Shown here one piece after another: positions 1 through 45,883 of a stretch of 45,883 nucleotides of DNA. The notes under the pieces were generated by a model, which worked only from the letters and a program-made list of their open reading frames with translations, had not been told where the DNA came from and did no database searches. The position numbers were made by a program, and so were the translations under genes. How positions within the stretch are numbered: the first letter of the stretch is position 1; every line of letters starts with the position of its first letter. Origin of the DNA: an uncultured Candidatus Saccharibacteria bacterium (GTDB taxonomy: Bacteria; Patescibacteriota; Doudnabacteria; UBA920); the NCBI GenBank assembly GCA_964561655.1, contig CAZLQG010000002.1, positions 1-45,883 on the forward strand. The letters run 5' to 3'.

Positions 1-666
1 TAAAATCAGATTCATTAAATCTTTTTTGGGTAATTTTTGTGCTGCCTCTATAATTTCCTTTAAGACAACATCAGTTGCCATCCAAGTCAAAGCCTGATCC
101 AAATCCTGTGCTGTAGAAAGCCTTTCTACTGCCGGATAAAGCAAACTGTTGAATTTCATAAATGCAGCCTCGTTTAAGTCAGGGTGTTTCGTAAAAGCTT
201 GCATGCTCCCATACTGTTTAATAAAGATTCTTATACTTTGGATCGTATTTTCCCTTGACCTTTCTAAATCTGTTCCTTCTTTACCCGTGTACATCTCATG
301 CATTGCAGCATTTACCAATAAATTCCAAAATACAGAATAATCCAAATTATGCAGTAAAAATTCTTTTTGTTCTTTCGTAAATCTTTTTGTCTTTGACAAG
401 AAAGCTTGAACGGCATCTTTCTGCTCTCCGCCGATTTTTATTCTAAATCTAGCCAAGGCGCTTTGCTGTTCTACCTGATCCAACATTAAAGCAATCTCAT
501 TCATCCGGATGCCCAAAGAAGGGTCCCTTTTAACCTGAATTCCCAGATATAGCCTATCTGTATCGGTTAGCGCGCTGAAAGCGGGATTCTCAAACAATTC
601 TGTCAAGCTCTTTTCTCCGTTTGGCTCCCTATCCGGACCATTTGATCTTGAACTTTTTTCATTCAT
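1..666 (-). CDS. hypothetical protein, N-terminal 222 codons only (ORF runs off the left edge)
   Basis: My translation of the minus strand from ATG 666 gives MNEKSSRSNGPDREPNGEKSLTELFENPAF... It stays open to position 1. It is absent from the ORF track because there is no stop in the window. TGgTATAAT ends 6 nt upstream of the ATG. Confidence 0.6.
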   Translation of the reverse strand, partial: MNEKSSRSNGPDREPNGEKSLTELFENPAFSALTDTDRLYLGIQVKRDPSLGIRMNEIALMLDQVEQQSALARFRIKIGGEQKDAVQAFLSKTKRFTKEQKEFLLHNLDYSVFWNLLVNAAMHEMYTGKEGTDLERSRENTIQSIRIFIKQYGSMQAFTKHPDLNEAAFMKFNSLLYPAVERLSTAQDLDQALTWMATDVVLKEIIEAAQKLPKKDLMNLIL

Positions 667-680
667 AACCCCATTATACC

Positions 681-712
681 AAAACCCCGCCTTGGTGAAT
701 ACCAAAGCGGGG
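681..712 (-). terminator. rho-independent terminator after groEL
   Basis: Minus strand reads CCCCGCTTTGGT-ATTC-ACCAAGGCGGGG followed by TTTT, about 30 nt after the groEL stop. Confidence 0.7.
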
Positions 713-742
713 TATCTTTTAGTATTCACTATTCGCTAACTT

Positions 743-2413
743 TTACATTCCCATTCCGCCCATTGGCGGCATTCCGCCGCCGGTTATAGGGCTTCCTTCC
801 TTTGGCTCGGGCTTGTCCACGACCACGGCTTCTGTGATCACCAAAGTTGAGGCAATGGAAACCGCGTGTTCAAGTGCCAGACGAGTAACTTTCAAAGGGT
901 CTACAATTCCTACTTTCATCATATCTTCCACTTTGCCCACTTCCCAATCGCTGTCGGAAATTTTGGAAAAATCATAACCGGCATGGGGCTTGCCGCTTGA
1001 CTGGATAAAAGAAATTATCGGGGTAGGTTCAATTCCGGAATTGGCGGCAATTTGCCTTAAAGGCGCATCCAAGGAATCGCGCACCACTTTTACACCGGCC
1101 TTCTGCGCATAGGACAAATCTTTGCCGAACTCGTCGAGCTTGGGAGCGATTCTGGCAAAAGCCGCGCCGCCGCCTGCCACAATCCCCTCTTCTACCGCGG
1201 CCTTGGTGGCATTTAATGCGTCTTCAATTTTGAACTTTTTATGCTTCATTTCCGTTTCGGTAAAAGCGCCAACCTTAATTACGCCAACACCCCCGGCCAG
1301 CCTTGCCAAACGTTCCTGTAATTTCTCCTTGTCATAATCAGAGGTTGACTCTTTATATTCGTTTTTGATTTGCTGAATACGGGAATCAATCGCGCTCTTT
1401 TCGCCCTGCCCATCTATAATGGTGGTATTTTCTTTAGTGGCAACAACTTTGCGGGCCCGGCCTAACTGCTTAATCTCGGTATTTTCCAGTTTTAGCCCTA
1501 AGTCTTCGGAAATTACTTGCCCTCCCGTTAAAACTGCAATATCCTGCAACATTTCTTTTCTTCTGTCGCCAAAGCCCGGAGCCTTCACTGCCAAAACGTT
1601 AAAAGTGCCGCGCAGCTTGTTGACCACAAAAGTGGCCAAAGCTTCGCCTTCCACTTCATCGGCAATAATGACTATGTCTTTTTTTCCGCCTTGGGCAAGC
1701 TTCTCAAGTAGCGGCAAAATTTCCTGCACGCTGGAGATTTTTTTGTCCGTAATTAAAATATAGGGATCTTCCCAAACCGCTTCCATGCGGTCAGGATTTG
1801 TCATCATATACGCCGAAACAAAACCTTTGTCAAAACGCATGCCTTTTACTACTTCTTTTTCCAGACCCGTTGTCTGGCCTTCTTCCACGGTAATCACTCC
1901 TTCGTGCCCGACCTCTTCCATGGCTTCAGCAATTAACTTACCCACTTCCGAGTCTAAAGATGCAATGGTGGCTACTTGTTCAATTTCTTCCTTGATCTTT
2001 ACCTCTTTTTTAACTTTTTTAAGCTCTTCCACCACAAAAGCCACGGCACTATCCATGCCCTTTTTAATTTCGTTGGCATGGGAAGAAGCCAAAGCTGCGG
2101 CCTCAAATGCCCTTTCTATCATTTTCTGCGCCAGCACCGTTGCCGTGGTAGTTCCGTCTCCCGCTTCTTCGTTGGTTTTATTAGCCACCTCCTGAATTAG
2201 TGAAGCGCCCACATTTTCAAACTTATCTTCAAGTTCAATGTCTTTGGCAACCGTAACGCCGTCGTCAGTGATGGTGGGGCTGCCAAAGCCTTTGTCTAAA
2301 ATTACCGCTTTGCCGGTTGGCCCCAAAGTAACCCTAACCGCATCCGCGGCAATGTCCACTCCCTTTTTGACCGCCTGTTTAGCGGCAAATCCGTGTTTTA
2401 ATATTTTTGCCAT
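743..2413 (-). CDS. groL: chaperonin GroEL (60 kDa)
   Basis: 556 aa. [20 protein letters not shown]..., [12 protein letters not shown] motif and C-terminal [11 protein letters not shown] tail. AAGGAG SD upstream. Confidence 0.98.
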
Positions 2414-2545
2414 AAATAACTCCTTTTGTCGTAAATCTCAAGATCCAAGATGCCAAGTTCCAAACAAACTCTTAATTTCAGGCTTTAAGATTTGATTATT
2501 GATACTTGTTTGGTTCTTGTGATTTGGTCCTTGGTTCTTAATATT

Positions 2546-2851
2546 TTATTCCACTAAAGCCAAAACGTCGCTGTCGTCTTTCTCTTTGCCCACATACAAG
2601 ATTTTATATTCGACCTTTTTGCCGTCTTCTTCCATCTCCACTTCTTCACCCGCGTATTTGCCAAAAACGACTTTATCCCCCACTTTCAGACCAAGCTTAG
2701 AAATTTCGTCGCCATTGCCAACTTCCACCACCCTGCCTATGGCTTTCTTTTCCTTGTCGGCGGTGTCGGGCAAAACAATACCGCTTTTGGTTACTTCCTC
2801 CTGGCTTTCCTGTTTTATCAAAATTCTGTCGCCTAAAGGTTTTACTTTCAT
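2546..2851 (-). CDS. groS: co-chaperonin GroES
   Basis: 101 aa. [13 protein letters not shown]... lies directly upstream of groEL. AAGGAG SD. Confidence 0.95.
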
Positions 2852-2903
2852 AACTTTGCTCCTTAATTATTATTTAATATCCTCTAGATGATTTGAGGAT
2901 GAT

Positions 2904-2930
2904 TTAGCACTCAAACTAATTGAGTGCTAA
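2904..2930. promoter_or_regulatory. CIRCE element (HrcA operator)
   Basis: TTAGCACTC-aaactaatt-GAGTGCTAA is a perfect 9-N9-9 match to the CIRCE consensus. It sits in the groES 5' UTR. Confidence 0.9.
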
Positions 2931-2946
2931 TGGTTTGCTAAATGCT

Positions 2947-2976
2947 ATTTTAAGGCATCTCTATATTCCCTGTCAA
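2947..2976 (-). promoter_or_regulatory. sigma70-type promoter of groES-groEL
   Basis: Minus strand reads TTGACA (2976-2971), 18 nt, TAAAAT (2952-2947). CIRCE begins 16 nt downstream of the -10. Confidence 0.6.
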
Positions 2977-3013
2977 GTGTTTCCTGCCCGCCTTTTGATG
3001 TTATAATGCCCTT

Positions 3014-3760
3014 ATGAATAACGCCTATAATGATAACAAAACTTCCACAGCTTATCAAGCTTTTTTAGATTCAAAAAATGGCCAAATATTTAAACAAATT
3101 ACTGGCCAGGCCATTTTACAAAGACTGCCTCAAGCGCCGGCTGTAATTTTAGATGCCGGCTGTGGAAGCGGTTGGCTTTCGGGTAAAATTGCCAAAACAG
3201 GACATACAGTATCAGCATGCGATGATTCCGAGGAGCTGCTAAAAAAAGCTAAAAACGATTTTCCTAATATTGATTTTAAACAGGCAAATTTAGAAAAGCC
3301 ACTGCCTTTTGCTCAAAACCAGTTCGATGCAGTAGTTTTAAACATGGTCCTGCACGATTTGGAAGACCAGCCAAAGGCAATAAATAATTTAAAAACCGTG
3401 CTTAAGCCCAACGGCAAAATTATTGCCACAATCGTTAATCCTTATTACGGCTATCCGGTCGCTGTCTGGAAACGAGGCTTTTCAGGTTTTCTTTTGCGCA
3501 AAAAACCAAAAATCAAATTAGCCAAAGCCTATAACCGCTTGGCGGAAGCAGGGTCTGACAAATCTTATTTGTGGAATGAAGTTTTAAAGTCCCGTTTCTA
3601 TCCCCTTTCAGAGCATCTCAATAATTTCATTAAAGCAAATTTTGTTTTAAATTATTACGAAGATATAAAAACCCAAAAAGATGCTTCGGGATTTAACTTA
3701 AACTATCAACTTTTCCGCGTGCCCATAATTCTACTGCTCGAGTTTAAAAAAGTCGACTAG
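3014..3760 (+). CDS. class I SAM-dependent methyltransferase
   Basis: 248 aa with motif I VILDAGCGSGWLS. TGtTATAAT (2999-3007) ends 6 nt before the ATG, so the gene looks leaderless. Confidence 0.8.
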   Translation: MNNAYNDNKTSTAYQAFLDSKNGQIFKQITGQAILQRLPQAPAVILDAGCGSGWLSGKIAKTGHTVSACDDSEELLKKAKNDFPNIDFKQANLEKPLPFAQNQFDAVVLNMVLHDLEDQPKAINNLKTVLKPNGKIIATIVNPYYGYPVAVWKRGFSGFLLRKKPKIKLAKAYNRLAEAGSDKSYLWNEVLKSRFYPLSEHLNNFIKANFVLNYYEDIKTQKDASGFNLNYQLFRVPIILLLEFKKVD

Positions 3761-4645
3761 CAATTTTTGCTGCTTGCTGCCCGGATGAAAAGAGAGTTCG
3801 TCTTCACTTACCAAAATGAACTCTTCTTTTTTTATGCGCGGTAGCTGCAGGCGCTTTAACAATTTTTCCAGCAGACGGCCACAAGCGTTATTAAATAAAC
3901 TCTCCAAAAGCCTCTGGACACTTGGCTGTTTGATTGGCCCGCTATCTTCCATCAACTGCCAATTCGGAAAAAAGGTTTGCATCCAGTCCGAATTATTTTT
4001 TTGAAATTCCAAAATACCATGAGCATAAACCAAAGGCCGTAGTTTAATATATTCCATTGCGGTGTACAAGTTCCTAAGTTGGCCTATTTTTTTACCTTCC
4101 GCCAAATAATGGTTCAAACAAAACCTGTTGGCAATTTTGCCCCCATACCTTCTTAAACCTAAAATCTGAAAATGGGCGGTCACCAAAGTCCTGGCAAGCC
4201 AAATGAATTTAGGTTCCACCAAAATAAATAAATCTATATCGGACAAAGGTTTCTGTTGGCCCAGGGCCTGCGAGCCGGTAAGGCCTACGCCTCTGATGAA
4301 CGGCAAATACTTCAATCCGCCAATGTATTTTTTTATTAGCTTCTCCCTTTTTATGCCGTACAAATAATTTTCAAGCCGGTCTTTGACAATTTCCCGCCTG
4401 CCGGCCAAATAATAAAATCCTTCCAGGTTTTCCACTGTTCCCTGGCATTCGCTTTCCAAAGCTTCCAGCACTTCCCCCATGCTCAATTCTTTATCTGAAT
4501 AATTATTTTCCAACAACTCCCCGTCTAATTCCAACTTAATACTCTCCAAATCGGCAATTAGAAACTTGTGCAATTCCGGCAAAGTCAAAGGCCAGTCCTG
4601 TAGGTCAAAAAAACGGAGAGTTGATAGGATTTGATTTTTGAGCAT
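3731..4645 (-). CDS. putative Pol-beta-type nucleotidyltransferase-fold protein
   Basis: 304 aa. GLTGSQALGQQKPLSDIDLFILV fits the GS-x10-DxD signature. The 3' end overlaps the methyltransferase gene convergently by 30 nt. Confidence 0.5.
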   Translation of the reverse strand: MLKNQILSTLRFFDLQDWPLTLPELHKFLIADLESIKLELDGELLENNYSDKELSMGEVLEALESECQGTVENLEGFYYLAGRREIVKDRLENYLYGIKREKLIKKYIGGLKYLPFIRGVGLTGSQALGQQKPLSDIDLFILVEPKFIWLARTLVTAHFQILGLRRYGGKIANRFCLNHYLAEGKKIGQLRNLYTAMEYIKLRPLVYAHGILEFQKNNSDWMQTFFPNWQLMEDSGPIKQPSVQRLLESLFNNACGRLLEKLLKRLQLPRIKKEEFILVSEDELSFHPGSKQQKLLVDFFKLEQ

Positions 4646-4758
4646 TCTTAAAATTTCTAATTAACCTAATTGACTAATTATTCTAAACAATACCTAAATT
4701 CCAATTCCCAAAATAAGGGCATTAGTCATTGGTGCTTGTTTAGGTCAATTAGAATAAT

Positions 4759-5121
4759 TTATAATCCCAACTTATCCAGCGTTATCTCTTCCCACTCCCC
4801 CAAATCATCTTCTTTAAACACCCGCAATTTGTGACTAAATTCCGTGTCGGAAAATTTATATTCTGTCCTGGCTGTATCCCCCGCCCTATGCGAAAAATGC
4901 TGCTTCTTTTCTAAAACCACAGGGCGATTCTCCCGCACCAATTTGTAGCGAACACCATCAACATGGTCAAAAATCAAAACATCCTGCGTTCCTTGATTTT
5001 GCGGCCCGTCCATAGTTTCCACCATTAAATCTTCCGTTGTAAGTGTAACGTCCTTAAAATTCTTCTTTGCCATCTCCACTAATTGTTGCCAACGATCGTC
5101 GTTCATATTTTTTCTACCCAA
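4759..5121 (-). CDS. hypothetical protein
   Basis: 120-aa ORF with no recognisable motif. The track start is TTG; ATG at 5106 is an alternative start. Confidence 0.5.
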   Translation of the reverse strand: MGRKNMNDDRWQQLVEMAKKNFKDVTLTTEDLMVETMDGPQNQGTQDVLIFDHVDGVRYKLVRENRPVVLEKKQHFSHRAGDTARTEYKFSDTEFSHKLRVFKEDDLGEWEEITLDKLGL

Positions 5122-5161
5122 TACGAAAGGTGCTAGATCCTAAATTTGGCATTTCGTAAAG

Positions 5162-5404
5162 TTATTGCAGTCCGTTTAAATACACACTGCTTAAACTGCC
5201 TAAAGACTTCATGACCATGGGTAGCAAGACCACGATGGACAACAATGGCAGCACGATTAAAATAATAGTGATATACAGCTGCCATCTCATATAGTTCATA
5301 GTCTTGCGAGTGTTTTCATAAATAGCCTGAAGCATTTCCTCCTGGCTTACGGTTTGTTTATCCTGATTATGATTATTTTCCATTTTTTCCTTTCTCAAAA
5401 ACAT
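5162..5404 (-). CDS. small membrane protein (hypothetical)
   Basis: 80 aa with one hydrophobic helix, LYITIILIVLPLLSIVVLLPMV. Alternative ATG at 5383 has a GAAAGGA SD-like element. Confidence 0.5.
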   Translation of the reverse strand: MFLRKEKMENNHNQDKQTVSQEEMLQAIYENTRKTMNYMRWQLYITIILIVLPLLSIVVLLPMVMKSLGSLSSVYLNGLQ

Positions 5405-5429
5405 GATACTTTATACATTATACTTTATA

Positions 5430-6413
5430 CTATTTCTGGCATCTTGGACAATATGAGCCCGTACGGCCGTTTAATTTAATCGATTTGATAATTGAGCTGC
5501 ACTTTTTACATTTCTCCCCGCTTCTTCCGTAAACGAAATGGAGCTTGCCCATCTGCCCCCAACTGCCGTCGGTGCGCACGAAATCCCCCACCGATGAACC
5601 CTTGGCCTTTATTGCCCTGCTTAAAACTTCCTTGATGTTTTTATATATTTCCCTTAATTCTTGATTCTTGATACTTGCTACTTTTCTCTCCGGCTTTACT
5701 CCGGCATGGAATAAAATTTCGTCACTGTAGATATTTCCTATCCCAGCCACAACTTTTGGGTCCATCAAAACCTGTTTAATTTTGCCCTTGGGCTTCTTAC
5801 CGACTGTGAACTCGAAAGCCTTAAGTGTAAACTTTTTATCCAAGGGTTCCGGACCAAACTCGCTTAAATCTTTCACCCTGCCGATTTCGTCATCGCGGAC
5901 AATTTTCAAATAGCCGAATTTGCGAATATCGTTAAAAAACAACCTTGAACCATCATTAAAAATAAAAATCACGTGCGTGTGCTTGGAAGGTAAAAGTTCT
6001 TTGGGCGCGGTAAGCGTATTGATTAAACGATAATAACCTCTGGTTTTCGCCCGCAATTTTTTATCCTCGTAAATAAACTGTCCGGTCATCTTTAAATGAA
6101 CCAACAGCAAGAGCGAAGCTCTCACCTCTTTATCCTCCCCATGATTTGGGGAAGGTCCTCCGCCAGTGGCGGAGGGGGAGAGGTTGATAATCAAAAGTTT
6201 CGCGCGCCGCCTTACCGACAAAATCCTCTGCCTTTTCAATAACTTTATGAACTTTATAACTTTATAACTTTTAACTATCCTGGTGTTGGACACAACATCA
6301 GGACCTATCGCGACCATCTTCGGCGCTTTAACTACCACCGACTTGATGATTTTGTTTTTTAGCTTGCGATTTAATTCGCTTGCTATTATTTCTACTTCGG
6401 GCAGTTCTGGCAT
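5430..6413 (-). CDS. mutM: formamidopyrimidine-DNA glycosylase (Fpg/MutM) with internal insertion
   Basis: 327 aa. N-terminal MPELPEVE and C-terminal zinc finger CKKC...CPRCQ. About 20 extra aa (SPSATGGGPSPNHGEDKEVRAS) are encoded by a GC-rich palindromic element. Confidence 0.9.
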   Translation of the reverse strand: MPELPEVEIIASELNRKLKNKIIKSVVVKAPKMVAIGPDVVSNTRIVKSYKVIKFIKLLKRQRILSVRRRAKLLIINLSPSATGGGPSPNHGEDKEVRASLLLLVHLKMTGQFIYEDKKLRAKTRGYYRLINTLTAPKELLPSKHTHVIFIFNDGSRLFFNDIRKFGYLKIVRDDEIGRVKDLSEFGPEPLDKKFTLKAFEFTVGKKPKGKIKQVLMDPKVVAGIGNIYSDEILFHAGVKPERKVASIKNQELREIYKNIKEVLSRAIKAKGSSVGDFVRTDGSWGQMGKLHFVYGRSGEKCKKCSSIIKSIKLNGRTGSYCPRCQK

Positions 6414-6553
6414 AAAAATTAAAGAGCCCTCCGAGCATCTTTTTTATTTTATAGATTTCGCGAAGCGATACAAAAATTTTACGTTTTTCGCTTTAAATTC
6501 TTAGCTCTCCTATTATATCATTGAGGGTTAAAAAATGTTATAATACTGTTAAT

Positions 6554-8026
6554 ATGCAAGAATTCTTTGGCGCCATCCCGCATCAATTCAGTGAAAAAGA
6601 CAAAGCCCTTTTGGCCAAGGCTTATGAGTTTGCCCAAAAAGCCCATGCCGGCCACAAACGGCTGAGCGGCAGAAACTATTTTGAACACCCCAAACAGTCG
6701 GCGATTATTTTAGGGCAGATATTTCCTGACGCTCCGACTTTGGCCGCCACATTAATGCATGACATTCCCGAAGACACTCCTCTCAATTTGGCGGATGTAA
6801 AAAAAGAATTCGGGGACGAGATTGCCAAACTTATAGATGGCGTTACCCAGCTCGGACACGTAAGGATGAAAAACAGCCAGGACAAATACTACGTGGAAAA
6901 CCTGCGCAAACTTTTTATTGCCACCAGCCAGGACGTGCGGGTAATTTTAATTAAGCTCGCCGACCGCATCCACAACATGAGGACGATTGAATTTATTCTG
7001 AAAGAAAAGCAAATTAAAATTGCCACGGAAACTTTGGAAATTTTTGCCCCCATTGCCGCGCGCTTGGGCATCAACAACTGGAAAGACGAACTGCAAGACT
7101 TAGCGTTCAGAATTGTCCAGCCGCAGGAATTCATCCAAACCCATAAAACCCTAAAGTCAATTCTGGAAAAAAAGGAACAGAACGTCAAAGATATGCAAAA
7201 ACAGCTGGTGCAAGTTTTAAGAACAGAAGGCATAAAATTTGTAGACATAACTGGCAGAGTCAAACGGCTTTATTCGCTCTACCAAAAACTTAAAAAATAC
7301 GAAGGCGACATCAATAAAATTTACGACATTATCGCCTTAAGGGTAATCACCAAGACCACCGCCGACTGCTATTCCGCCCTTGGAGCCATACATAAATATT
7401 TCCAACCCCTGCCCAACCGCATCAAAGATTATATTGCCAACCCCAAACCCAACGGCTACCAAAGCATCCACACCACGGTGTTTGACAAAAACAACGAAGC
7501 CTTTGAAATCCAAATCAGAACGGACCTGATGCACGAAGAGGCGGAGCGCGGCATCGCGGCGCACTGGTTTTATGCCGAAGAAGGCAAGCCGGAAAGCGGG
7601 GTTAAAACGCAATCCCAATGGATCAAAGAACTCCGCGCTTGGCAGGAAGAAACCATGAACCCGGAAGAATTTTTGGAAAACTTAAAGATAGATTTGTTCC
7701 GCCATCGCATTTTTGTCTATACCCCCAAAGGCGACATTAAAGATTTGCCGCTAGGCGCCACGGTGATTGATTTTGCTTTTGCCGTACATACCGACTTGGG
7801 TTACCACATGATGGGAGCCAAAATAAACGACAAAATGGCCAGTATTTACGGCGAACTGGAAACGGAGGACGTGGTGGAAATCATAAAAACCAAACAGCCG
7901 GCGAAAATCTCTCCTGACTGGCTGAAAGCCGCGAAAACACCAAGCGCCCGCAACAAAATCCGCCATTATCTAAGCAAAAACAAAAGCGGGCTAATTGAAA
8001 GAGTGAGAGGCCTAATCGGAAAATAA
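6554..8026 (+). CDS. bifunctional (p)ppGpp synthetase/hydrolase, RelA/SpoT family
   Basis: HD motif HDIPEDT, synthetase block YQSIHTTV/RTDLMHEEAERG and TGS block VYTPKGDIKDLPLGATVIDFAFAVHT. Start moved to ATG 6554 because the track start 6521 is a TTG lying upstream of the TGtTATAAT promoter element (6536-6544). Confidence 0.9.
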   Translation: MQEFFGAIPHQFSEKDKALLAKAYEFAQKAHAGHKRLSGRNYFEHPKQSAIILGQIFPDAPTLAATLMHDIPEDTPLNLADVKKEFGDEIAKLIDGVTQLGHVRMKNSQDKYYVENLRKLFIATSQDVRVILIKLADRIHNMRTIEFILKEKQIKIATETLEIFAPIAARLGINNWKDELQDLAFRIVQPQEFIQTHKTLKSILEKKEQNVKDMQKQLVQVLRTEGIKFVDITGRVKRLYSLYQKLKKYEGDINKIYDIIALRVITKTTADCYSALGAIHKYFQPLPNRIKDYIANPKPNGYQSIHTTVFDKNNEAFEIQIRTDLMHEEAERGIAAHWFYAEEGKPESGVKTQSQWIKELRAWQEETMNPEEFLENLKIDLFRHRIFVYTPKGDIKDLPLGATVIDFAFAVHTDLGYHMMGAKINDKMASIYGELETEDVVEIIKTKQPAKISPDWLKAAKTPSARNKIRHYLSKNKSGLIERVRGLIGK

Positions 8027-8034
8027 ATCCCGAG

Positions 8035-8073
8035 CCCCAAAATCAAAACTCCCCTGCTTTGGGGAAGTTTTTC
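8035..8073 (+). terminator. possible terminator after relA/spoT
   Basis: CCCCAAA...TTTGGGG stem (8035-8064) followed by AAGTTTTTC. The loop is long, so confidence is low. Confidence 0.35.
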
Positions 8074-8090
8074 AAATTGTTTATGATATT

Positions 8091-8191
8091 CCCGCCTGCC
8101 AAAGCCTGTTATTGATTACTTGTTAAGCCTAGGAAGCTTATCAGATAATTGATATCTGAAGAACTAAGATAGAAGGTATATGGCGGACAGG
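8091..8191 (+). repeat. copy 1 of a dispersed 101-102 nt element (GC-rich pairing termini, AT-rich core)
   Basis: Starts CCCGCCTGCCAAAGCCTGTTATTGATTA and ends TATGGCGGACAGG. The same termini occur at 45531-45632 and, inverted, at 45193-45293. Confidence 0.7.
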
Positions 8192-8210
8192 TGTGTATCT
8201 GTAAATTTAT

Positions 8211-8801
8211 CTAAAACATAATGTCTTCCTCTGCCCGCTTGTAGCTATGAATTTCTTCTTTAGAAAACCATAAGACTATTTCGTTATTTGCTTCCTCGGG
8301 GGTTTCGCTAGCATGCATGATATTATGAATGGCGCGGCGCTCAACATTAGCCACAGAAGGGCTGTCCACACTGTAATCGCCACGAATCGTGCCCATTTCC
8401 GCAAACACCGGCAAAGTGTTGCCCGCAAGCTTCCTTACCATGTCAATCGCGTGGATGCCCTGAATAACCATGGCCACCACCGGCCCGCTGGTTAAATATT
8501 CAACCAGAGCTTCTTTGACCATTTTGCCAATCTCTTTAGGATCATCGGTCCCCTGGGCGCTTACCGCGTCAATTCCATATTCGGCAAAAGTTTTTAAGGT
8601 TTTTTGCCCCAAGCGCTCCATCCATTCTTCGCTTGCAGGCAGATGCTTTTCCGCGTGCTCGCGGCCAATCTGCACCATCTTTAAAGCAATCACTTTAAGC
8701 CCTCTTCTTTCGATCCGTTTAACGACCTCGCCAACCAATCCGCGCTTGACGCCATCGGGCTTTACCAGCACCAAAGTTTTTTCTTGTTTAATATGTTCCA
8801 T
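8211..8801 (-). CDS. ndk: nucleoside-diphosphate kinase (long form with insertions)
   Basis: LVLVKPDGVKRGLVGEVVKRIERRGLKVIALKM, TSGPVVAMV and catalytic His context NIMHAS. 196 aa versus about 140-150 aa for typical Ndk. Confidence 0.85.
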   Translation of the reverse strand: MEHIKQEKTLVLVKPDGVKRGLVGEVVKRIERRGLKVIALKMVQIGREHAEKHLPASEEWMERLGQKTLKTFAEYGIDAVSAQGTDDPKEIGKMVKEALVEYLTSGPVVAMVIQGIHAIDMVRKLAGNTLPVFAEMGTIRGDYSVDSPSVANVERRAIHNIMHASETPEEANNEIVLWFSKEEIHSYKRAEEDIMF

Positions 8802-8823
8802 ATATGCTTTTGATTACTATTTA

Positions 8824-9594
8824 CTAATTACTATTGACTATAATTGCTTTTTCAATTACCACTGGAAAAACCGGCTTGCCGTCCGTGGGCCCAAGTCCCG
8901 GCGTAATGTCTACTTGGCCTATTTTATCCACCGCGGCCTGCCCGGAAACCACCCTGCCAAAAATTGTATAGTCATTGGGCAAAGAAGCGTCTTCCAGCAT
9001 TATAAAAAATTGGCTGGTGTTAGTATTGGACCCGCGGTTCGCCATAGCCAGCACGCCTTTTTTGTATCCTTGTTTATAGCTTTCTTTTTGCGGATCCAAC
9101 TCGTCTACAAATTCTCCTCCAAAAGCGCTCTCGCCCCCGCTTCCCGTGCCAGTGGGATCCCCGCTCTGGATTACAAAACCTTTGGCCACTCGATGGAAAG
9201 TAAGACAGTCATAATAGCCTGCGTTTACCAACCTTAAAAAATTCTCCACCGCCAAAGGCGCATCCTTCTCGTACAATTCCAAACTAATTTTACCAAAATC
9301 TCTTACCAAAAACTCCACGGTTTTATTTTTGATGTCAATCTGCCCGGTTTGAAGTTTTTCCCGGTCAAAAACCCTTTGGCAATTATTCAAATTTTCCTCC
9401 AAAAGCCCCTGCACCTGCCCTTCCGCTTCTCCAGCCGGCATTGATTGGTCGCTGTTGTCCGCTGCTTGCGTTTGCTGCTTTTCTGAATCAAACGCTTTTT
9501 CCTGGCCATTCAGCCCAAGTCGCCAAAAAACAAAAAAACCGGCGGCCAAAATTACAATTGCAATAAGCGTATAAGCTAAAATCTTGTTTGACAT
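8824..9594 (-). CDS. membrane-anchored cyclophilin-type peptidyl-prolyl isomerase
   Basis: N-terminal TM helix, then FHRVAKGFVIQSGDP...GVLAMANRGSNTNTSQFFI. Confidence 0.9.
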   Translation of the reverse strand: MSNKILAYTLIAIVILAAGFFVFWRLGLNGQEKAFDSEKQQTQAADNSDQSMPAGEAEGQVQGLLEENLNNCQRVFDREKLQTGQIDIKNKTVEFLVRDFGKISLELYEKDAPLAVENFLRLVNAGYYDCLTFHRVAKGFVIQSGDPTGTGSGGESAFGGEFVDELDPQKESYKQGYKKGVLAMANRGSNTNTSQFFIMLEDASLPNDYTIFGRVVSGQAAVDKIGQVDITPGLGPTDGKPVFPVVIEKAIIVNSN

Positions 9595-9649
9595 AGGAAA
9601 TTCTCAAAAATTAAGATTGGTAATATCTTACCATACTGCGGCCGATTTT

Positions 9650-11083
9650 TCAACCGTTTTTCAAAGCTTTAAAATTCAACCTTTTTAAAAATAAATAAAA
9701 CCCGGATATTAAAAAACTAAAAATAATCAGCCCACCCGCAGAAAACTTAACTTCCACACTGGCAAACGGCAAAGCAGCGAAACATTCCGCCACCTTCAAG
9801 ATATAAGCCAAAAGCCAGTCGGCCAAAAGCGCAAACCCAGGCGAAACCAAAGGCAGCGCGATTAAAAACCCAAATAACATGGCCCAAGGCACGACAGGCA
9901 AAACCAAAACATTAACCACTAAAGCCACCACGCTTAAGCGTCCAAAATAAAACAACACCAAAGGCAAGGTCGTAAGGGTCGCCGCGAAAGTCGCTAATAT
10001 TATGCCCTTTGCCCCTAAAAATTCCGGCCACTCTGCCATCAATTTTTCCAGCTGGGGCAGCAAATAAACAATCCCCATGGTGGCCACGAACGAAAGCTGA
10101 AAACTAATATCCCAATATAAAATTTTAGGATTAATTAAAAGCATGCCCGAACCGGCCAAAGCCAAGGCCGGGGTAATGGCATACATCCGGCCGATATTAA
10201 AAGAAATTAAAAGCAAAGCCCCCATTATGCCTGCGCGCATTACAGAGGCCGACCCGCCGGAAAGCACCACAAAGCCGATGATGATGGCAAGCGAAATCCA
10301 AAAGCTAGTCCGCCTGCCAAACAGGCGCGCCAGGGCCGCAAGCGCGGAAATAATTATGGTAATGTTAAAGCCGGAAATTGCCACAATATGCGAGGTGCCA
10401 GTGGTATTGAAGTTGTCTATAACGCTCTGAGGCAGGGTTTTTCTGGCGCCTATCAGTACTCCTAAAAGCAGACTGCTCTTGGGCTCTTTTAAATATTTAC
10501 CGACGTGCCGCGCGAAAGCGTACTTGATTTTAAGCAAAGCCTCTTTTACCGGATTTAATTTTGAATTTTTTAAAACTAAAATTTTTGGGTACGACATCAA
10601 AGCATACACGTTAAACCGCTGTAAATATCCCGGGTAATCAAAATCTTCAAAAATTTTGGGCTCTTTGAGTTTACCTTCCACGACAACCCAATCGCCGTAA
10701 AAATATTCATTGGCTTTGGTGGTAGTCAAAAGTATGCGCTGATGACGGTTGTTTGGCTGAAAGGTAATCATTTGTTTGTCTGTGCGGATGTCTATATCTT
10801 CCACAATATATCCTTCCAGCTTTTGTTTAGTTTCTATTATGCTTCCAAACTCATTATCCTTTAAGGTTGATTGGAATCTGGACACGCCCGCACAAACAAA
10901 AAAAACCAGCGCCATTGCAAGCGCTGTTTTGAAATATTTAGAATAAAAGGCCAAGGCAAAACCGGCCGCGGCAATAGCCATCGGTAAAAAGATGATTTGT
11001 CTGCCAGGTGTATAAACCGATGCAATAAAAACGCCGAGCGCAAAACTCACGCAGACTAAAACAAAAATTCTGCTTTTACTCAT
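9650..11083 (-). CDS. comEC: ComEC/Rec2-type competence channel protein (core only)
   Basis: 477-aa polytopic protein with GTSHIVAISGFNITII block. No C-terminal metallo-beta-lactamase domain is visible. Confidence 0.8.
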   Translation of the reverse strand: MSKSRIFVLVCVSFALGVFIASVYTPGRQIIFLPMAIAAAGFALAFYSKYFKTALAMALVFFVCAGVSRFQSTLKDNEFGSIIETKQKLEGYIVEDIDIRTDKQMITFQPNNRHQRILLTTTKANEYFYGDWVVVEGKLKEPKIFEDFDYPGYLQRFNVYALMSYPKILVLKNSKLNPVKEALLKIKYAFARHVGKYLKEPKSSLLLGVLIGARKTLPQSVIDNFNTTGTSHIVAISGFNITIIISALAALARLFGRRTSFWISLAIIIGFVVLSGGSASVMRAGIMGALLLISFNIGRMYAITPALALAGSGMLLINPKILYWDISFQLSFVATMGIVYLLPQLEKLMAEWPEFLGAKGIILATFAATLTTLPLVLFYFGRLSVVALVVNVLVLPVVPWAMLFGFLIALPLVSPGFALLADWLLAYILKVAECFAALPFASVEVKFSAGGLIIFSFLISGFYLFLKRLNFKALKNG

Positions 11084-11327
11084 TTATTTCAAAAACTTTT
11101 TGTTTTGATTTCTGCCCGCTAATTAAGCTTATTTGGTATTTCTTTACGTTCAGATGTTTGGCAAGCGCGACAATCACCGCCCTATTCGCCCTGCCTTCCA
11201 AAGGCGGCTCACTTACATAAACATGCAAACCCCCAAGCAGATCTTTTTCTATTCGCGGCTTTTTGGAGTTAGGATGGACAATTACAGTAAACTTCATATT
11301 TTCTCTAAGGACTAGTTTCTTCATCAA
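11076..11327 (-). CDS. DUF167 (YggU-like) protein
   Basis: HPNSKKPRI...EPPLEGRANRAVIVALAKHL...SGQKSKQKVF. The start is uncertain (11327 TTG, 11324 ATG or 11297 ATG). Confidence 0.75.
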   Translation of the reverse strand: MMKKLVLRENMKFTVIVHPNSKKPRIEKDLLGGLHVYVSEPPLEGRANRAVIVALAKHLNVKKYQISLISGQKSKQKVFEINE

Positions 11328-11619
11328 CGGCTTCGTCTATCTTCAAAAAATGGTTTCTTAGACTTTTTAGCCTGCCTGCATTAATGGTCTTTATCTCTCC
11401 TTCCTCCAACTTAATTTGAACCTCTGTCAAAAGTCCATTGTTCCAATCTGTTGCGATTATTTCTCCTCTGGTACCGTCTTCAATCCCTGAAGACGCCAAT
11501 CCAATAGACTGGACTAGATCTCCCTTTGCAAACCCTCCTCCTTTAGCAAACTCTCCTGATAGATGATCCTCCGCCATTTCTGCCGTATGATCATAAGTAA
11601 CTATTTCTTCTTTACTCAT
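11305..11619 (-). CDS. hypothetical protein
   Basis: 104-aa ORF with GGAAGGGA SD upstream of the ATG. No recognisable motif. Confidence 0.6.
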   Translation of the reverse strand: MSKEEIVTYDHTAEMAEDHLSGEFAKGGGFAKGDLVQSIGLASSGIEDGTRGEIIATDWNNGLLTEVQIKLEEGEIKTINAGRLKSLRNHFLKIDEAVDEETSP

Positions 11620-11637
11620 TTTTGTCCCTTCCTAAAT

Positions 11638-12075
11638 TTATAATCTTATTTTGTATTTTTCCAAAAAATACGGCAATTGGGAATGAAGTTCGTTTTCAGC
11701 TGGAAGATTATTTAGCGTAAACCATTTCACTTCATCAAACTTGTAAGGTTCGCCGTTATTTACTTGGGCAGGATCTATTAAAACTTTAAAATCTAAAGTT
11801 ACCCAATGGGTAGGCCTGCCTTTATGCTTTCTATTAATGACATTGCGGAACCCCAAAAACTCATAACTTAAAATCTCTGCGCAATATTCTTCTTTAATTT
11901 CCGTTCTTAACCTGTTTTCTATTTCATCGCCGAACTCAAGCCCTCCGGCGCCAATGTCCCATCGGTCATGTTCGTCCCTGCAATTTTTGCTCCTTTTGGC
12001 CATTAAAAGATTCCCTTTACCATCATGACAAAAGAAAACCGTGGCAACTCCAATATAATCCTGCCCTTTAATCAT
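11638..12075 (-). CDS. NUDIX hydrolase
   Basis: 145 aa with Nudix-box-like GLEFGDEIENRLRTEIKEE. Confidence 0.85.
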   Translation of the reverse strand: MIKGQDYIGVATVFFCHDGKGNLLMAKRSKNCRDEHDRWDIGAGGLEFGDEIENRLRTEIKEEYCAEILSYEFLGFRNVINRKHKGRPTHWVTLDFKVLIDPAQVNNGEPYKFDEVKWFTLNNLPAENELHSQLPYFLEKYKIRL

Positions 12076-12586
12076 TCTTATTTAAAGATGTTTGATATTT
12101 GAAATTTGATATTTGAAATTTTCTGACAAGTGCATACCCCCCAAACAAAGCCACGCTGTAAAACAAATCACCCATTAAAGTGCCACGCAAAAACGGCAGG
12201 CCGTTGATGTATGACTGGATAATTCCAAAAAAGTTATGCGGGTAGCTAGGATACAAAAACGCAAAGTTGGTTACAAGAAAAAAGATTATGGAAGCGCCGA
12301 CTGAAGAGCCTAAAATTTTAAGCCAGCGATGATTTTTGTTTTGTCTAATCCACCAGCCGAAAAACACTCCTACAAGATGAGACAAATATACGGCAACCAT
12401 CAGTGGCCAGGCGAAAAACCCCAAAAAGATGTCGGAAACAAAGCGCACGGCCAAGGGAATCGTTATTGCCTGCTTTTTTGGCAAATAAACCGCGCTAAAA
12501 ATCGCCAAAGCGGTAACTGGCGCAAAGTTCGGCATATGCGGAATAAACCTGGTTGCTATTGCTAAAACAATAATTAAATAAATCAT
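12068..12586 (-). CDS. small polytopic membrane protein (candidate vitamin/corrinoid transporter component)
   Basis: 172 aa with about five hydrophobic segments and an N-terminus containing MPNFAPVTALAIF. The last 17 aa are encoded by a 14-nt tandem repeat. It lies next to B12-related genes. Confidence 0.6.
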   Translation of the reverse strand: MIYLIIVLAIATRFIPHMPNFAPVTALAIFSAVYLPKKQAITIPLAVRFVSDIFLGFFAWPLMVAVYLSHLVGVFFGWWIRQNKNHRWLKILGSSVGASIIFFLVTNFAFLYPSYPHNFFGIIQSYINGLPFLRGTLMGDLFYSVALFGGYALVRKFQISNFKYQTSLNKND

Positions 12587-12641
12587 AAAATATTATTGTT
12601 CATATTGTCCAAAATTTAAATGAATAACCACGATTTATGGC

Positions 12642-12690
12642 AATCTTGTCATTCTTGGTCAATCTTATTTAATCTTGTCAATTATTCTAT
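12642..12690. repeat. 10-bp phased AATCTT(N4) array
   Basis: Units are aatcttgtc, attcttggtc, aatcttattt, aatcttgtca and attattctat. 12653-12676 is the exact reverse complement of 26917-26940. Confidence 0.8.
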
Positions 12691-13089
12691 CTTCTCCAAC
12701 TTCCACTCAATCCTGTCGCCGTCTTTTGGGTGGTACTGGCTGGCTCCCACCTGCGCCTGCTCGCCGTTTACATAAAACGCCCAAAATTCCGTTGTGCCAT
12801 CCGCTTTTTTGCCGTCAATACTTTCCACGAATTCGCCCACTCCGGCAAATTCTTTAGTTTCCACCTGGTGACCGCTTTTTAGCAAATCCAGTGCCGATTT
12901 ATTCTCATCGGCATAAAAATTAAACAGCTGGTCGCCACGGTCTAGCTCAAAAACCTGATGCGAAACCTGCACCCTTGGCCTTTGGCTTTCCACAATTCGG
13001 GTTGCATCGTCCTGCTTAACCTGATTACACCCCGCCGCCACTAAAACCAGAGCCAACGATAACAAAATAAGTTTGGAAATCTTTTTCAT
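12682..13089 (-). CDS. DUF4430-like lipoprotein (transcobalamin-like beta-domain, putative corrinoid binder)
   Basis: Signal peptide with lipobox LVAAGC. C-terminal FWAFYVNGEQAQVGASQYHPKDGDRIEWK is typical of DUF4430 proteins as I remember them. Confidence 0.65.
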   Translation of the reverse strand: MKKISKLILLSLALVLVAAGCNQVKQDDATRIVESQRPRVQVSHQVFELDRGDQLFNFYADENKSALDLLKSGHQVETKEFAGVGEFVESIDGKKADGTTEFWAFYVNGEQAQVGASQYHPKDGDRIEWKLEKIE

Positions 13090-13110
13090 TGAAAATTGTT
13101 TTAAAATTTA

Positions 13111-13740
13111 TTAATAATCAATCCCCCGTTGCGCCAATATCCCCTTGTAGTATGAATGCCTTACCATTTTCATTTCCGTGACTAAATCGCACATGTCTAA
13201 AATTTTAGGGTATTTGTTATGCCCGGTCAACACCAAATGCTGGAGGGGTTTCTTGATTTTGATAATATCAACAATGTCCCTTTCTTCCAAAAGCCCGGAC
13301 TCCAGCGCAGAAATAATTTCATCCAAAATTACTACTTGATATTTGCCGCTGGTGATAATTTTCTTTGCCCGGTTTAGCCCTTCCAGCGCTTGTTTTATAT
13401 GCGCTTCCCTTTCCTTTTTGTCGCCCAAGATGCCCACAAAACCCAGTCCCACCTGTTCGTTGTCGATTTTACCCACGGCTGATGGATAACTGATGTTATC
13501 AAAAAATTCTATTTCACTGGAAACCGGCCACTCCCCTTTTTCTTTTTTATTGGTTGATAATAGTTTAGCCTTTACAAACTGCAAAATATAAACGTTCATG
13601 CCAGCCCCGGAAGCCCTTACCGCCATGCCCATCGCCGCCGTGGTCTTTCCCTTCCCCGCGCCCAAATAGCAAATCACTAACCCCTTCGGCTCGTCGGAAA
13701 ATGCTGTCGGCATTTTTATCTTTTGTTTCTTTCCCGCCAT
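13111..13740 (-). CDS. ATP:cob(I)alamin adenosyltransferase, CobA/CobO/BtuR type
   Basis: P-loop GAGKGKTTAAMGMAVRASG, plus LVLTGH, DLVTEM and C-terminal RGIDY. Confidence 0.85.
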   Translation of the reverse strand: MAGKKQKIKMPTAFSDEPKGLVICYLGAGKGKTTAAMGMAVRASGAGMNVYILQFVKAKLLSTNKKEKGEWPVSSEIEFFDNISYPSAVGKIDNEQVGLGFVGILGDKKEREAHIKQALEGLNRAKKIITSGKYQVVILDEIISALESGLLEERDIVDIIKIKKPLQHLVLTGHNKYPKILDMCDLVTEMKMVRHSYYKGILAQRGIDY

Positions 13741-13915
13741 AATTTTTTAAGGCGGCGGTTACCCGCCGCCTTTGCATTTTTAGATTATTTAATAGCGCCG
13801 AGCGGATCGAATTCATTTCGGCCGCGAGGCAACAATACTTTGGAAGGGAGGAGCCCCGATGAAATCGGGGCGAGTGGGAAGGGAAACCTTTTACGAAAGG
13901 TTTTCCTCCCAGTAA

Positions 13916-16564
13916 CTATCCGCATTTTGAGTACCCGCAACCGTCGCACTTCATGCAGCCTTCGGCAAAAAACAGCATACACCCGCAGTCCGGGCAGACC
14001 GGCGAATTGCCTAGGTTGGCGATGGAAATTTTTTCTTTTTTTTGGTAAGTAAGCCGTTTGTCGCCAACGGTTTGCGATGATTTGATTTCCGCTGTTACGG
14101 TTTCGGAAATTTTAGACACTTTCGGTTTTTCTTTAGTAATTTTCGGCTTTTCTTCTTTGCTTTGCGGCAACCCAAGCTGCTGCTGGTCGCGCTTAATGTG
14201 CTTTTCTAAAATTTTTGCAATCGCATCAGGCAAAGAAAAAATCATTTCCCCGTTGGAAAAGCTCACCTCCGGCCCACGAATGCCTTTAAGTTGAGAAATT
14301 ACTTCTTCTGTGGCAATGTTGGAGCGAAGCGCCAGAGAAATCATTCTGGTTATGGCTTCCGTCTGGGCGCTAAAGAACCCGCCGGCCTTGCCCATAGTGG
14401 CAAAAACCTCAAACGGTCCATGCCCGTCTTCGTTGATGGTTACATACAAATGCCCATAGGCGGTATTCATTTTATAAGTCATGCCGTCAATTACGTCCGG
14501 CCTTTCGCGCGGGGCAATTTTAAGCTGGATGTTGCCGCCGGAGACGGACATAACTTCCTGCACCCTGTCAGGGTTGCCCGTTTTTTTGGCCTTTAATTGC
14601 TCCACCACATCTTTGCCGAGTTTGTTTTCGTCCGTGGCTAATATCTGCTCATCGCGGGAGCCGTCGCGGTAAATTGTTCCGCCCTTGCAGCCAAGCTCAT
14701 GCATTAAAGCATAAAGCTGTTTGGTCTGCTCAATGGTGTAATCCTGCGGGGCGTTGACCGTTTTGCTAATGGCCGCATCCGTCCAGCGCTGCACCGCGGC
14801 CTGCACCCGCACGTGCTCTTCGGGGGTAAGTTCCATGGCGGTCACAAAATAGTCTGGAAGCTCCTCTCCCGGGTGGCTGTCAAGCCAGTCCTGGGCAAGT
14901 TTGATTTTTTCCTCATGTACCCCAAGGCGCGATTTCCTAAAATACGTCCAGGAAAAGAAAGGTTCAATCCCGGTGCTGGTTCCCACCATTGTGCCTACAG
15001 TGCCGGTTGGCGCCTGGGTTAAAATCGTCACGTTCCTGATGCCATGCTGCCTTACCATGTTGCGGATATATTCGGGCATATTCTGCATATAGCCACCCTG
15101 CAAAAACTTTTCTCCGTCAAACTGGAAAAAAGAACCTTTCTCGCGCGCCAGCTCCACCGAAGTTTCGTACGCGGTGACCGCGATAAACTGATACAGCTTG
15201 TCAATAAAATCTACGGCCTCCTTGCTTCCGTAGCGCAAACCCACATAAATCAGCATTTCGGCAAGGCCGATAGTGCCCATGCCCACCCGGCGTTCCGAGA
15301 ATTGCTGTTTTTTATTCTCCTCAAAAAAGTACGGGGTAGCGTCTGTTACGTTGTCTTGGAACCTTACCGCCTCGCGCACCGTAAGCTTAAGCTTGTCCCA
15401 CTGCACTTCGCGTTTTTCCTTGTCTACATGCTTGGCCAAATTCACGTGCCCCAAATTACACACGCCCCAGGCCGGAAGCGGCTGCTCACCGCAAGGATTA
15501 GTGCAGGGCAAATCCGCATAGTACCAGGAATTGGAATAAAATCTCGCACGGTCAATAAAATACATTCCCGGCTCCGCCGAAGCCCAAGCTGAAGTAATAA
15601 TATTATCCCAAATATCAACCGCGCGCACAGTCTTGTGCTTAATTACTTTTCCGCCCATCTCCTTCCACTTTCTCAAATTTCCATCCCACTTGCTTTCGTA
15701 CATAGAATCACTAGGGTCGGGAAAAACCAAATCCCAAGGCTTATCTTCTTTTACGGCCTGCATAAAATCGTCTGTGACCCCTACAGAAATATTGGCGTTG
15801 GTGATTTTGCCCATTTCGCGCTTAGCGCCGATAAATTCCATTACGTCCGGATGCCAAACGTTCAAAATAAGCATTAAAGCTCCCCTGCGGCTACCTCCCT
15901 GCTCAATTAAGCCCGTAACAAAGCTGTAAAGCGATGCCCAGGAAACGCTACCGCTGCTTCTTCCGTTTACGCCTTTTACGTAAGAATAGCGCGGCCGCAA
16001 GGAAGACACATTAATGCCCACGCCGCCGCCCCGGCTCATAATTTCCGCCATCTGGCCTAAAGTCTCAAAAATTCCGCCGCGGCTGTCTTTAGGACTGGGA
16101 ATTACGTAACAATTATAAAAAGTAAGGTTCTGCCCCGTGCCCGCGCCGGTAAAAATTCTGCCGGCAGGCACGTACTTCCAGTCGTCCATTAAATCCCGAA
16201 ATTTTTCTTCCCATTCTTTTTGTTTCTGAGGCGTTGCTTCCACACTGGCAATATGCTTGGCAATTCGGGCGAACATTTGTTCCGGTACGGTTTCCAAAGG
16301 CTTGTCTACATGCTCAATGGTTCTTTCTTCAATGGAGTTGTCACGCATTTTGACTTTTACCTGCTTAGTGTTCAAATCCAAAAAATTGATTGTGCCAATC
16401 TCTCTTTGTCCGGTTTTCGGATTCACCAAAACCACCACCGTGTCGCCCACGGCCAAACTTTCCCTTTTTACGTCCTTAACCGCATAGCGGTCCAAAAAAA
16501 TTTTTTCTCCGAGTTCAGACAAAACATTCTTGGTTCTGGTTTGAAGATTTTCTTTAACTTGCAT
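13916..16564 (-). CDS. nrdJ: adenosylcobalamin-dependent (class II) ribonucleotide reductase
   Basis: LTFYNCYV, TNPCGEQPLP, GGSRRGALM, TQAPTGT and a C-terminal CPDCG...CMKCDGCG zinc ribbon. Start set to ATG 16564; the track start 16585 is GTG. Confidence 0.92.
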   Translation of the reverse strand: MQVKENLQTRTKNVLSELGEKIFLDRYAVKDVKRESLAVGDTVVVLVNPKTGQREIGTINFLDLNTKQVKVKMRDNSIEERTIEHVDKPLETVPEQMFARIAKHIASVEATPQKQKEWEEKFRDLMDDWKYVPAGRIFTGAGTGQNLTFYNCYVIPSPKDSRGGIFETLGQMAEIMSRGGGVGINVSSLRPRYSYVKGVNGRSSGSVSWASLYSFVTGLIEQGGSRRGALMLILNVWHPDVMEFIGAKREMGKITNANISVGVTDDFMQAVKEDKPWDLVFPDPSDSMYESKWDGNLRKWKEMGGKVIKHKTVRAVDIWDNIITSAWASAEPGMYFIDRARFYSNSWYYADLPCTNPCGEQPLPAWGVCNLGHVNLAKHVDKEKREVQWDKLKLTVREAVRFQDNVTDATPYFFEENKKQQFSERRVGMGTIGLAEMLIYVGLRYGSKEAVDFIDKLYQFIAVTAYETSVELAREKGSFFQFDGEKFLQGGYMQNMPEYIRNMVRQHGIRNVTILTQAPTGTVGTMVGTSTGIEPFFSWTYFRKSRLGVHEEKIKLAQDWLDSHPGEELPDYFVTAMELTPEEHVRVQAAVQRWTDAAISKTVNAPQDYTIEQTKQLYALMHELGCKGGTIYRDGSRDEQILATDENKLGKDVVEQLKAKKTGNPDRVQEVMSVSGGNIQLKIAPRERPDVIDGMTYKMNTAYGHLYVTINEDGHGPFEVFATMGKAGGFFSAQTEAITRMISLALRSNIATEEVISQLKGIRGPEVSFSNGEMIFSLPDAIAKILEKHIKRDQQQLGLPQSKEEKPKITKEKPKVSKISETVTAEIKSSQTVGDKRLTYQKKEKISIANLGNSPVCPDCGCMLFFAEGCMKCDGCGYSKCG

Positions 16565-16656
16565 AAACTTACTGTTTTTCCCCACGACCGACGGTAGCGT
16601 GGTAAATTAAATGCTGTTGATTTTTAAATTTAAAATTTGTTTTTAAAATTACAAAC

Positions 16657-17103
16657 TTATAGTTTGCGTAGTTCTTCTCTAAATTCATCCACGTCTTCAA
16701 ACTGGCGGTAAACGGAAGCAAAACGAATATACGCGACCTTGTCCACTTTCTTTAATTTTTTCATAACAATCTCGCCGATATCCAAACTCTTTATTTCCCC
16801 TGCCTTGGCTTTTTTTTGAATGTCGCGTTCCGCCGCGGAAACCAACTTCCGAATGGTAACGTCGTTGTGCTCACGTTTCTCAAGCGCCCTTTTAATTCCC
16901 CTTTCCAGTTTCTCCCTGCTATACGGTTCGCTATGGCCGTCTTTCTTGATTATGTTAAGATCCAAAATTTCCAGCTGTTCGTACGTAGAAAACCTGAATT
17001 CGCATTTTTCGCATTCCCTTCTTCTGCGAATGGCAGTACCATCTTCCACCGGACGTGAGTCCAAAACTTTAGTGTCCGCATTTTGACAATTTGGGCAGTT
17101 CAT
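16657..17103 (-). CDS. nrdR: transcriptional repressor NrdR
   Basis: MNCPNCQNADTKVLDSRPVEDGTAIRRRRECEKCEFRFSTYE zinc ribbon followed by an ATP-cone. Confidence 0.95.
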   Translation of the reverse strand: MNCPNCQNADTKVLDSRPVEDGTAIRRRRECEKCEFRFSTYEQLEILDLNIIKKDGHSEPYSREKLERGIKRALEKREHNDVTIRKLVSAAERDIQKKAKAGEIKSLDIGEIVMKKLKKVDKVAYIRFASVYRQFEDVDEFREELRKL

Positions 17104-17224
17104 ATTCCAAAAAAAAGAGAAACAAAATAATAAGCTGGCAAAAGCTCAAAACCAACTAAATTTAAGGCAAATCCCGCTGGAAGCCTAAATTTAACCTTTT
17201 AAATTTAGGTTCTTATTTCTGATA

Positions 17225-17270
17225 ACACTATATCTAGTAGAGCTCGCCTATTTATAATACTAAATATGGT
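17225..17270. promoter_or_regulatory. candidate tandem NrdR boxes upstream of nrdR-nrdJ
   Basis: ACACTATATCTAGTAG (17225-17240) matches the remembered consensus acaCwAtATaTwGtgt at 13/16. The weaker ATACTAAATATGGT (17257-17270) is centred about 32 bp away. Confidence 0.5.
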
Positions 17271-17520
17271 AAAAAAGTAAAACCCTGTTAAACACAACCA
17301 AACTTAGAAAACCATTCCGGCTTATCCACAAAATAAAAAAATTCTTCTTTTCCGCTTTGGCCACAACCAGTAATGTCAAGCGGCTTTTATCTTTTATTTA
17401 AAGGATAAAAATATTTTTGTTAAAAATGCAAACGGGTCATATTGAATTTACAAAAAAGCAAAAAGCAGCAAAAAAATATTAAAATATTTTCATAAACATG
17501 AGCGGGCTTCAGATTTAAAA

Positions 17521-17546
17521 AGCCTCCCAATGCTGGAAGGCTTTTT
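17521..17546 (-). terminator. rho-independent terminator after the 147-aa ORF
   Basis: Minus strand reads AGCCTTCC-AGCATT-GGGAGGCT followed by TTTTT. The G.U pair works only on the minus strand. Confidence 0.7.
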
Positions 17547-17562
17547 AAACAATATGTTCGAC

Positions 17563-18006
17563 TTACCTTATAAGTAAACCATATATGTCATCCACGCTAA
17601 AACCACTGTTTGATCTGGGGGCGAATATCATTGCGCCAGCGACTTTCCCCTGTAAAACTGCAACCGGCTGTTTATAAGCCAAGCTGACTTCAGATCTTTC
17701 CAGGCCTAAAAACTTAACCACCCCGCTCTGCTGTGCAAGCCATACCAGATTCTCGCCATAAACCTTATAATCAACTGCTAAAGGCTGGATAAAATTTGCA
17801 GAAAGAAAATTACTGTAGCTTTGAGCCACGTTGTCCACTACGGCTACCACTTTCTCCGGACTGAACGGGTCGGGAATGCTTGCGTAAGTTCCGGCTAAAC
17901 TTGCGTCAGTCGCCGAAACGGCAAACAGGAACGCAAAACTAAAAAGTGCCGCGCCCACCAAGGACAAAACTTTTTCTGGAGTCTCTTTGATTAAAAATTC
18001 CGACAT
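17563..18006 (-). CDS. membrane-anchored hypothetical protein
   Basis: 147 aa with N-terminal hydrophobic helix LVGAALFSFAFLFAV. GAGGGA SD-like element upstream. Confidence 0.6.
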   Translation of the reverse strand: MSEFLIKETPEKVLSLVGAALFSFAFLFAVSATDASLAGTYASIPDPFSPEKVVAVVDNVAQSYSNFLSANFIQPLAVDYKVYGENLVWLAQQSGVVKFLGLERSEVSLAYKQPVAVLQGKVAGAMIFAPRSNSGFSVDDIYGLLIR

Positions 18007-18131
18007 CGTACTTTCCCTCGCTAATAATTTTCAAGCCAAACCTTTTTACTAGCAAAAGAAGCATGCGCGCACGGACGCTCCTTTGTGCCAATAAACAAAA
18101 TTCGCTTTTTATTTAATTGTTTTTTGTTTTT

Positions 18132-18457
18132 ACCCTGTCAAATCCCACCGAAGGCGGGGACCCACAAAGTGGGTCATTTAACAAGGTGAATATTTTTTGT
18201 TTCTTTACAAGAAAGTTTCTCCGGTCCCGTTAGAGTTTTGTAACTACGTCATTAGATTATTAACAGTCTTAGTAATAAAAACTGTCAAATCAAAACTCAA
18301 CATAGTTCCAAAACTCTAACGGGATAAACCGGAATCGACCTTTATCCAGCACTAATTTAAAAAAACAACCCCTAGGGCCCTTGGCCCAAAGTTGTTCCCT
18401 TTATAAAAAACCCAAAATGTTTTTTGTTTCCTAAAATCAGCGCTGGATGAACCTTCT
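18132..18457 (-). ncRNA. candidate structured RNA or long structured 5' leader (three modules)
   Basis: Lies downstream of a strong promoter. The modules are 18344-18448, 18221-18332 (16-bp perfect stem) and 18132-18188. Several stem mismatches become G.U pairs only on the minus strand. Confidence 0.4.
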
Positions 18458-18463
18458 ATATCT

Positions 18464-18492
18464 ATTATAGCACAAATTAAAAAATTTGTCTA
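18464..18492 (-). promoter_or_regulatory. strong sigma70-type promoter
   Basis: Minus strand reads TAGACA (18492-18487), 17 nt, TGcTATAAT (-10 at 18469-18464). Confidence 0.65.
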
Positions 18493-18573
18493 TAGATCAG
18501 ACAAACTTTTTAAGCATCCCTAATTTTTAATTTTTGACGATTAAAAAAATTAAAAAACAAAGAAAGTATAAAA

Positions 18574-19770
18574 CTATTTCATCTTCTTACGGATAAACGC
18601 CGGGATATCCAGTTCGTCTTCCTCTTCATTGCCTTCCGTCTCGTCCATGGTTTTAATCACCGGCGCAGGTTTAGGGCTAAATAGAGGCTTCCTTGCCTCA
18701 CCAGGTGGTGTTTGAACGGGCCTTGTAAAAATTCTTGGTTCTGCCGGCTGTGGCCTTTCTTCCTCTCCAAGTCCCATAGAAATTTGGTTTGGGCGTTTGT
18801 TAGATTCATCAAAACCCGTGGCAATTACCGTAATGCGCACTTCATCGCCCAAAGATTCATCTATTACCGCGCCGAATTTAACCTTAGCGTCGCTGTCTAT
18901 GCTCTTGGTAATAACCTTGGCCGCCTCGTCTATTTCAAACATTCCCAAATCTTTGCCCCCGGTGATATTAAACAGCACGCCTTGGGCGCCTTCAATGTTC
19001 ATCTCCAGCAAGGGCGAGCTTATAGCCGCCTTCGCCGCTTCCACCGCCCGGTTGTCGCCGCTGGCCCTGCCAATACCCATTAAAGCCGTACCCGCGTCTT
19101 CCATAATGCTTTTTACGTCCGCAAAGTCTGCGTTTACAATGCCATGGGTGGTGATAAGGTCGGAAATTCCGGAAATGCCCTGCCTTAAAACCTCGTCCAC
19201 GGTTTTAAAAGCATCAATCAGAGATGTTTTTTTGTCAATAATCTGTAGAATCCGGTCGTTATGGATGGAAATGATTGCGTCTACCTTATCTTTTAGATGA
19301 TCGTACCCGACTTCCGCGACTTCTCTTCTTTTGCTGCCTTCAAAAGTAAATGGTTTTGTAATAACCGCCACGGTGAGCACGCCTTGATTTTTTGCAAGTT
19401 CGGCAACTATCGGCGCCGCGCCCGTGCCGGTGCCGCCGCCAAGACCGCAAGTTAAAAACACCATGTCCGCGTTTTCCACCACCTCTTCCAGCTCTTCAAT
19501 GGATTCCTCCGCCGCCTGCCGCCCGAGCTCAGGGTTCATCCCGCTTCCAAGCCCGCGCGTGGTGTTTTTCCCAATATGCACTTTTCTGTCAGAGTGGTTA
19601 TTGTGCAGTGCCTGCGCGTCGGTGTTAATAGCAATAAATTCCACTCCTTTAATCCCCAAGGTTGTCATACGGTTAACCGCGCTGGTACCGCTCCCCCCTA
19701 TTCCCAGAACTTTGATTCTTGCGAAAGTTTCAATTTTCGGTTTGACTTCCATATGTTTGGATTTTCCCAT
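18574..19770 (-). CDS. ftsZ: cell division protein FtsZ
   Basis: 398 aa with GIGGSGTSAVNRM and tubulin signature GGGTGTGAAP. Confidence 0.98.
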   Translation of the reverse strand: MGKSKHMEVKPKIETFARIKVLGIGGSGTSAVNRMTTLGIKGVEFIAINTDAQALHNNHSDRKVHIGKNTTRGLGSGMNPELGRQAAEESIEELEEVVENADMVFLTCGLGGGTGTGAAPIVAELAKNQGVLTVAVITKPFTFEGSKRREVAEVGYDHLKDKVDAIISIHNDRILQIIDKKTSLIDAFKTVDEVLRQGISGISDLITTHGIVNADFADVKSIMEDAGTALMGIGRASGDNRAVEAAKAAISSPLLEMNIEGAQGVLFNITGGKDLGMFEIDEAAKVITKSIDSDAKVKFGAVIDESLGDEVRITVIATGFDESNKRPNQISMGLGEEERPQPAEPRIFTRPVQTPPGEARKPLFSPKPAPVIKTMDETEGNEEEDELDIPAFIRKKMK

Positions 19771-19860
19771 AAATAGATTCCTGTAAGTTTAAAGTAGTAA
19801 AGATAGTTTAACTCATTATAACATAAATTATCTTAACCCAAAATATCTGAAAAGGCAAAA

Positions 19861-19901
19861 GCCCCGCCCTTTGATCCGCCTATCGGCGGAAAAGGCGGGG
19901 C
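19861..19901 (-). terminator. terminator between ftsA region and ftsZ
   Basis: GCCCCGCC...GGCGGGGC stem with an inner CCGCC/GGCGG hairpin. On the minus strand it is followed by CTTTTGCCTTTT. Confidence 0.55.
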
Positions 19902-19933
19902 TTGTTGGGTTGTTCACAAATAGGTGCTTAAAT

Positions 19934-20131
19934 TTAAGCCACTGTTTTTAAAGATGGATCTCTCGTTTCTTGCTCTAAGACCTGTTTTATTTCTTCCACA
20001 GAGGCACCGGGCCACAAAACCAAATTATCTCTGTCGTCAAAACTTGATCGGCCATGAGATGTGTCAAAAGCCACAATCATACAAAAATCTCGTTTAACCA
20101 AATATCTTGATTTTGCCAATTTTGATTCCAA
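19934..20131 (-). CDS. doubtful small ORF
   Basis: 65 aa from a TTG start (48 aa from ATG 20080). No SD and no motif; kept only because it fills the ftsA-ftsZ gap upstream of a terminator. Confidence 0.25.
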   Translation of the reverse strand: MESKLAKSRYLVKRDFCMIVAFDTSHGRSSFDDRDNLVLWPGASVEEIKQVLEQETRDPSLKTVA

Positions 20132-20181
20132 GCTTTAAATAAGAGGGTCTTTTGAAAATATTTTAACTGTTTCTTATAGCT

Positions 20182-21438
20182 TTATGGCAAAAAAGATTTC
20201 AACCAATTTTTTACTTTGGAAAAAACTTTGTGCGAAAAAATGTTTTTGAAAAATGAAGTAATCTGCCCCGCGCTGAAGCCTCCCCTTTGGCCGAACTTAC
20301 CGCCCCACAAAACTAGCCCCACGGCCGTGGCAAAGGCCGGGTCATCTACTCTATCTATCACAGTTATTATGTTCTGGGGCCTGCCCAAAGATACGGGCAG
20401 TTTTAATTCTTTTTTGGCAAACTCCAAAATCCCCGGCAATTTGCTTCCCCCGCCGGTTAACACCACGCCGGAGGGAAGCTTGCCCGCGCGGTCTATTTTT
20501 TTAAGCTCTTCATTCACATGTTCAAAAATTTCTTCTAATCGGGCTTCTATAATTTCCGCCACATGCTGGCGCGAAGTTTTTTGCGTTTCTTCACTGTCTA
20601 GTTTGGAAAGGTCAATTTCTTCCGTCTTGCCGATTTCTTTGGGACTGGCGTGGCCAAAGGAAACTTTAATCTTTTCCGCTGTTTCAATGCTGGTCCTCAG
20701 GCCAATGGCAATATCATTGGTAACATGCATGCTGCCTATAGGCAAAACCGCGGTGTACAAAAGGTCGCCTTCTTCGTATACGGCCAGGCCCGTGGTGCCC
20801 GCGCCTAAATCCACCAATGCCACGCCCAAATCTTTCTGACGTTTGCTTAAAACGCTTTCTGCCGCGGCGCAGGAAGTCAAGACTAAATCCTCAAGCTCCA
20901 GTCCCGCCTGCATCACCGCCCGGCTTAGATTGCGCACAAACGGCAGTCCGGCCTGCGCAATTATGCTGTCTACTTCCAAACGGATGCCCGTCATCCCAAG
21001 CGGATCTTTTATGCCAGTCTGACCGTCCAGCGTAAAAGTTTTAGGGAATACATGCAAGACTTCCCTGTTCGGCGGGATGGATATTGCCTGCGAAGCATCT
21101 ACCGCCCTAACAATATCGCTTTCGGAAATTTCCCCGTCCGCGCGGCTCACCGCGATCACCCCGTGGGAAGCGACAGAGCTTATATGATTACCCCCAATGG
21201 CAACGTTAGCCGAGGCTATAGGCACGCCTGTCATTCTTTCGCACTTTTCCAAGGCGGTAGAAATGGAAGACACGGCTTCCTCAATGTCAACAATACTGCC
21301 ACGCCTAATGCCGACTGATGAAACTTCGCTGATGCCGACAACGCTGACCTCTTCGGTCTCGGGCGTAAATTTGGCCTGCACCACGCGAATGTTCGCAGTG
21401 CCAACGTCTAATCCTGCAATGTAAGTTTCTTTAGGCAT
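20182..21438 (-). CDS. ftsA: cell division protein FtsA
   Basis: 418 aa, actin-like: DVGTANIRVV, ALVDLGAGTTGL and VLTGGGSKLPG. Confidence 0.95.
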   Translation of the reverse strand: MPKETYIAGLDVGTANIRVVQAKFTPETEEVSVVGISEVSSVGIRRGSIVDIEEAVSSISTALEKCERMTGVPIASANVAIGGNHISSVASHGVIAVSRADGEISESDIVRAVDASQAISIPPNREVLHVFPKTFTLDGQTGIKDPLGMTGIRLEVDSIIAQAGLPFVRNLSRAVMQAGLELEDLVLTSCAAAESVLSKRQKDLGVALVDLGAGTTGLAVYEEGDLLYTAVLPIGSMHVTNDIAIGLRTSIETAEKIKVSFGHASPKEIGKTEEIDLSKLDSEETQKTSRQHVAEIIEARLEEIFEHVNEELKKIDRAGKLPSGVVLTGGGSKLPGILEFAKKELKLPVSLGRPQNIITVIDRVDDPAFATAVGLVLWGGKFGQRGGFSAGQITSFFKNIFSHKVFSKVKNWLKSFLP

Positions 21439-21557
21439 AGTTTTATTTTATCAACCCCATCTAACAGCTTTATAAGTCTTAAATTATAAATAACAAATTA
21501 CAAAATTGAAAATTTTAAAAAATTGAAAATTTGGATTTTGTTTGGCATTTATCATTT

Positions 21558-21600
21558 ACCCGCCCGCAACGACTTCGTCGTAGCGAAGTCGGGCGGGTAA
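21558..21600. repeat. REP-like GC-rich palindrome
   Basis: TACCCGCC-cgcaa-CGACTTCG-tcgtag-CGAAGTCG-GGCGGGTA lies just downstream of the yqeY-like gene. No U-tract follows it. Confidence 0.6.
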
Positions 21601-21609
21601 TTTGGAATT

Positions 21610-22050
21610 TTATTTCAAAAGTTCTTTAAGCAGCTTTGCAAGCGTAGCTCCGTCTACCGTTGAGCCTACTTTTGCTTTTAATACTCCCATGGCTTTGCCA
21701 AAATCTTTTTGGGTAAAACCGTTCTCCGCAATCACGCTACTTATGATTGGGCCTAATTCTTCTTCTGAAAGCTGCTTGGGAAGATATTTTTCCAGGATAC
21801 TTACTTCCTGAGTTTCCTTTTCCGCTAATTCCGGCCGGCCGCCCTGCATGTAAACGGCAGCAGCTTCTTTGCGTTTCTTGCTTTCCGACCTTATCAGCAC
21901 CACAATTTCTTCTTCGGACAAATCTTTGCCTTTGGCGATTTTTTCATTGGCGATCCTGGTTTTAAGCCCGCGCAAGACATCTACCGCGACCTTTTCTTTT
22001 GCTTTAATCGCAGCGGTTAAATCCTGTTCTATTTGCTGTAATGAAATCAT
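21610..22050 (-). CDS. GatB/YqeY domain protein
   Basis: 146 aa. The sequence, and its position directly after rpsU as in the Bacillus rpsU-yqeY pair, fit the YqeY family. Confidence 0.8.
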   Translation of the reverse strand: MISLQQIEQDLTAAIKAKEKVAVDVLRGLKTRIANEKIAKGKDLSEEEIVVLIRSESKKRKEAAAVYMQGGRPELAEKETQEVSILEKYLPKQLSEEELGPIISSVIAENGFTQKDFGKAMGVLKAKVGSTVDGATLAKLLKELLK

Positions 22051-22133
22051 TTATAATCCTAATGCCCCGAATTAGTATCCGAATGCCCCAAGTGTCTCCT
22101 TTTGGGTCATTTGAATAAATATTCGGATTATGT

Positions 22134-22367
22134 CTATCTCCTCCCATATCTCTTTATAGGTTTTAAATATTTTTTCTGCTCTTCCTTCTCCGCCCTAATT
22201 TGCGCTCTGCGCCTGGCCGCTACTTTCTGCAGATTTCTGGATTTGGGCGACGTAAAAAACCGGATTTTGCGCGCGCGCACTAAAACGCCGCTCTGCTGGA
22301 TTTTGCGGTTGAAGCGGCGCAGCAAACTTTCGAATGATTCATTTTCTTTTTTTTTGACTTCTACCAA
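22134..22367 (-). CDS. rpsU: 30S ribosomal protein bS21
   Basis: MVEVKKKENESFESLLRRFNRKIQQSGVL... TTG start with GGGGTGA SD. Confidence 0.9.
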   Translation of the reverse strand: MVEVKKKENESFESLLRRFNRKIQQSGVLVRARKIRFFTSPKSRNLQKVAARRRAQIRAEKEEQKKYLKPIKRYGRR

Positions 22368-22541
22368 AAAAGGTCACCCCTTTCTTCTTAAAAAATATAA
22401 TGTAAATCTTAAAAAGCTTAATTTATTATAATAGTTTTTCCACTTAACGTCAAACTTCTGTCATTCCCTACTAAAGTACTAAAAAAATACGAAAATACTA
22501 AATTTTGTACTTTCGTATTTTTTCGTAATTTCGTAAGGGTG

Positions 22542-22877
22542 TTATTCCGGCAGTTTCTTACCGCCGAGCAAATGCAAATGCAAATGCGGAATTACCTGTC
22601 CGCCGTCCCTGCCGACATTGAAAACTAATTTGTAACCGGTTTCCGATACCCCAAATTTTTCTGCCATCTGTTTGGCAACGTAAATCATTTCTCCAACCGC
22701 GGACTTGTCTAAATCCTCAATATGATTAACGGACATTATGTGTTTTTTAGGCACTATAAGCAAATGCACCGGGGCTTTGGGCAAAATATCCCGGATAACG
22801 ATTAAGTTCTCATTTTCAAACAAAACCTCGGAATCAATGGTTTTATTTACAATATTGCAGAATACGCAGTCTTCCAT
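22542..22877 (-). CDS. HIT-family (histidine triad) protein
   Basis: 111 aa with HLHLHLLGG triad. Confidence 0.9.
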   Translation of the reverse strand: MEDCVFCNIVNKTIDSEVLFENENLIVIRDILPKAPVHLLIVPKKHIMSVNHIEDLDKSAVGEMIYVAKQMAEKFGVSETGYKLVFNVGRDGGQVIPHLHLHLLGGKKLPE

Positions 22878-22960
22878 AGTTTAGTTTTAAAGTTAATAAA
22901 GTTGAAAGTCCATAAAGCACTTTAAAACTTAATAACTTTACGAACTTTTTATTCGCTCGG

Positions 22961-24265
22961 CTATTTGCCGAGCCTCTTCTTTACCTCTTCTACTATCTTA
23001 TCATAAGATATAACTTCTTGCATCCCGGATTTCACATCCCGCAAAATTACCATTTCATCCATCGCTTCTTTTTGGCCCATTATCAGGGCAACCGGCACTT
23101 TAAATTCCTGCGCCTGCTTAAGCTGGTTTTTAACTCCCCCTTCGCCAAAATGGTCATGGACTGAAATTTTTTCATTGGTTAAATCCCTAAACAGCCGGAG
23201 GGATTTTTTGGCAGCCAGTTCGCCCAAAGGCACCAAAAAAACATCCGTACGCTTTTGCCGCTCAACTTCAATCTTCTGCGACTCCAGTAATTCATGGAAT
23301 CTGCTCAAACTCCCCGTAAACCCAAAACAACAAAAATTCTTGTTGCAAACGCAGGCCATTAAATCATCATGGTAACCACCTTCGCCCAAAATTGCCATCT
23401 GCCCTTTAAACTTATGTTTGATGGAAAAATTGGTTTTGCTGTAGCCTTCCGGCCCCACATGCAAAGGGTTAAGCTGATAAGGCATTCCTAGTTCGTCTAA
23501 GGCCTCCAAAATATTCGTAAAATGCTTGTGCGAGTCTTGGTCCAAGAAATCCAAAATCGTCGGCGCTTCGCTGACTGCGGCTTGGCAATCTAAATTAGGG
23601 CAGCGAAACACATTCAAAACCCTGCCCGCAAGGTGCTCGTTGCAGGAATCACACAAGTCATACTTTTTACTGTCCAAAAAATCCAACAGGCTTTCGCTGT
23701 AAACTCGCTGGCATTCAGCATTGCCGATATTATTAATTTCTATCATGGCTTCATTAAGACCCAAAGATAAAACGAATTCCCAGACCGCGCCTATAACCTG
23801 CGCCTCGCTTAAATGGTTAAAAGTGCCGAAAATTTCAAAACCAAAATTGTAATCGCTGATAAGGGTTTTGCCGCCCCAGTCTTTTTTTACTGCAAAACCC
23901 TGGTATTGCCACTTGCTCATCGGCACCTGCTCATATATCTTATTTTGAACGTAAGTCCTTAAAACCGAAGGCAGAAGACTGTCGCGGATTGCCGCAACTT
24001 TTGAAGGAGCTTCCAAGACCAAAAGCCGCTGCAGATTTTCAGGCGCGGTTTTATAAACATTCTGGTATAACTGATGGCCTTCAAGTAGCGGAACCTCCAC
24101 TTTATGGAAACCATAAGTCTTGGAAATCTGGCTGAGTTTTCCCAAAAGCAGATTCCATAAAATATCCGTTTCCGTACTGATACTCGCCAAACCTTCCAAG
24201 CTTTTCACCTTTTTGCTTGTATTTATGGGAACCTCGAACGGATTGTTTTTTCTAGGCCTGCCCAT
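22961..24265 (-). CDS. histidyl-tRNA synthetase-like protein with degenerate catalytic motifs
   Basis: HisRS-type anticodon-binding domain (DVFLVPLGELAAKK...VALIMGQKEAMDEMVILRD). The class II core is present, but motif 2 and both His motifs are replaced. Start ATG 24265; the track start 24298 is TTG. Confidence 0.6.
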   Translation of the reverse strand: MGRPRKNNPFEVPINTSKKVKSLEGLASISTETDILWNLLLGKLSQISKTYGFHKVEVPLLEGHQLYQNVYKTAPENLQRLLVLEAPSKVAAIRDSLLPSVLRTYVQNKIYEQVPMSKWQYQGFAVKKDWGGKTLISDYNFGFEIFGTFNHLSEAQVIGAVWEFVLSLGLNEAMIEINNIGNAECQRVYSESLLDFLDSKKYDLCDSCNEHLAGRVLNVFRCPNLDCQAAVSEAPTILDFLDQDSHKHFTNILEALDELGMPYQLNPLHVGPEGYSKTNFSIKHKFKGQMAILGEGGYHDDLMACVCNKNFCCFGFTGSLSRFHELLESQKIEVERQKRTDVFLVPLGELAAKKSLRLFRDLTNEKISVHDHFGEGGVKNQLKQAQEFKVPVALIMGQKEAMDEMVILRDVKSGMQEVISYDKIVEEVKKRLGK

Positions 24266-24388
24266 ATATTTTTTAAAATCCCAAGTTCCAAAAACCAATA
24301 TCCAAACAAATTCTAAATTTTAATATTTATTAAATGATTGAAATTTGGTACTTGTTTGGTTCTTGTTGTTTGATTATTGGCTCTTATA

Positions 24389-24991
24389 TTAATATTCCGG
24401 CGATGACGGCCACCCGAACTGGCTGATTGGAAATACCCTCAGCCATACTTTGCCGACAATATCATCTTTGGGGAGAATTCCCCAAACTCTGGAATCGCTA
24501 CTGGCCGTCCTGTTGTCGCCCAGAACATAATACTCGCCGCTTCCAAGCTGAACTGATTCGGACCTGCCTAAGGTTTGTCCCTGACTTACCAAATAAGGTT
24601 CTTTCAATTTAAAACCGTTGGAGCGCTCCTTATTTACTATCACCACGCCCCCCTGCTCAAACTTTACCTGTTCTCCGGGCAGTCCGATTATCCGCTTAAT
24701 AAAATACTGGGAAGTATCTTTGGGGAATTTTAACACAACTACGTCGCCCCTTTGCGGCTCAGAAAAAGTATAAGATATCCTATCAATTATTAAATAATCC
24801 TTGTTATGAAAGTTGGGCACCATTGAAGAACCGGAAACCACGAACGGCTCGGCCACCAGCCACCTGAACGGAATAATGATCACCAATGCTATAATTACTA
24901 TCTTCACCAAATCCCAAAAAAATAGGACAATTTCCTTAAAAGGAGAGGTTTGTTTTTCTGGCGCTTGATTTTGGTTTCTTTGAGGTTCCAT
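24389..24991 (-). CDS. lepB: signal peptidase I
   Basis: GSSMVPNF (catalytic Ser box) and GDNRTASSDSR. Start set to ATG 24991; the track start 25057 is TTG. Confidence 0.9.
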   Translation of the reverse strand: MEPQRNQNQAPEKQTSPFKEIVLFFWDLVKIVIIALVIIIPFRWLVAEPFVVSGSSMVPNFHNKDYLIIDRISYTFSEPQRGDVVVLKFPKDTSQYFIKRIIGLPGEQVKFEQGGVVIVNKERSNGFKLKEPYLVSQGQTLGRSESVQLGSGEYYVLGDNRTASSDSRVWGILPKDDIVGKVWLRVFPISQFGWPSSPEY

Positions 24992-25143
24992 AGTATCGGT
25001 TAGCTTTAAAAAATAATATAGATAGTAATATTGTACAAATTTTTCTCTATCGGTCAAGAAGAGTATAAATAAACTAATGACAGATAAATGATTACTGATA
25101 ACTTATCTGGTGGTCGCACCTGGACTTTCACCCCCACACCAAA

Positions 25144-25218
25144 TGGTGGACGGTGCAGGATTTGAACCTGCGGCCCTTGCAATGTGAATGCAATGCTCTA
25201 CCGCTGAGCTAACCGTCC
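25144..25218 (-). tRNA. tRNA-Val (anticodon CAC), CCA encoded
   Basis: Hand fold: GGACGGT-TA-GCTC-AGCGGTA-GAGC-A-TTGCA-TTCACAT-TGCAA-GGGCC-GCAGG-TTCAAAT-CCTGC-ACCGTCC-A-CCA. Confidence 0.95.
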
Positions 25219-25440
25219 AAAAACCATTTGGTGTGGGGGCAAGACTGCCTGCCCGCCGCAGTCCCGATATCTCACGGGCACGAAGGCGGGAACTATGCGA
25301 CCAAATATTCAACGGCTCATTAGTGCTGGGTAAAATATAACACTCGCGGAAAGCTAAATCAAGGGCCAATTTCAGGCTTAACTTAACAAAAAATATAAGA
25401 TATAATATCTAAGCAAATTCATGAAAGATTTGATTATCAA

Positions 25441-26904
25441 ATGAAATCCATAGATTCCGTTAATTTTCCAAAAAGAGAAGAACCAAGCGCGCAAGCCAAA
25501 CCTCGCGTAGCTTTTTACAAAAACGCCGGACATCACCTGCCAACCCAGGAAGTCTCACCGCAAGGCCCGCAGCCGAAAAAAACTCCGAAAATCCTTAAAA
25601 CGGCTGTTTTATTAATTGTCATAATTATAGTTATTTTGGCCGGGCTCACAATTTCCAAAGCCGTGAACCTCTCCAACAAAATTTTTGTCGGTCAAAAAAC
25701 CAGCTTTTTTCAAAAAATCAAGGACGTTCTAAGAGGGGGCGGCGGAGAAGTTAGGCTTGTAGGAGAAGACTTGAACCAAATCAATATTTTGCTTTTGGGC
25801 ATCGGCGGAGAGGGACACGACGGTCCCTACCTGACCGATACTATGATACTGGCGCAGGTTCGGCCGGACATTGGCCAGGTGGCTCTGACTTCTATTCCGC
25901 GCGATTACCTCATCAATTTACCGGAAAACTTGGGCCAGCGGAAAATCAACAGCGCTTTTGCCGAAGGTTTAGCACGCTATAAAGATTTTGGTGAAGCGGG
26001 GCGCTTTGCCAGAGAGGCCGTGGAAGAAATGTCAGGCCTTACCGTTCCCTATTTTGCGGTCATGGACTTTGGCGGTTTTGAAAAAGCCATAGACGAAATA
26101 GACGGTTTGGATATTTACGCAGACAAAACCTTTACCGATTACAGTTTTCCCGACGGCCGTGGCGGATATCTCGCTCCGCTTACTTTCCAGCAGGGCTGGG
26201 AGCATATGGACGGGCAACGCGCATTGCAGTTTGTCCGCTCCCGCCACGCCGCGGGCAATGAAGGTTCTGACTTTGCCAGAAGCCAAAGGCAGCAAAAAGT
26301 TATCCAAGCTTTTAAAGACAAAATTTTAAACCTTTACGACATTTCTAACGTAGGCAAAATCAATAACCTTTTAAACATTTTTGCCGACCATTTCCACACC
26401 AACGTGAGCCCGGGAGAAATTTTGCGTATGTATAACATCGTTAAAGAAAGAAACATTCAGACTTTTCTTTCGGTCAGCTTAGACCTTTCCACTGGCCTTA
26501 TTTGCCCCAAAATTTTGGAAGACAACGGCGCCTACGTGCTGGTACCTTGCGCGGGAAAAAGCGAACAGGATATAAAAGACTTTTTCAAAAATATGTTCAC
26601 CCTGGGAAAGGCGCGCAAAGAGCAAAGCGTTGTCTGGCTCGCGAGCAGTACCGGCAGCGCCCAGGCTTACAAAGACGCGGCACAAATCTTGCAGGGCATC
26701 GGCCTTACGGTATTTGAACTTGGGTACGAGCCCGACTTTTTGCCCAAAACAATTTTTTATCAGGTAAACCCCAAACCCGGCACAGCCGAATTCATAAAAA
26801 ACGCTTTTGACGCCCAAGAAGTAAGCCTGTCCCCGCCGGGAGTTACCATAGACAAGGACAGGGTTGATGTGATTGTGATTTTGGGGGAAAACTATTCTAA
26901 TTGA
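25441..26904 (+). CDS. LCP (LytR-CpsA-Psr) family protein
   Basis: TM anchor, then NILLLGIGGEGHDGPYLTDTMILAQV, SIPRD and RSRH. An extra C-terminal domain is present. Confidence 0.85.
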   Translation: MKSIDSVNFPKREEPSAQAKPRVAFYKNAGHHLPTQEVSPQGPQPKKTPKILKTAVLLIVIIIVILAGLTISKAVNLSNKIFVGQKTSFFQKIKDVLRGGGGEVRLVGEDLNQINILLLGIGGEGHDGPYLTDTMILAQVRPDIGQVALTSIPRDYLINLPENLGQRKINSAFAEGLARYKDFGEAGRFAREAVEEMSGLTVPYFAVMDFGGFEKAIDEIDGLDIYADKTFTDYSFPDGRGGYLAPLTFQQGWEHMDGQRALQFVRSRHAAGNEGSDFARSQRQQKVIQAFKDKILNLYDISNVGKINNLLNIFADHFHTNVSPGEILRMYNIVKERNIQTFLSVSLDLSTGLICPKILEDNGAYVLVPCAGKSEQDIKDFFKNMFTLGKARKEQSVVWLASSTGSAQAYKDAAQILQGIGLTVFELGYEPDFLPKTIFYQVNPKPGTAEFIKNAFDAQEVSLSPPGVTIDKDRVDVIVILGENYSN

Positions 26905-26906
26905 AC

Positions 26907-26995
26907 AAGATTAAGTAAGATTAAATAAGATTGACCAAGATTGGTTCTGGATCATGGTCAATCATGGTCAATCATGGTCAATCATGGTCAATCAT
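26907..26995. repeat. 10-bp phased repeat block: 4x AAGATT(N4), then 4.5x perfect ATCATGGTCA
   Basis: AAGATT occurs at 26907, 26917, 26927 and 26937. ATCATGGTCA runs in tandem over 26951-26995. The block fills the whole LCP-der spacer and contains the der start. Confidence 0.9.
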
Positions 26996-28315
26996 AATTT
27001 ACCCATCATCGCCATTGTCGGTGGGCCTAATGTAGGAAAGTCCACGCTCTTAAATAAAATCGCGAGGGAAAGGCTCGCGGTGACTTCGGATTTGCCGGGC
27101 ACCACGCGCGACCGGCAATATTTGGACACTTCTTTTAACGGAGTAAATTTTACGCTGATTGATACCGCGGGGCTTTCTTTTGAACGCGGCGGTGAACTGG
27201 AAAACAATATCCAAAAACAGCTGGAAGTGGCGATCAGCGAAGCGGATGCAATTATTTTGGTTGTCGACGGAAAACAACCGGTGCAAAATTTGGAACAAAA
27301 AGCGCTTTTGAAATTCAGAAAGATAAAAAAACCGACTGTTTTGGCGGTGAACAAAGTTGACTCGCCTAAAAACCGTGAACAGCAAATTGAGGAATTTAAA
27401 AAACTAGGCATTAAACCTCTTTTTCCCATTTCCTCGGTCACCGGCAGCGGGGTTGGAGACCTGCTGGAATACATAGCCGAACTGGTCGCAACGTCAGAAA
27501 AATCTGTAGAAAAAGATAAAAAATTAAACGAGACCATCTCCGTAGCCATTGTTGGCAAACCGAACGTTGGCAAGTCCAGTATCTTTAACGCAATTTTAAA
27601 AGATGAGCGCGCGGTGGTTTCTGTCATCCCCGGTACTACTCGAACGGCGATTGATGATAAAATTACTATAGAAGAAACCGGCTATACTTTCATAGACACG
27701 GCCGGCCTTAAGAAAAAAGTTCACCGCCAGCACGAAGCCGACATCTTTGGCGGCTTTCAGACATTTAAGTCCATAAGAAGAAGCAATGTTTGTTTGTTTA
27801 TAATTGATGCGTCAGAACCGATAACAAAACAAGATTTGATAATTGCCCGCGAAATTATAGACCAAAACAAAGGCGCGGTTCTTATTGCCAATAAAATTGA
27901 CCTACTTGAGGGCAGTAAAAAACAGTTGCAAATTTATTTAAGCCAGCACTTTCCTTTCTTATGGATGTGCCCCGTATTTTTTGTTTCGGCCGCATCCGGC
28001 CAAGGATTAGAGGAAGCCATTAAAGCCATAAAACCGATTTACGATGCCAGGCAAAAACGGATTGATGATGAAGCTTTGGAAAAATTCCTGCAGAAAAAAT
28101 TAAAACAAGCCCCGCCGAGGCGGCTTTTGGACCAAAAAATTCCAAAAGTATTCTCTTTAAGACAAATTGATGTTAGCCCGCCAATGTTCGAGCTTTTAGT
28201 CAACCACCCCGCGGCAATTTCCAAACAATTCCGGGATTTTCTAAAAAATTCTATTATCAGAGACTTGAACTACTGGGGCATGCCGATTGTGTTAAAATTA
28301 AGGGGTAAAAAATAA
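26984..28315 (+). CDS. der: ribosome-associated GTPase Der (EngA)
   Basis: Two GTPase domains (GGPNVGKS and GKPNVGKS, DTAG twice, NKVD/NKID). Start taken as the ATG in the fourth repeat unit (26984); the in-frame ATG at 26954 is the alternative. Confidence 0.92.
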   Translation: MVNHNLPIIAIVGGPNVGKSTLLNKIARERLAVTSDLPGTTRDRQYLDTSFNGVNFTLIDTAGLSFERGGELENNIQKQLEVAISEADAIILVVDGKQPVQNLEQKALLKFRKIKKPTVLAVNKVDSPKNREQQIEEFKKLGIKPLFPISSVTGSGVGDLLEYIAELVATSEKSVEKDKKLNETISVAIVGKPNVGKSSIFNAILKDERAVVSVIPGTTRTAIDDKITIEETGYTFIDTAGLKKKVHRQHEADIFGGFQTFKSIRRSNVCLFIIDASEPITKQDLIIAREIIDQNKGAVLIANKIDLLEGSKKQLQIYLSQHFPFLWMCPVFFVSAASGQGLEEAIKAIKPIYDARQKRIDDEALEKFLQKKLKQAPPRRLLDQKIPKVFSLRQIDVSPPMFELLVNHPAAISKQFRDFLKNSIIRDLNYWGMPIVLKLRGKK

Positions 28316-28317
28316 AT

Positions 28318-28899
28318 ATGAAGATAGTCGTCGGTTTAGGCAATCCAGGAGAAAAATATAAAACCACCCGCCATAACGTGGCTTGGTTAGGCATAGACGC
28401 TTTAATGGATTTTTGGACTAACCCATTAGTACCCGGCTCTGGGAAGTGGGTTAATGAACCAAAATTCAAATCATTAATTTCCGACACGACAATTAAAAAT
28501 CAAAAAGTTCTGTTTGTCTATCCTCAAACCTATATGAACGAATCGGGCACAACGGTTCAAAACATATGCGACTACTACAAAGATCGGATTAATATTTCAG
28601 AGGATCTGCTAGTAATCCATGACGATACTGATCTACCACTGGGAACCATCAAGGTCACTAACTCCTCATCTTCCGCCGGACACAACGGCGCGCAGGACAT
28701 TATAGACAAACTAGGCACGCAGGATTTCCATCGCATTCGGATAGGCGTTGAATCAAGAAGCTCGCGTGGTCAAATACCAACCGAAGCTTTTGTTCTACAA
28801 AATTTTAGTGATGAGGAATTAAAAAAACTGCGAGACGAAGTCCTGCCAAAAGTGAACCAAGAAATAAAAAAGTTTTTGAAATTAGAAATTGAAAATTAG
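28318..28899 (+). CDS. pth: peptidyl-tRNA hydrolase
   Basis: MKIVVGLGNPGEKYKTTRHNVAW and HDDTDLPLG. Confidence 0.93.
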   Translation: MKIVVGLGNPGEKYKTTRHNVAWLGIDALMDFWTNPLVPGSGKWVNEPKFKSLISDTTIKNQKVLFVYPQTYMNESGTTVQNICDYYKDRINISEDLLVIHDDTDLPLGTIKVTNSSSSAGHNGAQDIIDKLGTQDFHRIRIGVESRSSRGQIPTEAFVLQNFSDEELKKLRDEVLPKVNQEIKKFLKLEIEN

Positions 28900-28908
28900 A
28901 AATTGCAA

Positions 28909-28940
28909 CAAAGAAAACCGCTTTGCGGTTTTCTTTGTTT
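28909..28940 (+). terminator. rho-independent terminator after pth
   Basis: CAAAGAAAACCGC-TTT-GCGGTTTTCTTTG followed by TTT. Confidence 0.8.
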
Positions 28941-29171
28941 GCGTCCGTTACCCCATTTGCAAGTGAAAGGCAGCAGACAAACGCCTACAAACCTTTACTT
29001 AGTGCTAGTAGCAAGCAATAGGAGGGATAATACTTACTTTCGCGACTTGCAAACAGGATGGCGGATACAAAAATCAAAGAACAAATACTTTAATATATAA
29101 TTATACTCCTAAATTCTCTTCTTGTCAACCCTTTAACATAAAACTGTCCTTATTTAAGCACAAAATCCAAA

Positions 29172-30266
29172 ATGCTTCAAGATTCCCTGTATTTGCACGG
29201 GCTGAACTTATTTCCACAATTCGGCCCGGCAAGGCTTTATAAAATCTGTAAAAAAATCAAAAGTTTCCAGGAAGCCTATAATGCTTCCCCAAAAGCACTA
29301 ATAGCTTGCGGCATAGAACCGGAAATCGCCCAGGCTTTTTTACAACTTCGCGGGCAGATTAATATTGAAAGCGAGTCCGAAGAGCTTGAAAAGGCGCAAA
29401 TCAAAATCCTTACCTATCAAGATCCAATTTATCCCAAACTGCTTTTAGAAATTCCCAAATATCCTCCCCTGCTCTATTATAGAGGTAAAATGGCGGACGC
29501 CGAAGAGCTCTGCGTTTCTGTTGTCGGTACCAGGAAAATCACCACCTATGGCAGGAGCGTAATCCCCGATCTTTTGACGCCTTTGGTTGAAGCAGGCGTA
29601 AGTATAGTCTCGGGCATGGCCTTTGGCGTGGACAGCGAGGCCCACAAACTTGCGATCAATCGCCGCAAGAGAACTATAGCAGTTTTGGGAGGGGGACTTG
29701 ACGACGCTTCGCTGTACCCCAAGCACCACCAGCTCCTTGCCCACGAAATTTTGGAAAACGGAGGCGCGCTTTTAAGCGAATACCCTATCGGCACGCCTTC
29801 CTTAAAACATCACTTTGTTTCCAGGAACAGGATTATTTCGGGAATTTCCGTTGCTACCGTGATAATTGAATGCAACTTAAAAAGCGGGTCCTTAATTACC
29901 GCACGCTACGCGCTTGATCAAAACCGGCAGGTCTACGCCGTGCCCGGGCCGATATATGCCGAAACCAGCCAAGGACCCAACAATTTAATTAAAATGGGCG
30001 CCAAACTCATAACTCAGACCAATGACATTATGGAAGATTTAAATTTAAAAACCCTGCCTGCGCAAAAACAGGCGCAAGAGCTGTTCGGCGATTCTCCGGC
30101 TGAAAGCGCAATACTTAAAATCTTAAGCAGAGAGCCTGTTCATGCGAATGAACTAATTAAGCAGTCCGGCCTCTCCCCCTCCGACGCCGCCTCGGCCTTG
30201 ACTTTTTTAGAAATGAAAGGCAAAGTTAGAAACTTAGGGGGACAGCAGTACATACTTAGCAGGTAA
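29172..30266 (+). CDS. dprA: DNA-processing protein DprA (Smf)
   Basis: 364 aa with VVGTRKITTYG...GMAFGVDSEAHK...VPGPI and a C-terminal winged-helix-like tail. Confidence 0.9.
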   Translation: MLQDSLYLHGLNLFPQFGPARLYKICKKIKSFQEAYNASPKALIACGIEPEIAQAFLQLRGQINIESESEELEKAQIKILTYQDPIYPKLLLEIPKYPPLLYYRGKMADAEELCVSVVGTRKITTYGRSVIPDLLTPLVEAGVSIVSGMAFGVDSEAHKLAINRRKRTIAVLGGGLDDASLYPKHHQLLAHEILENGGALLSEYPIGTPSLKHHFVSRNRIISGISVATVIIECNLKSGSLITARYALDQNRQVYAVPGPIYAETSQGPNNLIKMGAKLITQTNDIMEDLNLKTLPAQKQAQELFGDSPAESAILKILSREPVHANELIKQSGLSPSDAASALTFLEMKGKVRNLGGQQYILSR

Positions 30267-30307
30267 TTTCCAATTCTCAATTTCCAAATTGAAACATTAA
30301 AAATTCA

Positions 30308-31453
30308 ATGGAAATTAAAAATTTAAAATTAAAAATTCTGGTTCCCCTTCTCTTCACCCTGGCCGTCGCCTTGGGCTTGCTTCAAAGCCAAAACGGTAAT
30401 TTTTTCGTATTCAAAAATCAAAAATCTGACATAGCGGTAAGCGATAAAAGCCTAAGGGGTTATTATGAAAAATCTTTAGAACTTGCCGGGCAAAACCAAA
30501 ATAAATCTACGGCAAGCTTTTTGGCCGTAGGTGATATCATGCTTTCCAGAAACGTGGCGAGCAAGATCAAACAGGCTAATGATCCCCTCCTTCCTTTTTC
30601 TGCCATGGCCGATGTGTTTTCTGAGGTTGATTTTTCTTTCGGAAATTTAGAATCCCCATTTTCCGGCAGCGACTATATACCCCCTACCGGAAGCCTGATT
30701 TTTAATGCGCCGGATGAAAACATCAAAGGATTAAAACAAAATCAATTCAAAATAGTAAGCCTTGCCAATAATCACGCGCTGGATCAGGGGTTGGATGGCT
30801 TAGAGCGTACCATAGGATTCTTGAACAAAGACGGGATTCAAAAAATCGGCGCAGGGGTAAATCTTGACCAGGCCTGGCAGCCCGCAGTGATTAATCAAAA
30901 TGGAATTAACATTTGCTTTCTCGCCGCCTCTTACGCTTCGCTGAATGATGGAGGTAAAAACAGTAATGATTTCGTGGCCCGCATAGAAGACATTGAAAAT
31001 TTAAAATTGAAAATTGAAAATTCAAAGTCGCTTTGCGACTTTGTAGTTGTCTCCATGCACGCGGGCACGGAATACGTAAAAACCCCAAACCAGGCGCAAA
31101 TAGATTTTGCCCACGCTGCGATTGACGCCGGCGCTGACATAATTATTGGCCACCATCCCCATTGGGTCCAGACCACAGAAACTTACAAAGGCAAATATAT
31201 TTTCTACTCCCTTGGCAACTTTATTTTTGACCAAATGTGGAGTCAGGAAACAAGAGAAGGCTTAGCGCTTAAAATACAAATCTCCAAAAACCAAGTGCCA
31301 ACCCTACAGGGGCCAAAAGGATCAGCGCAGCTTGAAAGTATTGAACTAATTCCAATAATTATAGAAAACTACAGCACGCCAAGACCGGCAAACGAAGAAG
31401 AGGCGAAAAATATTTTGGAAAAAATCGGAGAAACCGAAAACATTTTGCAATAG
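30308..31453 (+). CDS. CapA-family (PGA_cap) metallophosphatase-like protein
   Basis: VGDIMLSR, NNHALD, HAGTEY and GHHPHW, with an N-terminal TM helix. Confidence 0.85.
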   Translation: MEIKNLKLKILVPLLFTLAVALGLLQSQNGNFFVFKNQKSDIAVSDKSLRGYYEKSLELAGQNQNKSTASFLAVGDIMLSRNVASKIKQANDPLLPFSAMADVFSEVDFSFGNLESPFSGSDYIPPTGSLIFNAPDENIKGLKQNQFKIVSLANNHALDQGLDGLERTIGFLNKDGIQKIGAGVNLDQAWQPAVINQNGINICFLAASYASLNDGGKNSNDFVARIEDIENLKLKIENSKSLCDFVVVSMHAGTEYVKTPNQAQIDFAHAAIDAGADIIIGHHPHWVQTTETYKGKYIFYSLGNFIFDQMWSQETREGLALKIQISKNQVPTLQGPKGSAQLESIELIPIIIENYSTPRPANEEEAKNILEKIGETENILQ

Positions 31454-31565
31454 ATCCTAAAAAAGATCCCTCGACAAGCTCGGGACAAAATGTTTATAAA
31501 ACGTATTTCGTTTGACAATTATTTTCTTTATGGTTAAACTCACGTTTGTAATCTTTTGTAATCTT

Positions 31566-33851
31566 ATGAGCAAACCGTTAATTATTGTAGAAAGCCCGAC
31601 GAAAGCGAGAACCATCTCGCGGTTTTTGGGCAATGGTTATAAAATAGAAGCCTCTATGGGCCATGTGCGAGATTTGCCCAAATCCAAGCTTTCCATAGAC
31701 GTGGAGAAAGACTTTGAACCAAAATATATTATTCCCGCCAAAGCCAAAGAAACAGTAAAAAAACTTAAAACGGAAGCAAAAAACGCTTCTTCTATAATTT
31801 TGGCAACTGACGAAGACCGCGAAGGCGAGGCAATTTCTTGGCACTTGGTGCAGGCTTTGGGCTTGGGCGACGAGGAAGAAATTGATGAAAATAAACAGGA
31901 CGGACGGATTCAGCGCATTGTTTTCCACGAGATTACTAAGCCCGCAATAGAACACGCCCTTAAAAACCCACGCAAGCTGGATTTAAATTTAATAGACGCC
32001 CAGCAGGCCAGAAGAGTATTAGACAGGCTGGTAGGCTACGAACTTTCGCCATTTTTATGGAGAAAAATCAGGTACGGCCTTAGCGCCGGGCGCGTGCAGT
32101 CGGTCGCGGTGCGGCTTATTGTGGAGCGTGAACGAGAAATTCAAAACTTTAAAAAAGAAGAGTACTGGAGCATAGAAGCAAAGCTCTCTAAAAAAGAGGA
32201 AGCCAAACACCAGTTCATAGCAAAACTTCATTCAGTAGACGGCAAAGCTTTGGGTAAAATGGGCGTTAAAGTAGAGGCGGATGCAAAAAAAATCGAAGCA
32301 AATTTAAAAGGCGCGCAGTACAAAGTTTTAGAAATCACCCGAAAAGAAGTCAAAAGAAACCCCGCTCCCGCGTTTACCACTTCCACACTCCAGCAGGAAG
32401 CCGCGCGCAAATTCGGAATGTCCGCCAAGCAAACCATGGTCATTGCCCAGCAATTGTATGAAGGAATTAAGCTTGGAAGCAAAGGCCACCACGGCCTTAT
32501 TACCTACATGAGAACAGACAGCGTTAATTTGGCTCAAACCGCTTTGCAAACTATTAAAGAACAAATAAAAAAAGAATTCGGCGCAAACTATGCTCTGGAG
32601 AAACCACGATTCTACGCCAACCGCTCAAAAGGAGCCCAAGAAGCGCACGAAGCCATCCGCCCGACCGACATCGCCAAGGCTCCAGAAAACATAGCCAGCC
32701 ACTTGGACAAAGGCCAGCAAAAAATCTATGGTATAATCTGGAAGCGCGCCATGGCCTGCCAAATGGCGCAGGCGGTATTAGAGCAAACCACAGTAGATAT
32801 AAACGCGAAAGATAAATATATATTCAGGGCCAACGGCCAAGTAATAAAATTTGACGGTTTCATTCGCGCTTATACAGAAGGGCATGACGACAACGGTGAA
32901 GAGGAAATAGAAGGCATGCTTCCAGAGCTTAATAAAGATGAGGCTCTTAAGCTTCACGAACTCTTACCGCTCCAGCATTTTACCGAACCTCCTGCCCGCT
33001 ATACGGATGCTACTTTAATTAAAGCCCTAGAAGCCCACGGCATTGGCAGGCCCAGCACTTACGCGCCGACTCTTACCACCGTTCAGGACAGAGGCTACGT
33101 AGAAAAAATTGAAAAACGCTACCATCCGGTAGAGATTGGCTTTGTGGTAAACGACATGCTGGTGGAAAATTTTCCGGAGATAGTGGACATTAACTTTACC
33201 TCGCACATAGAAGAAGAGTTGGACGACATCGCCGAAGGCAAAATCAAATGGCAGGAAGTGGCGCGCGAATTTTACGGGCCGTTCAAACAACATCTGACGG
33301 AAAAAGAAAAAACCGTGGAAAAACAGGTGGAAGAAACCGACATCCCCTGCCCGACTTGCGGAAAGATGATGGTTATAAAATACGGCAGGATGGGAAAATT
33401 TCTGGCTTGTCCAGACTTGGAATGCAAAACCACCAAGCCGCTTCCCGAAGAGGAAGCTAAAATCAAGGAATTGGAAGAAAAAACTAAGGACGAGAAATGC
33501 CCGATTTGCGGTTCGCCGATGACCGTACGGCGCGGACGTTTCGGATATTTCTTGGGATGTTCACGCTACCCCGAATGCAAAGGCATTTCTAAAATTTGGA
33601 ATAAAATTGGCTTTAAATGCCCAAACTGTTTAGCAAACTCTGAGAGAAAAGACAATCCTGGAGATGTGGTAGAACGCAAATCCCGCGGCCGCGGAAAATC
33701 ATTCTTTGGCTGCAATCGTTTTCCGGATTGCAACTTCATTACCAACAAAAAACCTGAAAACGAAAAAGATCTCCAAGAAGCTTACGAACATTGGAAAAAA
33801 AATCCACCCAAACCAAGAAAAACTTATAGAAAGAAAAAAACCGCGAAGTAA
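31566..33851 (+). CDS. topA: DNA topoisomerase I
   Basis: TOPRIM IVESPTKA/ATDEDREGEAI, active-site region ITYMRTDS and four C-terminal C4 zinc ribbons. Start set to ATG 31566 (MSKPLIIVESP). Confidence 0.95.
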   Translation: MSKPLIIVESPTKARTISRFLGNGYKIEASMGHVRDLPKSKLSIDVEKDFEPKYIIPAKAKETVKKLKTEAKNASSIILATDEDREGEAISWHLVQALGLGDEEEIDENKQDGRIQRIVFHEITKPAIEHALKNPRKLDLNLIDAQQARRVLDRLVGYELSPFLWRKIRYGLSAGRVQSVAVRLIVEREREIQNFKKEEYWSIEAKLSKKEEAKHQFIAKLHSVDGKALGKMGVKVEADAKKIEANLKGAQYKVLEITRKEVKRNPAPAFTTSTLQQEAARKFGMSAKQTMVIAQQLYEGIKLGSKGHHGLITYMRTDSVNLAQTALQTIKEQIKKEFGANYALEKPRFYANRSKGAQEAHEAIRPTDIAKAPENIASHLDKGQQKIYGIIWKRAMACQMAQAVLEQTTVDINAKDKYIFRANGQVIKFDGFIRAYTEGHDDNGEEEIEGMLPELNKDEALKLHELLPLQHFTEPPARYTDATLIKALEAHGIGRPSTYAPTLTTVQDRGYVEKIEKRYHPVEIGFVVNDMLVENFPEIVDINFTSHIEEELDDIAEGKIKWQEVAREFYGPFKQHLTEKEKTVEKQVEETDIPCPTCGKMMVIKYGRMGKFLACPDLECKTTKPLPEEEAKIKELEEKTKDEKCPICGSPMTVRRGRFGYFLGCSRYPECKGISKIWNKIGFKCPNCLANSERKDNPGDVVERKSRGRGKSFFGCNRFPDCNFITNKKPENEKDLQEAYEHWKKNPPKPRKTYRKKKTAK

Positions 33852-33865
33852 TTCGCGGTTTTTTA
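33841..33865. terminator. bidirectional terminator between topA and the convergent ORF
   Basis: CCGCGAA-GTAA-TTCGCGG is flanked by an A-run and a T-run. The stem overlaps the topA stop codon. Confidence 0.8.
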
Positions 33866-33866
33866 T

Positions 33867-34184
33867 TTATCCCATATCACCTACAACATGTTCTCCATGA
33901 GCTCTTCTTATCTCTTCCTCTAAATTTTTATTCTCCACCAAATTAATTAGCTGTTGGGCTCTAAAAGCTTCACTTGTTCCACACTCATCCATATGCTCCT
34001 TAAAATAATTAACCCAATATATGAATGTAGGAATATCTCTGGCCTCAGCATTCTTTAAGATTTCAGTGATGGTATATCGTCCAGTAAACACATAATTCTG
34101 AATCATTTGGTCTACGGAATTTTTTTCCCTTTTCTCCCTTCTAAGCATTTCTCCTAATCCTCTTAAATGTTCTCTAAAATTCAT
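33867..34184 (-). CDS. hypothetical protein
   Basis: 105-aa ORF with an ATG start and no recognisable motif. Confidence 0.55.
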   Translation of the reverse strand: MNFREHLRGLGEMLRREKREKNSVDQMIQNYVFTGRYTITEILKNAEARDIPTFIYWVNYFKEHMDECGTSEAFRAQQLINLVENKNLEEEIRRAHGEHVVGDMG

Positions 34185-34195
34185 TTTTTAAACTA

Positions 34196-35407
34196 TTATT
34201 TATTAAAAAATACGTAATTAAAAGCTTTCCAAAAACCAAGAAACGATTTATAAAATCTAAAATGGGCAAATTTATCTATCAAGTAAGCCAAATAACCTTG
34301 CAAATAAATTCCTCTGTCGCTCATAAGCGCCCACTTCCCGCCAATATTGACTATAAAGCCATGTAGACGCGGCCCATAAACGGGCGGCCTTTTATTTTCC
34401 ATCAATACGGGCAGGGCAGAAGCCACATATTTCGCCTCAGCAAGCGCGTTTTCCACCGAATCAAAAACCGGCCCCCGGCCTTTATACAAAACATGGACAG
34501 AATCCCCAATCACAAATATACGCTCATCGCTTTTGGCGCGTAAAAATTCATCGACGATTATTTGATTTTTTTTGCCGCGTTCAACCGGCGCCAAAAAATT
34601 AATTTCCGAAGCATAACTGCCCGCCATCCAAATTAAAACATCAAAGGGCATAACGCCGCCGCCCAGAATTTCCATCTGGTTTCTCTGCACTTCAAAAACC
34701 GGAACCGAATATTTTATTCTTATGCCCAATTTTTTAAGCCTTCTTTCGGCCAAACGGCTGAAATGACTGTCAAAGCCGGGCATCAGACAATTTAAGCCTT
34801 CGACAATAGCCGGATGAATTTTACCCTTTGGATACTGATTCTTCCAGGCAATAAAATCCAAACAACCGCAAAGTTCGCCGGCCAATTCCACCGCCGCACA
34901 ACCTCCACCGACCAAGACAATATTTAGTTCTTTTTTCCTAGCGTCGTGCCGATGCTGCTGGACCGCAAATTCAATCTGGTTCCTAATTCTTAAAGCGTCC
35001 GACAAAGTTTTAAGCGGCAGGGCATATTCCTTCGCACCTTTGACATTGTGAAAGTCCGCTTTTGAGCCCAAAGCTAAAATTAAATAATCATAATCCTGCT
35101 GCCTGTTTTCCAGTACGACCTTGCGCGCTTTTTGATCTATGAGTTTTGCTTCTCCGCGAATAAACTTAATTTTCTTGCCTTGTAAAATCTCCCTCAAAGG
35201 CAAAACCACATTTCTTTTGGCCTGTTTAATGCCCAAAAATTCCTCTTCGCTCGCTGCTACCTTAAACAGATTCGGCGTAAACAAAAAATAATCGTGCTTG
35301 TCAATTAAAACAATTTCAACTTTTGAATTTTTTTTGAATTTTTTTTCCAGTTCCAGGGCGGCAAGAAGCCCCCCAAACCCCGCACCCAAGATTACTACTC
35401 TTGTCAT
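34196..35407 (-). CDS. type II NADH dehydrogenase-like FAD/NAD(P) oxidoreductase
   Basis: 403 aa with two dinucleotide-binding motifs (VILGAGFGG and LVGGGCAAVE). Confidence 0.8.
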   Translation of the reverse strand: MTRVVILGAGFGGLLAALELEKKFKKNSKVEIVLIDKHDYFLFTPNLFKVAASEEEFLGIKQAKRNVVLPLREILQGKKIKFIRGEAKLIDQKARKVVLENRQQDYDYLILALGSKADFHNVKGAKEYALPLKTLSDALRIRNQIEFAVQQHRHDARKKELNIVLVGGGCAAVELAGELCGCLDFIAWKNQYPKGKIHPAIVEGLNCLMPGFDSHFSRLAERRLKKLGIRIKYSVPVFEVQRNQMEILGGGVMPFDVLIWMAGSYASEINFLAPVERGKKNQIIVDEFLRAKSDERIFVIGDSVHVLYKGRGPVFDSVENALAEAKYVASALPVLMENKRPPVYGPRLHGFIVNIGGKWALMSDRGIYLQGYLAYLIDKFAHFRFYKSFLGFWKAFNYVFFNK

Positions 35408-35514
35408 TTTTGTTTCAAATACTTTTCAACTACCCGATATTATACCAAATTATAGATGTCCGCGTTAGCGGACACTAAAATTTTACATTTTTAGTTTTTC
35501 ATTTTCAACTTTAT

Positions 35515-36774
35515 TTATTCGTATCTCATCGCTTCCACCGGGTCCAGCTTAGCCGCGCGCCTGGCTGGAAACACTCCAAAAATTAAACCAATCCCCCCTG
35601 CTACCGAAAAGCCAATAACAATTCCCGAAACAGGCACAACAAAACTCCAGGCCAGGCCGCTATAACTTGCGGCAAAAGCCACCAAATAGGCTAAAAAAGC
35701 GCCAACTAAAATTCCTATCACGCCTCCCACAATTGTCATTAAAACTGCTTCTATTAAAAACTCTTTTAAAATATCTGAATTCTTTGCGCCTAAAGATTTC
35801 TTAAGGCCGATTTCGCTAATTCTCTCTGTTACCACCACATACATAATATTCATAATCCCAACTCCCCCTACGAGCAGTGATATAGTAGCAATTGCAATAA
35901 GCAAAAAAGTTACTCCCGCCAAAATACTGTCAAAAATTTCCATTCCTTCATCCATTGTCATTACAAGAAAGTCGTCTTTTACCGGGTCGTCAATATTATG
36001 GTTATTTCTAATAACTATTCTCATATCTTCTGCCGTGGCTCCGACTAAGTTTTCATCTCTAAACTGGGCAATAATTCCTACTAAGTAATCAATCCCCAAC
36101 AATTTTTTATGCAAAGTGTTTAAAGGCATAAAGATTTGGTCGTCTTCTCCAGAAAATCCTCCCTTTCTCTCGTAAACCCCAATTACAATAAAATTTAACT
36201 CCCCCACCCGGACCATTTTCCCAATCGGGTTTTCAGTTTCAAACAAGTCTTCTGCAATACCGTAACCTAAAATAACGACCTGCTCTGCGCCCCTGTTTTC
36301 CGCTTCAGTATAAAACCTTCCGGAAACCAGCTCACCTTTGTCTATTTCAAACCTTTCTTCCGAAGCTCCTACAATTATAGGATTCTTTATAGTGCCTTTA
36401 TAGGAAACAGTTTTTTGGCCATAAGTTAGACCATAAGCATTTACAATATTAGGGAGCCTTTTTACATCTTCCACGTCGCGCGTTTTTAAAGTTGTAATGG
36501 CCATCCCTAAAGCCCTGGACTGGTCCGCCTGCGTCGCCTGCGCGACCGCGCCACCCTCCCTTGCTCTAGTAGTCGGCGGAACTCTGGTTACCACAGAAAT
36601 AATGTTGCTTCCGTAAATTTCTATTTGCTGATTAATAAAACTTTTAAAGCCTTCTCCGGCGGACAAGACTAAAACCACCGTGGCAATCCCGATAATAATT
36701 CCTAAAGTCGTAAGTCCAGTACGAACGGGATTTACGAATAAAGATTTTATTGCTAGTTTAAAAGCTTTGTACAT
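35515..36774 (-). CDS. ABC transporter permease, MacB/FtsX type
   Basis: 419 aa. N-terminal TM helix, large periplasmic domain and a C-terminal FtsX four-helix block ending DPVEAMRYE. Confidence 0.88.
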   Translation of the reverse strand: MYKAFKLAIKSLFVNPVRTGLTTLGIIIGIATVVLVLSAGEGFKSFINQQIEIYGSNIISVVTRVPPTTRAREGGAVAQATQADQSRALGMAITTLKTRDVEDVKRLPNIVNAYGLTYGQKTVSYKGTIKNPIIVGASEERFEIDKGELVSGRFYTEAENRGAEQVVILGYGIAEDLFETENPIGKMVRVGELNFIVIGVYERKGGFSGEDDQIFMPLNTLHKKLLGIDYLVGIIAQFRDENLVGATAEDMRIVIRNNHNIDDPVKDDFLVMTMDEGMEIFDSILAGVTFLLIAIATISLLVGGVGIMNIMYVVVTERISEIGLKKSLGAKNSDILKEFLIEAVLMTIVGGVIGILVGAFLAYLVAFAASYSGLAWSFVVPVSGIVIGFSVAGGIGLIFGVFPARRAAKLDPVEAMRYE

Positions 36775-36853
36775 TTCCCTACTAAATTACGAAATTATAC
36801 GAAAATACTAAAAAATTTTTAGTACTTTAGTACTGTTTAGTGCTTTAGTAGGG

Positions 36854-38095
36854 CTATTCATATCTCAAAGCATCGATAGGGTTTAATTTTGAAGCCTTAA
36901 TTGCAGGATAGAGCCCAAAAATTACTCCAATTAAAATTGAAACTCCCACGGCTAAAACTATGGAGATAAAAGATATAACAAACGCCCAATCATAACCTAA
37001 AGCGCGCGCCAGCAAAGCTGCCAGGAAAGACACAATAATTCCAAAAATAATCCCAATAATTCCTCCTAAAACTGTCAGCATTCCGGCTTCAAACAAAAAT
37101 TGGTCCCGGATGCTTGAGGTTGTCGCGCCCACAGCTTTTCTAAGCCCTATCTCCCGCGTGCGCTCGGCAACCGTAACCATCATAATATTCATAATTCCAA
37201 TTCCCCCAACAAGAAGTGATATAGCCGCCATAGCAGTTAAAAATAAAGTCATGGCATCGGTAATACTGCTTAAAATATCTAAGGCTTCCGCCTGGTCGCG
37301 CACGGTAAAGTCAACGTCTTTGGGGTCTTTAATTCTGTGCCTTTCGTTTAAAACCTGTTCTATTTCGGAAATAGTTACAGGCACGTTTTCTGAAGAATCT
37401 ACTTTAAGACGAATAGACTGGACATAATTAATGCCAAGGAGTTGTTTTTGCGCAATCACCAAAGGAATAAAAACTTGGTCATCCTGGCTTTGGAAAGCAA
37501 CGCTCCCCCGTTTTTTTACAACACCGATTATTTCAAAAGGCACGCTTTTAATTTTTACAACCTCTCCGATTGGGTCTTGCTGCCCGAACAAATCCTCCCA
37601 AACTGTGTAGCCCAACACCATTACGTTCGCACCTCCCCTGCCTTCCCGCTCATCATAAAATCTTCCCTTTTCCATTTCTATACTCTGAATTTTTGTATAG
37701 TTTGCGTCCGTCCCAATGTAGTTCGTGTCTATATCCCGGTTCTTCCAGACAATTGTTTCTGTCCCTTGAACAAAAGAGACTACGCCTTCTATGTGGGGCA
37801 ATCGCGATTTATTACGTAGGGCTTCTGCGTCTTCTTCTACCAAAGTGGTAATTGTAACCCCGTAAGTAGAAGAAGGTACCCCGGCCTCGTCGGTTTTTCC
37901 TGGGATAACCATTAACAAATTACTTCCTAATTTTATCACTTGGCTTAAAATAAGGCTCTTCGCTCCGGCTCCTAAAGCCATAATAATGATTACGCCTGAA
38001 ACACCAATTACAATTCCCAAAATAGTCAAAAACGACCTCCCTTTTCTAGCCAAAAGGTTCCTGATAACTAATTTGATTGTAGAAAATATTCCCAT
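36854..38095 (-). CDS. ABC transporter permease, MacB/FtsX type
   Basis: 413 aa, paralogous to the downstream permease, ending NPIDALRYE. Confidence 0.88.
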   Translation of the reverse strand: MGIFSTIKLVIRNLLARKGRSFLTILGIVIGVSGVIIIMALGAGAKSLILSQVIKLGSNLLMVIPGKTDEAGVPSSTYGVTITTLVEEDAEALRNKSRLPHIEGVVSFVQGTETIVWKNRDIDTNYIGTDANYTKIQSIEMEKGRFYDEREGRGGANVMVLGYTVWEDLFGQQDPIGEVVKIKSVPFEIIGVVKKRGSVAFQSQDDQVFIPLVIAQKQLLGINYVQSIRLKVDSSENVPVTISEIEQVLNERHRIKDPKDVDFTVRDQAEALDILSSITDAMTLFLTAMAAISLLVGGIGIMNIMMVTVAERTREIGLRKAVGATTSSIRDQFLFEAGMLTVLGGIIGIIFGIIVSFLAALLARALGYDWAFVISFISIVLAVGVSILIGVIFGLYPAIKASKLNPIDALRYE

Positions 38096-38160
38096 TCAGT
38101 ACGAAGTGGATTTTAAAATTGAATCAAGAATGCTTGTTGGAGATTCAAAAAAACTATTAA

Positions 38161-38874
38161 CTACTTCTGCAGTCCGCTCCCATCCGCAACTTTCCTGTTC
38201 TCCACTTTTGTATCTTCAACAATTTTTCCGTCTTTAAGATGGATTATTCTTTTGGCATAGGAAGCGGTGTCCCTTTCGTGGGTAACTAAAATTATGGTCC
38301 TGCCTTCGTTATTAAGTTTTTGCAAAATGTCCATTACCACCGCGCCGCTCTTGCTGTCCAAATTTCCCGTTGGCTCGTCTGCAAAAATAATTTTTGGGTC
38401 GTTTACTAAAGCTCTTGCTATTGCTACTCTTTGTTTTTCACCTCCGGAAATTTTATTGGTAAAATAATCCATCCTATGGCCAAGGCCCACGGCCTCTAAG
38501 GCTTTCTTTGCAAGCTCATTATGGTTTTTTTTATGACTGTAAATAAGCGGCAGCTTAACGTTGTCTAATACTGTCGTTCTGGCCAAAAGATTAAAAGTTT
38601 GAAACACAAAGCCCACCCTCTCATTCCTAAGTTCTGCCAAGTAGTCATCCTCAAACTTGGAAGTATCTGCTCCTTCAAAAAGAAACTCTCCGCCTGTGAG
38701 CCTATCTAAAAACCCTATTATGTGCATAAGGGTAGATTTACCGCTTCCTGAAGGTCCCATAATTGCCACGAACTCTCCCTTGTCAATAGAAAAGGTAACC
38801 CCGTGTAAAACCGAAGTTACTACTTCTTCGTTAACGTAATCTTTGGTAAGATTTTCTACTTGAATTAAGGCCAT
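38161..38874 (-). CDS. ABC transporter ATP-binding protein, MacB/LolD family
   Basis: Walker A GPSGSGKST, signature ISGGEKQRVAIARAL and Walker B IIFADEPTGNLD. Confidence 0.93.
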   Translation of the reverse strand: MALIQVENLTKDYVNEEVVTSVLHGVTFSIDKGEFVAIMGPSGSGKSTLMHIIGFLDRLTGGEFLFEGADTSKFEDDYLAELRNERVGFVFQTFNLLARTTVLDNVKLPLIYSHKKNHNELAKKALEAVGLGHRMDYFTNKISGGEKQRVAIARALVNDPKIIFADEPTGNLDSKSGAVVMDILQKLNNEGRTIILVTHERDTASYAKRIIHLKDGKIVEDTKVENRKVADGSGLQK

Positions 38875-38966
38875 GAATTAAATTTTCAATTTACAATTTC
38901 AATCAAACTCATTTTGACGTTCTAGCATTCTGTTAGGATGTCAAAATGTTAGTATGCTAGTATGGT

Positions 38967-40520
38967 TTACTTTTTTATAAACGTAACCGCTTCCTGCCCC
39001 TCATTCAGACCGCTAATTATTTCAACTAAGCCTCCGTCCGCTTCTATGCCTGTTTCCACTTCCACTTCTTCGTAAGTTTTTTTCTTGGGGTCAATAATCA
39101 CCCTGACGATTTTTTTGCCATTGGAAATTACCGCCCTTTGCGGAACCGCTAAAACTCCCTGCTTCTCCCCGGTAAGTACAGTCATATTCGCGGTCATGCC
39201 CGGCTTGATTTCTTCCAAATTATCCAAAGTGGCGGTGACTTTGTAATTTACCACGCCCGAGACTATGGTAGCTGCGGGGTTAACAGTGGCGACTTTGGCA
39301 ACAAAATGCCTATCCATACCGAGCGCGTCAAAAGTCACATCCACTTCCTGCCCCTCCTTGACTAGGGCAATATTGGCCTCGCTAATATTAACTTCCACGT
39401 GCAAATTGCCCACATCCTGCAAAACAATTACCGGAGATTGCGCCGAGGCCAGTTCGCCAGGTTTAACATCCACCTTGGTGATAGTGCCGGCTGCCGGCGC
39501 TCTTATGATGGTATTTTCTAAATCGGCTTCCGCAGCCTGAACCTGACCTAAAGCAGAGGTAACAGCAGCCTGCACGGCCTGCAGGTCAGCCGGCCTTGCT
39601 TTGATCTTTTTTAAATCTAAAGCCGCCTGCGCCGCCGCAACCGTGTTCTCTGCGGTGGTTATTGCGCTCTTTCGGGCTTCCAAAGCCGTTTGGTAAGCGT
39701 TGTAATTGGTAATATAAGTGCTGGCTAAAGTGTTAGGAATTTTAATAGTCCAATAGTCGCCATTATATGTGGTTCCGGAAAAAACAATGTATAAGCCGCG
39801 CCTGCCCAAAGGCACGGGTGTGGTTTTAACATCTCCGCCAGCGCTTTCAAGACCTGTAAGAATAAAGGCATTGTTGTTGATTGTAATTTTATAAATTCCC
39901 TGCTCTTCGCTGTTATAAGTCCCGGAAATGGTAGCCGTGGCGCTTCCGGAATTGCTGGGATTCGCGACCGCGGAAATGGTGGAATTTAAAAGCGCGTTAT
40001 AAGCATTCTTTACCGCCGTGTCCTGCTGCTGTTTTACGGTTTCCAGCACGTTCTTGGCGTTATCCAAAGTCACCTGGCTGACCACGATATCTTCGCTAGA
40101 AGCGCCATCCAAAACCTTTTGATAATTCGCCTGCGCCTGCGCGAATGCGCCCCGCGCCTGAGTCAAACGCGCTACCGAATCTCTTTGGTCTACACTCGCC
40201 AAAACTTCACCCTGCATGACCTTTTGCCCTTCCTTCACATTAACTCTTGCAACAATCCCGCTGGTTTTAAAACTTAAAGATAAATCCGTTTGCGAAACTA
40301 CCTGCCCGGTAGCCAATACTGTTTGCTTTAAGTCCTGTTTTTTTACGATTTCGCTGACAATACTGTCCGCTGGGTTATCACCTTTAAAAATACCTATTAA
40401 GATAGGTATAAAAATCACCAAAATGACGACTGTCCAAATTACTCTTTTTTTAGTGATTTTGATGCCAAACAATTTTTTTGGCTTTTTGATTTGATTGTTA
40501 TTTTCCGCAGTTCCGTTCAT
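38967..40520 (-). CDS. HlyD/MacA-family periplasmic adaptor protein
   Basis: 517 aa with N-terminal TM helix, lipoyl-like halves (TSGIVARVNVKEGQKV...IRAPAAGTITKVDVKPGE) and a long coiled-coil region carrying an extra insert. Confidence 0.85.
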   Translation of the reverse strand: MNGTAENNNQIKKPKKLFGIKITKKRVIWTVVILVIFIPILIGIFKGDNPADSIVSEIVKKQDLKQTVLATGQVVSQTDLSLSFKTSGIVARVNVKEGQKVMQGEVLASVDQRDSVARLTQARGAFAQAQANYQKVLDGASSEDIVVSQVTLDNAKNVLETVKQQQDTAVKNAYNALLNSTISAVANPSNSGSATATISGTYNSEEQGIYKITINNNAFILTGLESAGGDVKTTPVPLGRRGLYIVFSGTTYNGDYWTIKIPNTLASTYITNYNAYQTALEARKSAITTAENTVAAAQAALDLKKIKARPADLQAVQAAVTSALGQVQAAEADLENTIIRAPAAGTITKVDVKPGELASAQSPVIVLQDVGNLHVEVNISEANIALVKEGQEVDVTFDALGMDRHFVAKVATVNPAATIVSGVVNYKVTATLDNLEEIKPGMTANMTVLTGEKQGVLAVPQRAVISNGKKIVRVIIDPKKKTYEEVEVETGIEADGGLVEIISGLNEGQEAVTFIKK

Positions 40521-40634
40521 GTTACTTGCCCCGTTAGAGATGATAATAATCTTTGCGTATTATCTCCTATCCAAAACTGATCTGCTTATTGGCTCGTGTT
40601 AGATAGAATTCTCTAATGGGGTAAAAATTAATTC

Positions 40635-40940
40635 TTATTTGCCTTTTTTGGCCCCTGCCTTGCCGAAAGTTGATTCAACATATTCCTTCACGGTCTTTTC
40701 GCCTTCTGAATTACCCATCATAGTGGTTGCCATATTAATAATGTCCGCGATTTTATCTACCTTAATCATAGACAAAACTTTGCCCATTTTGGTAACCACC
40801 ATTAACTGGTCGCCCGGCTTTATGTCCAGTTCGGAGCGGGCTTTGGCCGGTATTACAATCTGCCCCCGACTTCCCACCGTGGTCGTGCCGTAAAGCTTGT
40901 TTTGCTTAATTAACTTAAGACTTACATTAAATTTAACCAT
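40635..40940 (-). CDS. AbrB/MazE/SpoVT-family DNA-binding protein
   Basis: 101 aa from ATG 40940. GQIVIPAKARSELDIKPGDQL swapped-hairpin motif. The longer track ORF (to 41066) runs through the promoter. Confidence 0.75.
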   Translation of the reverse strand: MVKFNVSLKLIKQNKLYGTTTVGSRGQIVIPAKARSELDIKPGDQLMVVTKMGKVLSMIKVDKIADIINMATTMMGNSEGEKTVKEYVESTFGKAGAKKGK

Positions 40941-40958
40941 ACTTTTTATTTTAATTCC

Positions 40959-41009
40959 ATATGTATGATATTTCATACATATCATACACGAAAATAAATA
41001 AAAAGTCAA
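40959..41009 (-). promoter_or_regulatory. promoter with overlapping 10-4-10 palindromic operator upstream of the abrB-like gene
   Basis: Minus strand reads TTGACT (41009-41004), 17 nt, TATGAT (40986-40981). A perfect palindrome ATATGTATGA-tatt-TCATACATAT occupies 40959-40982. Confidence 0.6.
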
Positions 41010-41090
41010 GACTTTATTCCTCCCCTCTCTCCCCTTGCGACCATCGGCTCTAAGGCTCAGGCTCAAAGAGGAAAGAATTAGGGGGCGAGG

Positions 41091-41131
41091 GTAAAAAGAA
41101 ATAGGAGCCGGCAGCGCAGTGCGCCGGCTCC
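41091..41131 (-). terminator. rho-independent terminator after the 60-aa ORF
   Basis: GGAGCCGGC-N10-GCCGGCTCC followed by ATTTCTTTTT on the minus strand. Confidence 0.75.
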
Positions 41132-41151
41132 AGGGATGATGACTGTTTCCG

Positions 41152-41334
41152 CTACCAATATAGGGGCATATTGCGAACGGTTTCTGCCGTCCTTACTTTT
41201 TGTTCGGATAACTCCAGCGTAGCTGGATCTGTCCCTTGCTTTTTGAACCCCGACTCTTCGCCGAAGTTTTCTTCTGTCTGTTCCTCTCTTTTACGCGGTT
41301 CCCATGTGGGACCGCCCTGAGCGGTTTCTGTCAT
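41152..41334 (-). CDS. small acidic, likely disordered protein (60 aa)
   Basis: MTETAQGGPTWEPRKREEQTEENFGEESGFKKQGTDPATLELSEQKVRTAETVRNMPLYW. GAGGAG SD about 8 nt upstream of the ATG and its own terminator. Confidence 0.45.
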   Translation of the reverse strand: MTETAQGGPTWEPRKREEQTEENFGEESGFKKQGTDPATLELSEQKVRTAETVRNMPLYW

Positions 41335-41535
41335 CGCTATTTTCTCCTCTTCCAAATTGTATTTTGGCCTTGAGACCAAAAAATAAAAGTTAAATTTTAA
41401 CTTCAATTTTCTGGTCTCAAAATTATTATTGTTCGAACGATCTACCCGACTACGCTTTGACAAAATCAAGGCGGACGGGAGTCGAGAATGTTCTGCTTAA
41501 AAATTTAGCTTTTCGATAAACTTAAAGACTAAATT

Positions 41536-41584
41536 TTAAAAAAGGTGAAAGGAAGCCGGGCCGGGTACTACTGGTCCGGCTTCC
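41536..41584 (-). terminator. rho-independent terminator after the GC-rich segment
   Basis: GGAAGCCGG...CCGGCTTCC followed by TTTCACCTTTTTT on the minus strand. Confidence 0.7.
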
Positions 41585-41606
41585 TTGGTTATGGAGATGC
41601 ATGGCA

Positions 41607-41843
41607 TTACCCCCTTATCCGCATAGGATTAAGGGCGAAAAACAGGGGTTTGCCCTTACATTCCGGGCACCTATTGTCGAGGGCCGACACCTGCTGCAGA
41701 CAGCCTGTGCAGAGATGAAATGCCCGGTTTTGGGGAAGTCGTAGCCCCATAAGCCACCCCGCCTGGCGAATCCGAATCCTGACTGGTAACTTGCACAGCC
41801 ACCAGTCCAGCAAGAGACGCACGATGATCCATGCTTTACGCAT
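41607..41843 (-). CDS. small zinc-ribbon protein (78 aa), or spurious ORF inside a structured GC-rich RNA
   Basis: GGACGAGGAGGAAGC-ATG gives a strong SD. MRKAWIIVRLLLDWWLCKLPV...CTGC-x11-CPEC. GC content is visibly above the surrounding sequence. Other frames are also open, so coding is uncertain. Confidence 0.4.
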   Translation of the reverse strand: MRKAWIIVRLLLDWWLCKLPVRIRIRQAGWLMGLRLPQNRAFHLCTGCLQQVSALDNRCPECKGKPLFFALNPMRIRG

Positions 41844-41919
41844 GCTTCCTCCTCGTCCCGCGGCAAGGCGGGACATTCCTGATTGTTGTTGGTTCGCTTG
41901 CCCGTCGGGGCAAGCTAGG

Positions 41920-42011
41920 TAGGGATACTCAGATTCGAACCAAGATTTCATCCTTTCGGAGCCTTCAGACGGCTCTCCTTGGATGCGTCCTAACCCTTAG
42001 ACGATATCCCC
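41920..42011 (-). tRNA. tRNA-shaped gene with a 27-nt anticodon loop region that forms a second arm (non-canonical; not assignable)
   Basis: Hand fold: GGGGATA-TC-GTCT-AAGGGTTA-GGAC-G-CATCC-[AAGGA GAGCC GTCTGAA GGCTC CGAAA]-GGATG-AAAT-CTTGG-TTCGAAT-CTGAG-TATCCCT-A. U8, G18G19 and the TTCGAAT T-loop are all canonical. Confidence 0.6.
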
Positions 42012-42013
42012 AC

Positions 42014-42044
42014 AAACAAAAAACCGAGCTCACGTTGAGCCCGG
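42014..42044 (-). terminator. intrinsic terminator (candidate attenuator) 2 nt upstream of the tRNA-like gene
   Basis: Minus strand reads CCGGGCTC-AACGT-GAGCTCGG (8 bp, one G.U) followed by TTTTTTGTTT. Confidence 0.7.
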
Positions 42045-42083
42045 AAGTCTTAAGTCAAATCTTTGTTCGTGTAATTCGTGCGA

Positions 42084-42179
42084 TTAGTGCATTTGTGAAT
42101 TCAACTCAAAATTTCTGGCCTCAACGTGCCCAGTAAAAAAGTAAAAGAAAAACCAGAAATTTTGAGAGAATTTATTCAT
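42084..42179 (-). CDS. 31-codon aromatic-run mini-ORF (candidate leader peptide)
   Basis: MNKFSQNFWFFFYFFTGHVEARNFELNSQMH, translated by hand codon by codon. The ATG lies 9 nt after the -10 hexamer and has no SD. Confidence 0.4.
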   Translation of the reverse strand: MNKFSQNFWFFFYFFTGHVEARNFELNSQMH

Positions 42180-42188
42180 ATTTGTCTT

Positions 42189-42216
42189 ATTATAGCAGGA
42201 TTTTTACTCTTGTCAA
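42189..42216 (-). promoter_or_regulatory. near-consensus sigma70 promoter
   Basis: Minus strand reads TTGACA (42216-42211), 16 nt, TGcTATAAT (-10 at 42194-42189). Confidence 0.7.
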
Positions 42217-42240
42217 TAAATCCCCTATTTTTAAAGGTTC

Positions 42241-42290
42241 TTGACAATAATGTTAGAATAATATAACATTATGTTAGATATATTTAACAT
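42241..42290 (+). promoter_or_regulatory. promoter plus two tandem palindromic operators of the DUF2178/XRE operon
   Basis: TTGACA at 42241-42246. The operators are ATAATGTTA-N8-TAACATTAT (42247-42272) and ATGTTA-N8-TAACAT (42271-42290), with centres 21 bp apart. Confidence 0.6.
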
Positions 42291-42307
42291 CATTAAAATA
42301 AAACGTT

Positions 42308-42688
42308 ATGAACAAAAAAACCTTCAAAATTATCCAAATTATCACTGCCATGGTTTTAGGCGTAACCGTGGCCGTTTCCGTTAATTTAGGCAACTATCTG
42401 CTGGCCACGGCGGCAATTCTCGCGGCCTTTGGCTTTTTATACGTCTTAAAAAGCAAGGTCAAGGAAGTTCTGGCCGACGAGCGCGACTACCAAATCGCAG
42501 GCAAGGCCTCACGCATGGCCATTACCATTTACGTTGTTGTCCTAACTCCCATTGGCGTTGCTATGATGGCTTTGTCCAAAACCCATCCGCAATTTGAGTA
42601 CACAGCCAGCGTTTTACTCTACTCGGTCTGTGGCCTGATGCTTTTGAATGCGGCTTTGTTTAAAATTTACAACCGCCACGGGGAATAA
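42308..42688 (+). CDS. DUF2178-like membrane protein
   Basis: 126 aa with four hydrophobic helices and a central LADERDYQIAGKA motif. It is followed 4 nt later by a small XRE regulator, the usual pairing. Confidence 0.7.
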   Translation: MNKKTFKIIQIITAMVLGVTVAVSVNLGNYLLATAAILAAFGFLYVLKSKVKEVLADERDYQIAGKASRMAITIYVVVLTPIGVAMMALSKTHPQFEYTASVLLYSVCGLMLLNAALFKIYNRHGE

Positions 42689-42691
42689 TTT

Positions 42692-42886
42692 ATGCGCAAC
42701 AAAATCAAAGAACTAAGAGCCAAGTTTAATCTGACGCAGGAAGAACTGGCGCAAAAAGCGGGGGTCAGGCGCGAGACCATTGTATTTTTGGAAAAAAACA
42801 AATACAATCCTTCCTTGGCTTTGGCATACAAAATCGCCAAGGTGCTTAAAACCACCATTGAAGAACTTTTTGAATTTGAAGATTAA
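42692..42886 (+). CDS. XRE/Cro-type helix-turn-helix transcriptional regulator
   Basis: 64 aa: [45 protein letters not shown]. Confidence 0.9.
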
Positions 42887-42909
42887 GAACCTATTTGAAA
42901 AATATTCTT

Positions 42910-43077
42910 ATGAACAAAAAACTTTCCATTGCTATTGCCGCCGTAATTTTCGCCCTTGCCATGCTTTTTGGCTTTCGTCTGCTTAGCGGCGAAGATGACT
43001 GGATTTGCCAAAATGGGGAATGGGTGGAACACGGAAAACCCGAAGCGCCGAAACCTACTACGCCCTGCCCGCAATAA
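42910..43077 (+). CDS. small membrane-anchored/secreted protein
   Basis: MNKKLSIAIAAVIFALAMLFGF..., then DDWICQNGEWVEHGKPEAPKPTTPCP (two Cys). The track start 42895 is TTG. Confidence 0.5.
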   Translation: MNKKLSIAIAAVIFALAMLFGFRLLSGEDDWICQNGEWVEHGKPEAPKPTTPCPQ

Positions 43078-44473
43078 TTTTTTTAACCTTTTTTTGCAGA
43101 CCGTTGGCTTTGGCAATTTGTTCGTCGGTGATGTTAAGCAAATTTTTCTGCCTTTGTTTTTCCGGCACTACAATTCTGTACATTTCGGGCAAAAGCGTTT
43201 CTATGCTTTCCCCTACCGTAATGGACTTGGCTAAATTCTGATATTTGCGATACATATTGCCGGCCAAATAGATATCCAGGCCGGTTGGTTTGATTAATTG
43301 GCCTTGATGATATAGAAAAGCCAGATTGCCTTCCGCGAAATTATCGGTAGGCACTTTGTTTATTCTTTGCGCTAATTCTGATGCTTTAAGCTCTTTTAAT
43401 AGCCCAACAAACTTTTCTTTAATTTCTGTCAGCCAGGTGATTTGGTTAAAGCCCCCAAGACAGGTTATTTGATAGTAAAGCAAAACCAAAAAGCAAACCA
43501 AACTGGTTGGGTATATTTTTTTTTCTTTCAATGCTCTAGCAACTTCCTTAGGAATTAAAAATACTGAGATAGCAGAACCTTGATCTCTAATCTTTGATCC
43601 CTGGCGGAAAAGTTGAAGACGCTTACCCGTTGCATCAATCCCCCAAAAAAGAAAACTCCCCTTTTTGCCAGGTCCAAACGCGCCTTTTAGCCCTTCAAAA
43701 TATTTTTTTATTAATTTCCAGCCATTTTCTTTAAAAAATAACCGATGCAACACATGGCTTTTGTCTTTGGCTATAAGCTTTACTATAACCTCTGAAATCA
43801 AGTCTTCCAAAGGCACATAAACAACTTTTGGGGCTTTGGGAAATATTTTTTGCCACAAACGATAATTAATTAAATTAATTTGGGCGGAGAAAGCTTTTTG
43901 TTTCAAAACTTTTGGGTCCAAAAAAATTTTTTGCGCGGGGCGCTTCAAATTCTCGTCCCCGATTTTTACCAGCATTCCTTGGGCCTGTTTCTTTGTAAAA
44001 GCTTTCTGCGCCAAGACAGGCTTATTTTTTTCTTTGTCGGTAAAAATCGAAATTTTTTTTAGTCCGCCTTTTTGACGATAAAGCAGGCATCCCGGCCAAG
44101 AAGAATTGTTCAAAGAAACCCCTTCCGTGCTTAAAACTATCAAATACTCCAAATTGTCATACAAGCTGTAAATCAGATTGGAATTAACAAAAAAGGGGTG
44201 GTTTAAAATCCCATGGTGGTCGATTGTTGAAACCAAAGGCAGCTCTTTCAGCTGACGAATAATTTTTAAAACATGGGGGTTCGGCAATTGGTTTTTCAAC
44301 GTTCTTTCCCATATTCCAAAAAATTTTTTATCTAAACTCCCGAGGGCTATTTCCCATGAATTTACGTAATCAAACAAACTCAAACTGCCCTGCTTCCTGT
44401 AAAGCTCTCGCAAGACAGAACGCCTTTTGAAAACTGCTGTTTTTAAATATCTAATGTTGGTTAAAGCGGGCAT
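43058..44473 (-). CDS. large hypothetical protein (471 aa)
   Basis: No motif recognised. Start moved to ATG 44473 because the track TTG at 44506 lies inside the upstream terminator U-tract. TATAAT (44485-44480) ends 6 nt before the ATG. Confidence 0.65.
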   Translation of the reverse strand: MPALTNIRYLKTAVFKRRSVLRELYRKQGSLSLFDYVNSWEIALGSLDKKFFGIWERTLKNQLPNPHVLKIIRQLKELPLVSTIDHHGILNHPFFVNSNLIYSLYDNLEYLIVLSTEGVSLNNSSWPGCLLYRQKGGLKKISIFTDKEKNKPVLAQKAFTKKQAQGMLVKIGDENLKRPAQKIFLDPKVLKQKAFSAQINLINYRLWQKIFPKAPKVVYVPLEDLISEVIVKLIAKDKSHVLHRLFFKENGWKLIKKYFEGLKGAFGPGKKGSFLFWGIDATGKRLQLFRQGSKIRDQGSAISVFLIPKEVARALKEKKIYPTSLVCFLVLLYYQITCLGGFNQITWLTEIKEKFVGLLKELKASELAQRINKVPTDNFAEGNLAFLYHQGQLIKPTGLDIYLAGNMYRKYQNLAKSITVGESIETLLPEMYRIVVPEKQRQKNLLNITDEQIAKANGLQKKVKKIIAGRA

Positions 44474-44498
44474 ATCACAATTATAATTGGTAACTGCA

Positions 44499-44540
44499 TA
44501 AAACAAAAATCCCGTCCCGAGCGAAGTCGAGGGACGGGAT
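44499..44540 (-). terminator. rho-independent terminator after the pilin gene
   Basis: ATCCCGTCCC-N12-GGGACGGGAT followed by TTTTTGTTTT on the minus strand. Confidence 0.8.
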
Positions 44541-44552
44541 AGAATTCAAATA

Positions 44553-45035
44553 TTACTTAACGCCGGTCGGGGTGATAACTCTTTCTCCTGCCTCAAAATT
44601 TCCGGTCTTGTTGCCTAAACAAAAATAGTAAGCGTAGTCTGGATATATAGTCTTACCGCCGACCAAGTAAGAAGTTCCGCTATGTATGTAATAATAGGTA
44701 TTCGCAGAAATACCCGCGGGCACCGGAGAACTATGGGTAATATAGTCACAAACTCCGTCCGCAGGCATCGGGGCGGTGGGGATGCTGGAAGCGAAATCCG
44801 GGGACAAATCCAGCGGGACGCCGTTTGTGCCGGAAGGATACCCTTTATTGGCGGCGAAATAAAGCTCTAAAGCCGTATTCATTTGGGTCATATCTCCAAG
44901 ACGTTTAACATTGCGCGATTTCTGGCGCGCGGAAATCATGGCTATTAAAGCAATGGAAGAAAGTAAAGCAATAATCGCCACAACGACCAATAATTCAATG
45001 AGGGTAAACCCTTTATCCTTTTTGTTTCTTTTCAT
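44553..45035 (-). CDS. type IV pilin / pseudopilin with prepilin N-terminal methylation motif
   Basis: KGFTLIELLVVVAIIALLSSIALIAM. TGcTATAAT promoter about 30 nt upstream. Confidence 0.9.
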   Translation of the reverse strand: MKRNKKDKGFTLIELLVVVAIIALLSSIALIAMISARQKSRNVKRLGDMTQMNTALELYFAANKGYPSGTNGVPLDLSPDFASSIPTAPMPADGVCDYITHSSPVPAGISANTYYYIHSGTSYLVGGKTIYPDYAYYFCLGNKTGNFEAGERVITPTGVK

Positions 45036-45192
45036 CTTTTTATAGTTTTATATATTTATAATATTATAGCACAAAACAAACTTCAAATGTGGATAATGAA
45101 CGCTTAGGGTAAAGGCTTGAAAAAATAAAGGGTTTGGGGTAAAATACCAAAGACATTTTCATTTGGGCGCCCAAAAGCTTAAACCTGGTAGA

Positions 45193-45293
45193 CCTGCCCG
45201 CCATAAGCCTCCTGTCTTGATTAGGTAAATATTAATCACCCAACAAATCTTGATCTTCACCGGATAATTGTCAATAGGCATTGGCAGGCGGGG
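45193..45293 (-). repeat. copy 3 (inverted) of the dispersed 101-nt element
   Basis: The reverse complement starts CCCCGCCTGCCAATGCCTATTGACAATTA and ends TTATGGCGGGCAGG. Confidence 0.7.
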
Positions 45294-45306
45294 CAATTGC
45301 CTTCTT

Positions 45307-45378
45307 GCCCCGTAGCGATGGAGCGATAGCGACATCTGCTTATGGGGTTAAGCAAACGGTCGCAGGCCCGCTCAGCAC
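45307..45378 (+). pseudogene. degenerate tRNA-Lys-derived fragment
   Basis: Begins GCCCCGTAGC, like the tRNA 5' end. It contains an exact 19-nt copy (45348-45366) of tRNA-Lys positions 45457-45475, TTAAGCAAACGGTCGCAGG. It has no T-loop or acceptor 3' half. Confidence 0.5.
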
Positions 45379-45421
45379 TATTTATTATACATAAATTAAC
45401 TCTACAACTTTATAAAATCAT

Positions 45422-45498
45422 GCCCCGTTAGCTCAGCCTGGTAGAGCAGTTGCCTTTTAAGCAAACGGTCGCAGGTTCGAATCCTGCACGGGGCACCA
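45422..45498 (+). tRNA. tRNA-Lys (anticodon TTT), CCA encoded
   Basis: Hand fold: GCCCCGT-TA-GCTC-AGCCTGGTA-GAGC-A-GTTGC-CTTTTAA-GCAAA-CGGTC-GCAGG-TTCGAAT-CCTGC-ACGGGGC-A-CCA. Confidence 0.95.
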
Positions 45499-45530
45499 TT
45501 AAATTTTTACAAATAGTGCGGGGTGAAAAT

Positions 45531-45632
45531 CCCTGCCTGCCAATGCCTATTGATGATTATTTACTAAACTTTGATAATACATATTGCATCTCAATAATTA
45601 TCAAGCCATGTTGGAAGGCAATGGCGGGCAGG
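45531..45632 (+). repeat. copy 2 of the dispersed 101-102 nt element
   Basis: Starts CCCTGCCTGCCAATGCCTATTGATGATTA and ends CAATGGCGGGCAGG. Confidence 0.7.
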
Positions 45633-45746
45633 CTGCTGGGCCCACCATAAAATACCCCCTTAGCTTGTACGGGGTATTTTTTATTTGAAAAATTGCAATA
45701 TATCCTTTACACTATAATAAATAGATTAAACCTATGGAGGTGTCTT

Positions 45747-45883
45747 ATGGCGATGCAAAAAAATACCCAATACATTATCGGCGGAATTGTAATTTTAATT
45801 ATTGCCGGCTTCTTCCTATTTAGGACCACTCCCATCAACGACAACGTAAGCCCCCCGCAAGACGGCCAGTCTGCCGACCAGCC
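45747..45883 (+). CDS. hypothetical membrane-anchored protein, N-terminal fragment (runs off the right edge)
   Basis: GGAGG SD 7 nt upstream of ATG 45747. MAMQKNTQYIIGGIVILIIAGFFLFRTTPINDNVSPPQDGQSADQ stays open to the window end. Confidence 0.6.
   Translation, partial: MAMQKNTQYIIGGIVILIIAGFFLFRTTPINDNVSPPQDGQSADQ

Follow-up and report, generated by a model that had tools for sequence, protein, structure and literature searches.

In the mascRNA/MALAT1 tRNA-like elements, RNase P and 3'-end processing are recruited by a tRNA body that lies within a longer transcript, and engineered tRNA scaffolds carry a foreign hairpin in place of the anticodon stem-loop. Insertions in the anticodon loop are known as the bulge-helix-bulge (BHB) introns of archaeal and eukaryal tRNA genes, located at 37/38, and as the group I introns of bacterial tRNA genes. 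Natural decoding tRNAs leave the 5-bp anticodon stem by one pair (6 bp) or by a small break only (PMC7609411). Oversize tRNA genes with anticodon-loop insertions are an already known, unexplained kind: Lak megaphages have tRNAs with 'highly conserved' and 'enigmatic' introns, perhaps common in large phages, for which no mechanism was given (Devoto et al., 10.1101/356790).

Here we describe a gene that resembles the Lak genes in being oversize, in being left unclassified by bacterial tRNA finders, and in carrying an anticodon-region insertion of no recognised intron class. The Lak insertions are strongly conserved (10.1101/356790); the insert here has no homolog in the collections searched. Whereas the Lak genes lie in phages, with anticodons assigned by eukaryote-mode tRNAscan (10.1101/356790), this gene is a chromosomal singleton of a CPR bacterium, and no canonical anticodon loop can be restored from it. 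It is further distinguished by its position under an apparent leader-peptide attenuator and by its neatly stacked second hairpin. We tentatively propose that it is of mobile origin and goes back to a tRNA-Glu gene of the G1.U72/A73 type, and that it encodes an accessory tRNA-like RNA that does not decode and is processed from a read-through transcript, a reading to which we give somewhat less than an even chance.

A tRNA-like gene with an extended anticodon arm

The gene was found in the window (the whole stretch of DNA analysed, 45,883 nucleotides). Its main features are:

41920..42011, minus strand: tRNA-Glu-type tRNA-like gene of 92 nt, composed of acceptor, D arm, extended anticodon arm, 4-nt variable loop, T arm and discriminator A, then C-C-U (Rfam RF00005 at 38.6 bits, ARAGORN -i -ps, sequence, identity to viral tRNA-Glu genes)
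41949..41985, minus strand: extended anticodon arm (minimum free energy, z-score, chance estimate)
41959..41975, minus strand: inner hairpin with a 5-bp stem and the 7-nt loop GUCUGAA (sequence, fold, shuffling)

Read on the minus strand from 42011, the 5' half of the gene is GGGGAUA-UC-GUCU-AAGGGUUA-GGAC-G-CAUCC, and the 3' half, running to 41920, is GGAUG-AAAU-CUUGG-UUCGAAU-CUGAG-UAUCCCU-A, followed by CCU. Direct reading gives an acceptor stem GGGGAUA/UAUCCCU of 7 pairs with G1.U72, a D arm (GUCU-AAGGGUUA-GGAC) with G18 and G19, the variable loop AAAU, and a T arm CUUGG-UUCGAAU-CUGAG with two G.U pairs in its stem. The outer anticodon stem, CAUCC/GGAUG (41985-41981 / 41953-41949), encloses 27 nt in place of 7, AAGGA-GAGCC-GUCUGAA-GGCUC-CGAAA. 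Within this insert the inner stem GAGCC/GGCUC (41975-41971 / 41963-41959) carries the loop GUCUGAA (41970-41964) and is separated from the outer stem by the internal loop AAGGA/CGAAA; the 27-nt module of internal loop, 5-bp stem and 7-nt loop roughly doubles the length of the anticodon arm. All 26 pairs of the gene are standard or G.U, with no mismatch, and the tertiary-contact nucleotides U8, A14, G18, G19, A21, G53, T54, Psi55, C56, A58 and C61 are all present.

The structural claims and coordinates of a preliminary description of this DNA were all right when read directly on the minus strand, with some refinements. Its 5x5 internal loop can be read from the sequence, but RNAfold adds a G-C pair and a bulged A, so that the loop may instead be 3x4. 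Its statement that CCA is not encoded is right for A76, which is missing, but not for C74 and C75, which are encoded after the discriminator (A-C-C-U); the two true tRNAs of the window each have CCA encoded in full.

The inner hairpin exceeds what chance would give. Folding of the 37-nt arm yields -14.2 kcal/mol (z = -3.2), a value equalled in 1 of 200 shuffles. Among shuffled inserts, 6e-4 have a perfect 5-bp stem with a 7-nt loop in the centre, and 5.5e-3 have one at any position. The likeness of the inner loop to an anticodon loop, which had also been pointed out, is a different matter: U at the 33-equivalent, CUG, and A at 37 are indeed there, but the 32-equivalent is a G, atypical of an anticodon loop, and U33 with a purine at 37 would alone occur by chance about 1 time in 8. 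This likeness has little statistical weight because of that first base.

Decoding tRNAs have a 7-nt loop with U33 and a purine at 37 on a stem of 5 or, rarely, 6 bp, whereas here the outer stem encloses 27 nt and the inner loop lies about 10 layers too far out for the decoding position. As encoded, therefore, the gene cannot read codons. It shares with the decoding tRNAs of unusual stem length (PMC7609411) a departure from the 5-bp anticodon stem on a retained L-shaped body, but its additional 5 bp and 5x5 internal loop go far beyond any known decoding tRNA.

The preliminary description had not recognised the tRNA-Glu type of the body. The body has exactly the D arm and variable loop (UCGUCUAAGGGUUAGGACG ... 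AAAU) of tRNA-Glu(UUC) genes, 7 of the 9 IMG/VR matches to the 15-mer TCTAAGGGTTAGGAC are tRNA-Glu(UUC) genes, and the tRNA-Glu of a crAss-like phage matches at 20 of 20 positions. A viral scan yielded many ordinary tRNA-Glu(UUC/CUC) genes of 72-73 nt with the acceptor GGGGNNN/NNNCCCU, G1.U72 and A73, to which our gene is 78-84% identical outside the anticodon arm. On these sequence comparisons the body is glutamate-type, and since the viral tRNA-Glu genes share G1.U72 and A73, these features are native to the lineage and not signs of decay. In E. coli tRNA-Glu, the 13-22..46 'augmented D helix' and the missing nucleotide 47 belong to the identity rules; here a D arm with U11-A24 and U13.G22 and a 4-nt variable region without nucleotide 47 are present, and a YUC anticodon is absent. 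With the G1.U72/A73 subtype of tRNA-Glu the gene thus has in common the acceptor GGGGNNN.../...NNNCCCU-A, the D arm UCGUCUAAGGGUUAGGAC, the 4-nt variable loop and the T loop UUCGAAU. It differs in that 27 nt replace the loop YUUUCAN with its Glu anticodon, in that A76 is not encoded, and in its two T-stem G.U pairs.

Standard searches pass over this gene: default ARAGORN and a default Rfam scan of the window report only the Val (25144-25218) and Lys (45422-45498) tRNAs. With laxer filters than the default fast ones, which miss the gene, the Rfam tRNA model matches 41920-42011 on the minus strand above the gathering score of 29, with the 27 nt placed at the 7-nt loop (E-value 2e-6 locally, 1e-4 for the whole window). 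ARAGORN, the intron mode of which had been suggested as a check, does call the gene when introns are allowed, but only at a lowered threshold and as 'tRNA-Ser(cga)' with a 20-nt intron at 31/32. We regard this isotype as arbitrary: its loop would have C33, and a variable loop of only 4 nt is incompatible with a bacterial tRNA-Ser. As the gene is skipped by standard tRNA finders, similar elements go uncounted in CPR and phage genomes. At a lowered threshold ARAGORN also reports a 93-nt 'tRNA-Lys(ttt)' at 21574-21666 on the plus strand, which finds no support in the sensitive Rfam scan and is probably a false positive.

It is possible in principle that the extra 20 nt are removed by a mechanism undescribed in bacteria or phages, such as has been proposed for the 'enigmatic introns' of megaphage tRNAs, and that the product decodes. 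Oversize phage tRNA genes have been published (10.1101/356790), some Glu/Gln-type genes in IMG/VR keep CUG or UUC intact and have their insert exactly at 37/38 (L042, L047, L053, L059 and others; L046), and ARAGORN is able to model a 20-nt intron. We nevertheless consider such an intron unlikely. Contiguous excisions of 20 nt leave UCCGAAA, ACCGAAA, AACGAAA, AAGGAAA or AAGGAGA, and all eight possible 7-nt loops lack U33 and lack an in-register anticodon for Glu or Gln; the mini-intron offered in the preliminary description is weakened accordingly, and the ARAGORN solution has the defects just described.

The known intron types fit no better, in agreement with that description. A script search of the gene (two 3-nt bulges, 4-bp helix, G.U allowed, 2-bp flanks) found no BHB motif, which together with the missing U33 loop excludes a BHB-type intron. 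A group I intron is rejected by size (20 extra nt, compared to a ribozyme core of more than 200 nt) and by the absence of an Rfam Intron_gpI match. Our gene is like both classes in having its insertion in the anticodon loop, but unlike them in size, in intron match or BHB motif, and in leaving no functional loop after excision.

Several other candidates were tried and rejected. Neither ARAGORN nor Rfam finds a tmRNA at the locus, where pair 3-70 is G-C and not G3.U70, and sensitive scans gave no match to an intron, tmRNA or other Rfam family. The consensus sequences of the kink-turn, loop E and hammerhead core could not be fitted to the arm by eye, and the window holds no partial tRNA copy that would indicate an integration-site duplication. 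The sequence GCCGTCTGAA, which equals the Neisseria DNA-uptake 10-mer, occurs in the inner hairpin (41964-41973, minus strand) and only once in the window, consistent with chance.

An attenuator-like leader and a GC-rich cassette

The surroundings of the gene contain the following features:

42189..42216, minus strand: sigma-70-type promoter, TTGACA-16-TATAAT with TG, 12 of 12 positions (sequence)
42084..42179, minus strand: leader ORF MNKFSQNFWFFFYFFTGHVEARNFELNSQMH (translation; alignment with L014, L018 and L038)
42105..42166, minus strand: leader hairpin CUCAAAAUUUCUGG...CCAGAAAUUUUGAG, with a compensatory change in L018 (alignment)
42014..42044, minus strand: intrinsic terminator with a 9-bp stem and U6GUUU, ending 3 nt before the tRNA-like gene, conserved in relatives
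41896..41915, minus strand: 3' trailer hairpin GCUUGCCC-CGAC-GGGCAAGC, 5 nt past the discriminator (sequence, fold)
41607..41843, minus strand: 78-aa zinc-ribbon ORF (CxxC...CxxC) with the strong Shine-Dalgarno sequence GAGGAGGA (homolog P0121, Cys pattern, GC profile)
41538..41584, minus strand: terminator hairpin and U tract, which end the cassette transcript (sequence, fold; hairpin seen on the plus strand too)

The upstream part forms a unit (42014-42216 in the window, minus strand) that is conserved in three related loci: L014 (7480-7665), L018 (7470-7650) and L038 (5395-5570). It consists of a strong promoter, a 27-31-aa ORF rich in Phe, Trp and Tyr (QNFWF[FY]F...NF[EG]L), a 12-14-bp hairpin within that ORF, a GAC(U/C)UAAG motif and an intrinsic terminator. 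In the relatives, a Shine-Dalgarno sequence and then a small Cys-rich ORF come after the terminator, and no promoter separates them from it. Since small ORFs follow the terminator without a promoter of their own, the unit looks like a leader-peptide attenuator. In the window, moreover, CACGUUGAG at the apex of the leader hairpin is complementary to CUCAACGUG in the terminator. Searching the unit against Rfam gave a weak Phe_leader match only (20.9 bits).

In the window, the tRNA-like gene and then two hairpins, GAGGAGGA, the 78-aa ORF and its own terminator follow this unit. The only promoter-like site upstream of the gene is that at 42189..42216; none was found between the terminator and the gene. 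GC content rises from 25-39% in the leader to 50-62% across 41560-42000, and the step coincides with the cassette; the gene indeed sits directly behind the candidate attenuator and at the edge of a GC-rich islet, as first described. The 78-aa ORF has 55-60% GC in a genome of 42% GC, and only this GC-rich cassette of about 470 bp looks foreign.

A single relative of the 78-aa ORF was found among 1.84 billion representatives (P0121; E 2.9e-6, 45% identity, same Cys pattern). It is a 99-aa protein on a 511-bp contig (ENA ERZ27297570), on which 177 nt precede it, just enough for a tRNA-like gene. No relatives of the ORF were found in IMG/VR, and Pfam, PHROGs and PADLOC returned no informative family for it; its AlphaFold2 model is poor (pLDDT 50).

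Beyond the cassette, a long AT-rich hairpin (41366-41424) contains UUGAGACCAGAAAAUUGAAGUUAAA (41397-41421, minus strand), which resembles the 3' arm of the leader hairpin: it is identical to 42096-42120 (minus strand) at 20 of 25 positions, as are about 1% of shuffles. Possibly this sequence arose by partial duplication and delimits the inserted cassette on its far side. The AT-rich hairpin is followed by a 60-aa acidic ORF (41152-41334) and then by a terminator shared with L014.

On the larger scale the locus has a conserved order: pilin, a 482-aa protein, a variable spot, an AbrB/MazE-like gene, an HlyD-like gene, an ABC ATPase and two FtsX permeases. Homologs of the 482-aa protein are named Candidatus Doudnabacteria or Patescibacteria, and the flanks of the tRNA-like gene are conserved Doudnabacteria chromosomal synteny, not a phage genome or a tRNA cluster. 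The spot itself varies among Doudnabacteria. Between the 482-aa gene and the leader promoter the window has a DUF2178 membrane protein and an XRE-type HTH regulator (42308-42886, plus strand), a pair that is missing in L014, L018 and L038; in L017 the variable spot holds a radical SAM gene, and in L034-L037 the whole leader unit is missing.

The GC-rich cassette that holds the tRNA-like gene is not in the related genomes examined. The gene is absent from L014, L018 and L038, though these share the promoter, leader, hairpin and terminator, and neither ARAGORN nor a covariance model of the element turns up anything similar at the locus of any relative. As relatives lack this copy, their tRNA-Glu must lie elsewhere, and by parsimony the copy in the window is presumably an extra gene. 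The cell would then not need it for decoding, which further reduces the case for an intron. Simple decay of a local tRNA, another option that had been raised, is unlikely for an extra copy with an intact body in a lineage-specific cassette.

We searched widely for relatives of the element itself. The pattern AAGGAN5GTCTGAAN5CGAAA has only chance matches in coding DNA in IMG/VR, from which the exact 5' and 3' gene halves are also absent, and BLAST against phage records gave nothing significant. Neither GTDB species representatives nor JGI metagenomes yielded the element in body-anchored scans, which returned only the unrelated L030 and L032 and one irrelevant match. A covariance model built from the element, the other search that had been suggested, brought no examined locus above the score of an ordinary tRNA-Glu. 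With the patterns used, no homolog of the insert turned up among GTDB species representatives, in JGI metagenomes or in IMG/VR, and by sequence the element is a singleton in the reachable data. In contigs of other samples the locus is either identical across the gene or carries one SNP at 41892, outside it. Probing with a spurious antisense ORF led only to a strain variant, which has this single SNP.

These results bring up an alternative that is almost as probable as the accessory RNA, namely that the gene is an inert relic: a tRNA-Glu that was disabled when a small hairpin was inserted into its anticodon loop or replaced it, arrived with the GC-rich ORF cassette and is too young for further decay. 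A relic would agree with a destroyed anticodon, with absence from all relatives examined, with a GC-rich islet that suggests recent acquisition, and with the occurrence of truncated and half tRNA-Glu genes in viral contigs, where this gene type is evidently often rearranged. It would also agree with the lack of a separate promoter, and with three observations that count against an accessory RNA: the gene is a singleton, a strong terminator immediately precedes it, and it has lost A76, unlike the true tRNAs of the window. Against an accessory RNA, too, the insert has no homolog in the collections searched and the population variants are identical across the gene. A relic is harder to reconcile with 26 pairs without a mismatch and intact tertiary-contact nucleotides, with an insert that forms a perfect centred hairpin, and with the conservation of comparable phage inserts (see below). 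If the cassette is recent, however, an intact body need not reflect selection, and the evidence fits a functional tRNA-like RNA and a young inert relic almost equally well. If the gene is a relic, it would mean that small foreign cassettes with tRNA-derived pieces enter a variable spot of Doudnabacteria genomes.

A predicted read-through RNA and oversize tRNA genes in viral contigs

For the accessory RNA that we tentatively favour, the following route can be proposed. The tRNA-like RNA would be made only when transcription reads through the attenuator terminator, as the 5' part of the ORF mRNA. RNase P would cut its 5' end and the tRNA 3'-end enzymes the other, thereby separating leader, tRNA-like RNA and ORF mRNA; with its intact acceptor/T-arm helix and C74-C75 the transcript is a plausible substrate for both. 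The cuts would release a stable RNA of about 92 nt and at the same time trim the ORF mRNA. The released RNA would display a hairpin in the anticodon position, like an engineered 'tRNA scaffold', and an arm longer by about one helical turn would keep it out of normal decoding and block its anticodon-dependent charging by GluRS. The mascRNA/MALAT1 elements and the tRNA scaffolds differ in being eukaryotic or artificial, and here the processing is only predicted.

Four lines of evidence speak for this accessory RNA. The first is the form of the gene, with an Rfam match that tolerates the insert, a stable and non-random arm and a complete set of pairs; the second is the combination of native tRNA-Glu features with an insert from which no excision restores a loop and which has no BHB motif. 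The third is its setting, as a probable extra copy with no promoter after the terminator and a GC step that delimits the cassette. The fourth comes from phages, in which Glu-type analogues with unrestorable loops of 20-28 nt lie in tRNA clusters and have well conserved inserts.

A relaxed IMG/VR scan gave 36 loci. About 25 of them form complete cloverleaves, with at least 6/7 in the acceptor and at least 4/5 in both the anticodon and the T stem, and have 18-36 nt in the anticodon loop. With the covariance model of our element, these loci score 45-51 bits, equal to ordinary tRNA-Glu. The window element has what characterises the oversize phage tRNAs, a complete cloverleaf with an unexplained anticodon-loop insertion. 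The first impression that no bacterial RNA class of this shape had been described has to be qualified: the insert has no homolog, but the overall form is not unique, since oversize Lak megaphage tRNAs are published (10.1101/356790) and IMG/VR has more than 20 Glu-type examples.

The viral genes are of different sorts. One group has a Gln(CUG) anticodon, U73 and the insert directly after CUCUGA, that is at 37/38 (L042, L047, L053, L058, L059, L062, L064, L068, L073); the stems read GGUUCCA...UGGAACC-U and the inserts are 11-29 nt long. The bodies look eukaryote-like when compared to eukaryotic tRNA-Gln, and the group may come from viruses of eukaryotes. L046 (UUC) and L054 can also be restored to a canonical loop.

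Another group has a constant Glu-type scaffold, GGGG[AAG/TGA/AGA]...CUCC-A73-C74, on phage contigs of about 50-57 kb, with very different arm regions of 20-28 nt, none of which can be restored to a canonical loop (L043/L049, L070/L072/L086, L071, L052, L045, L075, L060). These genes lie in clusters with normal tRNAs and oversize tRNAs (L052 6587-6717, 131 nt; L070 4773-4868, 96 nt). A wider listing of the family that includes L096 has a hypervariable anticodon-arm region of 8-28 nt.

In L061 an inner stem GAGCC/GGCUU is stacked directly on the outer stem and followed by UUCUCAC and 11 nt, and L048 and L055 have hairpins ending in CUGAUCA. L030, L032 and L057 have exactly 27 nt between the anticodon-stem strands, as in the window; the L030 insert is identical to ours at 15 of 27 positions (p ~0.005), a similarity that no shared inner stem supports. 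This last element (L030 2585-2676, L032 910-1001, L057 1031-1122) has a Glu-type body with G1.U72 and an invariant CUUUGA; it is phage-like, with 27% GC, lies beside a permuted tmRNA-like gene and a tRNA-Thr, and is filed under a 'Halomonas' MAG.

In close pairs the insert has changed no more than the body: between L070 and L072, 1 of 27 positions differs in the insert and 6 of 65 in the body, and between L030 and L057 the figures are 2 of 27 and 6 of 65, with compensatory changes in the T stem. It is conceivable, if improbable, that these genes and ours belong to an unrecognised class of non-decoding 'tRNA-scaffold' RNAs, in which a constant body carries an exchangeable module of 20-30 nt and which would be widespread in phages and active as decoys or regulators, not adaptors; this copy would have been captured by a CPR bacterium under a leader-peptide attenuator. 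The constant tRNA body may in such a class provide processing and stability.

A more specific proposal would be that the element is a decoy or mimic, in which the tRNA-Glu body titrates a tRNA-binding protein (a nuclease, a modification enzyme or GluRS) or the loop GUCUGAA, which contains GAA, pairs with an RNA. The body is indeed kept, including the 'augmented D helix' pattern and the missing nucleotide 47, the phage contigs pair a constant Glu-type scaffold with hypervariable arm modules, and phage tRNAs that counter tRNA-targeting defences have been described. PADLOC and PHROGs, however, point to no specific defence, nuclease or phage gene beside the tRNA-like gene, and the locus contains no sequence complementary to the loop, so that pairing with a nearby RNA was rejected. 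A decoy function is wholly inferential, and we regard it as very unlikely.

A stable 92-nt accessory RNA would amount to a natural counterpart of engineered tRNA scaffolds, and to a chromosomal, regulated example for the unexplained insertions in phage tRNAs. Remodelled-arm Glu-type tRNA genes are common in viral contigs and pose a broader and more testable question than a single locus; the pattern of constant scaffold and variable arm in IMG/VR is the more promising lead.

Viral contigs also contain other rearranged Glu-type genes (L115, L116; L077, L078, L101, L110, L112, L118). Some have shortened anticodon arms (67-70 nt), and others consist of a 5' half that is not followed by a T arm within 170 nt. 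L112 starts with GGGGATATCGTCTAG, the acceptor strand of the window element.

Follow-up and report, generated by a model that had tools for sequence, protein, structure and literature searches.

A probable leader-peptide attenuator with an aromatic codon run, conserved across a family of leaders in Candidatus Doudnabacteria

Background

Most descriptions of leader-peptide attenuation come from the Proteobacteria, the Actinobacteria and a small number of other groups in culture. In the trpL leader of E. coli and Salmonella, region 2 becomes available to region 3 when a ribosome stalls in region 1, the 3:4 terminator can form once a ribosome has reached the stop codon, and when there is no translation helices 1:2 and 3:4 both form. 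The trpL stop codon precedes region 2. The pheL-pheA (Rfam Phe_leader, RF01859) and pheM-pheST leaders of E. coli likewise consist of a short ORF with Phe codons, led by a Shine-Dalgarno sequence, the helices 1:2, 2:3 and 3:4, and a terminator before the regulated gene.

Mixed aromatic codons and leaderless leader ORFs both have precedents. According to the account of Neshat et al. 2014 given in PMC11802643, the aroR leader of Corynebacterium glutamicum (Phe-Tyr-Phe) attenuates aroF, which encodes a DAHP synthase, through ribosome stalling. In Streptomyces and other Actinobacteria, the trpL, leuL, ilvL and thrL attenuators have leaderless leader peptides in which the transcription start is the start codon, a hairpin with a U-stretch follows, and some of these elements control non-biosynthetic genes such as those for aminoacyl-tRNA synthetases (PMC8079986). 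No report of leader-peptide attenuation was found in the literature on the Candidate Phyla Radiation (CPR)/Patescibacteria.

Results

Organisation of the leader region

The window analysed here is the complete 45,883-nt stretch of contig CAZLQG010000002.1, from an uncultured bacterium that GTDB places in the Doudnabacteria. The leader region comprises the following features.

42189..42216, minus strand: sigma-70-type promoter, with -35 TTGACA at 42216-42211, a 16-nt spacer and extended -10 TGcTATAAT at 42197-42189
42194-42189, minus strand: core -10 hexamer TATAAT, with TGc directly before it
42084..42179, minus strand: leader-peptide ORF (from the ORF listing), leaderless or with a 2-3 nt leader, 31 codons plus stop (42086-42084)
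42153..42166, minus strand: region 1 (segment A), CUCAAAAUUUCUGG, codons 5-9, the 5' arm of hairpin 1:2; 14/14 complementary to 42118-42105 and within the minimum-energy stem
42135..42158, minus strand: regulatory codon run in frame, codons 8-15, UUC UGG UUU UUC UUU UAC UUU UUU (F W F F F Y F F)
42134-42132, minus strand: Thr codon right after the aromatic run, invariant and present in the homologues
42099..42128, minus strand: region 2, consisting of segments B (42128-42120) and A' (42118-42105) and UUGAAU; pairs with region 1 or region 3
42031..42060, minus strand: region 3, AUUUGACUUAAGACUUCCGGGCUCAACGUG, complementary to region 2 at 77% over 30 nt; the terminator takes its 5' arm and loop from the 3' half of this region
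42014..42044, minus strand: intrinsic terminator (regions 3:4), with a hairpin at 42044-42024 and then the U-run UUUUUUGUUU at 42023-42014

The promoter agrees with the consensus at 12/12 positions, carries the additional TG, and is the sole perfect match within 40500-43000. Transcription is predicted to start at approximately 42182-42179. The ATG at 42179 lies 9 nt past the -10, and no Shine-Dalgarno sequence was seen before it. The product of the ORF, MNKFSQNFWFFFYFFTGHVEARNFELNSQMH, is 31 aa long and contains 8 Phe, with FWFFFYFF at residues 8-15. The terminator hairpin has 9 bp, six of which are G-C pairs, and a 3-nt loop, and is followed by TTTTTTGTTT.

When the region was folded with RNAfold, the 14-nt, 100% complementary pairing of A with A' grew to an 18-bp stem, with another 5 bp outside it. 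The full 170 nt folded at -44.4 kcal/mol (z = -4.3), which was equalled by 0/200 shuffles. A preliminary description of this DNA had reported the consensus promoter, the 31-codon ORF with its Phe run and without a Shine-Dalgarno sequence, the perfect A:A' pairing (42166-42153 with 42118-42105) and the terminator hairpin with its U-run, and had proposed folding as a check; each was found as described, and the fold was stable.

Homologues of the leader

Twenty further distinct homologues were found in Candidatus Doudnabacteria/Patescibacteria genomes and metagenomes, which gives a family of 21 sequences with the window. A search with nhmmer located the leader in two MAGs of Doudnabacteria/Patescibacteria, each time directly downstream of the same 482-aa gene, a pattern scan of metagenomes gave 24 matches, 15 of them true copies, and homologues of DAHP synthase led to three more leaders with no RNA pattern used. 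The remaining nine pattern matches (L016, L017, L018, L020, L022, L029, L033, L034 and L035) were without promoter, ORF or terminator and were discarded as false positives. An nhmmer profile built from the 21 distinct sequences recovers them with E = 1e-31 to 1e-44. A profile match at the 3' end of a pilin gene in the window (44608-44501, E = 0.006) was marginal and was taken as chance.

The combination of TTGACA, 16 nt and TGnTAnnnT is common to 14 of the first 18 leaders, a looser TTGACA promoter occurs in two more, and the three leaders linked to DAHP synthase likewise have this promoter. In the 19/21 sequences with a recognisable promoter, the start codon lies 6-12 nt past the -10. The ORF varies from 26 to 34 codons across the family, and its stop codon lies 8-32 nt 3' of region 2.

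Alternative helices and terminator

Helix 1:2 was paired in 96.8% of cells across 18 sequences, although its arms belonged to the search pattern; since the pattern that retrieved most sequences fixed both arms, covariation in this helix is uninformative. The arms were also intact in five sequences obtained by protein homology alone. Helix 2:3 was paired in 84.5% of cells, compared with 48% when it was slid by one column. Seven of its pairs show double changes, and the observed covariation score was attained by 0/500 shuffles. The compensatory changes convert GUUGAG:CUCAAC to GCUGAG:CUCAGC, UUUGAG:CUUAAA, GUUAAG:CUUAA or UUUGGA:UCCAAG.

The preliminary description had paired segment B with the terminator arm over 9 bp. 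The complementarity of B (42128-42120) to 42039-42031 was borne out, but its extent was not: B is just one end of a 30-nt pairing between 42128-42099 and 42060-42031, and the alternative helix spans approximately 26-30 bp in the homologues. A hairpin followed by a U-run is present in 21/21 sequences, with many different stem sequences and free energies of -9.3 to -16.8 kcal/mol. The 3' arms of the terminators could not be aligned with MAFFT because their loop lengths differ, and the terminators were therefore tabulated sequence by sequence.

Folds with a stalled ribosome were computed with a footprint of the A-site +12 nt. With the A-site on most of the aromatic codons, the terminator was missing from the minimum-energy fold in 19/21 sequences, and it formed in 21/21 when the ribosome was placed on the stop codon. 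The stalled state of the window is the antiterminator, at -34.7 kcal/mol; L036, the closest relative of the window, kept the terminator even in the stalled-ribosome fold. Since 9/21 sequences adopt the antiterminator as their minimum-energy fold even without constraints, the decision between the two structures must be kinetic.

Reading frame and aromatic codon run

All 21 sequences, the window included, contain an in-frame run of 3-8 F/Y/W codons, with run codon totals of 72 Phe, 30 Tyr and 16 Trp. The preliminary description had proposed searching relatives for a conserved Phe run together with compensatory helix changes, and both are present in the family. Variants of the run include FWFYF, FSFYFYF, FYFWFYF and FWFFFYFF, and in L032 it is degraded to FIRTYF. 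The Thr codon after the run differs only synonymously (ACT 11, ACC 5, ACG 5), and the distance from the run to region 2 is a constant 25 nt in 19/21 sequences. Simple codon sensing fails to explain the invariant Thr and this constant spacing. The run is U-rich, and U-rich loops readily yield Phe codons, which counts against reading the element as an attenuator.

These properties bear on whether translation operates the switch at all. A terminator/antiterminator switch could instead be run by an RNA-binding protein, a small ligand or uncharged tRNA, with an ORF incidental to the U-rich loop. A three-helix switch with covariation needs no translation per se; RNA-level contacts could account for the invariant UUUUAC, for the Thr codon and for the fixed spacing of 25 nt; and CACAGA-type repeats, found between regions 2 and 3 in many members, could bind a protein. 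However, the distance from the start codon to the last UUUUAC (in the window, its own last UUUUAC) is 2 mod 3 in 21/21 sequences over five length classes, and in L030 a 13-nt insertion is compensated elsewhere and the aromatic run is still in frame. The two alternative reading frames contain early stops. Members differ in run length by complete aromatic codons only, the Thr codon varies freely at its third position, and the start codon lies at the predicted transcription start in 19/21 sequences, all of which count against a switch that works without a ribosome. So do the absence of T-box or riboswitch matches in Rfam (see below) and of the repeats in L004, L005, L028, L031 and others. A TRAP-like protein site in the repeats was rejected because their spacing is unsuitable and many members lack them. 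We consider a ribosome-independent switch very unlikely.

Relation to known attenuators

The locus combines a start-proximal ORF, a cluster of regulatory codons and mutually exclusive helices 1:2, 2:3 and 3:4 with a U-run, three of the features that define the attenuator class, and translation of the leader is predicted. The element is probably a leader-peptide attenuator of transcription, operated by the ribosome and sensing charged Phe-, Tyr- and Trp-tRNA. The preliminary description had favoured an attenuator of the pheL/pheM type, and the family strengthens that reading, with the start, the F/Y/W run, helices 1:2 and 2:3 and the terminator all kept.

In comparison with pheL and pheM, which are Shine-Dalgarno-led, the leader described here is leaderless, its run mixes Phe, Tyr and Trp codons, its ORF continues through region 2, and it is found in a CPR host with targets that are mostly zinc-ribbon ORFs. 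Phe_leader was the top-scoring sensible Rfam family, with a full-length alignment, for both the window (20.9 bits, E = 1.3) and L019 (20.4 bits, E = 1.9); these scores are far under its gathering score of 55 and therefore indicate no detectable homology. No T-box or known riboswitch was found in Rfam at gathering thresholds, nor at E <= 10 (E <= 5 for L019). The element belongs to no Rfam family.

The comparison with trpL is one of mechanism only, as the stop codon here lies past region 2. The aroR leader, as described in PMC11802643, resembles in arrangement the leaders of L019, L040, L044 and L046, where a mixed aromatic run likewise stands before a DAHP synthase gene; it differs in phylum, the run is longer here, and the target in the window is not aroF. 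The Streptomyces leaders share the leaderless design and the hairpin with a U-stretch; in contrast, they sense other amino acids, their peptides are much shorter, and there is no sequence similarity. Their starts rest on transcription-start mapping, whereas the start reported here is predicted from sequence.

Downstream genes

The region downstream of the leader in the window contains three further features.

41920..42011, minus strand: degenerate tRNA-like gene, starting 2 nt past the U-run; 38.6 bits with Rfam RF00005 (gathering score 29)
41607..41843, minus strand: 78-aa zinc-ribbon ORF (CTGC...CPEC) with Shine-Dalgarno sequence GAGGAGGA at 41854-41847 and weak Pfam zinc-ribbon/RING matches
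41536..41586, minus strand: terminator-like hairpin closing the regulated unit, an inverted repeat of 14 nt (93% complementary) with arms at 41586-41573 and 41562-41549, followed by UCACCUUUUUU

No promoter-like site was found on the minus strand between 42014 and 41607, and the zinc-ribbon ORF is the likely regulated gene of the window. Across the 21 members, the downstream gene is a DAHP synthase in four lineages and a small zinc-ribbon ORF in 15 sequences; two short contigs could not be assigned. In L019, L040-43, L044/45 and L046, a Shine-Dalgarno sequence and a DAHP synthase gene come after the leader, approximately 50-60 nt past the U-run (Pfam PF00793, E = 4e-77; PF18152, 2e-15; NCBIfam NF006421, 456 bits against a cut-off of 335). 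DAHP synthase is the first enzyme of aromatic amino-acid synthesis, and in these four lineages the leader stands directly upstream of its gene.

The preliminary description had pointed out that the element downstream of the leader was not an amino-acid gene. This is true of the window, where the tRNA-like RNA and the zinc-ribbon ORF follow, and is partly resolved by the relatives, in which the same leader precedes DAHP synthase. A tblastn search of the window found no DAHP synthase remnant, so the downstream region is not a decayed aroF. At 14 other loci, the position of the zinc-ribbon ORF is taken by small CxxC...CxxC ORFs with a strong Shine-Dalgarno sequence. These zinc-ribbon ORFs evolve fast: a homology search with that of the window found no homologue, and searches of Pfam and NCBIfam with it and its counterparts gave weak generic zinc-ribbon matches but no family.

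The locus adjoins a MacB/HlyD-type ABC export system. For a neighbouring DUF2178 gene, an exact-protein look-up yielded nothing beyond an identical 1.85-kb contig.

The nature of the targets also bears on what would make a ribosome stall. If the element were a nascent-peptide or drug-dependent arrest leader (of the ermCL, tnaC or ABC-F type), stalling on its conserved F-x-F-Y-F-T peptide would answer an antibiotic or metabolite, not tRNA charging. An aromatic run and a Thr that are conserved as amino acids, the Thr through synonymous codons, would suit such a leader, as would the adjacent export system and the non-metabolic targets at most loci. Arrest peptides normally require fixed sequence and spacing, whereas the run here varies in length and composition; the DAHP synthase targets fit aromatic amino-acid sensing, and the ABC genes of the window have their own promoter and are set apart by terminators. 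Arrest of this kind is very unlikely to account for the family.

The peptide itself is predicted not to be the product. Its residues 2-5 and C-terminal tail are free to vary, and its conservation is limited to the RNA-paired segments, the aromatic run and the one Thr, which argues against the small hydrophobic, toxin-like peptide that the preliminary description had listed as an alternative and that is not upheld here. L040 is frameshifted past the run (EILS* in place of NFEL) with the RNA retained. At approximately 9 residues, the hydrophobic stretch is too short to cross a membrane as a helix, and no matches to the leader peptide were found in Pfam or NCBIfam. An independent, highly expressed small gene for this 31-aa peptide (toxin-like or signalling) or for an sRNA of approximately 165 nt, with unrelated genes downstream, would suit the bracketing of that unit by a consensus promoter and strong terminator, the ORF open in 21/21 sequences and the stable fold, but it is the least likely alternative, as it gives no role to a covarying helix 2:3 that destroys the terminator and leaves a downstream unit 2 nt past the U-run without a promoter of its own.

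tRNA-like RNA

The preliminary description had placed a tRNA-like gene 2 nt past the terminator as the downstream element of the attenuator. Its position was confirmed (start at 42011), but not its membership in the switch: such a gene lies between the leader and the downstream ORF in 2/21 members, the window and L036. It is a lineage-specific add-on outside the switch and is predicted to be transcribed by read-through only. In the window, 27 nt replace its 7-nt anticodon loop; the L036 homologue (36.1 bits with RF00005) has the loop CAUCAAG with A33. The element at 42011-41920 thus lacks the canonical loop of 7 nt with U33 and an anticodon that can be read. ARAGORN at default settings did not detect the gene, and at relaxed thresholds it was called only with a 20-nt 'intron', as 'tRNA-Ser(cga) with intron'. 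A tRNA-Ser requires a long variable arm, which is absent here, and the call is not credible; neither is 'tRNA-SeC(tca)' for L036, also obtained at relaxed thresholds only. The tRNA-like folds of the window and L036 are no better than those of shuffled sequence (z = -1.85 and -0.83).

Proposed mechanism

A model of attenuation at this locus can be proposed from these features. The strong extended -10 promoter would start transcription so that the leader ORF begins at, or within a few nt of, the 5' end, and a ribosome would therefore be able to load once the AUG emerges. When aromatic tRNAs are charged, the ribosome would cross codons 8-15 and region 2 and reach the stop codon at 42086-42084; because region 2 would then be occupied, the terminator (42044-42024 and the U-run) would form and polymerase would stop at approximately 42014. 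When an aromatic aminoacyl-tRNA is scarce, the ribosome would stall within FWFFFYFF and cover or separate region 1. Region 2 (42128-42099), freed by stalling, would pair with region 3 (42060-42031) and use up the 5' arm of the terminator, and the antiterminated polymerase would continue into the tRNA-like RNA (42011-41920) and the zinc-ribbon ORF (41843-41607). If there were no translation, helices 1:2 and 3:4 would both form, with termination as the expected result.

Conclusions

These probable leader attenuators are a previously undescribed family in Candidatus Doudnabacteria. The mechanism is a textbook one; the novelty lies in the phylum, in the leaderless design and in targets outside metabolism. 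To our knowledge, CPR bacteria are generally without amino-acid biosynthesis, which counts against the attenuator reading, as does the lack of an amino-acid gene downstream of the leader in the window and most relatives. The family would mean that aromatic aminoacyl-tRNA supply is monitored in Patescibacteria, and that the coupling of transcription to translation in these reduced, uncultivated bacteria is tight enough for attenuation, with leaderless mRNAs. It would provide an in-genome marker of a Phe/Tyr/Trp availability signal in bacteria thought to depend on a host for amino acids. In the DAHP synthase lineages, a horizontally acquired enzyme gene would have been joined to a resident regulatory element. 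The 21-sequence alignment could seed a new Rfam family, and the unannotated zinc-ribbon proteins and the odd tRNA-like RNA are flagged as candidate starvation-response products.

A bolder interpretation, offered tentatively and with considerable doubt, is that in an auxotrophic episymbiont an aromatic-tRNA attenuator has become uncoupled from biosynthesis and drives starvation-induced zinc-ribbon proteins and, in the lineage of the window, a non-canonical tRNA-like RNA. If this were true, the tRNA-like RNA, with its extended or altered anticodon arm, could serve as decoy, as regulator or as a handle for processing, the CPR would have in leader-peptide attenuation a general sensor of nutrition, and these orphan products would form part of a host-dependence response.

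Anatomy of the leader

The promoter claimed in the preliminary description was recovered in a promoter scan with 12/12 consensus positions and an upstream TG, and no other perfect match was found on the minus strand of 40500-43000. The ATG of the proposed leaderless start lies 9 nt past the -10 element and lacks a Shine-Dalgarno sequence. The elements are, in order:

42216-42189 (-), promoter: TTGACA, 16 nt, TATAAT
42179-42084 (-), mini-ORF from ATG 42179, encoding MNKFSQNFWFFFYFFTGHVEARNFELNSQMH
42166-42153 (-), region 1 (segment A), CUCAAAAUUUCUGG
42128-42099 (-), region 2 (segments B and A')
42060-42031 (-), region 3, including the terminator 5' arm
42044-42024 (-), terminator hairpin of 9 bp, followed by UUUUUUGUUU
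42011-41920 (-), tRNA-like gene

The mini-ORF, the terminator and the perfect complementarity of segment A to A' (42118-42105; inverted repeat I10) all agree with what had been described. The complementarity between B and the terminator arm is also real, but its extent had been understated: it forms one end of a 30-nt pairing between 42128-42099 and 42060-42031 that is 77% complementary (inverted repeat I1). The 170-nt leader RNA folded at -44.4 kcal/mol (z = -4.3). None of the curated Rfam families covers the leader; membership of the top-scoring family, Phe_leader, was rejected because its 20.9 bits fall below the gathering score of 55.

A family of related leaders

Relatives of the neighbouring 482-aa gene (43058-44506) share 41-49% identity and are labelled Candidatus Doudnabacteria/Patescibacteria, with two Candidatus Saccharibacteria. 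In loci L004 and L005 a leader lies directly downstream of this gene (nhmmer E = 4e-8 and 1e-10). Other relatives pass from the 482-aa gene straight to an AbrB-family gene, so the leader unit occupies a variable slot. Searching metagenomes with a pattern made of both hairpin arms gave 24 matches, of which 15 were true homologues, and three further distinct leaders were obtained through homology of DAHP synthase alone. When the 21 distinct leaders were combined into a profile, it recovered all of them with E = 1e-31 to 1e-44; these are related sequences, most of them retrieved by a pattern that fixes the arms of helix 1:2. The same profile gave a marginal match (E = 0.006) to the 3' end of a pilin gene in the window (44501-44608, minus strand; CCGGAAAUUUUGAG, encoding GNFE), which aligns with the region 2-to-terminator part of the leader and is probably due to chance.

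Several features of the neighbourhood were also recorded. Divergent from the leader (42230-42886) lie genes for a DUF2178 membrane protein (42308-42688, plus strand) and an XRE-type HTH regulator (42692-42886, plus strand), with TAACATAATGTTA-type palindromes at ~42247-42288. No other examined locus has this cassette between the 482-aa gene and the leader, so it looks like an insertion. The promoter (~40950-41010) of the AbrB/MazE-family gene (40635-40940, minus strand) contains the palindrome TATGAT(A/a)(A/t)GTATGAAA.ATCATAC, which is conserved in all related loci (L003, L004, L005, L006, L007, L008) and is probably the autoregulatory operator. In L037, a DUF3800-II RNA (Rfam RF02961; 7006-7071, minus strand) lies ~3 kb from the leader, at 43.6 bits barely over the gathering score of 43.2.

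The predicted leader peptide

The arrangement TTGACA, 16 nt, TGnTAnnnT was present in 14 of the first 18 leaders, and two more (L030, L032) have a looser TTGACA promoter. The start codon lies 6-11 nt past the -10 element in all 16 of these, and 11-12 nt past it in the three DAHP synthase-linked leaders; the family mRNAs are thus predicted to be leaderless or nearly so. Counted from the start codon, the last UUUUAC of the run lies at a distance of 2 mod 3 in 21/21 leaders, the lengths being 32, 35, 38, 41 and 47 nt (for the window, its last UUUUAC was used). Even L030, which carries a 13-nt insertion, returns to frame in FWFYF through a GTG start. The two other frames close early. The run varies in length by whole aromatic codons only, its variants including FWFYF, FWYFYF, FSFYFYF, FYFWFYF, FGFFWFYF and FWFFFYFF, and totals 72 Phe, 30 Tyr and 16 Trp codons across the family; the Thr codon that follows is ACT, ACC or ACG.

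The peptide segments QNF, (V/A)E and NFEL map precisely onto stretches of RNA that are paired. Both the tail past NFEL and residues 2-5 vary freely, and in L040 a 2-nt indel past the run turns NFEL into EILS* while the RNA is intact. The peptide is unconstrained outside the run and the paired segments, which argues against the small functional protein raised previously as an alternative; the conservation pattern is that expected for a leader peptide, which would be translated without being the product.

Alternative pairing and predicted switching

Helix 2:3, the antiterminator, was 84.5% paired over the 26 bp scored in an 18-sequence alignment (columns 73-98 against 148-173), and 48% paired after a one-column slide. 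Seven pairs changed on both sides, a number equalled in only 10/500 shuffles; the 11 double-change cells and the covariation score (0.161 vs 0.122) were reached in 0/500. The clearest compensations fall at the junction of B and the terminator 5' arm, where GUUGAG:CUCAAC becomes GCUGAG:CUCAGC, UUUGAG:CUUAAA, GUUAAG:CUUAA or UUUGGA:UCCAAG in relatives. Both the aromatic run (21/21) and the compensatory changes in helix 2:3 that the attenuator proposal predicted for relatives are therefore present. The upstream half of region 3, (A)UC(A/G)ACUUAAAACUUCC, is complementary to GGAAAUUUUGAGUUGA, which accounts for the invariance of GAGUUGA. Helix 1:2 was 96.8% paired, a value that is uninformative because both arms were fixed by the search pattern; it is intact in all five leaders retrieved without that pattern.

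Every leader (21/21) ends in a hairpin and U-run, with differing stem sequences and dG of -9.3 to -16.8 kcal/mol. In ribosome-footprint folding, an A-site on most aromatic codons removed the terminator from the minimum-energy structure in 19/21 leaders, and a ribosome at the stop codon, which always lies between regions 2 and 3, allowed it to form in 21/21. Stalls at codons 8-14 of the window abolished the terminator, the stalled state being a long antiterminator of -34.7 kcal/mol. L036 did not switch in silico. In 9/21 leaders the antiterminator is the minimum-energy fold even without constraints, so the outcome must be settled kinetically.

The spacer from stop codon to region 3 (42061-42098 in the window) ranges from ~5 to 45 nt. 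Many members carry two to four CACAGA/ACACAGA-type repeats there, whereas others lack them; examples are the spacers of the window, L021, L026, L027, L037 and L039.

The downstream unit

The tRNA-like gene begins 2 nt past the U-run, as claimed; it matched the Rfam tRNA model (38.6 bits) and was missed by ARAGORN at default settings. A 27-nt hairpin replaces its anticodon loop, and the D-arm resembles the tRNA-Glu type. Only two of the 21 members have such a gene, at the same junction: the window and L036, which is its closest relative. The L036 copy is 74 nt long; its loop reads CAUCAAG (A33, 'UCA') and its acceptor stem contains three G·U pairs. Neither fold was convincingly better than shuffled sequence. 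In our reading it is a degenerate insert derived from a tRNA, specific to this lineage and no part of the switch; the insert may provide a site for RNase P processing.

In 15 loci, the window among them, the downstream region holds a small CxxC...CxxC ORF that has a strong Shine-Dalgarno sequence; in 13 it is the first ORF. The first ORF of L032 has no Cys, and L023 and L026 are too short to show one. Several of these zinc-ribbon ORFs share a C-terminal F-x-x-W...F motif, and matches to curated families did not go past weak zinc-ribbon ones. The promoter scan of the window found no promoter-like site between the U-run and the zinc-ribbon ORF, so the tRNA-like RNA and ORF 41843-41607 should depend on read-through. 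A hairpin and U-run (41586-41536, minus strand) end the unit.

Beyond it, a 25-bp hairpin (41367-41424, minus strand) precedes a 60-aa ORF (41152-41334, minus strand). Its arms resemble leader regions 2 and 3 (80% identity, 25 nt), and it has neither region 1 nor the terminator 3' arm; this may be a relict copy of the attenuator, fixed in the open state, ahead of a second small ORF. The motif GAGGGCGAGGAATTT and hairpins just downstream of zinc-ribbon ORFs (L004 ~7866-7990; also L025, L028 and L031) may represent another structured RNA or 3' element.

DAHP synthase as a probable target in relatives

DAHP synthase is the entry enzyme of Phe, Tyr and Trp synthesis. In L019 (leader MVKNTQNFWYFYFTQAAETGNFELNKS), the U-run is followed after 57 nt by a Shine-Dalgarno sequence and the gene for a DAHP synthase of 334 aa. 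The protein matched Pfam PF00793 (E = 4e-77), the FXD regulatory domain PF18152 (2e-15) and NCBIfam NF006421 (456 bits vs a cut-off of 335). Contigs L040-L046 (NCBI, ENA, JGI, Logan) retain this synteny and the leader, with close DAHP synthase homologues that are 84-89% identical. Relatives of the L019 enzyme (6537-7541; homologues P0002-P0005) at 79-89% identity are confined to this synteny, and the tier below them (~62%) contains proteins labelled Solibacterales, Terriglobia or Bryobacteraceae. The pattern suggests that the Doudnabacteria enzyme was horizontally acquired into an attenuator-controlled slot.

A second, related attenuator-like element (L019 7603-7727, L044 3378-3508, L004 8055-8131; nhmmer E = 9e-7, 2e-5 and 0.44, respectively) follows the DAHP synthase, or the first zinc-ribbon ORF, and precedes an 84-aa zinc-ribbon ORF. 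The element contains a short aromatic ORF of its own (MKNFKKIYWQFYPPF in L019, MNQLSKPTFSIYWPYRSSD in L044); its segment UUUGAGUUCGG is complementary to its terminator 5' arm CCGGACUCAAAG, and a U-run comes next.

Comparison with known attenuators

The leader-peptide pattern, the covarying helix 2:3, the terminators in 21/21 leaders and the footprint folds uphold the proposed pheL/pheM-type ribosome-mediated attenuator. Judged from these sequence comparisons, the element is very probably a textbook leader-peptide attenuator of the trpL, pheL, pheM and aroR type. The aroR-aroF attenuator of C. glutamicum has a leader with Phe-Tyr-Phe (PMC11802643), the likeness being an aromatic leader before DAHP synthase, as in L019 and its homologues. 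Streptomyces provides documented cases of leaderless leader peptides (PMC8079986). Our literature search found no paper on attenuation in CPR/Patescibacteria. The novel features are the host phylum, a leaderless architecture whose long ORF extends across region 2, a run that mixes Phe, Tyr and Trp codons ahead of an invariant Thr, and the unexpected targets.
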